From assembly GCA_032250835.1 (NCBI GenBank), contig JAVVEA010000003.1, positions 1 to 57,359 on the forward strand: a stretch of DNA of 57,359 nucleotides, given 5' to 3'. Under the pieces are notes generated by a model. It saw only the letters and a program-made list of their open reading frames with translations, had not been told where the DNA came from and made no database searches. The DNA comes from a bacterium. GTDB taxonomy: Bacteria > SAR324 > XYD2-FULL-50-16. Position 1 is the first letter of the stretch, and each line of letters begins with the position of its first letter. The translations under genes were made by a program, and so were the position numbers. Shown here piece after piece: positions 1 to 57,359 of this stretch.

Positions 1-72
1 GTTTGATAGGCTGGGAGTGGAAGTGCAGTAATGTATGCAGCTTACCAGTACTAATCGACCGTGAGGCCTTCT
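1..72 (+). rRNA. rrl: 23S rRNA, 3' end (partial)
   Basis: GTTTGATAGGCTGGGAGTGGAAG...TACCAGTACTAATCGACCGTGAGGC resembles the conserved bacterial 23S 3' terminus, and 5S follows. The end coordinate is approximate. Confidence 0.9.
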
Positions 73-221
73 AAAGCTTCCCAATCGGGCGGCCTGGAGC
101 CGGTTGGTATCTTAATCACCTAATTCACTGTTGGGTATTTAAATTCTTGAGTGGCACTCAATTGGATCAGATTTGAACGCATGCGCGTCTTAGTGAGCAT
201 TAGCTCCTAAGCGCAACCGGT

Positions 222-337
222 TTCCGGTGGCTATAGCGAGGGGGTCACACCTGTTCCCATACCGAACACAGAAGTAAAGTCCCTCAGCGCCGATGGTACT
301 GCAAGGTTTCCTTGTGGGAGAGTAGGTCGCCGCCGGA
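222..337 (+). rRNA. rrf: 5S rRNA
   Basis: TCCGGTGGC...CACCTGTTCCCATACCGAACACAGAAGT...CGCCGATGGTACTG...GGGAGAGTAGGTCGCCGCCGGA; the two ends pair, length about 116 nt. Confidence 0.97.
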
Positions 338-340
338 TTT

Positions 341-391
341 AAAACACAAAAGGCCAGAGTAAGCACAGCTTACTCTGGCCTTTTGTGTTTT
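341..391 (+). terminator. Intrinsic terminator of the rrn operon (probably bidirectional)
   Basis: Perfect 24-bp inverted repeat AAAACACAAAAGGCCAGAGTAAGC / GCTTACTCTGGCCTTTTGTGTTTT with an ACA loop, directly after 5S. Confidence 0.9.
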
Positions 392-613
392 TAGGCTGAT
401 GACCCAATCTTGCAGGTAAACCTTGCAGCGCGCCGCCGATGACAAGGCTTCAATCGCATCCCAAAACCCTTCGGTGTAGGGACCAGCGCACGAGAGCGAA
501 TATCTCCGTTAACGCAAAACCTTTGTGATCTGCGAGGCCTTGTGGGAGAGTAGGTCGCCAACCGATTCTTGGTTCTCCCCGCTTTTGGCTAACGGCAGGT
601 TGGGACCCCAAAC

Positions 614-651
614 AAAAAGCCTAACTAAGTGAATGCCTAGTTAGGCTTTTT
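614..651 (+). terminator. Second terminator-like hairpin
   Basis: 14-bp inverted repeat AAAAAGCCTAACTA / TAGTTAGGCTTTTT followed by a T run. Confidence 0.75.
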
Positions 652-868
652 TTGTTTTCAGCTGATGACCCATTCCTGCAGAGAAGCCTTGCAGCGCGCC
701 GCCAATGACAATTCTTCAATCGAAAACCAGAAATTTTCTTTTTTCAGGGGGGCCGCGCGTGGGAGAGAATCGCAACCCCACAAAGCTGCGCTTGGCCCTG
801 GCCCCGAGGGTCGCCAATCGATTGGTTGGTTCTCCCCGCCTTAGCCTAACGGTAGGTTGGGCCACAGG

Positions 869-910
869 AAAAAGAGCCAGAGTAAGAATTGGGTACCTTG
901 GGCTCTTTTT
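869..910 (+). terminator. Third, degenerate terminator-like hairpin
   Basis: Outer stem AAAAAGAGCC / GGCTCTTTTT; the left arm keeps GCCAGAGTAAG from the first terminator. Confidence 0.55.
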
Positions 911-1141
911 GTTTTGCCTTTTGTAGCTGCACCATCATACCGCAATGCTATCGGATCACCGAAGACTTTTCATGGGGATCCAGCGAAAGACCAAGCCAAC
1001 GCAAATGAGCCCCATTGCCAGCTTGCTGCAAGGATTCCAGTTAAACCCACAAGGCCTTGCTGGGTTGGGGCCGCAGGTGGACAATAAAATCCAACCTACA
1101 AAGCTGCGCCGCTAAGACCATCAATCCACCAATCTACCGCA

Positions 1142-1246
1142 TCAGCGGTGGTCGATGCGGTTGTGCTCGATCTGGGCGAGGATGACAAAAAGAATGGCTG
1201 GGATGATTAAGGCACCACCAGCTAAAAGAAAGAATGCAGAGCCCAT
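1142..1246 (-). CDS. Small single-TM protein, 34 aa (MGSAFFLLAGGALIIPAILFVILAQIEHNRIDHR)
   Basis: Hand-translated, not in the ORF track. Strong SD AGGAGGAG just upstream of the ATG, a hydrophobic helix with a charged tail, and an AT-rich promoter-like region upstream. Confidence 0.6.
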   Translation of the reverse strand: MGSAFFLLAGGALIIPAILFVILAQIEHNRIDHR

Positions 1247-1398
1247 AGCTCCTCCTGTTTCAATAGGTCTGTGTAAATATAGTATAACATATATAAATTA
1301 AAAATTACGGAATATTTTGGGACTGCTGGATAGAACGGGGATATAGGTGGGGCATACCCTGGAGGTGAGACAGACCCGAGGCCGGGGGCAGGTGGGGG

Positions 1399-1512
1399 TT
1401 AAACTCTAGGTCGGTCTCGGTCAGACCAGAGATCGATTAAGGCGATCAAAAAATTTAGTAAGATAGGCAGTGCGGCAAAGAGGCCGACAACCATCCAAAG
1501 GGTATCCGGCAT
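1399..1512 (-). CDS. Small single-TM protein, 37 aa (MPDTLWMVVGLFAALPILLNFLIALIDLWSDRDRPRV), Fst/Ldr-like pattern
   Basis: Hand-translated, not in the ORF track. GGAG SD upstream, a hydrophobic helix and a charged C-terminal tail. Confidence 0.55.
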   Translation of the reverse strand: MPDTLWMVVGLFAALPILLNFLIALIDLWSDRDRPRV

Positions 1513-1909
1513 GATCCAACTCCAAAGGAGGTGTTTTTCAGGTTTATGCTAACAAAACCCCTGAGCTAAATCAAAAATTTCACCTGACCGAAGCCCCGCT
1601 TCTAGAAGGCGAAGGGGCTTGCTTTTAGGGATTTGGCAAAATGCAGGCAAAGCTAGATCCACGCAGGCGGCGCATCGGTGGAGTTGGAAAAAAATGGTAG
1701 AAATTGCAGGAGGGGTTGCCAGATGATCCCAAAGGTCCCCGGCCAGGAAGGCTTTAGGGGGCTGAGGGATGAATTTTGGAAATTTCTCGGCCCGAGCGGA
1801 ACCCTTAGGCAACCGTAAAGCGCCCTACCTAATCAGCCATCGGGCAAAGATTGAAGGACTTAGGGTCGGTGATCAGGACGTCACCTCCCCTTGCGTCAGG
1901 CGAGCGGGC

Positions 1910-2416
1910 TTAGTTGCGGAACAATTTGTTGGGGTCGTAATGTTTGCAGAGGTAGTCTTCAAAAGCCCGCTCTGAAACAGGATCAAAAAGGCGCTTGGGG
2001 ATGGTGAAGGCCTTGGTGCGGTCTAGGTAGAAAATAAACTCATAACCCGTTTCCATCACCTTGACCACTCGGTCCCAAGAGATGTCTTCAGAGCCGCGGG
2101 CATTTTCTGTGAAAACCCCCTTTTCACTGAATTCATAACTGATCGGGTGATGGAAGACGTCTTTGTTTTTAAACAAGGCGTTGGCTTGGAACTTGATACG
2201 CAGCGGGATCACTATGAAATAGATGATCGGCGGGATCAAGAAAAGATAAAAGGCGATGGCGGCGACGCCATCGAGATAATAAAAAACCGTCGCGAGGCAC
2301 AACGAAAAAAGGGACATCACAAAATAGACACCTTCGATAAGCCGGTGTTGTCCCAACTGGATATGGCGGAGCATTCGGAATAGATCATTGGGGGCTAGCT
2401 GGGCGGTCAATTTCAT
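1910..2416 (-). CDS. YcxB-family membrane protein
   Basis: Two TM helices followed by YEFSEKGV...ISWDRVVKVMET...AFTIPKRLF, typical of the YcxB C-terminal domain. Confidence 0.75.
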   Translation of the reverse strand: MKLTAQLAPNDLFRMLRHIQLGQHRLIEGVYFVMSLFSLCLATVFYYLDGVAAIAFYLFLIPPIIYFIVIPLRIKFQANALFKNKDVFHHPISYEFSEKGVFTENARGSEDISWDRVVKVMETGYEFIFYLDRTKAFTIPKRLFDPVSERAFEDYLCKHYDPNKLFRN

Positions 2417-2520
2417 GGGGTCTCGGTTGTTGTCGCTTAAGGGTTGAGTTGTCGGTCAGATGGTATCATAATCCCGATAAGCCCAAATGACAACTGCCGG
2501 GGCCCATAGGGAGCCGATTG

Positions 2521-2688
2521 ATGAGTCAGTTTATATTATTTATGGTCTTTTGGATATTGGGGATCGTGGCGGTCCTGGTTGGGCTTTATCTATGGTATAC
2601 CCATTGGCAGCAGCGTAAGAAAGCCGCCGCCGAAGCCGCAGACCCGCCGCCGAAGCCTAAAATGATCCAATACCATAAACTGGACTGA
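2521..2688 (+). CDS. Small single-TM protein, 55 aa (MSQFILFMVFWILGIVAVLVGLYLWYTHWQQRKKAAAEAADPPPKPKMIQYHKLD)
   Basis: Hand-translated, not in the ORF track. GGGAG SD upstream, an N-terminal TM helix followed by RKK (positive-inside). Confidence 0.65.
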   Translation: MSQFILFMVFWILGIVAVLVGLYLWYTHWQQRKKAAAEAADPPPKPKMIQYHKLD

Positions 2689-2769
2689 GCCGAAATTTTC
2701 TTTCCAATTGACCCCCGCTGGTATACATTGACCGCCAAGAGAAACACCCCTAATTACAGGTTCCCACTC

Positions 2770-3528
2770 GTGAAAGGCTTGCTCACCCTTTTTGCTCTGT
2801 GTTTGGTTTTGCCCGCCCAAGGTTGGGCCTTTGATCGTGCCGATTTAGTGGCTACGCTGAAAGACCGCAATTGCCAGCATTGCGATTTAAGTGGGGCCGA
2901 CCTGTCTACTGCTGACCTCTCGCGTGGCAATTTTGTGGGCTCCGACTTTACCTTTGCCAATTTAAAGGAAACCAACTTCTCGGGTGCCAATCTCAAGGGG
3001 GCTAAGTTCGGTTTTGATTTTTTCATGCCCCTGACGCCCGCCAAGGCTCCTGCCGATTCAACCTCTACCGAGGCGAATTCAGCGATGGAACGTTTAGGGG
3101 CGCGCCAGCTCAAAGGGGGACAGGTTTTTGCCCTGTGGGACAATAGTTATGTGAAGATTATTTTGTCCCAGGGGACCCAAATCACGGAGGCAAACTTTTC
3201 TGGAGCTAATCTGGAAGGAGCTAATTTTGTGGCCTGCAACCTTAACAACGCCCAGTTTGACAACACCTTCTTAAAAGACGCGGACTTCAGCTACGCTCGT
3301 CTAAATAAGGCCAACTTTAGCGAAGCCTTCGCTAAAGACGCGCTCTTTTACAAGGCCGACTTGCACTCGACGCTCTTCGCCCAAGCGGACCTCTCGGGCG
3401 CTTTGCTGTATAAGGCGGAATACGAAACCTCGATGGCCGCTATCTATTTTAAGCAAACCAAGCTGGGCGGGGCTTTGGATATGGTGGGTAAGCTCTGCAA
3501 AGAAGGCAGCCTGGGGCGCTGCGATTAA
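2770..3528 (+). CDS. Exported pentapeptide-repeat protein
   Basis: Signal peptide (from GTG 2770; alternative start TTG 2728), CQHC followed by many A(D/N)L/FS pentapeptides, and a C-terminal Cys pair. Confidence 0.88.
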   Translation: MKGLLTLFALCLVLPAQGWAFDRADLVATLKDRNCQHCDLSGADLSTADLSRGNFVGSDFTFANLKETNFSGANLKGAKFGFDFFMPLTPAKAPADSTSTEANSAMERLGARQLKGGQVFALWDNSYVKIILSQGTQITEANFSGANLEGANFVACNLNNAQFDNTFLKDADFSYARLNKANFSEAFAKDALFYKADLHSTLFAQADLSGALLYKAEYETSMAAIYFKQTKLGGALDMVGKLCKEGSLGRCD

Positions 3529-4808
3529 GTCCCCAGGGTGAAGATGTCGATCTTCTGGGTCTTGCCCCGGATTTCGGTGGTGCCTAGGTCTTTAGCCTTG
3601 GACTTGAAATCACTGCTGAGGCGGTGGTGGAAGTCGCTAGAGAGAATCAACCGGTGGCCTAGGTTTTTCGAAAGTTCTTGCAAGCGGCTGGCGATGTTGA
3701 CGGTGTCCCCGATGATAGTAAATTCCTTGCGGTCTTTCGAGCCCAACACCCCTTGCAACACCTCTCCATAATGCAATCCAATCCCAATCTCCATGGGTTG
3801 CAGGCCCGCCTGATGCCAAGTTTCGTTTAGTTCAGCCAAGCGGTCGGTCATCATGAAGGCCGCTTCTAAGGCTGCGTTGGCTGGGTTGGGCAGGTCCACC
3901 ACCCCGCCGAAAATGGCCATGATGGCATCACCCATAAACTTATCGACCATTCCCCCCGAGGCAACTACCGCCCCGACCATCACGTCAAAATACTGGTTGA
4001 GTTGCTCAACCACCTGTTGGGGTTGTTTGCCTTCACAGTAGTTGGTGAAACTGCGGATATCTGAAAAGAGGATGGCCACGTTTTTGGTTTCACCGACCAC
4101 CTCTTTTTTCTCTTGGATGATCTTGTTTTTTACCTCTTGGCTGACAAACTGACCGAAGAGGCGGTCTAAGCGGAATTTGTCTTCCTCTTCGGTGAGGATT
4201 TTGTTGATCAAGGCCAAGCTGTTTTTGCCGATAACACCGACCACCAAGCCGCAAAAGAACAGCACCAAGGACTTTAAGAAGTAAATGGCCGGATCGTTTA
4301 GGTCCTGTAACAGCACAGGATCAGGGCTTTGCAAAGCCATTAAGTGGTGCCGGTCTAGGTAATAGAGCGCAAAGTGCTCCACCGCCGCCAAGGCCCCCAA
4401 AAAGGTGGAGAGCCGCTTATCGAACATAAAGCCCGAGAGGAGCAGGATGAAGGTGTAAATCAAAAAGGTGGGGCCGTTGATGAAACTGACGGCACCCGAG
4501 GGGAGTTGGAAGTGGGCGATCAGATAAAGCAGGCTGGGCATGCTCACCAACAGACTAAAGAGCACGTACATGGTCGGCCCCAGCACCTTCCCGCGCTTGG
4601 CCAATAGATAGGTGCCGAGCGATAAAAAGCCGCCACTATAGGCCCAGATGATCGGGATCAGGAGGTGGGTCCCTAAGCCCAATTCTTCGTAGAGCACGGC
4701 GATGCTGCCCGCTAAAAAGGACATGATCGCGGTATATAGCGCTCCGACGGTCAAGACCTGATTGGCCTGTTCGTTGATCTGAGGGCGGAATTTTTCGGCT
4801 TCGCTCAT
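3525..4808 (-). CDS. Membrane-bound class III adenylate cyclase
   Basis: Multi-TM N-terminus; FSDIRSFT, DKFMGDA and EFTIIGDTVNIASRL (K/T specificity residues suggest ATP). Start placed at the ATG with a GAGG SD. Confidence 0.9.
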   Translation of the reverse strand: MSEAEKFRPQINEQANQVLTVGALYTAIMSFLAGSIAVLYEELGLGTHLLIPIIWAYSGGFLSLGTYLLAKRGKVLGPTMYVLFSLLVSMPSLLYLIAHFQLPSGAVSFINGPTFLIYTFILLLSGFMFDKRLSTFLGALAAVEHFALYYLDRHHLMALQSPDPVLLQDLNDPAIYFLKSLVLFFCGLVVGVIGKNSLALINKILTEEEDKFRLDRLFGQFVSQEVKNKIIQEKKEVVGETKNVAILFSDIRSFTNYCEGKQPQQVVEQLNQYFDVMVGAVVASGGMVDKFMGDAIMAIFGGVVDLPNPANAALEAAFMMTDRLAELNETWHQAGLQPMEIGIGLHYGEVLQGVLGSKDRKEFTIIGDTVNIASRLQELSKNLGHRLILSSDFHHRLSSDFKSKAKDLGTTEIRGKTQKIDIFTLGT

Positions 4809-4893
4809 AGTAGACCTCTGGCGGTGAGCCTTCACTCTAAGGTAGTCCACCTAGAATGCCAAGAAGCTGGGCGGTCGAAATCGGGCAAAAACG

Positions 4894-5688
4894 CTAGCGC
4901 CGACGCCAGGTGCTGGAGAGATAAAACCCCAGAGCCGCTAATACAATGGCCCCGCCTGGGGCAAGGTTGTATTGGTAGGAGGCGAGCAGCCCCAAGACCA
5001 CCGAAAGGACCGAAAAAACCAAAGACAGCGCCAAGGCCCGGCGGAAGCCCTGAGCCCAATGGCTGGCCGCGGCGAAGGGGATCACCATCAAGGCCCCCAC
5101 CAGCAAAACGCCCAAGACCCGAGCTGCCAAGGAAACGGTCAGTGCGGCCAGTAAGACTAAGATCCGGTTGTAGAGCCGGGCGTTGATGCCCGATGCTCGC
5201 GCCAAGTCTTCATCCAAAGCGAGAGCGAAGAGCTGCCGCCTAAAGAGCCAGACACTCAAAGACACTAAACCGCCGAGACCAGCGATCAGGTAAAGTTCGT
5301 TGGGCTGCACCCCGGCGATATCGCCGAAGAGATAGCCAAAGAGGTTGACTTGAAACCCCTGGGCCAAGCTAATCAAGACCACCGCCCCGGCCAGACCGCC
5401 CCAAAGGAAGATGGCCAGCAGAGAATCCCCGGCCTCCCCTTGGCGCTCGCGTAGGGCCTCAATCGCCCAAGCGGCCAGTAGGGAAACGGCCAGTGCCGAA
5501 AGCAACGGGTTGACCTGGATCAACAAACCGAGTGCCACCCCTAACAAGGAAACATGGGCCAAGGTGTCGGCTAACAGGCTGTAGCGCCGGGCCACCAAGA
5601 AGCTGCCGATCAAGGGCGCACAAACCGCCAGGATCAATCCGGCCGCGAAGCCTCGACGGATAAATTCAAACTGGAAGAGTTCGAGCAT
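4894..5688 (-). CDS. znuB: Zn/Mn ABC transporter permease
   Basis: RRYSLLADTLAHVSLLG, YLFGDI and GVLLVGALMVIP motifs of the ABC-3 permease family. Confidence 0.88.
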   Translation of the reverse strand: MLELFQFEFIRRGFAAGLILAVCAPLIGSFLVARRYSLLADTLAHVSLLGVALGLLIQVNPLLSALAVSLLAAWAIEALRERQGEAGDSLLAIFLWGGLAGAVVLISLAQGFQVNLFGYLFGDIAGVQPNELYLIAGLGGLVSLSVWLFRRQLFALALDEDLARASGINARLYNRILVLLAALTVSLAARVLGVLLVGALMVIPFAAASHWAQGFRRALALSLVFSVLSVVLGLLASYQYNLAPGGAIVLAALGFYLSSTWRRR

Positions 5689-6147
5689 TTACACTACCTT
5701 GGACAGCCAAATTAGGTTGAGTTGCGGCGTTAGGGTTTGGCGTCCGCTTTCGCGGTAACCTAGTTGGCGGTAAAAGGTCAGATTGTTTTCACTTAAGCGT
5801 CCGGTGAAGAGCTTTATGGTTAGGCCCGCCGGAGCCAAAGCCTCGGCTTCAGCCATCAATCGGCGGCCCAGTCCACGCCGCTGCAACTCAGGCCAGACCA
5901 CCAAAGGCCCGATCTCCCAGTGGCGGTTTTTGAGCTCCGCGCGGACCGAGCCCAATAGAGCCCTTTGTTCGACTAGTTTATAGACTACCCCCCGAGCAAT
6001 GGCGGCACGCATTTCGGCCAAGTCGTCGGCAATCGGGGGGATCACCATGCCCGGATAAAGGGCCGCTTCGCTCGCATAGGCGGAACGCTGCAAGCTCAGC
6101 AGTGCTTCGGCGTCTTCAAGTTGGGCAGGCTCAAATTGGGGCGTCAT
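5689..6147 (-). CDS. GNAT-family N-acetyltransferase
   Basis: Motif A VWPELQRRGLGRRLM and motif B NLTFYRQLGY. Confidence 0.88.
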   Translation of the reverse strand: MTPQFEPAQLEDAEALLSLQRSAYASEAALYPGMVIPPIADDLAEMRAAIARGVVYKLVEQRALLGSVRAELKNRHWEIGPLVVWPELQRRGLGRRLMAEAEALAPAGLTIKLFTGRLSENNLTFYRQLGYRESGRQTLTPQLNLIWLSKVV

Positions 6148-6897
6148 TTAATGGTGGTGGTGCAAGACCGACTGAGTTTGGGGCCCAAAGACTTGCTCCA
6201 TCACCTCTTCTTTGATGAAGTTTTCCGGCGGGCCGTGGCAAATCAGTCGTTTGTTTAAGCAAAGCACATGGCTCACCTGGGACGCAATACTGCCCAGGTC
6301 GTGGGACACAAACAACAGCGTTAGCTTCAGTTCCTTGTTGAGCTGCGCCAAAAATTGGTAAAAGCGGTTTTGGGCCGAAAGGTCCACCCCCGCAACAGGC
6401 TCATCCAGAAACAGCAATTCAGGACCGGCGGCCAGGGCACGGGCAATATAGACCCGTTGGCGCTCGCCGCCCGAAAGGTCCGAAAGATTCCGGTTCAGCA
6501 AAGGCCCAATCTGGGCCAAGTCAATGGCTTGAGCCATCGCCAAGCGTTCGGCGCGGCCCATGCGCTGCCAGGGTTTTAGCCTCGCGGCGAGCCCGGTTTC
6601 GATCACCTCGGCCACGCTGGCGGGAAAGCTCAACTGACCGGTCCCTTGGTGCTGGGGGACGTAGCCTAGCTTGTGGTGGTCTTTGAATTTTGAACGGCGC
6701 TGGCCAAAGAGTTCGATGCTCCCGGTCTCCGGTTGGCTCAACCCTAAAAGCAGCCGCAACAGGCTGGTCTTTCCGCCGCCGTTGGGGCCCAAAATCCCCA
6801 CATACTCACCCCGCTGGACCCTAAAGCTGATGTTTTCTAAAACCTTCTGTCCGTTGAGGCTAAAGTTTAGACCCTGGACCGAGATTACCGGCTGCAT
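6148..6897 (-). CDS. znuC: Zn/Mn ABC transporter ATP-binding protein
   Basis: Walker A GPNGGGKT, LSGGERQR, LDEP, SHDL and a His-rich C-terminus. Confidence 0.88.
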   Translation of the reverse strand: MQPVISVQGLNFSLNGQKVLENISFRVQRGEYVGILGPNGGGKTSLLRLLLGLSQPETGSIELFGQRRSKFKDHHKLGYVPQHQGTGQLSFPASVAEVIETGLAARLKPWQRMGRAERLAMAQAIDLAQIGPLLNRNLSDLSGGERQRVYIARALAAGPELLFLDEPVAGVDLSAQNRFYQFLAQLNKELKLTLLFVSHDLGSIASQVSHVLCLNKRLICHGPPENFIKEEVMEQVFGPQTQSVLHHHH

Positions 6898-7793
6898 CCG
6901 AGGCCTCGGCGTAGATGTGACAGGTTGGCGTGCATCAATTCGAAGTAACCCAAGCCCGCTTGGGCCTCTTTAAGGCTTCGGTTGCCCAGGGGGTGAAGCT
7001 CCAGCAGAGCTAAGCCGGTTTCTTGGGCTAAGGTCCGCGACAGACGGTTGTCGCTCAAGGATTCGTAAAAGATGGCGTCCGCCCCAGAGGTACGAGCCTC
7101 GTTCACCGCCGAAACCATCTGCCGCAAGCTAGTTTGGGACTGGGCCGAAAGCTCGTGCAGCGCAAAACTTTTTAAGTGGTAGCGCGTCGTCAGGTAGTCC
7201 CAAGCGTCATGGCTGACTACCATAGTACGCCCTTGGCACTTGGCTAGGCCCTGGGCGTATTGTTGGTCTAGGGCTTTGAGCTTGGCCCCCAGTTGGTCCA
7301 ACCGGGATTGGATACGGGTCTTGGCCGGGGCGTTCATTTCGCCTAGCTGGTCGGCCAAGAGTTCGGCCACTTCCAGGAACATCATGGGGTCCAGCCAGAG
7401 GTGCGGGTCAAAGCCATGTTCATGACGGTCCTCACCGGCGTCCAGGTCGGGGCCATGCTTTTGGTTGCTGCTAGGGAAATACTCAGATAGCCGGATCACG
7501 CGGCCCCCTTGGCGTTCGATCTCCTGCGCCAACCGGTCCGCCCAGGGTTCTCCGGGGGCGCTGTTGTAGACTAATAACTTGGCGCTAGACGCTCGGGTTA
7601 GGTCCGTTAAGCCGGGGCGGTAGTCGTGGGGGTCTAGGCCCGGTGGCATCAGGTTGACGACCTGATAGTCCGAACCGCCCAGTTGCTCTAGTAAAAAACT
7701 TAAGGGGTAGTTGGCGGCGGTGAGGACCCCTTGGGATCGAGCCAGGCTGGGTTGAAGTAAAAGGAAAATAAACAGGGGTATTAGCAATCGCAT
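6885..7793 (-). CDS. znuA: Zn/Mn ABC transporter substrate-binding protein
   Basis: Signal peptide; DPHDY, HEHGFDPHLWLDP and SHDAWDY metal-ligand motifs. Confidence 0.88.
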   Translation of the reverse strand: MRLLIPLFIFLLLQPSLARSQGVLTAANYPLSFLLEQLGGSDYQVVNLMPPGLDPHDYRPGLTDLTRASSAKLLVYNSAPGEPWADRLAQEIERQGGRVIRLSEYFPSSNQKHGPDLDAGEDRHEHGFDPHLWLDPMMFLEVAELLADQLGEMNAPAKTRIQSRLDQLGAKLKALDQQYAQGLAKCQGRTMVVSHDAWDYLTTRYHLKSFALHELSAQSQTSLRQMVSAVNEARTSGADAIFYESLSDNRLSRTLAQETGLALLELHPLGNRSLKEAQAGLGYFELMHANLSHLRRGLGCSR

Positions 7794-7872
7794 GGCAGGC
7801 TTTGGGGCTTGAGATTGAGCCGTTAAATTAGCCCCCCAGGGCGGTGCTTGGCAAGGTTATAATCGGGCCCCA

Positions 7873-8913
7873 ATGCCCAAGACTTGCTTTGGCCGGGAAT
7901 ATAAACTAAAATCTAGGCGTTTCATTGCAATAATGAGCTGTAAAATGCCTAAATTTTTGTTTTTTTCCGCCGCCTCTTTGCATCGTCCATTGCGTCGGTC
8001 CATGGCGGCGGTAGCCTTTTCGATGCCCGTGGCCCTGTTGGTCAATGAACTGGTAGCTCTTCTGTTGGGGCATCGTGGGGAACAACTGGTCCAAAGCCGC
8101 TGGATCAGTTTAGGCATCACCTTTGTGGTGGCTGGCTCCATCTCTTTTTTGGTCGCTTGGCGGGTGCAGAAATTTGAGCATCAATTGGCGCAGCTCAATG
8201 AAGAATTGAGTGCGGCGGTGGCCGAAAAAAACGAATTGTTGGCCATCGTTTCGCATGACTTAAAAAGCCCCCTTTCGGCGATGATCAGTGCGTCTGATTT
8301 GTTGCTGCAAGAAGAACTAGGCCCCAGTGCCCGTGAACTGGCGGAGATGATCCTGTCTAAGGCAGGCCGCATGTACGCTCTGGTGGCCAGCCTACTAGAC
8401 CTTTGCCGGGCCGAAGAAGGAACCCTCCCGAGCGAAGCCCAGCACTTTGAACTGGCCGACTTGGTCAGTGAAGCGGCGATGGGGCATCGGTATCAGGCGG
8501 ACCAAAAGGGGGTGCAGCTCAGTTGCGTAGAGGCACCCCAACCGGTCTGGGTCCACGCCGCTGTATCGACGCTGACTCAGGTCTTAGATAACTTGATCGG
8601 CAATGCGGTGAAGTATTCGCCTCAAGGAGGAAAGGTAACCTTGGAAGTTAAGCAACACGGCGCTGAGGCCCTTTTTAGCTGCCGCGACCAGGGGCCTGGA
8701 ATGACGCCCGAATTATCGGCCAGAATTTTCGGCAAGTACCAATCTGGTGATAACCCGGACCCGAACGGGACCCTCTCCACTGGCTTGGGGCTGTATATTG
8801 CCAAGAAACTGACCGATTCCCTAGGGGGGCGCATCTGGTACGAGAGCCACCCCGATAAGGGGTCGATCTTTTTTGTAGGCCTTCCTAGCGTAGCTCCAAG
8901 TCCATCTGCTTAA
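7873..8913 (+). CDS. Membrane sensor histidine kinase (start uncertain; 7933 or 7945 possible)
   Basis: H-box SHDLKSPL, N-box [11 protein letters not shown]1 DQGPG, G2 GLGL; two TM segments. Confidence 0.88.
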
Positions 8914-10861
8914 GTTTCATGATCTGGTCACGCAACTCAGCGGCCCGCTCGAATTCTAAGGCCTCGGCAGCTTTGCGCATTTCTCGCTCCAATTTGCGGA
9001 CCTCTTTCATGTCCACCCTCCCGCTCTTGATGGCTCCTTTGGGGACGTTGTCTTCGACCGCGCCGGGGGTGACCAAGTGGGCTTGGATCTTTTTCTTGAT
9101 GCTCTGGGGCGTGATCCCGTTGGCTTGGTTGTAGGCATCTTGGATCTCGCGCCGCCGCCGGGTTTCGGTGAGCGTCTTTTGCATGGAATCGGTGATCTTG
9201 TCGGCAAACATAATCACCCGCCCGTTCAGGTTGCGCGCCGCCCGACCACAGGTCTGCAAGAGGCTGCGGTGGCTGCGTAAGAAGCCCTCCTTGTCGGCAT
9301 CAAAAATGGCCACCAAACTCACCTCCGGTAGGTCGAGACCTTCGCGCAATAGGTTAATGCCCACCAACACGTCAAATTCGCCGAGCCGCAAGTTCCGCAC
9401 GATCTCGGCCCGTTCGACGGTGTCGATGTCGCTGTGCAGGTACTTCACCTTGACGCCCATTTCTTTGTAATAATCCGTCAGGTCCTCGGCCATCCGCTTG
9501 GTTAGGGTGGTGATCAAGACCCGCTCACCGGCCTTGACGGTCGCTTGGATCTCGCCGTACATCTCATCGACCTGCGACTTGGTGGGCCGGATTTCGATAA
9601 CCGGGTCGAGCAAGCCCGTGGGGCGGATGATTTGCTCGACAATATGCCCCTGGCTGTTGGTCTTTTCTAACTCGCCGGGCGTAGCCGAAACATAAATCAC
9701 CTGCTCGATCATCCCGTCAAATTCTTCGTAGCGCAGCGGGCGGTTGTCTAGGGCGCTGGGCAGGCGGAAGCCGAAGTCCACTAGGGTCTGTTTGCGGGCC
9801 CGGTCACCTTTGTACATCCCGCCGATCTGGGGGATGGAGACGTGGGATTCGTCGATGATCAACAGGCTATTTTTAGGGAAGTAGTCGATCAGCGTCGGCG
9901 GCGGCGCGCCCGGCGGGCGGCGGCTCATGATCCTAGAATAGTTTTCCACGCCCGGACAGCGCCCCGTTTCCTCGAGCATTTCCATGTCGTAGCGGGTGCG
10001 CTCGTCGAGCCGCTGGAATTCCACCAACTTACCCTGATCCACAAACTCTTTTAGCCGAATTTGCCGCTCTTCATCGATCAGCCGGATCGTTTCGGGCATG
10101 GCGTCTTTGGGTTGCACATAGTGGCTTGCCGGGTAGAGCGCGATCTTGCTGAGTTTTTCTTTGACCTTGCCGGTTAAGGGGTCGATCCGCTGGATGCTCT
10201 CGACCTCGTCACCGAACAACTCAATCCGTACTGCGTCGTCGTCATAGGCGGGGAAGACCTCGATGGTGTCGCCGCGGACCCGGAAGGTACCACGGTGGAA
10301 GTCGTAAAGATTGCGCTCATATTGGATTTCCACCAACTTGGCGATGATCTCATCTCGACCCTTCTCCTGACCTTCCATCAGGTAAAGCAACATGCCCGAA
10401 TAGGCTTCGGGACTACCCAAGCCGTAGATGCAAGAGACCGAAGAGATGATGATCACATCTTCACGCTCAAAGAGGCTGCGGGTCGCCGAGAGGCGTAATT
10501 TGTCCAGCTCGTCGTTGACGCTGGTGTCCTTTTCGATGAACAAATCCGTGCGGGGCACATAGGCCTCGGGTTGGTAATAGTCGTAATAACTGACGAAGTA
10601 CTCTACCGCGTTGTCGGGAAAAAATTCCTTAAATTCGTGGTAAAGCTGGGTCGCCAGCGTCTTGTTGTGGGTCATGATCAACGTGGGGCGCTGGTGCTGG
10701 GCGATCACGTTGGCCATGGTGAAGGTCTTACCTGAGCCGGTCACCCCCAACAACGTTTGGTAGCGTTGCTTTTCCCGTAAATTGGTCACTAATTTTTCGA
10801 TCGCCTGGGCTTGATCCCCAGCGGGCTTGAAATCCGAGGCGAGCCGGAATAATTGGCTCAT
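8885..10861 (-). CDS. uvrB: Excinuclease ABC subunit B
   Basis: [18 protein letters not shown] beta-hairpin, [14 protein letters not shown] and a C-terminal UVR domain. Confidence 0.98.
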
Positions 10862-10941
10862 GAAAACCCCTTGAGAGTTTGGCGGTTTACCTTTAGTCTT
10901 GAGTCCTCACAACAGAACCCCAACCAAAAGAGTAGAGGAAG

Positions 10942-12624
10942 ATGAAGGCGAAACGGGCTTTGGTCAGCGTGTCCGACAAGAACGGTATTATAGACTTTGT
11001 GCGCGAACTCCACAAGCTGGACTTCGAGATCCTAAGCACAGGCGGAACCGCCAAAGCCCTAAGGGACGGTGGCTTACCGGTAACCGACGTAAGCGAGGTG
11101 ACCGGTTTTCCGGAGATCATGGACGGACGCGTCAAGACGCTGCACCCCAAAGTCCATGGCGGTCTTTTGGCCCGCCGTGATAAGCCCGAACACCTCAAGG
11201 CACTAGAGGAACTGGAAATCGGTTTGATCGACGTGGTGGTGATCAACCTCTATCCCTTCTTGCAAGTCACCGCCGATCCCAACGTGGACCTGGAGACGGC
11301 CATCGAGAACATTGACATCGGCGGTCCCGCCATGTTGCGCGCCTCGGCAAAAAACCATGAGGGCGTTGCGGTGGTCACCGACCCGGCCGATTATGATCAG
11401 GTCTTAGCCGAACTCAAGGCCGACGGGGTGGTTAGCTTAAAAACCAAGCGCCGCTTGGCCATCAAGACCTTCCGCCTGACCTCCTCTTACGACGCCGCCA
11501 TCGACGAATTCCTGAGCCGCCGCTTGCTCGAAGAAGAACGCCTGCACCTGACTTTTGGTCAGGGGCAAGTGCTGCGCTACGGCGAAAACAGCCACCAAGA
11601 AGCCAGCTTCTACTTAGACGAAAGCTCCTTGGAGTCTTCAGTCGCCCGTGCCCAAGTGCTCAACGGCAAGCCCATGAGCTACAACAACTACGTAGATGCC
11701 AACGCCGCCTATGAAGCGGTCAAGGACATCGACCCCCGGACTCCCGCCGTGGCGGTGATCAAACACACCAACCCCTGCGGCTTCGCTACCGGTACGAGCG
11801 CGGCCAAGGCGCTGGAACGCGCCTGGGAAGGTGACCCGATCAGCGCCTTTGGCGGCGTGATCGCCACCAACGCCAAGGTGGACTTGGCCTTTGCCCAGTT
11901 TTTGAAGGGTGATGAGGTCAAACATTTTTCTTATACCGTTAAAGACGGCGAGTATGTGGCTCAAGAAGTCAGCACCGGAAAGTTTGTTGAAGTCCTGATT
12001 GCACCGGATTATGATGAAGAGGCCTTAGAATATCTGGCGCGCAAGTCCAAGATGATCCGCCTACTCAAGGTGCCCACTAACCAGTCCACCGACGCCAAGA
12101 CCTTCCGCGCCATCACCGGCGGTATTTTGGTCCAAGGCCGCGACAACCAGCTCTTTGAGAAGTTTGACGTGGTCACCAAAAAGCCCTTCCCCGGCAACTA
12201 TCAGGCCTTAAGCGAGTTCACCATGCTCGCCTGCAAGCACACCAAGTCCAACGGCATTGTCTTGGGCCGCGAGTACGCGCCCGGCTGTTTTCAGGTGATG
12301 GGCATGGGTGCCGGCCAGCCCAACCGGGTCGATTCGATGCGCAAACTCTCGATCACCAAGGCCCGCGAAAACCTAAAGCGCGAATGGGAGCGCGAAGGCA
12401 AGACCGGGGATTTTGAGGCCTGGGCCGCAGACGAAATCGCCGCCATGGTGATGGCTTCAGACGCCTTTTTGCCTTTCGACGACACGGTCCGCGAAGCCGC
12501 CACCCTGGGCATCAAGTACGTGATCCAGCCCGGCGGCAGCATGCGCGACGAAGACAGCGTCAAGGCCTGCGACGAACTGGGCATGGCCATGGCCCACACG
12601 GGCCTGCGGCACTTTAACCACTAG
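10942..12624 (+). CDS. purH: Bifunctional AICAR transformylase / IMP cyclohydrolase
   Basis: [49 protein letters not shown] and RHFNH. Confidence 0.97.
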
Positions 12625-12631
12625 TGTAAAG

Positions 12632-12662
12632 CTTTGCAGGGCCCCTTAGCGGGCCTGCAAAG
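12632..12662 (+). terminator. Hairpin downstream of purH
   Basis: CTTTGCAGG...CCTGCAAAG inverted repeat; U-tract is weak. Confidence 0.4.
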
Positions 12663-12734
12663 TGGTCTTGCCGCAGCTCTTTGCTTGGGTTACGCTGGGG
12701 GCATCAGTCCTGATTAACCCCCGAGGCTTCCTGT

Positions 12735-13991
12735 ATGCGCTACCAACCCTTCCCGCCTAAGTTTTTTGCCGCCAACCGACACCAACTGGCCCTGAAGTTG
12801 GATGAGGACTCGCTGGCCTTGGTCTTTTCCTCGGACCCCATGGTCCGCAATGCCGACCAGCAACACCCCTGGCGTCAAGACAGCAATTTCTTTTACCTGA
12901 CCGGCTTAGAACAGCCGGGCTTGAAGCTGTTGCTTTTCCCCCAGAAAAACGGGCAGCACCAAGAAATCTTGTTTATCCCAGCGGTGGACCCAACCAAAGA
13001 GAAGTGGGAGGGCAAGATGCTCACGCCCGAGCGGGCTACCGAGATTTCGGGGATCAAAAAGGTGTTGGCCAGCGACCAGTTTTTGGGCCAGTTCTACCGG
13101 CTCCAAGACCTCTGCCAGACGCTATACACAGACCTTAACTCGATCTTTCCGCAGCAGCCCTTAACGACCGGGCATTTGTTGCTCGACGACCTGCGCCAGC
13201 GCCTGCCCGGTTTGACCCAAAAGAAGCTGTTGCCGCTGATTTTGCCGCTGCGCGCCAAGAAACGCCCCGAAGAAATCGAAAAGCTCCGCTCCGCTTTGAA
13301 GGTGATGTGCGTCGCGCTTAAGGAGGTGGCCGGTAAAATCAAGCCGGGCGTGATGGAATACCAGATTGAAGCGGAGCTGGCTTACCGCTACCTATATGGC
13401 GGTTGCAGCCGCCTGGGCTTTGATACCATCGTTGCCGGGGGCCAGAACGCCTGCACCTTGCATTATGTCAGCAATGACGCCGCCTTAAAAAACGGCGACT
13501 TGGTCTTGATCGACACCGGTGCCGAATATGGCATGTATTCAGGCGACATCACCCGGACCTTCCCGGTTTCCGGCAAGTTTAGTGAACGCCAAAAACATTG
13601 TTATCAGGCGGTCTTAGAGGTCAATAAACAAGTGATCCGCAAGCTGCACGCCAACCTGAGTTGGAAAGAGATCACCGATATGGCCGGTAAGGTCCAAGGG
13701 GAGGTCTACAAGAAATTTGGCTTCATCGAAGACCCCAAAGACTACCTCAAGGTCGGCTACCACCGAATCGGCCACAGTTTAGGCCTGGACGTGCACGACC
13801 TACAAGTACCCGAATGGCCGCTGCGCGAAGGCGCGGTGATCACTGTCGAACCGGGCCTTTACTTGCCTGATGAAGGGATCGGCATCCGTATTGAGGACAA
13901 CGTCCTCTTGACCGAAGGCGGCTGCGAGGTCTTGAGCAAAGAGATACCCAAAGAGATCGACCAGCTAGAGGCCCTTGTCGGTAAAGGATGA
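12735..13991 (+). CDS. pepP: Xaa-Pro aminopeptidase (M24B)
   Basis: RQDSNFFYLTG N-domain; metal ligands in IDTG, GDITRTFP, GHSLGLDVHD, TVEPGLY and RIEDN. Confidence 0.9.
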   Translation: MRYQPFPPKFFAANRHQLALKLDEDSLALVFSSDPMVRNADQQHPWRQDSNFFYLTGLEQPGLKLLLFPQKNGQHQEILFIPAVDPTKEKWEGKMLTPERATEISGIKKVLASDQFLGQFYRLQDLCQTLYTDLNSIFPQQPLTTGHLLLDDLRQRLPGLTQKKLLPLILPLRAKKRPEEIEKLRSALKVMCVALKEVAGKIKPGVMEYQIEAELAYRYLYGGCSRLGFDTIVAGGQNACTLHYVSNDAALKNGDLVLIDTGAEYGMYSGDITRTFPVSGKFSERQKHCYQAVLEVNKQVIRKLHANLSWKEITDMAGKVQGEVYKKFGFIEDPKDYLKVGYHRIGHSLGLDVHDLQVPEWPLREGAVITVEPGLYLPDEGIGIRIEDNVLLTEGGCEVLSKEIPKEIDQLEALVGKG

Positions 13992-15106
13992 GCAGCCACA
14001 ATAGCACCCAAAAATGGCTCCTTTCGGTCCCCGCTCTGGCAGGAGCCAGCGAGGCGGTCCATTGGTTTATCGACGGACTCGACGCCAGCCAACCGGCCGG
14101 GTTGGCGGTCTTGGTGTGGCTCGGTTGGCTGTTGTTCCAGGCCTATGAGAAGGTGCGTTTTATTCCGCGCGTGCGGGCGCAGCGGGGGCTTACGCTTTGG
14201 GCCCATGTAAATTGGGTCTTGTCCTTTCTGGTGCTCTATCCCTCCTATTATTTGCTGGCTCCTTTGGCGGGGGCTCGTTGGTTTGGCTGGATTGAGCCCG
14301 AATTCAGTCTAGCTTGGGGGCCCTGGTTGTTGCTCGCCGGGGCTTTGGTAGGCCCCTTTGCTTGGTTGGTGGGTTATCTTTTGGAGGCGCCAGCCCGCCT
14401 GTTGGAGTTTACCTTAGCGTGCCCGCCGGACCGCCAACCGCTCAAGCTGCTTTTTATTAGTGACCTACACCTGGGCAACCTCTTGCCTGAATCGCGGCTA
14501 GATTGGGTTTTGTCTGTCTGCCAGGAGCGCAAGCCCGATGCCCTGCTGATCGGCGGCGATTTGGTAGACCACGACTCAGTTCAACTTGCAGCGCACCAAG
14601 CTTGGTTCCGTGACTTAGTGGCTTTACTGCCGGTCTATGCGGTACTTGGAAACCACGACATCGTCGCCGGAAGGCAGCAGATTCAAGGCTATTTGGAGGC
14701 TTGGGGGGTGACGGTCTTGCGCGATCAGGTGGCCCAATTGCCCGGTGGCTGGACCTTGGTTGGGGCTTTGGATATAGACTTTGAACAGGACTGCGCCCAA
14801 TCGCTGCTTGGCTTGCCGAAAGAGGCTGGGGCGATCTTGCTGTCGCACAATCCGGACCTACTCAAACAGCTACCCGTCGATTCCTTGGCCAAAGTAGCTC
14901 TCTGCCTCAGCGGCCACACCCACGGCGGCCAAATCCGTTTGCCCTGGATCGGCCCCATTTTACACCCCGCCGACCGCCGCTTTGTCCCCGGCTTGACCCA
15001 ATTAGAGGGCCTACCGCCTGCCCTGGTCAGCCAGGGCCTAGGTTACACCCTGATCCCCATGCGCTGGGACTGCCCCGCCGAAGCGATCTGGCTCGAATGG
15101 ACCTAA
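13988..15106 (+). CDS. Membrane-anchored metallophosphoesterase (YkuE/YaeI-like)
   Basis: SDLHLG, GGDLVD, GNHD, SHNPD and SGHTHGGQ; N-terminal TM segments. Confidence 0.88.
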   Translation: MSSHNSTQKWLLSVPALAGASEAVHWFIDGLDASQPAGLAVLVWLGWLLFQAYEKVRFIPRVRAQRGLTLWAHVNWVLSFLVLYPSYYLLAPLAGARWFGWIEPEFSLAWGPWLLLAGALVGPFAWLVGYLLEAPARLLEFTLACPPDRQPLKLLFISDLHLGNLLPESRLDWVLSVCQERKPDALLIGGDLVDHDSVQLAAHQAWFRDLVALLPVYAVLGNHDIVAGRQQIQGYLEAWGVTVLRDQVAQLPGGWTLVGALDIDFEQDCAQSLLGLPKEAGAILLSHNPDLLKQLPVDSLAKVALCLSGHTHGGQIRLPWIGPILHPADRRFVPGLTQLEGLPPALVSQGLGYTLIPMRWDCPAEAIWLEWT

Positions 15107-18100
15107 CCCTCCACCTGCCCCGGAAAGAAGCGGCCTAGGGCGCGGAGTAGTTCGTTGGGGCGGACCGGTTTGTGGATGATGCCGTCGAAGAGGCGCTCTC
15201 CGTCTATCGGTTCAGCTAGGGCACTGACCGAGGCGGTCAAGGCGAGGATCAGGAATTGGTCGCCGCCCGGTAGGCTGCGGATGATGCGGGTGGCTTCGTA
15301 GCCATTCATTTCGGGCATGCGGATGTCCATCAAGATCAAATCCGGTGCCTGATTTTTGGAGCGCTCCACCGCCGTGGGGCCACTTTCGGCCTCGAAACAT
15401 TCGATCCCGGCGGTGCCTAGGATAGCGCGGGTCAAGCTGCGGTTGGTTTCTACGTCGTCGACCACCAAGACCTTCAGATCTTTAAAGCGCACCTCGGAGC
15501 CCGATCGTTTGGGCCGCGAATGGCTCACTTCGGCCTGATACCGCACTTTGGGCAAAAGCACCCTGAAGAGGCTGCCTTCGTCCACTTCGCTTTCGAGTTC
15601 AATTCTTCCGCCCATCAATTCAACAAAACGCCGACTGACCGCTAGTCCCAAGCCGGTACCGCCATATTTGCGGGTCGATTGGCCGTCGCGCTGGCGGAAG
15701 CTGTCAAAGATCAGGCTTTGGTCCTCAAGGGGGATGCCGATCCCGGTATCTTGGACCTCTAAAATAAATTCAAGGTGCTCGTCTAAGACCTGAGCGCAGC
15801 TTAGATTGACGGATATGCTGCCGGACTCGGTGAATTTGACGGCGTTGCCCACTAGGTTAAGTAACACTTGGCGCAGCCTCAATTCGTCTACGTACAAACG
15901 TTTGGGTAAGTCCGCAGCGGCTTCGGCGGAGAAAGCCAAATCCTTGGACTTAAGCTTTTCGACAAAAAAGCTTTCTAGGTCTTTGATCAACTCTTGTGGA
16001 TCGGTGGGCTCCAGGTTGATTTCGAGCATGCCCGCTTCGATCTTCGAGAGGTCTAATAGGTCGTTGATCAGGTTGAGTAGGCTGTTGCTAGCCGTTTGGA
16101 CAATCGCCACGTAGCGTTTGTGTTCCTCGTCGCTTAGTTCGGCTTGTAAGATGTCGGCAAAGCCGATCACCGCATTGAGGGGCGTGCGGATCTCGTGGGA
16201 CATATTGGCCAAGAATTCGGTCTTGGCGCGGTTGGCCGCCTCGGCTTCTAACTTAGCCTTTAATAATTCCTGGTGGGTGTTGCGTAGTTCGCTGATGTCG
16301 GTGATCAGAGCGAAGCTGCCTAGCTTTTGACCGGCGCTATCAAAGATCGGGGTGGCGCTGATCAGGCAGTAAACGTGGCTACCATCGCCGCGCAGCATGG
16401 TGATTTCGTAGATGCCCGCTTCGCCTGCGTCGCGCTGTTTAAGCTGGCGTACCATCTGGTCGGCTTCACTGGGCGCGATCAGGTCAAAGACGCTCCGGCC
16501 CAAAATTTCTGATTCCGTCTGGTCTAAAATTTCGCACAGTGCCGGGTTGACCATCCGGGTCACCCCTTCGTTGTCTACTTCCCAATAGCCTTCGTTGGTG
16601 GTCTCTAAAACGGATGAGAGGAAGGTTTCGGTCTTTCTTATGTCGGTGATGTCTTGCAAGATCCCTTCTAAATGCACCTTTCCGCTGGGGCTGGTGACGG
16701 TGTGTCCCCGGTGTTGGACTTGGCGCACTTCGCCGTTGGTGCTGCGGATTCGGTGGACCATTTCAAAATGGGCCCGGCGCTCAAAGGCGGTCCGCAGCTC
16801 TGACTCGACCAGAGCGCGGTCCGCCGGGAATACGCCGCTGATCAGGTCTTCTAGCTGGGTCAGGGGGTTGCTCGGGAGCCGGTCGAAGATGCGCAACAAT
16901 TCAGCAGAACTTTCCAAGCGGTTCTCCTCGGGCCACCAAGTCCAACTCCCTAATTGGGCAATGGCCTGAGCTTGACTGAGGCGGGACTGACTTTCGAGCA
17001 GCGCCGCCTGGGCTTCGATTTGGTTGGTGATGTCTACTAGATAACTGTGGATTTGGTTGGGCGAGTTGCCTTGGGCTGGCTCGATCAGGTTGGTGAAGTC
17101 ATAGACCCACATCTCGCGACCATCACTGCGTAAGAGGCGGTAAGGGCGGTGTTCTAAAGAGTGGCTGCCAGCACCCAGGGCCTGTTCTAGCTCTTTGTGG
17201 TGCGTTGCTCGGTCGTCGAGGTGGATCAAATTTTCTAAAGGCGAGTTTTGAGTTTGCAGTAACTCAGCAGAAAACCCCAGGATGCGCTCTAAGTTTGGTG
17301 AGGCGTATTCGATGGGTAGGCCCGGCTTTAATTGGCACTTAAAGACCAACACCCGCCCGCCGACAAAGAGGTCGCGTTCGTCTTGTAGTTGTCTGGTGGC
17401 CTTGCGTTCTAGTTTGAAGGTGCGGTAGGAATTTTCGAGCAGCCGGTTGATGGAGTGGCGCAATTCGCGGAATTCGTAGTGCTCGTCTAATCCTTCGGCG
17501 ATGCGTTGCTCGCTGGGCCGTTCGGGGTGCACCTGGGAGAGCTCTTCTAATAAATGGTTCACCGGACGACTTAAGTAGTATCGGTAAAGCCACAAGAGCA
17601 AACCAGCCAACAGTAGGTTGCGCAACAAACCGGAAAACAGGGTCCAAACCGAGCGGGCCATAAAGTCGGCATAGACTTGCAACTGGTCCTGCTCAACCTG
17701 TAAATGACCGACCTTAAAGCTGAGGTCGCTGTGGTGGTGCAGCGGGAATCGGTGTTCCTGATACCGGCCAGGGGATCGCTCAAAAAAGCCGTAGATCCAA
17801 GTAGGGCTAGGTAAAACGGCGGCCTCTCCATGGGAGGCAAGGGGGTGGCCTTCGTCGTCAAAGAGGCTGACTTGGGTGATGTAGCGTTGTTGTAGTAGCC
17901 CTTCAACCACCTCCGAAGCCAATACCCGGTCTAGCGTATAGGCTGCCTGACTGGCGGCCTTGTCAAAGGCCCGGATCAGTTCGGTCAGTTCTCGATCAGA
18001 GAGGCGTTGCTGTTGGTTGAAGTCGTGGACAATCTGGAAGGAGCTAAACAACAGGCCTAGCCCCACGGCTGCGGCGAGGCTAAGTTGGGTTAGCCTAGTG

Positions 18101-18138
18101 GTGAGCCGGGTATTGGCGCGTTTCAAGGTAGCTGCCAT
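15103..18138 (-). CDS. Hybrid sensor histidine kinase / response regulator with three PAS domains
   Basis: Two TM segments with a periplasmic domain, PAS/PAC repeats, FLANMSHEIRTPLN, NLVGNAVKFT, GGTGLGL, and a receiver domain (VVDD...DIRMP...KP). Confidence 0.93.
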   Translation of the reverse strand: MAATLKRANTRLTTRLTQLSLAAAVGLGLLFSSFQIVHDFNQQQRLSDRELTELIRAFDKAASQAAYTLDRVLASEVVEGLLQQRYITQVSLFDDEGHPLASHGEAAVLPSPTWIYGFFERSPGRYQEHRFPLHHHSDLSFKVGHLQVEQDQLQVYADFMARSVWTLFSGLLRNLLLAGLLLWLYRYYLSRPVNHLLEELSQVHPERPSEQRIAEGLDEHYEFRELRHSINRLLENSYRTFKLERKATRQLQDERDLFVGGRVLVFKCQLKPGLPIEYASPNLERILGFSAELLQTQNSPLENLIHLDDRATHHKELEQALGAGSHSLEHRPYRLLRSDGREMWVYDFTNLIEPAQGNSPNQIHSYLVDITNQIEAQAALLESQSRLSQAQAIAQLGSWTWWPEENRLESSAELLRIFDRLPSNPLTQLEDLISGVFPADRALVESELRTAFERRAHFEMVHRIRSTNGEVRQVQHRGHTVTSPSGKVHLEGILQDITDIRKTETFLSSVLETTNEGYWEVDNEGVTRMVNPALCEILDQTESEILGRSVFDLIAPSEADQMVRQLKQRDAGEAGIYEITMLRGDGSHVYCLISATPIFDSAGQKLGSFALITDISELRNTHQELLKAKLEAEAANRAKTEFLANMSHEIRTPLNAVIGFADILQAELSDEEHKRYVAIVQTASNSLLNLINDLLDLSKIEAGMLEINLEPTDPQELIKDLESFFVEKLKSKDLAFSAEAAADLPKRLYVDELRLRQVLLNLVGNAVKFTESGSISVNLSCAQVLDEHLEFILEVQDTGIGIPLEDQSLIFDSFRQRDGQSTRKYGGTGLGLAVSRRFVELMGGRIELESEVDEGSLFRVLLPKVRYQAEVSHSRPKRSGSEVRFKDLKVLVVDDVETNRSLTRAILGTAGIECFEAESGPTAVERSKNQAPDLILMDIRMPEMNGYEATRIIRSLPGGDQFLILALTASVSALAEPIDGERLFDGIIHKPVRPNELLRALGRFFPGQVEG

Positions 18139-18872
18139 AACTCGCCGGATTGATGTTTCAGCAAGTCTTCAAAGAAACCTTCTTGGCGCATGTCGTTGAC
18201 CGCTTTTTCAAAAAGCGGTGCTTGAGCGCGCAGCGGCGACTTAGCGGAAATTTGTAACCATACCTCGGCCCGCTCTAAGATTAAGGGCTTACCGGTTCGT
18301 ATTCTCGAGCTTTGCTGGTTTAAGTGATGGGCCAAAGAGATGTTCGGCCCGGCGATATAGTCTAAGCGGTCGGCCAAAAACATTTGGACCATCACCTCAT
18401 AACTGCGGACTTCAATTTTTTCGATTTGGGGGTTTTGGTCAAACTCCTTGGGGTAGGGGAGCCCGCGCAGGACGCCAACCTTTTTGCCCTCTAGGTGCTT
18501 GAGGTCATCTATAGCCAACCCCGGCTTGGCCACCACCACGGTAGCTAGGTCAAAACATTTGCCTGCATAGACCACGGCTCCGTCCAATCGCTTCGAGCGG
18601 ATCAAGACCGTCAGGTCCGCTCGACCGGTGGCCAAGTTGCGTAGTACCCGGGCATAGGGGCTTAAGCGGGTTTGGATGGTTATGCCGGTGCGGTCTTGAA
18701 GTTGCTTGACTACCGGTGCCCAAAGCCCGCTTAGTTGGCGGCTGCCGTCGGGCCGTGGGGTATAAAAGCCCCAGGGAGCGGCTTCTAAAATATCGGCTAC
18801 CGGGGCCTGGGCTTTAGCCTGAGGGCTGAAGACAATCAGGCAAAGCAACGGCAGAAAAAGTCGGCTCAGCAT
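18123..18872 (-). CDS. Periplasmic substrate-binding protein (SBP family 3-like)
   Basis: Signal peptide; APWGFY, PYARVL and LEGKKVGVLRG; overlaps the start of the hybrid kinase. Confidence 0.8.
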   Translation of the reverse strand: MLSRLFLPLLCLIVFSPQAKAQAPVADILEAAPWGFYTPRPDGSRQLSGLWAPVVKQLQDRTGITIQTRLSPYARVLRNLATGRADLTVLIRSKRLDGAVVYAGKCFDLATVVVAKPGLAIDDLKHLEGKKVGVLRGLPYPKEFDQNPQIEKIEVRSYEVMVQMFLADRLDYIAGPNISLAHHLNQQSSRIRTGKPLILERAEVWLQISAKSPLRAQAPLFEKAVNDMRQEGFFEDLLKHQSGELWQLP

Positions 18873-18943
18873 TTTGGACGGAATTTTGGGGTTTTGCTTT
18901 TAGGACTACCCCAAAAGGCACCCTTTGAAAATCTATTTTTCGC

Positions 18944-19408
18944 TTAATAAGCAGAGAGTTGGCCTTGGTGGGCTAACCATTGGATCAAAGGTTCTAGCGT
19001 TGCGTCACGTTGCTGTTGTGGCTGGCAAACTAGGTAAAAGCCCATCACGTCGGTCTGTTGGGGGAATAACTTGAGTTTCCAAAGATCGGGCCAAGCCCCG
19101 ACCCCATATCGCAAAGCAAGCTGCAACCCTGGCCCTCCCAAGGGGGCCAACTCTTCACTAAGGTCTACTTTAAATTCAATCCAGGGGTTGCCTTCTTGGT
19201 ACTGTTCTAGCCGCGGGGCCAGCCAATGTTGGTAAAAGGCAGGGAGGCTATAGACATGGATGGTGACCGGGTCCTTTTTTTGGAGCAGGCCGCTGGCTAA
19301 GAAGGTGATGCGTTTGCATTGAGGACAGCGGAACATATGGCTCTGGGCCGGGCGTCCGCCTTGGGGGGCTTGGTTAAAACGGGCACCGCAATGGTCACAT
19401 TGATACAT
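18944..19408 (-). CDS. Zinc ribbon fused to a partial LysR (GcvA-like) substrate-binding domain
   Basis: CDHC...CPQC, then LPAFYQHWLAPRL...LALRYGVGAWPDL and FYLVC...LIQWL. Confidence 0.7.
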   Translation of the reverse strand: MYQCDHCGARFNQAPQGGRPAQSHMFRCPQCKRITFLASGLLQKKDPVTIHVYSLPAFYQHWLAPRLEQYQEGNPWIEFKVDLSEELAPLGGPGLQLALRYGVGAWPDLWKLKLFPQQTDVMGFYLVCQPQQQRDATLEPLIQWLAHQGQLSAY

Positions 19409-19414
19409 GGCCCG

Positions 19415-19918
19415 CTAGAGGAGGCTTTTTTGATTGCGTTGCGGGCCCGGTCGGTATCCGATTTTTTCCCAAAAGGCCGCCGCACCCGGGATATTGAGGT
19501 GGAAGTTTAGTTCCACCCTTTCTACTCCCGCTTCTTTAAAAGCCACTTCCAGGGCCTCTACTAAGCGCCGGGCCAAGCCCCGTTGGCGGTAAAGTGGCTC
19601 GACCCAAATGGTTTCGATGTAGCCCAGCTTCTTAACTTGGCTGAGTGGCATCCAGGCGGGCTGAGGCTCACCGAAGATCAAGCCAACGGGCGTTCCGGCC
19701 ACTTCGGCGACCCAGCCTATGCCTTGCTTGCGGCCTAGCAGGTCTAAGGAAAAGGCGTGGCAAACCTCTTGGTAGGTGGGCATTAGCTGTTGGAATTGAG
19801 GGTCCTGAGCGTTGGCCCCAATCTCGGCTAAGGTGCCGCACATGCTTTGGGTGAGGTAGTCTAGATCTTCGGGGCTAAGGTGCCGCAAGACCGGTTCAAG
19901 GGCTTGAGGCTCACTCAT
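19415..19918 (-). CDS. GNAT-family N-acetyltransferase
   Basis: IWVEPLYRQRGLARRL and AAAFWEKIGY. Confidence 0.88.
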   Translation of the reverse strand: MSEPQALEPVLRHLSPEDLDYLTQSMCGTLAEIGANAQDPQFQQLMPTYQEVCHAFSLDLLGRKQGIGWVAEVAGTPVGLIFGEPQPAWMPLSQVKKLGYIETIWVEPLYRQRGLARRLVEALEVAFKEAGVERVELNFHLNIPGAAAFWEKIGYRPGPQRNQKSLL

Positions 19919-20966
19919 AAAGGGTCACCCGTTTCGGGTCAAAGGATTCACGCACTGCTTCGCCGATGAAGGTGAACAAGAGCAAGACGCCGATAGTCGC
20001 CACCGAAGGGCTCAAGAGGATCCAAGGGGCATAGTCAAAGGTCTCTTGCCCCTGGCGTAGCAGTTCACCCCAACTAGGCGTAGGGATAGGTAGGCCGTAG
20101 CCCAGATAGTCGAGGCTGGTCAAGGCCCCGATGCCCGCGACCATCTGGAAGGGCAGCCGGGCGATGATCGGCACCATGCTGTTGGGTAAAAGATGGCGCA
20201 CCACAATCCGCAGGTGGCTAGCGCCCATTGAACGGGCGGCCTCACAATATTGCCGGCTCTTTTCGCGGTAGATCTCGGCGCGCATCAGCCAGGTCATGTC
20301 GGTCCAGCCCACAAAGACCAGGATAAACAATAAGATCCAAAAATTGGGCGTCATCAACGCCGCCATGATCAAGATCAAATATAAGGTGGGGATGGAGGTC
20401 CAGATCTCCACCAAGCGTTGCATGAATAAATCAAAGGCCCCGCCGAAATAGCCCATCAAACTACCGATCAAGATGCCCAGGCTGCTGGTCAACAGATAAA
20501 GGGCAAAGGAAAAGAGGATGGCCACCCGGAAGCCATAGAGCAGCCGGGCCAAAATATCCCGTCCGGCGTTGTCGGTGCCCAGGTAGTGCCCTGCTGCCCA
20601 GTTGGGCGGGTTTGGGGGGTTGCCTTCTAAGGAGAAGTCTGATTCTAAGGGGCTAAAGGGCACCAGCGGCATCAACACCCAACCTTCCCCCTTGGCCTCG
20701 ATTTGGGCTTTTAGTTGGCGGTAGTTGGTCTCGAAGCGGTAGTCTAGGCCAAAGGTTTCGCCAGGGATGATGGCCCCATAACTGGGGAAGTATAGCTGGC
20801 CTTGATGGGAGACCAATAAGGCCCGGTGGCTAACCCAAAGCTCCAAAAACAACGAGGCCAACAGCAAGGCCGACAAAATCCAAAAGGACCAAAACCCCCG
20901 CCGGATTTGGGCAAAGCGGTGCAGTCTTTTTTGGGTGCCTGGGTGCAGCTTGAGGAATTTGATCAT
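19911..20966 (-). CDS. yejE: Peptide ABC transporter permease, YejE/OppC-like
   Basis: HYLGTDNAGRDILARLLYGFR, EAA motif YCEAARSMGA, LDYLGYGLP, SWGELL and FIGEAVRESFDP. Confidence 0.8.
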   Translation of the reverse strand: MIKFLKLHPGTQKRLHRFAQIRRGFWSFWILSALLLASLFLELWVSHRALLVSHQGQLYFPSYGAIIPGETFGLDYRFETNYRQLKAQIEAKGEGWVLMPLVPFSPLESDFSLEGNPPNPPNWAAGHYLGTDNAGRDILARLLYGFRVAILFSFALYLLTSSLGILIGSLMGYFGGAFDLFMQRLVEIWTSIPTLYLILIMAALMTPNFWILLFILVFVGWTDMTWLMRAEIYREKSRQYCEAARSMGASHLRIVVRHLLPNSMVPIIARLPFQMVAGIGALTSLDYLGYGLPIPTPSWGELLRQGQETFDYAPWILLSPSVATIGVLLLFTFIGEAVRESFDPKRVTLYE

Positions 20967-21108
20967 TAGCGTCCTGCGTTGAGAATGGCGGCAGTTTAAC
21001 TGGAAGTCTCAGGATAGGCAACCTCCAGGAAAAAAGCCTTTACGCAAAAAGGCCGAGTTAATAGACTACAGCCTTAGTCCCCCCAATGCCCCTTCATGGT
21101 TAAGCCCA

Positions 21109-22077
21109 ATGAACCGACCGACAAAATGGACCCGCGAACAGATTGCTGAGGTCTACCACCAAGAATTACTGGAACTGGTCTTCCAGGCCGCCCAAACCCA
21201 CCGGGCGCACCACGACTCCAAAGAAATCCAGGTCTGTACCCTGCAATCAATCCGCACCGGCGGTTGCGCCGAAGACTGCGGCTATTGCAGCCAGTCGGTC
21301 CACCACGAGGCCAATGTCGAGCGCCAGAAGATGATGGACATCGATAAGGTCTTAGAGCTGGCCCGCGAAGCCAAGGCCGGGGGCAGCACTCGTTTTTGTA
21401 TGGGCGCTTCGGGGCGGCAGGTCAAAGACGACGAGGACTTTGAAAAGGTCCTGACCATGGTCAAAGGGGTCAGTGGGATGGGCTTAGAAGTATGCTGCAC
21501 CTTAGGCATGCTCGAAGAGCCCCAAGCCCAACGGCTTAAGGAAGCGGGGCTTTATGCCTACAACCACAACCTAGACACCGGCAAAGAATATTACTCTAAG
21601 GTGGTCAGTACCCGCAGCTATGGCGAGCGCTTGGACACCATCGAGACGGTGGGCAAGGCCGGGATTTCCCTGTGTTGCGGTGGGATCTTGGGGATGGGCG
21701 AAGCGGTCGAAGACCGCCTAGATATGTTGGCCACCTTGGCCAGTCTGACCCCGCCGCCCGAGTCGGTGCCTATCAATGCCTTGGTGCCTATCGAAGGGAC
21801 GCCGATGCAAGAACAGCAGCGGATCGAGATTTGGGATCTGGTGCGTATGATCGCCACCACAAGGATCGTCATCCCCACCGCCATGGTCCGCCTTTCGGCG
21901 GGCCGAGAGTCCTTAAGCGAATTGGAGCAGGCCTTTTGTTTCTTGGCCGGGGCCAACAGCATTTTCAGTGGCGAAAAGCTCCTGACCACGCCCGGCGCTG
22001 GCCGCGCCGCAGACCTAGCGCTTTTTGACCGGCTCAACCTAAAGCCCCGCGCGCCTTATAAAGGGGAAAAGCTTTAA
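21109..22077 (+). CDS. bioB: Biotin synthase
   Basis: CAEDCGYCSQS radical-SAM motif, RFCMG, CCTLG, YNHNLDT, ESVPIN and RLSAGR. Confidence 0.97.
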   Translation: MNRPTKWTREQIAEVYHQELLELVFQAAQTHRAHHDSKEIQVCTLQSIRTGGCAEDCGYCSQSVHHEANVERQKMMDIDKVLELAREAKAGGSTRFCMGASGRQVKDDEDFEKVLTMVKGVSGMGLEVCCTLGMLEEPQAQRLKEAGLYAYNHNLDTGKEYYSKVVSTRSYGERLDTIETVGKAGISLCCGGILGMGEAVEDRLDMLATLASLTPPPESVPINALVPIEGTPMQEQQRIEIWDLVRMIATTRIVIPTAMVRLSAGRESLSELEQAFCFLAGANSIFSGEKLLTTPGAGRAADLALFDRLNLKPRAPYKGEKL

Positions 22078-22251
22078 GCGCCTTTTGGGCCGTTGCCTGG
22101 AGCGGTCTTCGCGAAAATCTTAAGGGGGCTAGCGCCAGACAAAATTGGCAAAGGACTGCCCTGAAGGAACCTTGGGCCTTTGATCGGGACTCAAAAAGGG
22201 CTTGGGTCGCCAGTCCGGCGGCGCTCGAATCTTTGGGCTGGCCTAAGGCCC

Positions 22252-23205
22252 CTATGCCGAGGCCCCTTGTAGGTTGACCACGGCCTTGGCGGCGTCAAAG
22301 GTGCCGCCGGGCTCTAAGACACAGGCCAACCAACGGTTGGGGTTGTGCAGCAGCAGCAAGCCTTCTTCGGTATCCTGTCGGTAGTCACCGGCCACCGGCG
22401 TGTGCCCTGAGACCCAAAGGCTCTCTTTGGGGTCGCCGCCCAATAGTTCCTTAAATAATCTGCGGATTGTGCCCGCTTCGGCTTGGTGGTCTCGGGTCCA
22501 GGTCAAACCTTCAATGACCTGAGGGTGGTCTCGGTGGTTGATCAGCTCATTAAAGCCAAAGGGTTGGCGTGGCCGCGAATGGCTGAGCACAAAATACCGG
22601 CCCCTGGCGGCGAGGGGTAAGGCTTGCTCGAAGCGGGCGAAACGGTCTAAAAAGTCAGGGCCCAGGTTTTTAAGCACCCAGGCTTTAGTCATCGCTCCCT
22701 CGGCGGCAAACTTAGCGAAGCTGTGGTCGCCTAATTCGCTACGGTCCAAAATGTTCTCGTGGTTGCCTTTAAGGAAGTGGAACCGCGCGCCGCAGCGGGC
22801 CTTGAGGTCCATCACTCGGGCCATGGTGCCCAGGCTTTCTTCCATTTCGGCGTCCATCGCCGGGCTCTCGGCAAAGCCGCTACGGTATTCTTCCATCGCC
22901 TCAACCCAGCGGGCCCGCCCGCGTAGTTCCGAATGCATCCCGTCGCCTAAAAAGACGACCTGGATCTTTCCGGCGATCAAGCCTTCTTCAATGCTTTGGC
23001 CTTGATAAGGATGGGCCAAAAAGGCCTCCACTAAGTCCAAGCGCCCGTGGATGTCGGGTAGGACCCAGGTGGGTAGGTCTTCTTTGAGCAACACCAACCC
23101 GCCGGGCCGCTTTTGGCTGTCCGGCGGACGGACCCAGGGGTCCTCTTGGCTCAAGGCGCTCAGGGCGGCGTCTAAGAATCGGTTGAGTTGGGGGCTGGGG
23201 ATCAT
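22252..23205 (-). CDS. Calcineurin-like (PPP-type) metallophosphoesterase
   Basis: DIHG, LGDGMH, KGNHE and SGHTP motifs. Confidence 0.8.
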   Translation of the reverse strand: MIPSPQLNRFLDAALSALSQEDPWVRPPDSQKRPGGLVLLKEDLPTWVLPDIHGRLDLVEAFLAHPYQGQSIEEGLIAGKIQVVFLGDGMHSELRGRARWVEAMEEYRSGFAESPAMDAEMEESLGTMARVMDLKARCGARFHFLKGNHENILDRSELGDHSFAKFAAEGAMTKAWVLKNLGPDFLDRFARFEQALPLAARGRYFVLSHSRPRQPFGFNELINHRDHPQVIEGLTWTRDHQAEAGTIRRLFKELLGGDPKESLWVSGHTPVAGDYRQDTEEGLLLLHNPNRWLACVLEPGGTFDAAKAVVNLQGASA

Positions 23206-23720
23206 GCCAACCTCTGCAACAGCGCGGTGACCGCCTGGGCCAGTTCTTCTAGGTGAGCGTTCATGCTGTGGTCGTCGTCAAAAAAGTCCAAATGGATTTG
23301 GCTGCGGTCCGGTGAGCGCTGCACTAAATCTTGGATCGATTCGGGCGGAATCAAATGGTCTCGTTTGGCTGCTAAGATCCAGGTGGGGATGCCCGCCGGG
23401 ACGACCAACGCGCCGACCCGTTCTTTTTGCTCAGCGCTCAGGTCCTCGTCCTCATAAAGCCCCACCACCGGAGCGACCAGCACCATGCCCAAGACCAACT
23501 CGGGCGATTCATTGGCTAGCGTAAGCGCCGTCAGGCCGCCCAGAGAAGAGCCAATCAAGACCGCCGGTTCGGTGATCACCGACCGCAACAGTTCAAGCCG
23601 TTGGTTCAAGTCCGGACTCATGAACGGCGCAATCAATTGCGTAAAGCGCTGGCTTAAAAATTGGCCTTTGGTGCCCTGGGGGCTCCCTTCAAGACCGTGT
23701 AGGAAGTATAGAGGTTTCAT
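23202..23720 (-). CDS. Alpha/beta hydrolase (YqiA-like esterase)
   Basis: HGLEGSP, nucleophile GSSLGG, RDHLIP and DDHSM. Confidence 0.82.
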   Translation of the reverse strand: MKPLYFLHGLEGSPQGTKGQFLSQRFTQLIAPFMSPDLNQRLELLRSVITEPAVLIGSSLGGLTALTLANESPELVLGMVLVAPVVGLYEDEDLSAEQKERVGALVVPAGIPTWILAAKRDHLIPPESIQDLVQRSPDRSQIHLDFFDDDHSMNAHLEELAQAVTALLQRLA

Positions 23721-23803
23721 CCCTACAGCATACCCAAGTCTGCGCTGGTTGTAAACGAGTCAGGACACTGGCCAAAGGATTGTAAAACCGCTAAGATCGG
23801 CCT

Positions 23804-24958
23804 ATGAAACGAATCGGGGAAAAACTAGAGCAACGTAAGGACCAGGGCCGCTTGAGAGGTCTTCGGACCATGGATTGTTCGGCCCATCCCTGGGTTACTC
23901 TGGCGGGGAGAGGGCTGGTCAATTTCTCGTCGAATGACTACCTGGGCCTTGCGGGGCATCCCTTGCTGCAAGAGCGGGGCGCTCAGTTTGCCGCCCTTTG
24001 GGGTGCGGGCTCTCGTGCCTCCCGGTTGGTCTGCGGTAACCATCCGGGCTATGAGGCCGTCGAGGCTAAATTGGCGCGGCTCAAGGGGACACAAGCGGCG
24101 TTGGTGTTTAATTCGGGCTATCAGGCTAATATCAGCGTAGTTACCGCTCTGGCGGGCCGCGGGGATATGGTGCTGATGGACCGGTTGATCCACAACAGTT
24201 TGATCCAGGGGGGACTGCTCTGCGAAGCTAAGGTCCGGCGGTTCCGCCACAACGACCTAGAGCATTTATCCCAACTTTTAGAGACCAGTTCCTGTGAGCC
24301 CGGTGGACAAGTATTTGTTGTCGCCGAGACGGTCTACAGCATGGACGGCGACCGGCCCGATCTGGCCGGTTTGGTGGAACTTACCAAGTGCCACGGGGCC
24401 TTCTTGATTTTAGATGAGGCCCATGCCACCGGCGTGTTGGGCCCTCAAGGAATGGGCCTTTCGGTGGGTTTAGGGGCGGACCTAGTGATCGGTACCTTTG
24501 GCAAGGGCTTGGGCAGCTTCGGGGCCTATCTGGCGGGCAGCCAAGAACTAATGGATTATATGGTCAATTTCTGCGGCGGGTTGATCTACACCACCGCGCT
24601 ACCCCCTTGGGCGCTCGGGGCGATTGACGCCGCCTTGGATTTAGTGCCGGGGATGCAGGCGGAACGCGAACATTTAGCCGAAATGGCCCAGAGCCTGCGT
24701 CGTGGTTTGAAGGGCCTAGGGTTTGATTGCCTCGCTTCAGATAGCCAGATTGTGCCGCTGGTGGTAGGCCAGGAAACAGATTGTTTGGATTTAGCCAATT
24801 ATCTTGAGGAACAGGGTTATTTGGCCATGGCCATCCGCCCGCCTACGGTTGAAGAAGGCAAGGCCCGTATTCGCCTAGCTTTGTCAGCGGCCCATGAGGC
24901 GGCCCAGGTCCAAGGGATTTTAAAGGCCCTAAAGGATTGGAGGGCCCTTGGCCACTGA
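23804..24958 (+). CDS. bioF: 8-amino-7-oxononanoate synthase
   Basis: FSSNDYLGL, SGYQAN, YSMDGD, DEAHATG, GTFGKG and AIRPPTV. Confidence 0.95.
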   Translation: MKRIGEKLEQRKDQGRLRGLRTMDCSAHPWVTLAGRGLVNFSSNDYLGLAGHPLLQERGAQFAALWGAGSRASRLVCGNHPGYEAVEAKLARLKGTQAALVFNSGYQANISVVTALAGRGDMVLMDRLIHNSLIQGGLLCEAKVRRFRHNDLEHLSQLLETSSCEPGGQVFVVAETVYSMDGDRPDLAGLVELTKCHGAFLILDEAHATGVLGPQGMGLSVGLGADLVIGTFGKGLGSFGAYLAGSQELMDYMVNFCGGLIYTTALPPWALGAIDAALDLVPGMQAEREHLAEMAQSLRRGLKGLGFDCLASDSQIVPLVVGQETDCLDLANYLEEQGYLAMAIRPPTVEEGKARIRLALSAAHEAAQVQGILKALKDWRALGH

Positions 24959-25607
24959 TTGGCTCTTTTTTCACGGCTGGGCCTTGGGGCCCCGCTATTT
25001 TAAAGACCTGATCTCGCGCTTGCCCGCTGGGCAGCGCACCTGGACCTATGACCGGGGCTACTTTGGTGCCCCTTCGGGCCCCGTCCCTCCGGTGGAGTCA
25101 CCGGTGCTGGTGGCTCATTCTTTTGGCCTGCACCTAATCCCTCCGGTGCTTTTAGCCCGTTCCCAGGCTCTGGTTGTGTTGGCGGGCTTTTTGGAGTTTC
25201 ACCCTTTAGAGGCCCGGACCCGTCAGGTCAGCCAACGGGGTTTACAGCGGATGATGAAAGGCCTAGATCAAGATTTGCCGGCTACTTTGGCAGGGTTTTA
25301 TGACCTAGCGGCTAGCCCGAGAAAAAATGCCTGGGGTCAACCCGCAGCGGGGCATAAACAGCGGCTAAGGCAGGACTTGAGCGCCCTGGACCGGGCCCAA
25401 CTGGCCCCCGATTCGCTCAAAGAGGCCCCCAGAGCGTTGGTATTAGCCGGGCAAGCCGACCAAGTGGTAGGCCCTGCCCAGGCCCAAGCACTAGCCCAAG
25501 CGTTGCCCCAAGCCGAATTGATTACCTTCGATGGCCGCGGCCACGACCTGGGCTTTGACGACAACGACCGCCTTTGGCAGGTCATCTCCCAATGGATGCC
25601 CCTTTGA
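24948..25607 (+). CDS. BioH-like pimeloyl-ACP methyl ester esterase (alpha/beta hydrolase)
   Basis: HGWA, nucleophile AHSFG, QADQVV and GHD; lies between bioF and bioC. Confidence 0.75.
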   Translation: MATDWLFFHGWALGPRYFKDLISRLPAGQRTWTYDRGYFGAPSGPVPPVESPVLVAHSFGLHLIPPVLLARSQALVVLAGFLEFHPLEARTRQVSQRGLQRMMKGLDQDLPATLAGFYDLAASPRKNAWGQPAAGHKQRLRQDLSALDRAQLAPDSLKEAPRALVLAGQADQVVGPAQAQALAQALPQAELITFDGRGHDLGFDDNDRLWQVISQWMPL

Positions 25608-26389
25608 ATTCAAGGCAACAACAAATTTCCGCTTCCTTTGACCGGGCGGCTGAATATTACGAGATGCACGGGCTCTTGCAAAAGAAGGCCGCTTTGGAGT
25701 TGTTGGCCCGTCTGCCCAAATGGCTGGCTGACTTACCCGAAGGAGAGGCTTTGGAGCTAGGCGCCGGGACGGGCTTGGTCAGTGAATTTATGGCCCAAAA
25801 ACTAGCGCCCCGTCCCCTAACCATCACCGACCTATCCCAGGCCATGTTGCTGCATTGCCAAGAAAAACTTGGCGACCGGCCGGGGTTGAGTTATGAGCGC
25901 CGCGATGCCAGTCTGCCCTTGGCAGAGGCTCGCTACGCGCTGATCTTGTCGGCCTTGGCGCTGCAATGGCTGCCCGATCCTTATGCGGGGCTTAAGAACT
26001 ATTGCCGCGCTTTGGTCCCCGGCGGGAAGTTGATCTTTTCGGTGATGGTCGAAGGTAGCTTTGCCCAATGGCGCGAAGAGGCTGCCCAGTTGGGCCTGCC
26101 CTATACGGCCAACCCTTTGCCGTCAGCCGAGCAGATCGCGGCTTGTTTGGCCGAGGAACCCGGCGAGGTGGAACTGGTCACCCGGAATCTACCGGTCAAG
26201 TTCCCCAAGGCGCGGGATTTCTTTTTTAACCTCAAGGCCATTGGGGCCGCTGTGGCTTTAGGGCCCAACCGCCTTAACGCCGGGCAGATGAAGCGTCTGA
26301 TGGCGGCTTTAGACCGGACTCAGCCTAGCGGGTTGACCATGGACCACCAGATTTGTTTTGCCTGCTTTAAGCGCCATGCCGATACCTAG
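25592..26389 (+). CDS. bioC: Malonyl-ACP O-methyltransferase (start uncertain: 25574, 25592 or 25604)
   Basis: FDRAAEYY...LQ, SAM motif LELGAGTG, SALALQW and NLKAIGA; bio operon context. Confidence 0.87.
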   Translation: MDAPLNSRQQQISASFDRAAEYYEMHGLLQKKAALELLARLPKWLADLPEGEALELGAGTGLVSEFMAQKLAPRPLTITDLSQAMLLHCQEKLGDRPGLSYERRDASLPLAEARYALILSALALQWLPDPYAGLKNYCRALVPGGKLIFSVMVEGSFAQWREEAAQLGLPYTANPLPSAEQIAACLAEEPGEVELVTRNLPVKFPKARDFFFNLKAIGAAVALGPNRLNAGQMKRLMAALDRTQPSGLTMDHQICFACFKRHADT

Positions 26390-26999
26390 TCAACTCTTTG
26401 TGGCCGGGACCGACACGGATGTGGGCAAGACCCTGGTTTCGGCGGTCTTGACCCTGGGGCTCAAGGCCCACTATTTTAAGCCCTTCCAAACGGGCCGTGA
26501 ATTGGGCCGCGATGCCGAGACGGTAGCCCGCCTGACCGGCTTGGGGGCCGATCATTTTTCACCCGACGGCCTTTGCTTAGAAAAACCCCTTTCGCCCCAT
26601 CTGGCCGCCCGGTTGGCGGGGCTATTGATCGACCCGGCCCAAATCAACCTGCCCCAGGTTTCCCAAAAACATCTGGTCGTTGAAGGCGCGGGTGGCTTGT
26701 TGGTGCCATTAAACGAGCGGGATTTATTGATTGATTGGCTGGCGCAGAGGAAGCTGCCGGTGGTCCTGGTGGCCCGCAGCGGGTTGGGGACCATCAACCA
26801 TAGTCTTTTGAGTATCGAGGCGTTACGCTTGGCGGGCATCCCCCTGTTAGGGGTGGTCCTCAATGGCCCGAAAAACCCAGAAAATGCCGCCGCCATTGCC
26901 CAATTCGGTGGGTGCCGCATCTTGGCTCAATTGGAGCCGATGGCGAAGCTTGATCAAGGCAGCCTCTTGGCTGCTTGGAACCAATTTAGCTGGGAATGA
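26376..26999 (+). CDS. bioD: Dethiobiotin synthase
   Basis: GTDTDVGKT, KPFQTG, SPHLAA, VEGAGG and LGTINHSLL. Confidence 0.95.
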   Translation: MPIPSQLFVAGTDTDVGKTLVSAVLTLGLKAHYFKPFQTGRELGRDAETVARLTGLGADHFSPDGLCLEKPLSPHLAARLAGLLIDPAQINLPQVSQKHLVVEGAGGLLVPLNERDLLIDWLAQRKLPVVLVARSGLGTINHSLLSIEALRLAGIPLLGVVLNGPKNPENAAAIAQFGGCRILAQLEPMAKLDQGSLLAAWNQFSWE

Positions 27000-28276
27000 C
27001 CATGTCCAATCTCTGGATGCCCTTCACCCAAATGTCTAGCGCCGCCGAACCGGAGTGGGTCGAGCGAGGCGAGGGCGCTTGGATTTATTTAAAAGATGGC
27101 CGCAAGGTCTTCGACGCCATCTCCTCTTGGTGGGTCACCCTACACGGCCACGGCCGCCCCGAGATTGCTGAGGCGATCTACCGCCAAGCCCTCAAACTAG
27201 AGCAGGTGATCGCCGCTGGCTTCACCCACCAACCGGCCCAAGACTTGGCCCGGCGTTTGGTGGAGATGTTGCCCGAAGGTTTGAGCCGGGTTTTTTATTC
27301 TGACAACGGTTCGACTAGTACCGAGGTGGCCTTGAAGATGGCCTTTCAGTATTGGCGCAACCGGCGTACGCCGAGGCGCGACAAATTTTTGGCTCTTGAG
27401 GGTGGTTACCATGGGGATACCCTGGGGGCTATGTCGGTAGGCGACCCGGATCTGTTCAGCCCGGTCTTTAAACCGCTGCTCTTTGACTGCCACCGCCTGC
27501 CGGTCCCCCATACCTTTTGGGGTGTAAATGACATAGAAGAACGTGAAGCAGCGGCGTTACAAGCCGCAAAAGAGGCCTTAGAGGCCGACCCAGAGGGTTA
27601 TGCTGCCTTAATTGTGGAGCCTTTGGTCCAAGGCGCGGCGGGCATGAAGATGTTTCGGCCCGGCTGGCTCAAGGCTCTGGTCGAATTGGCGCGGTCTTAT
27701 GGGGTCTTGGTGATCTTCGATGAAGTGATGACCGGCTTTGGCCGTACCGGCAGCCTCTTTGCCTGTGAGCAGGCGGGCGTGACGCCAGACCTGATCTGCC
27801 TCTCGAAAGGCTTGACCGGCGGGACTATGCCCCTGTCCGTGACCGTAGCCAACGAACAAGTTTTTGCGGCCTTCTTGGGCGACCAAAACAGCCCCGAAGA
27901 CCCTACCTTTTACCATGGCCACAGCTATACGGCCAACCCGCTGGGTTGTGCTGCCGCGCTGGCCTCGATGGATATTTTGTTGGCCGAGCCCCGTTACCTT
28001 GACTTAGGCGAAGGGCACCAAGGGGGTCTCAAAAGCCTAGAGGGGCACCCCCGCTTGAGCCAATTGCGAACCCAAGGGACCATTGCGGCCATGCAATGGG
28101 CTCCAGCGCCCGGTGCCCGATACAACGATGGGGCGGCGCTCAAGGTCGCCTTCTTGGAGCGCGGCTTCATCCTGCGCCCCCTGGGCCCCTCCTTATATAT
28201 CATCCCTCCTTACTGTACGACCCCCGACGAATTGGCCCAGGTCTACCGGACCATCGGCGAGGTGCTGGATCAGTAA
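26996..28276 (+). CDS. bioA: DAPA aminotransferase
   Basis: WMPFTQM, DAISSWW, YHGDT, FDEVMTGFGRTG, SKGLTGG and HGHSYTAN. Confidence 0.96.
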   Translation: MTMSNLWMPFTQMSSAAEPEWVERGEGAWIYLKDGRKVFDAISSWWVTLHGHGRPEIAEAIYRQALKLEQVIAAGFTHQPAQDLARRLVEMLPEGLSRVFYSDNGSTSTEVALKMAFQYWRNRRTPRRDKFLALEGGYHGDTLGAMSVGDPDLFSPVFKPLLFDCHRLPVPHTFWGVNDIEEREAAALQAAKEALEADPEGYAALIVEPLVQGAAGMKMFRPGWLKALVELARSYGVLVIFDEVMTGFGRTGSLFACEQAGVTPDLICLSKGLTGGTMPLSVTVANEQVFAAFLGDQNSPEDPTFYHGHSYTANPLGCAAALASMDILLAEPRYLDLGEGHQGGLKSLEGHPRLSQLRTQGTIAAMQWAPAPGARYNDGAALKVAFLERGFILRPLGPSLYIIPPYCTTPDELAQVYRTIGEVLDQ

Positions 28277-29505
28277 CAAAGGCAGAGTGCCGAATAGCTG
28301 GCAAATTGGCAGGCAAAATTGTTTTGGCTGATCCAGGTGGCATCTGTGGCATTTTTCCAACCGCCCCGGCCATAATAGGTATAGTCCGTATTGAAGGTCC
28401 AACCGTTACAGGTATTGGCATGCACTGCGCCGCCTGCGTCGCTCCCTGAGAACCAACCTGAAGAAGAACTGTTGATCCCTGCCGTCGAGAGGTCTTGAGA
28501 GAGCGCCCCATCTAATAGGTCCGCCCAATTGGTGGCGATCTGCGTCCCGGTGCTGCCGGTGATCGGCAGGTCCGTGGGGACCGCATAGTTGCCGGGCATG
28601 TCTTGGATCTCATCGGTGGCGCTCACCGAGATGAAACCACGGACCTGAGCGCAACTTAGGCTGGAGAAATTTGCGCTGCGGGTGCTAGCACAGGTCGCGT
28701 CGAGGCCGCTGCGCCCACCCAAGTTCCCGTCCAGATTTAAGACTTCAAACAAGACCAAACTACTGTTGGCATCAATCCGCAAGGTATTGTAACGCCCCAT
28801 ATTCCCGGCGGTGTCTTTGACCAACACACTAAAGTAAGTGCTGGTCCCGGCGGTGAGGGTCGGGGTGACGCTGGCTAAGTTAGCGGTCCAGGCTTGGACC
28901 ACGGTGCCGTTGGTTTGGGCGTCGGTAAGGCCCGAGAGGTTGTTGCTGCTCGAAGAATAGACTTGATACAACAGCTCCGAGGCGGCGGTGATGTCGTCGG
29001 TGGCGGCGGTCCAACTGAGGGTGGCGCTGCTGGTGCCCACGTTGCTGGAGGTCAGAGTCGCGCTGCCTCCCGGCGTGGGGGCGGTGGTGTCTACGGTGGC
29101 CCCGCTGGTTTGGGTATAGGCGGTTTGGTTGCCCTGGGTATCGGCGGCGACTACGTTAAAATAATAGGTTTGGGCGGTGCTCAATCCGGCGATGGTCACG
29201 CTGGTGATGTCGGCGGTGGCGTCGCCCACGGCGGTGCCGTTGGTTTCGGTGTTACTTAAGCTGTCCAGGTTGGAACTGCTGCTGTAATAGGCCCGATAGG
29301 TAAGTTGATTCGAGGGGTCTTGATCATCGCTGGCGGCGGTCCAGCTCAACTTGATGGAATCGCTTGAGGCGTCACTCAAGGTCAGCGCCGAATCGGATAG
29401 GGTTGGGGCGCTGCTATCGGTGAGGGTGGCTTCCTCTTCGGTTTTCTTGCAGCCCGCCAGGGCCAAGGCGGCAATGACCGCCCAAATGAGGGGATAGTTT
29501 TTCAT
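28270..29505 (-). CDS. Lipoprotein with two fibronectin type III domains and a C-terminal DUF1554/endostatin-like domain
   Basis: Lipobox LAGC; two similar LSWTAA.DD...Y.F.V..D..GN repeats; C-terminal GNLGGRSGLDATC...WADLL...CNGWT Cys/Trp pattern; SD AGGAGG. Confidence 0.75.
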   Translation of the reverse strand: MKNYPLIWAVIAALALAGCKKTEEEATLTDSSAPTLSDSALTLSDASSDSIKLSWTAASDDQDPSNQLTYRAYYSSSSNLDSLSNTETNGTAVGDATADITSVTIAGLSTAQTYYFNVVAADTQGNQTAYTQTSGATVDTTAPTPGGSATLTSSNVGTSSATLSWTAATDDITAASELLYQVYSSSSNNLSGLTDAQTNGTVVQAWTANLASVTPTLTAGTSTYFSVLVKDTAGNMGRYNTLRIDANSSLVLFEVLNLDGNLGGRSGLDATCASTRSANFSSLSCAQVRGFISVSATDEIQDMPGNYAVPTDLPITGSTGTQIATNWADLLDGALSQDLSTAGINSSSSGWFSGSDAGGAVHANTCNGWTFNTDYTYYGRGGWKNATDATWISQNNFACQFASYSALCLCY

Positions 29506-29683
29506 GGTTCCTCCTGGTTTCCCAATCAGTTTGGTTCCCTGTACTTGCTGTTTTTACAGCAAGGTTAGGTCCATTACCGAAACTTAGGGTTAGTTTATCA
29601 GGAAAGAAGCTGAATCTAAAGGTGAATTTTTCCGAAAAGCCTAGGGGGCAGGTAGTGGATCGATTGCAGGGGCGACCGAATGG

Positions 29684-29711
29684 TCGGCGACTCCGTTGGG
29701 AGAGTCGCCGA
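29684..29711 (-). terminator. Hairpin downstream of the SSADH gene
   Basis: 10-bp stem TCGGCGACTC / GAGTCGCCGA, 11 nt past the stop; no U-tract. Confidence 0.4.
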
Positions 29712-29722
29712 TAGGGTCGAGG

Positions 29723-31087
29723 TTAGAGCTTATTGACCACCACCGTCTGGATGTTCATGAACTCCTTGATGCCATAGTGACTCAACTCCCGCCCATAGCC
29801 GGACATCTTGACGCCGCCGAAGGGCAGCCTGGGGTCCGAAAGGGTCATCTGGTTGACGAAGATCGCGCCGGTTTCCACCAACTTGGCCAATCGTTCGCCC
29901 TTTTCTAGGTCCTGGGTCCAGAGGCTTCCGCCTAAGCCGTAGTTGGAATCGTTGGCAATGGCCACGGCGTCTTCGGCGCTTTGGGCCACAATAATCGAGG
30001 CGACGGGGCCAAATACCTCTTCACGGTAGACCGCCATTTTGGGCGTGATCCCCTTGAGTAGGGTGGGGGCGTAGTAGTTGCCGGGGATGTCCAGCTTTTT
30101 ACCGCCGGTAACTAACTGGGCCCCTTGGCTTACCGAGCGGGTCACCTGCTCGTGGATTTCTTCTAACAGGTCGGGGCGGGCTAGCGGGCAAAGGCGCGAG
30201 CCTTCGTCAGCTGGGTCGCCGGGGGTGTATTGTTCGAGCTGGGCTTTGAGCTTTTCACCAAAGGCTTCGGCCACCGGGGCTTCGACAATAAACCGCTTGG
30301 CGGCGATGCAGGTCTGGCCCATGTTGTTCATCCGCGACTTGGCCGCCGTTGCCGCTGCTTGGTCTAGGTCCGCATCGGCCAGCACAATGAAGGCATCGGT
30401 GCCGCCTAGTTCCAGCACACATTTTTTGAGCGCCTTACCTGCTTCCATGGCTACCTGGGACCCGGCATATTCGCTGCCGGTGAGCGTAACGGCGCGGACC
30501 TTAGGGTGGCGGATCACTTCGGCCACATCGCGCGAGCCGATCACCAAGGTGCGGAACAGGTCTTTGGGCAGTCCTGCTTCGGCCACGACGGACTCAATAT
30601 CTAGGGCGGAACCGGTGACGTTGCCGGCATGTTTGAGCACCCCGGCGTTGCCCGCCATCAGGGCGGGGGCCAAAAAGCGCCAAACCTGCCAGAAGGGATA
30701 GTTCCAGGGCATCACCGCCAGCACCACGCCGATGGGCTGGAAGTGGACCATTGACCGGTGGTATTGGGTCTGTACCATCTCGTCGGCCAACATCTTAGGG
30801 CCCTCTTCGGCGTAGTAGTCACAAACCCAGGCGCATTTCTCCACTTCGCCGCGGGCTTCCTTGATGCTCTTGCCCATTTCGGCGGTGATCCTTTGGGCCA
30901 ATGGCTCGGCGCGGCGGCGCATCACCTCGGCGCAGGCCTTGAGCTTGGCGGAGCGTTCCGCAAAGGAGCTACTCTTCCAGCTCTGCCAAGCCTGATGCGA
31001 GGCGTCCACTATCTGGGCTGCCTCCTCGGGGCTGTGGTCGGGATATTCTTTGATCAGTTCGTTTGTCGCGGGATTGAAACTTTTCAT
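29723..31087 (-). CDS. NAD(P)-dependent succinate-semialdehyde dehydrogenase (Sad/GabD1-like)
   Basis: Start MKSFNPAT at 31087; VMPWNYPFWQ, LTGSE, ELGG, catalytic GQTCIAAKR, EEVFGP and FGGVKMSGYGRE. Confidence 0.85.
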   Translation of the reverse strand: MKSFNPATNELIKEYPDHSPEEAAQIVDASHQAWQSWKSSSFAERSAKLKACAEVMRRRAEPLAQRITAEMGKSIKEARGEVEKCAWVCDYYAEEGPKMLADEMVQTQYHRSMVHFQPIGVVLAVMPWNYPFWQVWRFLAPALMAGNAGVLKHAGNVTGSALDIESVVAEAGLPKDLFRTLVIGSRDVAEVIRHPKVRAVTLTGSEYAGSQVAMEAGKALKKCVLELGGTDAFIVLADADLDQAAATAAKSRMNNMGQTCIAAKRFIVEAPVAEAFGEKLKAQLEQYTPGDPADEGSRLCPLARPDLLEEIHEQVTRSVSQGAQLVTGGKKLDIPGNYYAPTLLKGITPKMAVYREEVFGPVASIIVAQSAEDAVAIANDSNYGLGGSLWTQDLEKGERLAKLVETGAIFVNQMTLSDPRLPFGGVKMSGYGRELSHYGIKEFMNIQTVVVNKL

Positions 31088-31089
31088 GG

Positions 31090-31956
31090 CTACCTTGTCA
31101 GAATCCAGTGGGTTCCGCCCAGTGCCAGGGCAGGGAGAATCAGGGTCAAGTCGGCTAAAATATAAAACTTTAGTCCCGAAGGGCCCCGTTGGTGCAAAAA
31201 GGCATTGCAGGCCATAAAGGCCAGCGTCGATAACGTCATGGCCGCCGCTGCTAGCGGCTCTTGAAACCGCCAAGCAAATCCAGCACAGACCAACAGCTGG
31301 GTCAGCCCCAAAAGATAGATCAGCCCATGGGCTCTGGGCCGTCCCAGCAACGCCGCTAAGGTGCGCACGCCGCTTTGTTTATCTACCTGAAGGTCGCGGA
31401 TGTCAAAGAGGATGCTATTTGAAAAGATCCATAACACCCATACCAGCAGCAACCACCAAGCCCGTTCGGGCTGCTGGGGCAGGCCGGTCTCCACCAGCGG
31501 CAAGACCAGGGTCATGTAGGTCCAGACCAGGACCATCAACAAGGGCTTGAGCAGATAACTGCGCTTGAGGCCTTGAGGGGCCAAGCCCTTGCGGGGAAAT
31601 TTGATGATCGAATAACAGAGCGCCAAAAAACCAAAGACCCCTAGGCTGACAAGCCCCGGTCCCGAAAGATGGGGCATCAGCGTTAGGGTGACGCTCATAC
31701 TGACTAGCAGCAAAAGGGCGTTGGTCTGCCGGTTGCGTTGCAGCCAGCGGCTCTTTTCAGGGAAGATGGAACGCGAAGGGACCGGAAGGGTTAGGTTGCG
31801 TTCGAGAGTGTAAAAGAGAAAGGTCGCCGAACCGATCAGCGCCAACAAGTTGAGGTCTACGGGTTGCCCAGAAATCTGAAGGCCGGTCCAGCCCAGCGCC
31901 AAAGCGCAGGCCAGGACCGAAACCTCCGAATAGAGCAGAAAACGCAGCAGAGCCAT
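31090..31956 (-). CDS. UbiA-family prenyltransferase-like membrane protein
   Basis: Multi-TM protein with the Asp-rich motif NSILFDIRDLQVDKQSGVRT. Confidence 0.75.
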   Translation of the reverse strand: MALLRFLLYSEVSVLACALALGWTGLQISGQPVDLNLLALIGSATFLFYTLERNLTLPVPSRSIFPEKSRWLQRNRQTNALLLLVSMSVTLTLMPHLSGPGLVSLGVFGFLALCYSIIKFPRKGLAPQGLKRSYLLKPLLMVLVWTYMTLVLPLVETGLPQQPERAWWLLLVWVLWIFSNSILFDIRDLQVDKQSGVRTLAALLGRPRAHGLIYLLGLTQLLVCAGFAWRFQEPLAAAAMTLSTLAFMACNAFLHQRGPSGLKFYILADLTLILPALALGGTHWILTR

Positions 31957-32001
31957 TGCCGGGGTCCGAATCGCCCGAAAGCATGGGCTCCGGGGCGGTT
32001 G

Positions 32002-32760
32002 TTAGTCAGTCGCCGCCATCTTGCGGCGGATAAAGGCGATTTGTTCTTGATGCGGCAGGTCCTTGGGGCAGAAATCTTCGCAACCCATTAGGGTCATGCA
32101 GCCGAAGACTCCCCGTTCGTCACCGATCAAGTCATAATACTCCGAATCACTGCGTTTGTCACGGGGGTCTACCATGTAGCGAGCCACCCGCATCATCCCC
32201 GCAGCACCCAAGAAATCCTTGCGCATGCGCCGGGTGCCGCAGGCAGCCAAGCAGATTCCGCACTCGATGCAGCGTTCCAGTTCGTAAATCTGGTCGGCTA
32301 CTTCGGGCTCCATCCGTTCTTCTAAGATCGAGATGTCGTGGCTGTCTTGCTCGAGGTCATGGATCCAGCTTTGGATGCGTTCGGCCATGCGGCGCATGTC
32401 TTTTCCGGTGTTCACCGACAGATCGGCGATCAACTCGAAGATGGGCATCGGCAGCAGGGTGATGGTATCGCCCTCATAGGCACTGGTCAGGGTCCGGCAG
32501 GCCAACTGGGGCTTGCCGTTGATGATCATGCCACAGGTGCCGCAGATGCCCGCGCGGCAGACAAAGTCAAATTGCAGGGTTGGGTCTTGGTGCTCGCGGA
32601 TCCAGTTGAGGGCAATGAAGATGGTCATGCCCGCCGTTTCCTGGAGCCGGTATTCCTGCATCCGTGGCTTATCCCCCTCTAATTTAGGGTTAAAGCGCAG
32701 GATCTTAAAAGTCAGTTCCCTTGGCTTATGCTCGGGATTTTTGTCGTGATAGGGCTTCAT
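32002..32760 (-). CDS. frdB: Fumarate reductase / succinate dehydrogenase Fe-S subunit
   Basis: [20 protein letters not shown] and [12 protein letters not shown]. Confidence 0.93.
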
Positions 32761-34730
32761 GCTTTCCCCCGGTAAAGGCGTTCGTTTCGTTTTTCGCTAA
32801 ATCGCTCAGGCAGTTCAAAGGGCATCAGGCGGTCTTGCAGTTCAAAACGGTCGCCTCCTTCAAATTCTTTTTTCAAGGCCTCTACTGCCGCCAAGCGGGC
32901 TTCGGTCTTGGGGTGGTTGATGATGTTGGCTTTGCCGTAGCCCCTAAAGCCGGGCGGCAATTCCATCCCGTCCACTTCGATCGGCTCATATTCCAATTGG
33001 GGCTCCAAACCATCGGCATCGCGCCAATAGGCGAGTGTGCGGTTCAGCCATTTGGAATCGTCGCGGGCCGGAAAGTCCTCGCGGGCGTGGGCACCCCGGC
33101 TTTCGGTCCGGTCTCTGGCACCCATAGCCACGCAGAGGGCCAGCTTGAGCATTTTGGGCACCCGTAGGGCTTCGGCTAATTCGCCGTTCGAGCCACGGGC
33201 CTTGGTACGCACACAGATGTTTTTAGCGCGGTCCAGCAGCACCTTGAGTTTTTCGACTCCAGCGCTCAGGTCGTCTCCGTTACGGAAGATACCCACGTGG
33301 TCCATCATCACTTCCTGCATCTCATTGCGCAATTCCCAGGCATTTTCACCGGTCTCTTTGGCCAGCAATTGGTCGATCTTGTCTTGTTCTTGGTGGATGA
33401 ATTTTTCCACCATCTGAGTGCGGATGTCGATCTCGTGGGCTTCGCAGTAGTCGGCAATGTATTCACCGACGATCATCCCGCTGACCACCGTTTCAGCCAC
33501 CGAGTTGCCGCCTAAGCGGTTGAAGCCGTGTAGGTCCCAACAGGCGGCCTCACCGGCGCTGAATAGGCCTTGGAGGCCCGGCGTCATGCCCTTTTCGTCG
33601 GTGCGGATACCGCCCATGCTGTAGTGCTGGGTCGGGCGTACCGGAATCCAGTCGACTGCCGGGTCAATCCCTAAGAAGTATTTACAGATGTCGTGCACCT
33701 CACGCAGGTTTTTTTCGATATGTTCACGGCCCAGAATGGTGATGTCCAGCCATAGATGCTGGCCATAGGGGCTGTGTACACCCTTACCGGCGCGGATGTG
33801 TTCGGTCATGCGGCGGCTGACTACGTCGCGGCTGGCCAGCTCTTTTTTGTCTGGCTCGTAGTCGGGCATAAAGCGGTAGCCGTCTACGTCGCGTAACACG
33901 CCGCCGTCTCCCCGGCAGCCTTCGGTCACCAAGATCCCGGCGGGGACGATGGCGGTGGGGTGGAATTGCACCGCTTCCATATTGCCTAGCGGGGTCAGGC
34001 CGGTTTCTAAGGCGATGGCCTGACCGGTGCCCTTGCAGATGAGTGCGTTGGTGGTGGTTGAGTACAGCCGACCATAGCCGCCGGTGGCGATGGTGGTCGC
34101 CTTGGCTACATAGGCCGAGAGCTTGCCGGTGATCAAGTCGCGCACCACCGCGCCGTAACAACGGCCCTCTTCGTGGATTAAGGCGATGGCTTCTTTGCGC
34201 TCATGGACCGGAATCTTATCTTGGATCGCCCGGTTGTCCATGGCGTATAACATGGTATGCCCGGTGCCGTCTGAAGTGTAACAGGTACGCCACTTTTTGG
34301 TGCCGCCGAAGTCCCGGGCGGTGATCAAGCCATGGGCGTCAATCTTTTCGGTCAAGGTGACTTTCTCGGCGTTGATGACCGCCGAGCGGGGTCCGGCTTG
34401 GACGCGGCTCCAGGGCACGCCCCAGTTGGCCAACTGCCGGATCGCTTTGGGTGCGGTGTTGACGAACATACGCGCCACCCTCTGGTCACAGCCCCAATCG
34501 GAGCCTTTGACGGTATCGCCAAAATGTACATCTTCGTCGTCTCCTTCGCCCATGACCGAGTTGCCTAGACTAGCCTGCATGCCCCCTTGGGCTGCGGCGG
34601 AGTGGGAGCGTTTGGCGGGCACCAGCGAAATGACGATGCTGTCCAAGCCGCGCTCTTTGGTGGCGATAGCGGTACGCAGGCCGGCAAGGCCGCCGCCAAT
34701 CACCAAATGGTCGGTATAGATGATCTCCAT
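32757..34730 (-). CDS. frdA: Fumarate reductase / succinate dehydrogenase flavoprotein (Wolinella-type)
   Basis: [54 protein letters not shown] and ESRGAH. Confidence 0.95.
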
Positions 34731-34739
34731 AGGTTTCTC

Positions 34740-35516
34740 TTAGTGCATTTGCTGGTGAGGTTGAGCCGCAGGGGCCTGAGGGTAGAGGGTGTCACCGAAA
34801 CGAACGGTCGGCTCATGTTGCCGCTGATAGCCCATCTGCATGTAGACGGCTATGCTCAACATGCCCACCACAAGATAAGAGGCAGTCAAAATCCGTTGGA
34901 CCACGCGGATGCGCTTGCGCATTTTGCGCGGGTCGCCTCCGAGCCAGCCCCATTTGATCAACACACGGTACAAGCCAATGCCCGCATGGACCACCACCGC
35001 CCAAAGCAAGATAACATAGAAGATCCACATCTGCTGGCCGAAGTATCGCTGGGCCGCTAAGAAGGGATCGATCTGGGCGGGGTTAAACATCATGGAAAGT
35101 ACGTGGGCGGACCCAAAGAAAAACAGAATGAACCCGGTAATTGCCTGATAAAGCCAGAGCTTGGTGTCCTCATGAACCAGAAACTCCACTTGGTCTTGCA
35201 TGACGCGATATTCCCGCCAGCTAGCCGGAAATTTGCGCATCGCCAAGAGCGCATGGGTCACGAAGATACAAAATACCCCAAAGGCCGATAGACTGACTAA
35301 GAAGGGAAAGCCGTGCCCAGAGGGATCAAGGAAGGCGCCTTCTAACATCTTGTCCACCCAAAAGGCCGTACTGGGGCCTAAGAGGATGGCTGAGACAAAC
35401 AGGATGTGCCCCATTATAAACAGACCCAATAACAATCCCGTTAGGCTTTGGGCCAAATCCAAGCGGGCGGGCAAACGCGATTTGCGCTGTCGTTTCTCTA
35501 TAGTAAGATAAGACAT
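34740..35516 (-). CDS. frdC: Diheme cytochrome b membrane anchor (type B)
   Basis: KSRLPARLD.AQSLTG N-terminus; candidate heme-ligand His in MGH, THA, SAH and VHA; GLYR..KWGW. Confidence 0.92.
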   Translation of the reverse strand: MSYLTIEKRQRKSRLPARLDLAQSLTGLLLGLFIMGHILFVSAILLGPSTAFWVDKMLEGAFLDPSGHGFPFLVSLSAFGVFCIFVTHALLAMRKFPASWREYRVMQDQVEFLVHEDTKLWLYQAITGFILFFFGSAHVLSMMFNPAQIDPFLAAQRYFGQQMWIFYVILLWAVVVHAGIGLYRVLIKWGWLGGDPRKMRKRIRVVQRILTASYLVVGMLSIAVYMQMGYQRQHEPTVRFGDTLYPQAPAAQPHQQMH

Positions 35517-35737
35517 AGGTTTCTCATGGCTGGTGGATATTTAGCGGGCTAGGTTCATCGTCCTTTATACGCCGATAGGTTTCATTTGATAAGAAGAAAT
35601 TCCCCAATAATCGTCAAATTTGCGGTCTGCTAAAAAAGATACTTTACGAACCTAATTTGAGATGGCAGTGTAAGCGTTTCGACTTTGGCTCCTTCGGGGC
35701 GGCACTCAGAAAATTTTGAGTGTATCGAAAAAAAGAG

Positions 35738-35766
35738 TTGCCAAGGAATGGCTGACTCGATAAGTT
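35738..35766 (+). promoter_or_regulatory. Putative sigma70 promoter for the str operon
   Basis: TTGCCA-17 nt-TAAGTT preceded by an A-rich tract, about 110 nt upstream of rpsL. Confidence 0.45.
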
Positions 35767-35876
35767 TGCTGATCACTTTCAGTGGCAATCAAGATGGTTG
35801 CCCTTCCCGGTCTGAAGACCGGCGAAACTATGGGGTTTACCCGAGAAATACTTGTCTAGGATAGAGGCTTACACCA

Positions 35877-36245
35877 ATGCCTACATTGAACCAACTGGTC
35901 CGCAAGGGCCGTAAGCGTATCATCGAAAAGAACAAGGTACCGGCCCTTCAGGCATGTCCGCAACGTCGCGGTGTCTGTACTCGGGTGTACACGACCACTC
36001 CGAAGAAGCCGAACTCGGCTTTGCGTAAGGTGGCTCGGGTGCGTCTGACCAACGGGTTTGAAGTGACCTCTTATATCCCCGGTATCGGGCACAACCTGCA
36101 GGAGCACTCTGTTGTTATGCTGCGCGGTGGGCGGGTCAAAGACCTTCCTGGTGTTCGTTATCACATCATTCGCGGTACCTTGGATACCCAAGGCGTCGCA
36201 AAACGTAAGCAGGGCCGGTCGAAGTACGGCGCGAAGAAGGGATAA
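35877..36245 (+). CDS. rpsL: 30S ribosomal protein S12
   Basis: [11 protein letters not shown] and [12 protein letters not shown]. Confidence 0.99.
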
Positions 36246-36254
36246 GGAGAGACT

Positions 36255-36728
36255 ATGTCACGCAGGCACAGTGCTGAAAAGCGCCAGATCACCCCGGATG
36301 CCATTTATGGCAGCCACTCGGTGGCTAAGTTCATCAACTGCATCATGATCGATGGTAAAAAGTCGACTGCAGAAGGGATCGTTTACGGAGCTTTGGAAAA
36401 GATGGAAAGCCAGTTGGGCGACGTCAAGGGAATTGACGCCTTCTACGAAGGTCTGCGCAATGTGCAGCCCTCTTTGGAAGTCCGCTCACGGCGCGTTGGT
36501 GGCTCTACTTACCAGATTCCCGTCGAAGTCCGCGAAGAACGCCGCTTGTCGCTGGCGATTCGTTGGCTGATCGACGCGGCTCGGGCACGTAACGAAAAAT
36601 CCATGAAGGCCAATTTGGCGGCTGAGCTGCTGGACGCATACAACCAGCGCGGCACCGCCGTAAAGAAGAAAGAAGACACCCACAAGATGGCCGAAGCCAA
36701 TAAGGCATTCGCCCACTATATGTGGTAG
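36255..36728 (+). CDS. rpsG: 30S ribosomal protein S7
   Basis: [11 protein letters not shown] and [13 protein letters not shown]. Confidence 0.99.
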
Positions 36729-36753
36729 GCTTCAAAAAAGCTTCTAACTGACT

Positions 36754-38808
36754 ATGAAGGGTGAGTCTGAGCTTTCCCGTGTGCGGAACATCGGGATCAT
36801 AGCCCATATCGACGCAGGAAAGACGACCACCACGGAGAGGATTCTCTTCTACACTGGCCGTAGCCACAAAATCGGCGAAGTCCACGATGGTGCTGCAACC
36901 ATGGACTGGATGGCCCAAGAGCAAGAGCGGGGGATCACAATCACCTCTGCTGCAACCACTTGCTTCTGGAAGCGTCTAGACCGCAGCTACCAGATCAACA
37001 TCATCGACACCCCCGGGCATGTCGATTTCACCATTGAGGTGGAACGCAGCTTAAGGGTTCTCGATGGCGCAGTGGTGGTTTTTTGCGCCGTCTCCGGGGT
37101 TCAACCCCAATCGGAGACTGTATGGCGCCAAGCCGACCGCTACGGGGTCCCTCGTCTTGCGTTCATCAATAAGATGGACCGGGTCGGAGCTGACCATGAA
37201 TCGGTTCTGGTGCAGATGCGGGAAGTGCTACATGCCAACCCGGTGTTGATGTTTCTGCCCATGGGCAGTGAAGACCAGTTTGAAGGGATCATCGATTTGA
37301 TCGAAATGAAGGCCCTGCACTTCATTGAAGAAAAGCAAGGTGCCGAATTTCAGGTCAACGAGATTCCCGAGGATTACCTCGAAGTGGCCCAATTGGCCCG
37401 CGAGTCGCTCATGGACGAGGTCACTCATCATGACGACGCGCTGCTAGAAAAGGCACTGGGCGACGAGCCCATCGAGGCAGGCGAGATAAGAGAGGCGATC
37501 CGTAAAGGTTGCTTGGCCGGGAAGTTGGTCCCCGTTTTTTTGGGATCTGCTTTTAAGAATAAAGGGGTTCAACCCCTGCTGGACGCGGTGGCCGATTATC
37601 TGCCCTCGCCCCTAGAGATGCCGCCGGTGATCGGCTTGGACCCTGAGGACGCCTCAGTCAAGTTGGAACGGCACCCTGATCCCGAAGAGCCCCTTTCGGC
37701 GCTGGTCTTTAAGGTCCAGTCCGACGCCTTCGCCGGGTCGCTTAATTATGTCCGGGTTTATTCCGGTAGTTTTAAAGCAGGTGAGCAGCTCTTTAACCCG
37801 GTTAAGGGGAAGAAAGAGCGCATCGGAAAAATTTTCCAGATGCACGCCAACAAACGAGAAGAATTAGCCACCGCTTCGGCGGGCGAGATTGTCGCCGTGG
37901 TGGGCTTGAGCTTTTCGACTACCGGCGACACGCTCTGCCGCAAGAATGAAGAGATTCTCTTAGAGAAGATCATCGCTCCGGTGCCGGTCATCACGATCGC
38001 CATCGAGCCGAAGACCAAAGCGGACCAAGACAAGCTGGACGACAGCTTGGCTAAGCTGGAACGAGAAGATCCCAGCTTCCATGTGGGCCGCGATCCCGAG
38101 ACAGGTCAGATATTGATCGCCGGGATGGGAGAATTGCACCTGGAAATCCAGGTAGACCGGTTGTCCCGAGAATTCGGGCTTCAGGTTAACACCGGCAAGC
38201 CTCAAGTGGCTTACCGCGAAACGATTGAAAATCAGGTCACCGCCGCCGAGGTCTTTGACAAGCCCCTCTTAGGCAAACCGACCTGGGCGCAGGTGAGTAT
38301 CACTTGCACCCCCCTGGGAGTGGGGGAGACGAATCGAGTCGAATTTGACTCGGGATTGGAACTCGGTAAAGAGCTGGAAGCTTTGATCCGAGAGGGGATA
38401 GAAGAAGGGCTGGCTTCGGGAGTACTCGAAGGCTACCCGGTGATCAACGTAGAGGCGAAAGTCAAAGCCGTTGAAATCCGTGACGAGGCTTTTAATCCCC
38501 AAGCCTACAAGATCGCCGCAGGGCTTGCCCTGAGAAAGGCGCTCTTAAATGGAATTCCGGTGAAACTGGAGCCGATCACAAAGGTCGAGGTTACGAGCCC
38601 ACCTGAGTTTGTTGGCGATATCATCGGTGACCTGAACTCAAGAAGGGGAAGGGTTCAAAGCATTGAGGACAAAAAAGCTGTCCAGGTAATCCATGTTGGG
38701 GTTGCCTTATCAACAATGTTTGGATACCTTACTAGCTTACGCTCCTTGAGCCAGGGACGTGCTACCTATTCAATGATGTTTGACCACTACGAGAAGGTAG
38801 CTCACTAG
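36754..38808 (+). CDS. fusA: Elongation factor G, divergent in domain IV (EF-G2-like)
   Basis: [23 protein letters not shown] and GMGELHL; str operon position. Confidence 0.93.
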
Positions 38809-38867
38809 GTGGTTGGTTTTCCTGGTTTTGCGGAACCGTTCAACCTGCTTTACACGAGAGAGAAGAG

Positions 38868-40067
38868 ATGTCTAAGGAAACCTTTAAGCGCGATAAACCC
38901 CACGTTAACGTGGGCACCATCGGTCACGTTGACCATGGTAAAACCACCTTGACCGCAGCGATCACTAAGGTGGCCGCTATGCACGGCAGGGCAACGGCTA
39001 AGGCCTATGGCGATATTGACGGCGCTCCTGAAGAGCGTGAGCGCGGTATCACCATCGCCACCGCACACGTAGAATACCAGACTGAAAGCCGACACTATGC
39101 ACACGTCGACTGCCCTGGTCACGCTGACTACGTAAAAAACATGATCACCGGTGCTGCCCAGATGGACGGCGCGATCTTGGTGGTTTCGGCTGCTGACGGC
39201 CCGATGCCCCAGACCCGCGAGCACATCCTACTGGCTAAGCAGGTGGGCGTTCCTTACATCGTTGTCTTCCTGAACAAGGTTGACCAAGTAGATGACCCGG
39301 AATTGCTTGAATTGGTCGAAATGGAAATCCGCGAGTTGCTCAGCAGCTACGAATTCCCCGGTGACGATACCCCGATCATCAAAGGCACCGCCTTGGGTGT
39401 GATGGAATCAGCCTCGACCGACCCCGAAGCTCCCGAGTACGCTTGTATTAAAGAGTTGTTGGAATCGATCGATACCTACATCCCCCAGCCGGTACGCGAA
39501 ATCGACAAAGATTTCTTGATGCCCGTTGAGGATATCTTCTCGATCTCTGGTCGTGGCACCGTTGCTACGGGCCGTATCGAGCGCGGTATCGTTAAAGTTG
39601 GTGAGGAAATCGAGATCGTCGGTATCCGCCCCACCGTCAAGACCACCGTTACCGGTGTCGAGATGTTCCGCAAATTGTTGGACCGCGGTGAAGCTGGCGA
39701 CAACGTCGGCGTACTGCTGCGCGGTACCAAACGTGAAGACATTGAGCGCGGCCAAGTGCTTTGCAAGCCCGGCTCGATCACTCCTCACACCAAGTTCAAG
39801 GCTGAGGTTTATGTGTTGAGCAAAGACGAAGGTGGACGCCACACTCCGTTCTTTAGCAACTACCGCCCTCAGTTTTACTTCCGGACCACTGACGTGACCG
39901 GCTCCATCAAGCTGCCTGAAGGTATCGAGATGGTTATGCCCGGTGACAAGGTCTCTATGAGCGTCGAGCTGATTAGCACGATCGCCATGGAGCCCGGCCT
40001 CCGCTTCGCTATCCGCGAAGGTGGCCGTACCGTCGGTGCCGGTGCCATTTCAGAGATCATCGAGTAA
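38868..40067 (+). CDS. tuf: Elongation factor Tu
   Basis: [28 protein letters not shown] and [10 protein letters not shown]. Confidence 0.99.
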
Positions 40068-40078
40068 GGGACGACCTC

Positions 40079-40387
40079 ATGACCGAGAAGATCCGCGTCA
40101 ATTTCAAAGCCTTTGATCCCGAACAACTGGACAAGGCCGTGAAAGAGATCGTCTCGATCGTCAAGAGAACCGGGGCCAACGTAGTTGGCCCGATTCCCTT
40201 GCCGACCAAGAGACAACAGATCTGCGTGTTGCGCTCTCCCCATGTGGATAAAAAGAGCCGCGAGCAGTTCAAGATCGAAACGCACAAACGTTTGCTGTAT
40301 ATCACCAATACCACCGCGCAGACGATGGACAGCTTGATGAAGCTGGAAGTCTCGGCCGGTGTGAAGGTGGACATCAAGCTTAAGTAG
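40079..40387 (+). CDS. rpsJ: 30S ribosomal protein S10
   Basis: GPIPLPT and [13 protein letters not shown]. Confidence 0.97.
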
Positions 40388-40418
40388 GCTTGTCCTACCA
40401 TGACGATGTAAGGTATCC

Positions 40419-41042
40419 ATGGCATCCATTAATGTGGTGAACTTAAAAAACCAGGCAGCGGGGAACGTCGAATTGCACGACGACCTGGCCGCAGCTCCCT
40501 TGAATCCTTTTGTGATCAAGGACGCGGTTGTAGAGGTGATGGCGCGACGCCGCCAAGGCACCCACAAAGCCAAAAATCGCAACGAGGTTTCGGGTGCGCG
40601 TAAAAAGCTGTTCCGCCAAAAGGGGACCGGTAACGCACGCCAAGGTTATCCTCAGGCGCCTCATCGGCGTGGCGGTGGTGTGGTCTTCGGCCCCGTAGTA
40701 CGGGACCATTCGATCAAACTGAACAAGAAGGTCAAGAAAAAGGCCCTTTGTTCGGTGATCTCCGAGAAGATCCGCAACAACCAATTGATCATTGTTGATA
40801 GCCTTGCGCTGGAGAGCCATAAGACCAAGGACTTGGTCGCACTGCTCGAAGGAATGAAAATCACCCGCGCTTTGGTGGTCTTCAAGGACGAGGAACGCAA
40901 CTTCTCGCTGGCAGCAAGGAATCTGCCCCAAATCAGTCTGACTCACTTGAGTGGTCTGAACGTCTACGAAGCGCTGCGCCACGAACAACTAGTGGTGACC
41001 AAGGAAGCTTTGCTGGACATCGAAGGGAGGTTGTTGACATGA
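40419..41042 (+). CDS. rplD: 50S ribosomal protein L4
   Basis: RQGTHKAK, RQKGTGNAR and GGGVVFGP. Confidence 0.97.
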   Translation: MASINVVNLKNQAAGNVELHDDLAAAPLNPFVIKDAVVEVMARRRQGTHKAKNRNEVSGARKKLFRQKGTGNARQGYPQAPHRRGGGVVFGPVVRDHSIKLNKKVKKKALCSVISEKIRNNQLIIVDSLALESHKTKDLVALLEGMKITRALVVFKDEERNFSLAARNLPQISLTHLSGLNVYEALRHEQLVVTKEALLDIEGRLLT

Positions 41043-41329
41043 GAAGTCATTTTACGCTGATCAAACAGCCCCACATTACCGAGAAGGTACTGTTGATCAA
41101 AGAAGACCAGAATAAGGTGGTCTTTAAGGTCGCTCGCGAGGCCAACAAGGTGGAATTGAAAAAAGCCATCGAAAGTATCTTCGGCGTGACGGTGGAGAAT
41201 ATCCAGACCATCAACGTCAAAGGCAAGATCAAGCGGGTCGGTACGCGCTCAGGGAAGCGCGCCGACTGGAAGAAGGCCATCGTGACCCTAAAAGAGGGTG
41301 ACAGTATCGAATACTTCGAAGGCGCATAA
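41039..41329 (+). CDS. rplW: 50S ribosomal protein L23
   Basis: [17 protein letters not shown] and WKKAIVTL. Confidence 0.97.
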
Positions 41330-41357
41330 CCGGCTTTACGAGGACGAAAGGACGGCA

Positions 41358-42188
41358 ATGAGCATCAAAAAATACAAACCTACCTCTCCTGGTCGACGGG
41401 GGATGAGCGTATCGGGCTTCGACGAGATCACCAAATCTACGCCGGAAAAATCCCTGCTCGCTCCGAAGACCCGCAAGAGTGGTCGCAACAATAATGGTCG
41501 GATCACCGTACGCCATATGGGCGGCGGCCATAAGCGCCGTTACCGCGTGGTCGACTTCAAACGCGACAAAGTTGGTGTCCCCGGTAAGGTAGTCGCTATC
41601 GAATACGACCCCAACCGGACGGCAAGGATCTGCCTGATCAATTATGCCGACGGCGAGAAACGCTACATCTTGGCCCCTAACGGGATCAAGATCGGCGAGA
41701 CGCTGGTCAGCGGTGAAGGCGCAGAAATCCGGGTGGGCAATGCCCTACCGGTTAAAAGTATCCCGATGGGTACCGAGATCCACAATATCGAGCTTAAGCC
41801 CCAAAAGGGCGGGCAGTTGGCGCGCAGCGCTGGTGCCTTTGCGACCTTGATGGCTAAAGAAGGCAATCTGGCTCAAATCAAGCTTCGCTCCGGCGAGGTT
41901 CGCTTGATCCACATGGATTGCATGGCCACCATCGGTCAGGTGGGTAACACGGACCACTCGTTGATTAAAAACGGCAAAGCAGGCAAGTCCCGCTGGCTGG
42001 GTGTACGCCCCACCGTTCGCGGTGTGGTTATGAACCCCGTTGACCACCCCCACGGCGGTGGTGAAGGCCGAACCTCTGGCGGTCGCCACCCGGTTTCACC
42101 CTGGGGCAAGCCGACCAAAGGCGCAAAGACTCGTAAGAACAAGCGGACCGACCGCTTTATTATCAGCCGTAAGAAAAAGTCAAAATAG
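41358..42188 (+). CDS. rplB: 50S ribosomal protein L2
   Basis: Start [18 protein letters not shown] and [13 protein letters not shown]. Confidence 0.98.
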
Positions 42189-42197
42189 GAGAGACAA

Positions 42198-42479
42198 GTG
42201 CCTAGATCGCTGAAAAAAGGGCCCTTCGTCGACGAGCACCTCTATAAGAAGTGCGTGGCAGCCAAGGAGTCCAACGACCGCAAGGTGATTAAGACCTGGT
42301 CTCGACGGAGCGTAATTCTTCCCGATTTTGTCGGCCTTAACTTGGCTGTGCACAACGGCAAGCAGTTTTTGCCCCTTTTCGTGACCGAAAACATGGTAGG
42401 CCATAAGCTCGGAGAGTTTTCGCCGACCCGGACGTATCGGGGCCATATCTCCAAACAGGACAAACGCGGAAAGAAGTAA
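42198..42479 (+). CDS. rpsS: 30S ribosomal protein S19
   Basis: [10 protein letters not shown] and [11 protein letters not shown]. Confidence 0.98.
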
Positions 42480-42482
42480 GTC

Positions 42483-42830
42483 ATGGCTAATCAAAAAAGC
42501 AACATTGCGACGGCTAGCATGATCGATGCGCGCGTCTCAGCGCGCAAAGCCCGCATGGTCATTGATCAGATCCGCGGGATGCAAGTCGCCAAAGCTCTGG
42601 CCACCCTGGAGAACACCCGCCGGGCGGCCAATCCGATCGTACAAAAGGTGTTGCAGTCCGCCGTGGCTAACGCCGTCCAAAAAGACGGCTCGGTCAACGT
42701 CGAAGACTTGATCATCACTGAAGCAAGGGTCGACCAGGGCCGCCAACTCAAGCGCATGCGTGCACGTGCTATGGGTCGTGGCATGATGGTCCGCAAAAAG
42801 ACCAGCCACATCCGGCTTTCCGTTGGTTAA
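42483..42830 (+). CDS. rplV: 50S ribosomal protein L22
   Basis: [17 protein letters not shown] and RARAMGR...TSHI. Confidence 0.96.
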
Positions 42831-42853
42831 CCCGAAGAGTTAAGGAGAAGGTT

Positions 42854-43543
42854 TTGGGACAGAAAGTAAACCCCATCGGGCTCAGACTGGGCATCAATCG
42901 GAGCTGGGAATCCAGCTGGTACGCAGAAAAAGACTATGCGTCCATGCTCCAGGAAGACTTTAAGATCACCGACTATATCCGCAACAACCTGCGTCATGCA
43001 GGGGTTGCTAAAGTCGAGATCGAACGCGCTGCGAAGAACCTAAAGGTCTTCGTACACGCCGCACGGCCCGGTATCATTATCGGCCGCAAAGGCGAAGAAG
43101 CCGAAAAAGTCAAAAATAGTTTGGCTCGTTTGGTCCAGAAGAAAGATCTGGTACTAAACATCAAAGAAATCCGCCGACCCGAAACGGAGGCCCAATTGGT
43201 CGCCGATTCGATTGCCCAACAGCTGGAACGCCGTGTGGCTTTCCGCCGGGTGATGAAAAAGACCTTGCAAAACGTGATGCGCTACAACGTGTCTGGTTGC
43301 AAGATCATGGTCGCTGGTCGTTTAAATGGCGCTGAGATGGCTCGCCGCGAGTGGATCCACGAAGGTCGGGTTCCTCTTCATACCCTGAAGGCAGACATCG
43401 ACTACGCCGTATGTGAAGCCAAAACCGTTTACGGCATCATTGGTGTCAAGGTTTGGATCTTTAAAGAAAATAAAGCAGGTGCCCAGCCGGCCCAAGCGCC
43501 GATGAAGCGCCGCAAGCGTAAGCCCGCAGGCAAGGAGAACTAG
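42854..43543 (+). CDS. rpsC: 30S ribosomal protein S3
   Basis: [12 protein letters not shown] and GRVPLHTL. Confidence 0.98.
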
Positions 43544-43545
43544 CC

Positions 43546-43956
43546 ATGTTGTTGCCATCGAGGACCAAATATCGAAAGTGTCAGAAGGGCCGCAACCGAG
43601 GCGAGGCCACCCGCGGCAATAGGATTAACTTCGGCACCATAGCCATCCAGGCGACCAGTCGCGGTTTCGTGACCAGCCGCCAAATCGAGGCTAGCCGACG
43701 TGCCATGACCCGCTACGTAAAGCGCGATGGCAAGATTTGGATCCGCATCTTCCCGGATAAGCCGATCACCGCCAAGCCCGCTGAAACCCGGATGGGTAAA
43801 GGTAAGGGTTCGGTTGATCACTGGGTAGCGGTTATCAAGCCCGGACGGATTCTTTTTGAGATCGACGGTGTCGATCCCGAGAAGGCTAAAGAAGCATTCC
43901 GCCTGGCCCAACATAAACTTCCGGTGAAGACCACCATCATTACCAGGGAGGACTAG
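43546..43956 (+). CDS. rplP: 50S ribosomal protein L16
   Basis: WIRIFPDKP and RMGKGKG. Confidence 0.98.
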
Positions 43957-43958
43957 CG

Positions 43959-44156
43959 ATGAAAGCTAGCGAGTTAAGGGGCCTCTCGGAGGCTGAACTA
44001 CAAGCTAAGATTGTAGGCCTAGAAGAAAATCTGTTTAAGCTCAACTGCAACAAGACGTTGGGCCAGCTCGAGGACACCTCGGCGATCACCAAAGCCCGTC
44101 GTGCCATTGCTCGGGCCAAGACGATCAAACGCGAATTTGAGCTTAAGAAGGATTAA
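43959..44156 (+). CDS. rpmC: 50S ribosomal protein L29
   Basis: MKASELR...RRAIARAKT; operon position. Confidence 0.93.
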   Translation: MKASELRGLSEAELQAKIVGLEENLFKLNCNKTLGQLEDTSAITKARRAIARAKTIKREFELKKD

Positions 44157-44161
44157 GAGCC

Positions 44162-44431
44162 ATGAGCGAAATGAAACAGGTTGAGCGCCGCAAAAAGGTA
44201 CTCAACGGTACGGTGGTCAGCGACAAGATGGAAAAAACCGCAACTATTTTAGTAGAGCGGACTTTCCAGCACAAGCTTTACAAGCGGACAGTACGCAAGA
44301 CCAAGAAGTACAAGATTCACGACGAAAATAACGAGTGCCGCATGGGTGACCGCGTACGGCTGATCGAGTGTAAACCCATCAGCAAAGACAAGTGCTGGCG
44401 GTTGCTCGAAATCGTAGAACGGGCGGTCTAA
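44162..44431 (+). CDS. rpsQ: 30S ribosomal protein S17
   Basis: GTVVSDKMEKT, HDENN and PISKDK. Confidence 0.97.
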   Translation: MSEMKQVERRKKVLNGTVVSDKMEKTATILVERTFQHKLYKRTVRKTKKYKIHDENNECRMGDRVRLIECKPISKDKCWRLLEIVERAV

Positions 44432-44458
44432 GCCTGGTTTTGAACGGAGTTTGAACCA

Positions 44459-44827
44459 ATGATCCAAGCAGAATCTCGTATCCCGGTGGCCGATAACTCG
44501 GGCGCTAAGGTGATCATGTGCATCAAGGTGCTAGGCGGCTCACACCGGCGCTACGCCCACCCCGGCGACGTTATCGTCGCCTCGGTGAAGCAGGCCACGC
44601 CCCAGGGCAAGGTCAAGTCAGGTGATGTGGTAAAGGCGGTGATCGTTAGAACCGCTTACCCGACCCAGCGCCCCGACGGCAGTGTGATCCGTTTTGACAA
44701 TAACGCCGCGGTCCTTTTGACCGCTAAAGGCGAGCCTATTGGCACCCGGATCTTCGGTCCCGTTGCCCGCGAATTGCGCGCCAAAAACTTCATGAAGATC
44801 GTATCTTTGGCCCCCGAAGTGGTCTAA
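44459..44827 (+). CDS. rplN: 50S ribosomal protein L14
   Basis: [15 protein letters not shown] and SLAPEV. Confidence 0.98.
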
Positions 44828-44842
44828 GACCGAAGAGGATAG

Positions 44843-45184
44843 ATGAATAAGCAAGAAGCAAAAACCAAGTTCAAACTGCTCATTAAAAAGGGCGATTTGG
44901 TACAGGTGATCTCAGGAAAAGACAAAGGCACTACCGGCAAAGTCCTTAAAGTGGACCGCGTCAAGCAGCGCATCTTGGTCGAAGGGGTCAACATTGTGAC
45001 CAAACACGTCAAGCCGGGACAGGCTGGGCAGGAAGGCCGCATCGACAAGTTCGAGGCCCCCATTCATTACTCGAACGTGCTGCTCTATTGCGAAAAGAGC
45101 GGTCGGGGCGAAAGGTTAAAGGTGACGACTGACGGGGACAAAAAGACCCGAGTCTTCGCTAAATCGAACATCCCAGCAGACTAA
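44843..45184 (+). CDS. rplX: 50S ribosomal protein L24
   Basis: KKGDLVQVISGKDKG and EAPIHYSNV. Confidence 0.97.
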   Translation: MNKQEAKTKFKLLIKKGDLVQVISGKDKGTTGKVLKVDRVKQRILVEGVNIVTKHVKPGQAGQEGRIDKFEAPIHYSNVLLYCEKSGRGERLKVTTDGDKKTRVFAKSNIPAD

Positions 45185-45196
45185 CCGAGGTAGGAC

Positions 45197-45736
45197 GTGT
45201 CAAGGCTACAGGAAAAATACAAAGCCGAAGTGGTTCCTGCTCTGAAGGACCAGTTTGGTTACAAGAACGCCCACCAAGTGCCCAAGATCACCAAAATCGT
45301 GATCAATACCGGGGCCGGTGAAGCCGTTCAAAACGTAAAGGTGCTCGATACGATCGCCGAATACACCGCTGCCATCACCGGCCAAAGGCCTGTGCAGCGT
45401 AAGGCCAAGAAGTCTATCGCCGGTTTTAAACTGCGCGAAGGCCACCCCATTGGGGTGATGGTTACCTTGCGTCGCCAGCGGATGTATGACTTCTTAGACC
45501 GTTTGATCTCTACGGCCCTACCTAGGGTGCGCGACTTTAAGGGCATCAGCCCGCGCGCCTTTGATGGTCGTGGCAATTATTCTTTGGGCATTAAAGAACA
45601 ATTGGTGTTCACCGAAGTTGAGTACGACAAGATCGACAAAGTTCGAGGTATGAACATCACTATCGTCACCACCGCCAAGAACGACGAGGAAGCTCGCGCG
45701 CTCTTAGCGGAATTGGGACTCCCTTTCAGAAAGTAG
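45197..45736 (+). CDS. rplE: 50S ribosomal protein L5
   Basis: PRVRDFKG and FDGRGNY. Confidence 0.98.
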
Positions 45737-45740
45737 AGTT

Positions 45741-45926
45741 ATGGCTAAGAAGTCGGCAATCGCCAAGGCCAAAAGGCCCTCAAAGTTCAAGGTTCGCCAG
45801 CACAACCGCTGCTCCAGCTGTGGTCGTCCCCGCGGATATATCCGCAAATTCGGTTTGTGCCGAATCTGTTTCCGCAAGCGCGCCGGTTTTGGGCAGCTTC
45901 CGGGTGTTCTCAAGTCGAGCTGGTAA
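45741..45926 (+). CDS. rpsN: 30S ribosomal protein S14, Zn-binding type Z
   Basis: 61 aa; RCSSCGRP...LCRICFR. Confidence 0.96.
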
Positions 45927-45956
45927 CCGAAAGTTTGTTAGAAGCGGAGTAAAAAT

Positions 45957-46355
45957 ATGTCCATGTCGGATCCTATTGCGGATATGCTCACACGCATCCG
46001 CAACGCCATCCTGCGCGAGCATCGGGCGGTGTCCATTCCCTTTTCCAAAATAAAAGAAAGCATCGCACAGGTGCTTAAGGAAGAGGGTTTCGTATTAGAC
46101 TATTCGATTGAGGATGCCCCTGTGGGTAAAAACCTCACCGTTGCGTTGAAGTACGACAATAAAGGTGATTCGGTGATCCGAAAGATCGACCGGATTTCCA
46201 AGCCTGGTTTGCGCATCCATAAGGGTGTCGATGAGCTAAAGCCTTTGATGAACGGTCAGGGCATTTTTATTGTCTCCACCTCTAGGGGCGTCTTGTCCGA
46301 CAACCTCTGCCGAAAGCAGCAGGTCGGCGGGGAAGTGCTCTGTGCCGTATACTAA
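45957..46355 (+). CDS. rpsH: 30S ribosomal protein S8
   Basis: DPIADMLTRIRN, SKPGLR and GGEV. Confidence 0.98.
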   Translation: MSMSDPIADMLTRIRNAILREHRAVSIPFSKIKESIAQVLKEEGFVLDYSIEDAPVGKNLTVALKYDNKGDSVIRKIDRISKPGLRIHKGVDELKPLMNGQGIFIVSTSRGVLSDNLCRKQQVGGEVLCAVY

Positions 46356-46379
46356 TCGTCTGAGATAAGGAGAGAGACC

Positions 46380-46925
46380 ATGTCCCGACTAGGAAAGCTG
46401 CCTGTAACCTTCGACTCGAAGGTCCAGGCTAGTTTCAAGGATCAGGTATTGACCATCAAGGGCCCCATTGGGGAGTTGACCTATAAGGTTCCCGTAGAAG
46501 TCAAACTGGTTCTGGGCAAGGAAGATATTAAGGTGGAGGTTGATTTTGCCGACACCCATATGCGCACCCAAGGCGGAACTGCCCGCGCATTGATTAAAAA
46601 CATGGTCGAAGGCGTGACCCAAGGTTTCGAAAAGAAACTGGAGTTGGTCGGCGTTGGTTACCGTGCCCAAGTGGCTGGTCAAAAATTGACCTTGAGTCTA
46701 GGTTATTCGCACCCTATTGAGTACGAATTGCCTAAGCACATCAAAGCTCAGGTCGACGCCAACACCAAGATCACTCTGAACAGCCCTGACAAGCAGTCGC
46801 TAGGTCAGGTTTGCGCCGAGATCAGGAAATTCCGGCCCCCCGAGCCCTACAAAGGCAAAGGCATTTTATTCGCCGGTGAACGTATCCGCCGCAAAGCCGG
46901 TAAAACCGGTAAAGGCGCGAAATAA
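46380..46925 (+). CDS. rplF: 50S ribosomal protein L6
   Basis: SRLGKLP, GVGYRA and PEPYKGKG. Confidence 0.98.
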   Translation: MSRLGKLPVTFDSKVQASFKDQVLTIKGPIGELTYKVPVEVKLVLGKEDIKVEVDFADTHMRTQGGTARALIKNMVEGVTQGFEKKLELVGVGYRAQVAGQKLTLSLGYSHPIEYELPKHIKAQVDANTKITLNSPDKQSLGQVCAEIRKFRPPEPYKGKGILFAGERIRRKAGKTGKGAK

Positions 46926-46945
46926 GGTAATCCATCAAGGGCAAC

Positions 46946-47311
46946 ATGGAAGCTTCAGAAAAAAGAATCCAGACCCGGACGCGCAAAAAAGCGCAGATCC
47001 GCAGGAAAATCTGGGGTACTGCCGACGCCCCTCGGGTCAGCGTGTTCCGGAGTACCAAACACATCTACGTGCAGGCCATCGACGACGAGCAAGGGGTAAC
47101 CCTGGCGGCCAGCTCGAGCTTGGACCCCAAGGCCGGTCTCAAGGGCAAGGGCGGAAACGCCAGTGCAGCCGGGTTAGTCGGCAAGGCACTGGGCGAATTG
47201 CTCAAGTCCAAAGGCGTCCAGTCTATCGTCTTCGACCGCAACGGATATGTCTATCACGGCCGCGTCAAAAGCTTGGCCGAGGGGATCCGCGAGTCGGGTA
47301 TCCAGTTTTAA
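46946..47311 (+). CDS. rplR: 50S ribosomal protein L18
   Basis: PRVSVFRS and [12 protein letters not shown]. Confidence 0.97.
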
Positions 47312-47332
47312 CAAACGTACCGGGAGAGAGTT

Positions 47333-47845
47333 TTGGCTGAAAGAGCTGAAAGAGAAAAAAGCGAATTCATTGAGAAGGTCATTGAAGTCAAGCGCGTGTC
47401 CAAGGTGGTCAAAGGTGGCCGCCGGTTTAGCTTCAGCGCCCTAGTCGTCGTAGGTGACGGCAAAGGACGCGTCGGCTTTGGCATGGGTAAGGCCAACGAA
47501 GTGATCGAAGCAGTTCGCAAAGGTACCGAGCAGGGGAAAAAGTCTATGAAGGCTTACCCGCTCTACAAGAACACCATCCCGCATCGGGTTTACGGCCACC
47601 ACGGAGCTTCTAAAGTTCTGATGCAGCCGGGCCCTCCGGGTTCTGGTATCATTTCTGCCGGTCCTGTACGTGCCGTTGTGGAAGCCCTTGGCATCCATGA
47701 CATCAACGTTAAGGCGCTGGGTTCGACCAACGCGCACAACTTGGTGCGCTCCGCAATCGACGGGCTGGCTCAGCTTTCGTCTTTCGCGTCAGTAGCCGAA
47801 CGCCGCGGTAAAGCAGTCGAAGATATCTGTAGCATGGAGTATTGA
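47333..47845 (+). CDS. rpsE: 30S ribosomal protein S5
   Basis: [19 protein letters not shown]. Confidence 0.98.
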
Positions 47846-47847
47846 TC

Positions 47848-48030
47848 ATGGCTCAGCAGATCAAAGTCACCTTGAAGCGCGCCTTAGCTGGCGGCAACAA
47901 GAAGCAACAGGAAAACCTCAAAGGCTTGGGCCTCAAAAAAATCCGCCAAGAGCGGGTTTTGGTCGATAGCCCCGAGGTTCGCGGCATGATCCGCAAGGTC
48001 TCGCACATGGTCGAGGTCGAAACCCTCTAA
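47848..48030 (+). CDS. rpmD: 50S ribosomal protein L30
   Basis: LKGLGLKK and RGMIRKVSHMV; start placed at ATG 47848. Confidence 0.95.
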   Translation: MAQQIKVTLKRALAGGNKKQQENLKGLGLKKIRQERVLVDSPEVRGMIRKVSHMVEVETL

Positions 48031-48044
48031 TCGAAAGAATTAAG

Positions 48045-48497
48045 ATGCTGCACAGACTTGAAAACGCTCCTGGTGCCCGTAAGGCACGCAAGCGGGTTGG
48101 CCGTGGTCCCGGATCGGGAACTGGCAAGACCTCAGGGCGGGGACATAAAGGTTATCTATCTCGTTCGGGTTCTAAACACCGGATTGGTTTCGAAGGCGGT
48201 CAAATGCCTTTGCACATGCGCCTACCTAAGCGCGGTTTCACCAACATCTTCCGCAAGGAATTTGTGATCGTGAACTTAGGGGACATTGCCAAATCTGAGA
48301 AATTAGACAAGAGCCAGCAGATCACTCAAGAAGCTTTGTTAGCCGCTGGCTTGATTGCCAAGGGTGATGGACGCTTGAAGGTCTTAGGCAACGGCGAGAT
48401 CAGCGAAGCAATTAAGATTGAAGCCCACAAGTTTAGTGCCTCTGCTGCAGCTAAGATCAATGCAGCCGGCGGAAAAGCGATCCAGCTGGAGAGCTAA
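48045..48497 (+). CDS. rplO: 50S ribosomal protein L15
   Basis: RVGRGPGSG and FEGGQMPL..RLPKRGF. Confidence 0.98.
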   Translation: MLHRLENAPGARKARKRVGRGPGSGTGKTSGRGHKGYLSRSGSKHRIGFEGGQMPLHMRLPKRGFTNIFRKEFVIVNLGDIAKSEKLDKSQQITQEALLAAGLIAKGDGRLKVLGNGEISEAIKIEAHKFSASAAAKINAAGGKAIQLES

Positions 48498-48500
48498 TCC

Positions 48501-49814
48501 ATGCTTGAGGTCTTCAAGAACATCCTGAAGGTCGAAGATCTGCGCAAGCGGATCATCTTTGCTTTGGGCATGCTCGTCATATTCCGCATTGGTGCCCACA
48601 TCCCAGTCCCCGGTATTGATTCGGCGGCTCTAGGAGAGTTTTTCGCGGCTAATGCCAAGGGCCTTTTGGGCCATTTGGATATGTTCAGCGGCGGCGCCAT
48701 GAGCAACATGACGATCTTCGCTTTAGGCGTAATGCCTTATATTTCGGCGTCGATCATCATCCAGTTACTGACTGCGGTTTTTCCCGCCTTGGAACGCTTG
48801 CAGAAAGAAGGCGACTCAGGCCGACGCAAGATCACCCAATATACCCGCTATGGCACCATTGTCTTGGCTATCATCCAGGGCTACGGCATCGCTGTTGGCC
48901 TCGAGTCGATGGGCTTAGGCGGGAATAAGGTGGTCATGTCCGGTATGAGTAGCTGGTTTTTTCGTTTCTTGACCGTCTTGACCCTAACAGCCGGTACGGC
49001 CTTCGTTATGTGGTTAGGCGAGCAGATTAGCGAGCGCGGGATCGGCAACGGCATCAGCTTGATTATCTTTGCAGGCATCGTTACCGGCGTACCGGCCGCG
49101 ACCCTGCAAACCGCCTCTTTGATGCAGACAGGTGAGATCAGCCTCTTCGTAGCGCTCTTAGTAGGGGCGATTATTGTGGTGGTGATCGGTAGTGTGATTT
49201 TCTTTGAGACCGCCAATCGAAAGTTACCGGTCCAGTATGCCAAGCGGCAGCAGGGCAACCGGATGGTGGGCGGCCAATACAGCCATCTGCCGCTGAAAAT
49301 TAACGCAGCAGGGGTGATCCCGCCGATCTTCGCCTCTAGTTTGTTGGCCTTTCCGGCAACCATCACCGGTTTCACCCAGATTGAATGGGTGCAAAACCTA
49401 GGGGATCAACTCACCCCGGGTCGGTTGCTTTACAACATTGTCTTTGTGGCGCTGATCTTTTTCTTCTGCTTCTTTTATACGGCGATCCAGTATAATCCGA
49501 TCAAGATTGCCGAAGAATTGAAGCGGCATGGTGGGTTTATCCCAGGCATCCGTCCGGGCAACAAGACAGCCGAATACATCAACCTGGTGTTGACCCGGCT
49601 GACCTTTGGCGGTGCAATTTATCTCTCGGTGATCTGTGTGTTGCCGAGTATCCTCTACGTCTACTTTAAGGTGCCCTTCTCCTTCGGGGGTACGGCGGTG
49701 CTTATCGTGGTGGGTGTGGCCTTAGATTTGGTGATGCAGATCGAAACGCATCTGCTGAACCAGAACTACGACGGTTTCATCAAGAAGAGTAAGAAACGCC
49801 GCCGTCAGTACTAA
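48501..49814 (+). CDS. secY: Preprotein translocase subunit SecY
   Basis: FALGVMPYISASII, GIGNGISLIIF, AGVIPPIFA and IPGIRPG. Confidence 0.99.
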   Translation: MLEVFKNILKVEDLRKRIIFALGMLVIFRIGAHIPVPGIDSAALGEFFAANAKGLLGHLDMFSGGAMSNMTIFALGVMPYISASIIIQLLTAVFPALERLQKEGDSGRRKITQYTRYGTIVLAIIQGYGIAVGLESMGLGGNKVVMSGMSSWFFRFLTVLTLTAGTAFVMWLGEQISERGIGNGISLIIFAGIVTGVPAATLQTASLMQTGEISLFVALLVGAIIVVVIGSVIFFETANRKLPVQYAKRQQGNRMVGGQYSHLPLKINAAGVIPPIFASSLLAFPATITGFTQIEWVQNLGDQLTPGRLLYNIVFVALIFFFCFFYTAIQYNPIKIAEELKRHGGFIPGIRPGNKTAEYINLVLTRLTFGGAIYLSVICVLPSILYVYFKVPFSFGGTAVLIVVGVALDLVMQIETHLLNQNYDGFIKKSKKRRRQY

Positions 49815-49823
49815 CAGAGGCCC

Positions 49824-50465
49824 ATGAGACTTGTATTCTTTGGTGCGCCTGGTTCCGGCAAAGGGACCCAGTCCAAACGGATCTGTCAGGAATTATCGAT
49901 TCCTCAGCTCTCGACGGGCGATATGCTGCGCCAAGCAATCAAGGATGGTTCTGCTTTAGGTAAAGAGGCTAAAGGATATATGGACGGTGGGAACTTGGTT
50001 CCCGACCAACTGATTTTGGGTTTGATCGCCGAACGTATTGATCAACCCGATTGCAAACAGGGCTACATCTTAGATGGTTTCCCCCGCACCCTCCCCCAAG
50101 CCGAAGCGCTGGATGGGATGTTGAGCGAAAAAGGGCAGGCGATTGATAAGGTAGTCTATTTAGAAATTGACCCGGAATTGGTGGTGGCTCGTTTGGTGGG
50201 CCGCCGGGTTTGTTCGGCCTGTGGCGAGGAATTCCACGTCACGAACCGCAAGCCCAAAGCCGATGGAATTTGTGATCTTTGTGGCGCCCCGTTGATCCAG
50301 CGGCCTGATGACCAGGAAGAGCAAATTAGAGTCCGGTTGAACAGTTATAAACAGCAAACCGCCCCGGTGGCGGACCACTATCAGGCGCAAGGCGTACTGG
50401 CTCAGGTGGCCGCAGAAGGGGAAATCGGTGAGATTACCCATAGTATCCTCAAGAAATTACAATGA
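49824..50465 (+). CDS. adk: Adenylate kinase (Zn-lid type)
   Basis: GAPGSGKGT, STGDMLR, LDGFPR and lid motif CSAC...CDLC. Confidence 0.97.
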   Translation: MRLVFFGAPGSGKGTQSKRICQELSIPQLSTGDMLRQAIKDGSALGKEAKGYMDGGNLVPDQLILGLIAERIDQPDCKQGYILDGFPRTLPQAEALDGMLSEKGQAIDKVVYLEIDPELVVARLVGRRVCSACGEEFHVTNRKPKADGICDLCGAPLIQRPDDQEEQIRVRLNSYKQQTAPVADHYQAQGVLAQVAAEGEIGEITHSILKKLQ

Positions 50466-50478
50466 GGGCACAAAAGGG

Positions 50479-50507
50479 TTGTCAAAGTGTAAGGGAGTCG
50501 TTAAGGT
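50479..50507 (+). promoter_or_regulatory. Putative internal sigma70 promoter upstream of infA
   Basis: TTGTCA-17 nt-TAAGGT in the adk-infA gap. Confidence 0.45.
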
Positions 50508-50558
50508 TGAAAATTACTTTTTTAGGCTACTCCCAGTTCGAGGCAATAGGTAGGGACC

Positions 50559-50777
50559 TTGGCTAAAAGCGATCAGATCGAAATGGAAGGAAAGGTCCTA
50601 GAGGCCCTTCCAAACGCTATGTTTCGTGTGGAACTGGAAAATAAGCATGTGCTTTTGGCCCATATCTCCGGGAAGATGCGTATGAATTATATTCGCATTC
50701 TACCGGGCGACAAGGTGACCGTAGAAATTTCACCCTATGACCTGACCCGTGGTCGGATCGTATACCGGAATAAGTAG
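50559..50777 (+). CDS. infA: Translation initiation factor IF-1
   Basis: [15 protein letters not shown] and [10 protein letters not shown]. Confidence 0.98.
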
Positions 50778-50780
50778 ATC

Positions 50781-50894
50781 ATGAAAGTTCGAGCATCCGT
50801 AAAACCCATCTGTGACAAGTGCAAGATGGTAAAAAGAAAGGGCATTCTCCGCGTTATCTGCGAGAACCCTAAGCACAAACAACGTCAAGGCTAA
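50781..50894 (+). CDS. rpmJ: 50S ribosomal protein L36 (37 aa, Zn-binding type)
   Basis: Hand-translated [37 protein letters not shown]; too short for the ORF track. Confidence 0.97.
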
Positions 50895-50904
50895 GGTACT
50901 AAAC

Positions 50905-51270
50905 ATGGCGCGCATCGCAGGGATCGACCTTCCGGTCAATAAGCGTGTGGAAATTGGCCTGACCTATATCCACGGCATCGGCCGGTCCACATCTAATCAG
51001 ATTTTGGGCCAGGCTAAGGTAGACAAAAATACGCGGGTTAAGGACCTGAGCGACGAAGACGTCGCGGCTATCCGCACCATCATCCAAGGTTTGGTCGTCG
51101 AAGGCGATTTACGCCGCGAGGTCACCATGGCGGTAAAACGCCTGAAAGACCTAGGCTGTTATCGTGGCCTTCGCCACCGTGCCGGTCTACCGGCACGCGG
51201 CCAGCGGACCAAAACTAACGCTCGTACGCGCAAAGGACCCAAACGGATCCAAGTCGCCAACAAGAAGTAA
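50905..51270 (+). CDS. rpsM: 30S ribosomal protein S13
   Basis: [15 protein letters not shown] and [11 protein letters not shown]. Confidence 0.98.
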
Positions 51271-51276
51271 AGCACC

Positions 51277-51669
51277 ATGGCAAAAGCAGTAAAGCGTAAA
51301 GTCGCCAAAAAGGAAAAGAAAAACGTCGTCTCTGGCGTCGTTTACATCAGCGCGACTTTCAACAACACTATTGTCAGCGTCACTGACCCCTCGGGTAACG
51401 TGATCGCTTGGTCTTCTACCGGCCTGCACGGTTTTAAGGGCTCTCGCAAGAGTACCCCTTACGCTGCGCGTATGGTAGGAGAAGACGCCATCAAGAAGGC
51501 CATGGAAAACGGCATGAAGGCATGCAGCATCGTGGTCAAGGGCCCCGGCTCTGGCCGGGAATCGGCGCTGCGCGCCGTGGCAAACTCGGGTATCAAGGTC
51601 AACTATATCGAAGACGTGACCCCGGTGCCGCACAACGGCTGCCGCCCGCCGAAACGCAGAAGGATCTAA
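51277..51669 (+). CDS. rpsK: 30S ribosomal protein S11
   Basis: [14 protein letters not shown] and PHNGCRP. Confidence 0.98.
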
Positions 51670-51689
51670 CGGAACTATAAAGGAGAATC

Positions 51690-52325
51690 GTGGCAAGGTA
51701 TCGTGACGCAGTCTGTAAGCTCTGTCGAAGGGAGCGGATCAAGCTCTTTTTGAAGGGCGACCGTTGCTATTCGGACAAGTGCGCCGTCGAGAAGAAACCC
51801 TACGCTCCGGGCCAGCATGGCCCGACGGCACGACGGGCTAAGCACTCCGAATTCGGCATCCAACTGCGTGAAAAGCAGAAGGTCAAACGCTTGTACGGCC
51901 TCTTGGAAAAGCAGTTCCGCCTGACCTATTCCAAAGCCGAAGGCCGCAAAGGCAAAACCGGTGAGGTCTTGTTGATCATGCTGGAGCAACGCTTAGATAA
52001 TTCGGTTTACCGGATGGGCTTTGCCCGTAGTCTGGCTGAGGCTCGCCAGTTGGTTAAGCACAACCACGTGTTGGTCAACGGGCGCAAATGCAACATCCCG
52101 TCGGCGCAAGTCAAGAAAAACGACGTGCTGTCTATCCGCGAAAAGAGCCGCGCCATTGCTTCGATTAAAGAAGCTGGCGAAGCAGCCCAACGTAAAGGCT
52201 TAGTGCCTGGTTGGTTGGCTGTAGACCACAACGCCTTTGAAGGCAAAGTTGTCGATGCCCCCACCCGCGAGCAGATTGTCGTGCCCATTCAAGAACAGCT
52301 TATCGTCGAGCTTTATTCCCGGTAG
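51690..52325 (+). CDS. rpsD: 30S ribosomal protein S4
   Basis: [22 protein letters not shown] and IVELYSR. Confidence 0.98.
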
Positions 52326-52330
52326 GACCT

Positions 52331-53353
52331 GTGGAAGAGAACCAAAGCGAAGTACAGTTCCAAAAAAATTGGGAAGGCCTGGAAATGCCCAGGGGCCTTG
52401 CCGTGGAACGCCAAGAAGGCAACGAATTCTACGGGAAATATTCCCTGGAGCCCATGCACAAGGGCTTCGGCGTGACCATTGGTCATGCGATGCGCCGCTG
52501 CCTTTTGAGCAGCCTGCGAGGCTCCGCCGTTTACGGTGTGAAGATCGAAGGGGTGTCCCACGAATTCGAAACCATCAAGGGCATCCAAGAGGACGTGCTC
52601 CAGATCGTGCTCAACCTCAAGCAGCTTAATTTGAAGCAGTTGGTTGAAGAGGACGTTTCCCTGGAATTGATCGCCGAGGGACCTAAAACGGTAACTGCGG
52701 GCGATATCTCGACCTTGAGCAAATGCGAGGTGATGAACCCCGATCAGGTGATTTGTAACCTGGACAAGGGTGCCACCTTGGAAATGACTCTTTACACCCG
52801 CTTGAGTCGTGGGTTTGTTTCGGCTGAAGAAAACCATGACGGCGATCTGCCCATTGGGACCATCTTCTTGGATTCGAACCACTCGCCGATCGATCGGGTG
52901 AATTACGAAGTGACCAACACCCGTGTTGGCCAGAAAACCGACTATGACAAGTTGATCTTCGAGCTTTGGACCAACGGCGGGGTACACCCCGATGACGCGA
53001 TGGCCTACGGAGCGAAGATTCTCAAGGAATACTTCAACCCCTTCATTAACTTCGACGAAGAGGCCATCCAGCCCGTTGAAGAAGTGACTATTGAAGAAGA
53101 GAAGCCCTTCGAGAACCCCCATCTGTACCGTTCAGTGAACGAGTTGGAGCTTTCGGTCCGCTCAATCAACTGCCTGCAGAACGCCAAGATTGAGACCATC
53201 GGCGATTTGGTCCAAAAGACCGAAGCGGAGATGCTAAAAACCAAGAACTTCGGGCGCAAGTCGCTGCAGGAGATCAAGACGGTTTTGGCTTCGATGGGCC
53301 TGACGCTGGGCATGAAGCTGGAAAATTACGAAAAACCTAAGGTTGAAGCCTAA
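52331..53353 (+). CDS. rpoA: RNA polymerase alpha subunit
   Basis: [33 protein letters not shown] and NFGRKSL. Confidence 0.98.
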
Positions 53354-53367
53354 ACCCGCGTAATACC

Positions 53368-53940
53368 ATGAGACACCTAAAAGCAGGAAAGCGGCTTGGC
53401 ATCAGCACGAGCCACCGTAAGGCGATGATGCGCAACCTCGTCACCTCCCTTTTGGAGCACGGGGAAATCCGCACTACCATCACTCGGGCTAAAGAGATGC
53501 GCCGTTTGACCGATAAAATGATCGGTTTAGCTAAGCGTAACTTAGCCACAGAAGGCGGCGACCTGCACGCAAAGCGTCAGGCCATGTCTTTCTTAAAGAC
53601 CAAAGACGCCTACAAGCGTCTTTTTGAAGAATACGGTAGCGTTTTCGCTGACCGCAACGGTGGTTACACCCGCATCTACAAATTGGGTACTCGTTTGGGC
53701 GACAACGCCGAAATGGCCCTGATCCAGTTGATCGGTGTGAACAGCGAAGAAGTAGTCAAGGCAGCCCCGAAAAGCGAAGCCATCAAAGAGGTTCAGGCCG
53801 ATTTGAAGAGCGAGAAAAAGGTAGCCAAGGCCGCTAAAGAAAGCACCAAGAAAGAAACGGTAGCCGCAGAAGAAGTTGAGGCTCCCGCAGCTGACACTTC
53901 GGCTGAAGAAGCTTCAGAGGAAAAGACCAAAGGCGAGTGA
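53368..53940 (+). CDS. rplQ: 50S ribosomal protein L17 with a long C-terminal tail
   Basis: MRHLK, HRKAMMRN and RNGGYTRI; Ala/Glu/Lys-rich extension. Confidence 0.97.
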   Translation: MRHLKAGKRLGISTSHRKAMMRNLVTSLLEHGEIRTTITRAKEMRRLTDKMIGLAKRNLATEGGDLHAKRQAMSFLKTKDAYKRLFEEYGSVFADRNGGYTRIYKLGTRLGDNAEMALIQLIGVNSEEVVKAAPKSEAIKEVQADLKSEKKVAKAAKESTKKETVAAEEVEAPAADTSAEEASEEKTKGE

Positions 53941-53960
53941 TCCTCACCTTGTTTAAATAG

Positions 53961-53990
53961 AAAAAGCCCGCCTTTGGCGGGCTTTTTTTT
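53961..53990 (+). terminator. Bidirectional intrinsic terminator of the alpha operon
   Basis: AAAAAGCCCGCC-TTT-GGCGGGCTTTTTTTTT. Confidence 0.92.
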
Positions 53991-53993
53991 TGC

Positions 53994-54635
53994 CTAAAGG
54001 TTGCGCAGTCCGGTGCCTCGTCGTCCTTTGCCCTTTAGTCGGTGGGCCTTTTCGGCGAATTGCAGGATCAAGGCCGAGGCCAATTCAAAGCGATGTGGTA
54101 GGTCCTGGTCGATCAACGCTTGGACCAGGTCTCGAAAGGGGGGCCAATCTGTGATTTGCTCGAAGGCTTCGATCCTGGGGATTTCGACCCATTCTTGCTG
54201 CGCGACTTGGCGCAAAGCTTCTGCTTGCCGGAACAACCAGTCAGGGTCCAATTCACTACGCCTCAGTAATTGACGTAAAAAGTGAGTCAGGTAGTATCGA
54301 AGGGCCGGGGCATGCGGTAGAAGTTGCTCTTCACGCAAGATCTGCTGCTTGCGACCTGGCCAAAACTTGGGCTCAGGAAGTTGCTGGTTGCGCTTCATGA
54401 AACCGCTAGTGCCGGTCAAGCGCAAGCGTTGGTAGGCCTTTTCGGTGAAGAGTAGCGACTTTGGTCCTATATTTTCATAGACTACTAAGGGCGGTAATCC
54501 GCGCAGCACAAAGGCGCTAGACGACTCGACCGGACGCCCGTAGCGGCCCTGCTCACGGTAAACTTGAATCTCCTTGCCGGCAGTTGCCCGATGGTTCAAG
54601 AGTTTTATGGACCTATTGGTTTGATCTAACGACAT
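53994..54635 (-). CDS. Hypothetical protein (start uncertain)
   Basis: Long ORF filling the gap between the terminator and slt, ending next to the bidirectional terminator; no motif recognised. Confidence 0.55.
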   Translation of the reverse strand: MSLDQTNRSIKLLNHRATAGKEIQVYREQGRYGRPVESSSAFVLRGLPPLVVYENIGPKSLLFTEKAYQRLRLTGTSGFMKRNQQLPEPKFWPGRKQQILREEQLLPHAPALRYYLTHFLRQLLRRSELDPDWLFRQAEALRQVAQQEWVEIPRIEAFEQITDWPPFRDLVQALIDQDLPHRFELASALILQFAEKAHRLKGKGRRGTGLRNL

Positions 54636-56712
54636 GGCTCGATTCCTGGCCCTTTTATTTTTGTTTTTATGTGGTTGGCCCGGCGGAGCTTTTGCCTCCA
54701 TCGAATTGCAGCTGGAGCAATACCGATCCCGCCATTATGAGTCCTTAACTGCCGAGTTGAGGCTCAACTCCCGCAATCCCTCCGAATTGCTGTTGCTCTA
54801 CAAAGCACAGCTTAAGCTAAACCAAAAAGAAGAGGCCCACAAGACGCTACGCCAAATGAACGACCTCTTTGAGGGGCCCTTAAGGCAGGTCGTGCTTTAT
54901 GAGCGGATGGATTTCTATGAAGAAAGTGGCAATCTCGAAGCTTTGCTTGATTTGGCCGCTCACTTCCCTCGGGACATCAACAATGACTTTCTTGAGGCTC
55001 GGCTCGCGTCTCACCTTTCAGACCTGCTGGCCAAAAATCGGGCACCGGGATTGCGCGAAAAGCTGGATAAAATTTTTGATCGATTTGAATCCATGCGGGC
55101 CGACAGCGACCTACTGCAACGCTATTTAGAAACCCTGCCCGAGGCGGATCCGAAAGTTAACTGGGCATTGGAGCAAATCTTTCGAGAGGCGGACGTCGAC
55201 AAATTGCCCGAGACGGTTCAACGCCAGTTTGGGTTCATTAAAGGGGCGATGATCCGCTATAAGGATAGCATTCTAGCGCATTTCAAGACCCAATACAAAA
55301 AACGAAACTTTAGCTACCTCCGCAATAACCTCCCGCTTTACCTTAAATACTACCGCGAAGGTGACCAGGAGGTTTTTAACGAACTGCGCCGACTCTACTG
55401 GCGTACCTTTTTCTCGGGGCGTGCCTATACCCGGGCGATCCAGATGCTGAGCGACAAGGCGCAGGTTGAAGAATTCGCTTTTAGCGAAGGCGAGCGCTTG
55501 GGGTTGTTGGCTCGTTTTTGGTTAGCTAAGGACCGCCTGGAAGAGGCTAAAGAAGTATTAGTCCAGCTTGACCAAGGGGGGTTCGTTAAAGAAGCTAATG
55601 AGGGCTATTTTGGGCTTGGCGAGCGCTATTTTTATCGCGGCCAATGGCTTGATGCCTTTGAGGCCCTGCGACGGGTCGATGCCAGCGATTTTGAAGAAGA
55701 AGACCTGATCTCTCTACAGTGGAAGCTTTTTTTGATCAACCACCGGGTCGGCCATCTGGTCAACCTGCAACGCATCGCCGATTGGGCGGCTGAATATCCT
55801 TTCAGCGAAGACACTGCGGCGGCGCGCTTCTGCTATTGGGGGTACAAGCTGGGTTTGTACCGTAAAGGAACCTACCTGAACTGTTACCAGCGCTATCCGA
55901 CCAGTTTTTACGGCCTTAAGTCTAAAGTGGTCAGCCAGCCCTATGGGGCCTTCTCGGGTTCCGGGCCGGACCTAGAGTTCCGTTTTAAACGACGGCCCTT
56001 GACCGTCGCGGAGCAATCTTATTTTGATCTTCTTTTAACGCTCTATGGGCTCGACGAAAATCGCTTAGGTGACAGTTTGGTGCTTGCCGAGGAGCGGGAC
56101 CTCAAAGACCTAACTTATTTTGATTCTCTACGCAGTACTTTGTCTCAAGCGGAAAGGTTTTACACCTTTTACCTGTTGGTTCAGCGGCATTACGACGAGC
56201 TTTTGGGCGACAATTATTACGGCACCCATTACATCATGCCTTTACTTTACCCCTTGGCTTTTCAAGAACAAGTGGAGCGTAACGCCGAGAACGCGAAGGT
56301 TAGTAAGCAGTTGGTCTATGCGGTGATGCGCGAAGAGAGCCGGTACCGGGCCTACGTCAAGTCGGGGGCGGGGGCCATCGGCCTGATGCAGTTGATGCCG
56401 CGCACGGCGCGTTATGTGGGGCGGCGGCACAAGCTGCGGGTAGAAAGCCATAACCTGATTGATCCGGACTTGAACCTGAAACTGGGCTCCACTTACTTGA
56501 ATATGTTGTCTACCCGCTTCGATGGGAACTTATATTATACTTTGGCGGCCTATAACGGTGGGGCGACCAACGTCAAACGTTGGGTTAAAAAGGTCAGCAG
56601 TGACGACATGGACTACTTTGTGGAATTGATCACCTTCAGTGAGACCAAAAACTACGTCAAACGGGTGCTCAAGTCATATTACCTCTACCAGAGCATCTAT
56701 GGCCCGCGCTAG
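54634..56712 (+). CDS. slt: Soluble lytic murein transglycosylase (Slt70-like, helical N-region)
   Basis: Signal peptide; REES, GLMQLMP, AAYNGG and ETKNYVKRV. Confidence 0.88.
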   Translation: MARFLALLFLFLCGWPGGAFASIELQLEQYRSRHYESLTAELRLNSRNPSELLLLYKAQLKLNQKEEAHKTLRQMNDLFEGPLRQVVLYERMDFYEESGNLEALLDLAAHFPRDINNDFLEARLASHLSDLLAKNRAPGLREKLDKIFDRFESMRADSDLLQRYLETLPEADPKVNWALEQIFREADVDKLPETVQRQFGFIKGAMIRYKDSILAHFKTQYKKRNFSYLRNNLPLYLKYYREGDQEVFNELRRLYWRTFFSGRAYTRAIQMLSDKAQVEEFAFSEGERLGLLARFWLAKDRLEEAKEVLVQLDQGGFVKEANEGYFGLGERYFYRGQWLDAFEALRRVDASDFEEEDLISLQWKLFLINHRVGHLVNLQRIADWAAEYPFSEDTAAARFCYWGYKLGLYRKGTYLNCYQRYPTSFYGLKSKVVSQPYGAFSGSGPDLEFRFKRRPLTVAEQSYFDLLLTLYGLDENRLGDSLVLAEERDLKDLTYFDSLRSTLSQAERFYTFYLLVQRHYDELLGDNYYGTHYIMPLLYPLAFQEQVERNAENAKVSKQLVYAVMREESRYRAYVKSGAGAIGLMQLMPRTARYVGRRHKLRVESHNLIDPDLNLKLGSTYLNMLSTRFDGNLYYTLAAYNGGATNVKRWVKKVSSDDMDYFVELITFSETKNYVKRVLKSYYLYQSIYGPR

Positions 56713-57271
56713 TTTACTGTTGCTGGTTTGGCTGTTGGCTGCCTGTTCTGCAGCCCCCTTCAAACCAGCCACTCCGGCCCAACTCGAGGGACTACATGCT
56801 CTGGATGTCACCGAGATTCCCTTTGATTTGCTCATCCGTTGTCGTTTGCAGCTTAAGGGACCAGAACAGACCCATTCGGGGGACTGTCGGCTTTGGGTAG
56901 GAGACCAGCAGGTAAGGTTCGAGGCCAGTCACCCACTCACCGGTTTATTGCTTTCGGTAGACGCAGGCCCCCGCCGGGTGGTGGTTTTTGATGGCCAAAG
57001 CGGAAGCCGCCGTGAGGTGGACCGCAGCCAACTGGATTATCCGCTTTTGGGCATGGAACCGGGGGTCTTAAAGGCTTTATTGCTGGGGCGCCAAATCGGG
57101 GCTCAGGAGCGGCCCCAAAGCTTCCGCTGGGAAGGGGACGGGATGCCCTTGGTGGGCGAGTATAAATATTGGACCTACAGCCAAGGCGTCGCCCACCCAA
57201 AGGTGATTGAAGCTCGGCAGGGGGATTACCGGATCAAATTGGTCTTGTTGGATTTACAGTTGGGGCGCTAA
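56699..57271 (+). CDS. Lipoprotein, possibly LolB/DUF4292-like
   Basis: Start MARASLLLLVWLLAAC contains a lipobox; beta-rich body; overlaps the slt stop. Confidence 0.65.
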   Translation: MARASLLLLVWLLAACSAAPFKPATPAQLEGLHALDVTEIPFDLLIRCRLQLKGPEQTHSGDCRLWVGDQQVRFEASHPLTGLLLSVDAGPRRVVVFDGQSGSRREVDRSQLDYPLLGMEPGVLKALLLGRQIGAQERPQSFRWEGDGMPLVGEYKYWTYSQGVAHPKVIEARQGDYRIKLVLLDLQLGR

Positions 57272-57359
57272 GGAGCTTCGAGCGAAGCGAGGGCGACGTG
57301 CGTAGCGACGCGAGCCGGCGAGCGTTGCCCACATAAAACCATCGGCGCAGCCGATTCCC

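Follow-up and report, generated by a model that had tools for sequence, protein, structure and literature searches.

A predicted zinc ribbon joined to a single lobe of a GcvA/AmpR-type LysR effector domain in a small conserved protein family of SAR324 bacteria

The stretch of DNA analysed here, referred to as the window, comprises positions 1 to 57,359 of contig JAVVEA010000003.1 (assembly GCA_032250835.1), which derives from a bacterium of the SAR324 lineage. Part of its minus strand is occupied by a run of genes that begins with a permease gene, divergent from bioB, and that includes a small open reading frame (ORF) coding for a protein with an N-terminal cysteine-rich segment and a body related to subdomain I (RD-I) of the LysR effector domain. 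The genes of this run and the parts of the small protein are as follows:

19911..20966, minus strand: ABC-type permease (BPD_transp_1, Pfam E 2.6e-29), at the head of the run and divergent from bioB
19415..19918, minus strand: GNAT acetyltransferase of 167 aa (Pfam Acetyltransf_1, E 3.8e-15)
18944..19408, minus strand: ORF for the zinc-ribbon and LysR RD-I-only protein, 154 aa plus stop codon
19301..19408, minus strand: predicted Cys4 zinc ribbon, residues 1-36, with the four cysteines invariant in 6/6 family members
19268..19300, minus strand: linker, residues 37-47, of low model confidence and variable length across the family
19064..19267, minus strand: RD-I piece 1, residues 48-115 (a strand, a helix and three strands), with Pfam, NCBIfam and PDB matches
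19043..19063, minus strand: joint PQQTDVM, residues 116-122, in the place of subdomain II (RD-II) according to sequence and profile alignment
18947..19042, minus strand: return strand GFYLVC and C-terminal helix, residues 123-154, completing RD-I according to hhalign and AlphaFold2 (AF2)
18123..18872, minus strand: secreted binding-protein-like gene, starting 71 nt after the zinc-ribbon gene

The ATG of the zinc-ribbon gene is located 6 nt after the stop codon of the GNAT gene, which in turn overlaps the permease gene by 8 nt. Further downstream comes a gene for a hybrid histidine kinase of 1011 aa, whose overlap with the binding-protein-like gene is 16 nt. Between positions 18873 and 19414, a search of the minus strand revealed neither promoter-like nor terminator-like sites.

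As stated in a preliminary description of this DNA, the ORF at 18944..19408 is intact; it starts with ATG and codes for 154 aa, the stop codon lying inside the coordinates. The cysteines of the N-terminal segment follow the pattern C4-D-H-C7, 20 residues, C28-P-Q-C31. The stretches VTIHVYSLPAFYQHWLAPRLEQYQEGNPWIEF and LALRYGVGAWPDLWKLKLF correspond to residues 48-79 and 97-115 of the protein, respectively, and RD-I piece 1 carries the motifs LPxF..WL and RYGxGxW that are typical of GcvA and AmpR. The 7-residue joint PQQTDVM (residues 116-122) leads into GFYLVC (residues 123-128), which is followed by LIQWLAHQ (residues 141-148), and all motifs quoted in that description, including a joint of about 7 aa, could be located in the ORF. 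No signal peptide was noticed in the 154-aa protein on inspection of its sequence.

LysR regulators constitute, as far as is known, the largest family of bacterial transcription factors, and their two-lobed sensor domain is normally viewed as indivisible. The Pfam profile LysR_substrate (PF03466) matches the window protein with an E value of 4e-6, residues 49-119 aligning with profile positions 7-80 of 209, at a score of 26.8 bits, which is just below the gathering cut-off of 28 bits that defines membership. The same model matches all six members of the family described below (best E 6.7e-9), and P0001 and P0002 bear a PF03466 tag in their source collection. A second match was obtained with the NCBIfam model for GcvA (PRK11139; E 3e-12), which aligns in two stretches and scores 46.3 bits against a full-length cut-off of 288 bits; next in the NCBIfam ranking are PenR, DsdC and a choline-sulfate regulator. 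The best sequence matches in the PDB are AmpR (5mmh, E 3.1e-7) and GcvA (8y6u, E 4.1e-7). These Pfam, NCBIfam and PDB matches go beyond a chance resemblance and bear out the similarity to LysR proteins that had been proposed from motifs. In the alignment to GcvA 8y6u, residues 49-117 fall on 95-163 and residues 122-146 on 265-289, leaving GcvA 164-264 without a counterpart in the window protein.

As the second stretch of the GcvA 8y6u alignment is weak taken alone in the PDB sequence search, the C-terminal part of the protein was searched separately by hhalign. Here, alignment A2, which contains the six family members, was compared with one built from 104 LysR regulators of full length, namely those matches among P0007-P0152 that are 285-330 aa long. 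The profile match again consists of two pieces. Residue 35 to approximately residue 118 aligns with LysR columns 85 to approximately 167 (probability 99.5%, E 2.3e-23), and the last 47 residues searched alone align from residue 111 to 151 with columns 259-300 of 302 (probability 96.4%, E 1.4e-9). LysR columns 168 to 258, approximately, have no counterpart in the family, which has seven residues instead. This two-piece mapping indicates that RD-II, about 91-101 residues relative to full-length LysR regulators, is absent and that 7 residues are found in its place. Going by these alignments, the body of the protein is the RD-I of a GcvA/AmpR-type LysR regulator from which RD-II is cleanly missing, as the preliminary description had it.

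The DNA-binding part of a LysR regulator is absent as well. HTH_1 (PF00126) does not figure among the Pfam matches of the window protein at E<=1, and the six places that an HTH_1 scan of the genome returned are all outside the ORF at 18944..19408, in agreement with the earlier claim that the protein has no helix-turn-helix (HTH). In the AF2 model the first helix starts only at residue 56, so that the long linker helix of LysR regulators is lacking. Of the four parts of such a regulator, only RD-I is present, with both of its sequence pieces recovered by hhalign and its fold recovered by Foldseek; the winged HTH, the linker helix and RD-II, with the effector cleft between the lobes, are all missing. 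Since three of the four parts are missing, the protein is not a LysR regulator in the defining sense, though its descent from the GcvA/AmpR branch is clear.

At the position where LysR regulators have their winged HTH and linker helix, the protein has a predicted zinc ribbon of the Cys4 type, so that this part of the earlier reading also stands. C4, C7, C28 and C31 are invariant in 6/6 family sequences, together with G8, R19, P20 and T35. The two conserved CxxC knuckles expected of a Cys4 ribbon on beta hairpins are present, and short strands are predicted by AF2 at both of them. Pfam Zn_ribbon_3 matches 5/6 members below its cut-off, as do all other Pfam zinc-ribbon matches obtained, and an AF2 model of the ribbon only reached a pLDDT of 68.1. 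When this ribbon-only model was searched against the PDB with Foldseek, there were no matches at E<=0.001, and those listed are generic ribbons, RING or C2H2 fingers. A profile search of the ribbon against PDB sequences returned tandem C2H2 fingers (best E 7.2e-6), aligning the Cys pairs of two neighbouring fingers. For one member the automatic name in UniRef refers to a C2H2 zinc finger. We reject this assignment because the histidine ligands are not conserved: H24 is replaced by N in 2/6 sequences and position 18 is H in only 2/6. We therefore regard the ribbon as one of a generic, predicted Cys4 type. The ribbon together with the linker is basic in 6/6 members (net charge +3 to +8, pI 8.9-9.7). 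The RD-I lobe is acidic in 4/6 members, neutral in one and basic in one; the two exceptions are the SAR324-type members, so that the distribution of charge differs within the family. The same two members have insertions of 4-6 residues in the linker.

An AlphaFold2 prediction based on the six-sequence alignment had a mean pLDDT of 83.9 and a pTM of 0.66. The RD-I elements in this model are a strand (48-54), a helix (56-73), strands at 77-83, 95-102, 110-113 and 123-128 and a second helix (138-151). Confidence in the RD-I part is 86-95 in blocks of 10 residues, the joint included (86-91 across PQQTDVM), and reaches 91-95 for the return strand 123-128 and the helix 138-151. RD-I is thus predicted to close on itself across the joint into a single alpha/beta lobe. 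When the model was compared with the PDB using Foldseek, six matches were obtained at E<=0.001, all of them chains of the AmpR effector domain; weaker PDB matches are other LysR regulatory domains. The ESM Atlas contains the sequence, and residues 44-153 of its model superpose on LysR models with TM scores of 0.60-0.62. The zinc-ribbon part consists of short beta hairpins with a pLDDT of 65-75 and is followed by a low-confidence linker of roughly 10 aa. The pLDDT falls below 50 at linker residues 39-44, so that the ribbon looks tethered rather than packed against the lobe. A prediction with two copies, run from alignment A2 without controls, scored 0.00 in both runs and speaks neither for nor against self-association.

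A word-indexed search of 5.8 billion proteins returned only the window protein itself and P0002 (55% identity, 154 aa). When 1.84 billion representatives were searched exhaustively with HMMER, 426 matches were obtained at E<=0.001, of which 150 were listed. The full-length relatives among these 150 are P0003 (71% identity, 154 aa), P0004 (36%, 157 aa) and P0006 (34%, 177 aa). P0005 is a cysteine-rich repeat protein of 833 aa that matches in 10 stretches (E 8.7e-22), and was rejected as a compositional artefact. The other matches listed cover the RD-I part only, and 104 of the 150 have the length of a LysR regulator (285-330 aa). No intermediate forms, for example a ribbon with a full two-lobed domain, were seen among the 150 matches listed. 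Five short matches that we inspected (101-192 aa) enter the start of RD-II and then stop or turn into unrelated sequence. According to an exact look-up, the family comprises 10 sequences in total, which fall into six clusters at 90% identity; the clusters are 34-71% identical to one another and 154-177 aa long as called. With a family as tiny as this, conservation statistics are weak.

The relatives belong to 'Candidatus Lambdaproteobacteria' or the SAR324 cluster. Of the 88 genomes examined from the phylum, four (G000, G007, G005 and G020) have a full-length copy and with it the same architecture; the carriers represent 4/24 genomes of the order to which the window belongs and 0/64 of those elsewhere in the phylum set. 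The other matches in genomes of the phylum set are frames of LysR length that align with residues 32 to 141 only, approximately. Members are named 'hypothetical protein' by NCBI, and the automatic names in UniRef are 'LysR substrate-binding domain-containing' or 'C2H2-type domain-containing'. From literature listings and the beginnings of abstracts, we found no description of an architecture combining a zinc ribbon with RD-I only. With no curated family or paper found, the suggestion that this is not a described family holds. PADLOC assigned no family to the window protein and gave one weak Cas10 match (E 6e-4), for P0006 only, and the only PHROGs match is phrog_3736 (unknown function, 303 positions), which covers the RD-I part. 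In metagenome contigs, 532 pattern matches reduced to one relative, whose DNA is identical to locus L021 of the genome collection. None of the public runs listed is an RNA run for window positions 18100-21000; the single run listed is DNA, with a word share of 0.07.

Across the six sequences, 26 columns are invariant, all four cysteines included; in RD-I they include P56, F58, W62, L63, R100, Y101, G102, G104, W106, L114, F115 and Y125. All four copies available as DNA are open and free of internal stop codons, a TGA flagged in G020 being the natural stop. A comparison of the window gene with that of G007 gave a dN of 0.49, a dS of 2.06 and hence a ratio of about 0.24, which would fit purifying selection but is a weak estimate as dS is near saturation; for more distant pairs dS is saturated and could not be computed. 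Searches of the genome for paralogs of either half returned none, the best non-self tblastn hits having E values of 0.04 and 0.068. We conclude that this is a genuine single-copy gene of a conserved family and not debris, that the 154-aa protein descends from a GcvA/AmpR-type LysR regulator, and that the family has a single origin and has been retained within one order of SAR324/'Lambdaproteobacteria'. The proposed architecture and the reality of the gene are, in our view, highly probable.

The preliminary description also called the gene operonic, which holds for two of the four loci with DNA (the window and G007) and fails for the two others (L022 and L023). The order permease, GNAT, zinc-ribbon gene is common to the window and one other genus, represented by G007, where the full order is uvrB, purH, pepP, metallophosphoesterase, zinc-ribbon gene, GNAT, permease and divergent bioB. 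There, the zinc-ribbon gene has an apparent TTG start 7 nt past the GNAT stop, and the binding protein and the kinase of the window are absent from the syntenic place. The ABC permease is found in 17/19 genomes of the taxonomic family of the window. The permease most similar to that of the window (84% identity) is encoded in G003, a genome that is 97% complete and in which the GNAT and zinc-ribbon genes are both absent from that place. By eye, the two unrelated ORFs found there instead are SRPBCC-like and MarR-like. In L022 (SAR324-type), the gene is divergent from a histidine kinase/response regulator pair, and in L023 (SAR324-type) it sits after a CBS-pair gene. Neither has a GNAT gene adjoining it, which limits the GNAT link to 2/4 loci. 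The ORF that follows the L023 copy was considered as a relative of the binding-protein-like gene of the window, and BLASTP (E 1.4) gave no relation between them. One copy of the zinc-ribbon gene adjoins what appear, by eye, to be insertion-sequence ORFs.

Compared with the GcvA, AmpR and DsdC regulators, the protein has a homologous RD-I that is collinear in both pieces and retains the motifs LPxF..WL..RL, RYGxGxW and FYLV...WL, whereas it is 154 aa long instead of approximately 300 aa, lacks the winged HTH, the linker helix and RD-II, and has a Cys4 ribbon. Truncated LysR fragments in sequence collections (for example P0048, P0092, P0101 and P0104) are likewise short and match the same RD-I segment; unlike the window protein, they resemble cut or frameshifted ordinary regulators and have neither a zinc ribbon nor a return strand. 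NrdR is a small bacterial repressor with an N-terminal CxxC...CxxC ribbon and an ATP-cone. It shares with the window protein the plan of a ribbon head on one compact regulatory domain and is the closest functional analogy that we can name. However, no sequence relation was seen, the body of the window protein is a LysR RD-I lobe, and neither an ATP-cone nor an NrdR model is among its Pfam and NCBIfam matches. That a lobe has been cleanly excised in nature and the head exchanged is unusual, and the arrangement is conserved; the architecture is that of a rare, stripped-down relative of the LysR regulators. It indicates that evolution can remove one LysR lobe cleanly, re-close the other, exchange the head for a zinc ribbon and retain the product under selection. 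The practical weight of this is limited by the tiny size of the family, whose members all come from uncultured bacteria, but it may reveal an unrecognised mode of signalling or regulation in uncultured SAR324/Lambdaproteobacteria.

From this anatomy and the established structure of LysR regulators, we infer that the protein cannot read DNA like a LysR regulator as it has no winged HTH, that it cannot form a tetramer via the linker helix, and that the usual cleft between the lobes, in which an effector would be enclosed, cannot form. The earlier statement that a normal ligand cleft is impossible follows in the same way. In the window protein, a predicted Cys4 zinc ribbon on a flexible linker has taken the place of the winged HTH and linker helix, and RD-II has been excised, so that the two RD-I pieces join directly and are predicted to fold as one closed lobe. 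We tentatively propose that the protein acts as a small regulator or adaptor of a non-canonical kind, with its tethered zinc ribbon as the part that makes contacts. This basic head would most likely bind nucleic acid or, failing that, a partner protein, and RD-I would provide a stable body or a second surface for docking. The neighbouring genes differ among the four loci with DNA, which fits an autonomous function. Against a nucleic-acid head, the ribbon resembles no characterised DNA-binding ribbon (0 fold matches at E<=0.001), and the tight coupling to a GNAT gene in 2/4 loci could mean that the ribbon has a dedicated protein partner.

A bolder reading, to which we give only a small chance, is that the protein is half of a Venus flytrap, a single lobe that has been selected as a new one-component signalling protein with the ribbon replacing the HTH as its output head. 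The lone RD-I might sense by a new route, through a ligand site on the invariant RYGxGxW loop or by docking in trans, with another lobe or protein as its partner. If true, the protein would represent a present-day equivalent of the single-lobed progenitor that has been proposed for this fold. Whether folds of the binding-protein type developed from an ancestor with one lobe is a question for which the family provides a natural test case. A lone lobe of a two-lobed fold of the binding-protein type is also known from engineered halves of the ribose-binding protein. These halves are reported to be folded and monomeric and to lose ligand binding until they are paired with the other lobe (PMC10601554); PMC9815098 is a second entry on such halves. 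The engineered halves were made in the laboratory from a type I transport protein, whereas the lobe described here is natural and conserved, belongs to a type II LysR domain and carries a predicted zinc ribbon.

The GNAT gene suggests another route, which we regard as rather unlikely. The two genes might form a cassette in which the zinc-ribbon/RD-I protein binds the adjacent GNAT as its accessory subunit, regulator or substrate, possibly in analogy to pairs of a regulatory domain and a GNAT or to toxin-antitoxin-like pairs. The short gaps of 6 and 7 nt in the window and in G007, within the same gene order, favour such a partnership, as does the joint absence of both genes from their place in G003, which has two other ORFs instead. 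On the other hand, L022 and L023 have no adjoining GNAT, and a search of G005 (68% complete) and G020 (88% complete) with the window GNAT as query revealed no homolog. Furthermore, the GNATs of the window and G007 are only 26% identical (E 1e-18), as compared to 49% for the zinc-ribbon proteins, so the two genes do not appear to be tightly co-evolving. In pairs of the TacT/TacA type, an antitoxin of the RHH/DUF1778 type adjoins the GNAT toxin. We rejected this system as a candidate, as the Pfam list of the protein contains no DUF1778/RHH antitoxin-type domain, a GNAT is adjacent in only 2/4 loci and PADLOC gave no match.

The preliminary description had suggested, as one possibility, a role as a dominant-negative or anti-LysR partner; in this, RD-I would dock on the regulatory domain of a full-length LysR protein and block its oligomerisation or activation. 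RD-I does retain the GcvA/AmpR-type core motifs, and a lone lobe could in principle dock, given that engineered single lobes of a periplasmic binding protein are reported to fold and to pair with the complementary lobe (PMC10601554). However, possible targets seem to be lacking. A LysR_substrate scan of the genome returned six places, five full-length regulators (frames of 296-308 aa) and the zinc-ribbon gene itself, and no stand-alone RD-II-like ORF at E<=0.01. The five resident regulators showed no pairwise similarity to the protein in phmmer searches with the filters off (scores all negative, best -1.1 bits). With this query, a GcvA-like LysR match at E<=0.001 was found in 0/4 carrier genomes, whereas 15 non-carriers among the 61 genomes searched have one. 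The lack of a related LysR protein in the carriers argues against a dominant-negative role, which we now consider very unlikely.

Equally improbable is a metal or redox sensor or adaptor, the other possibility named in the preliminary description, in which a Cys4 thiol switch or metal site would alter the presentation of RD-I. The four invariant cysteines would suit such a role, and two loci adjoin signalling genes, the hybrid histidine kinase in the window and the kinase/response-regulator pair in L022. However, the ribbon is indistinguishable from a structural zinc site, and the kinase neighbours are not conserved, being absent from the syntenic place in G007. Least probable of all is that the gene is a lineage-specific relic, a remodelled and still translated LysR fragment of little or no function that is slowly disappearing, as might be suggested by its patchy occurrence in the order, its varying neighbours and the apparent insertion-sequence ORFs beside one copy, since its frames are intact and of near-equal length at 34-71% identity, the Cys4 and core motifs are invariant, no DNA copy has an internal stop and dN/dS is about 0.24.

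With regard to the origin of the lobe, the nearest full-length sequence, P0007, is named GcvA in its source and, like the protein encoded in the window, ends in LSY at its C-terminus.

Gene content varies at the spot between the permease gene and the pepP/metallophosphoesterase genes, as is evident when window 18873..19918 is compared with the corresponding loci of G003 (L038), a relative lacking the acetyltransferase (GNAT) and zinc-ribbon genes there, and of G007 (L021), a member of another genus. Genes of note in the window are as follows.

15103..18872, minus strand: binding-protein-like gene and hybrid histidine kinase pair (Pfam, reading by eye)
19911..20966, minus strand: ABC-type permease, BPD_transp_1 (Pfam)
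22252..23205, minus strand: ORF of 317 aa (Pfam list)

In the window, the spot is occupied by the GNAT, zinc-ribbon, binding-protein and kinase genes, whereas in G007 it contains only the GNAT and zinc-ribbon genes, the binding-protein-like gene and hybrid histidine kinase pair being absent from the syntenic place, and in G003 it contains two unrelated ORFs of 144 and 158 aa. By eye, the two G003 ORFs are putatively SRPBCC-like and MarR-like.

The permease gene, which is divergent from bioB, stands in the window without a neighbouring gene for an ATPase or a binding protein; a match to it is present in 17 of the family's 19 genomes. The 317-aa ORF has no Pfam family at E<=1e-5, and carries what we take, by eye, to be metallophosphatase-like motifs.

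The binding-protein-like gene codes for 249 aa, has only weak Pfam matches (Phosphonate-bd, 3.7e-4; LysR_substrate, 0.009; SBP_bac_3, 0.04) and overlaps by 16 nt with the kinase gene, whose 1011-aa product contains three PAS stretches, HisKA, HATPase_c and a receiver. A putative signal peptide was recognised by eye in the 249-aa protein.

Among the SAR324-type copies of the zinc-ribbon family gene, the G020 copy (L004/L023) is immediately followed downstream by AT-rich ORFs (L023 about 6900..7791), which by eye may be pieces of an IS200/IS605-type TnpB gene. Close to the copy in L022, positions 1..3223 hold a gene for a multihaem cytochrome (MtrC/MtrF-like domain, cytochrome c7) as well as one whose product resembles ethylbenzene dehydrogenase (EB_dh), both lying past a divergent kinase/response regulator pair.
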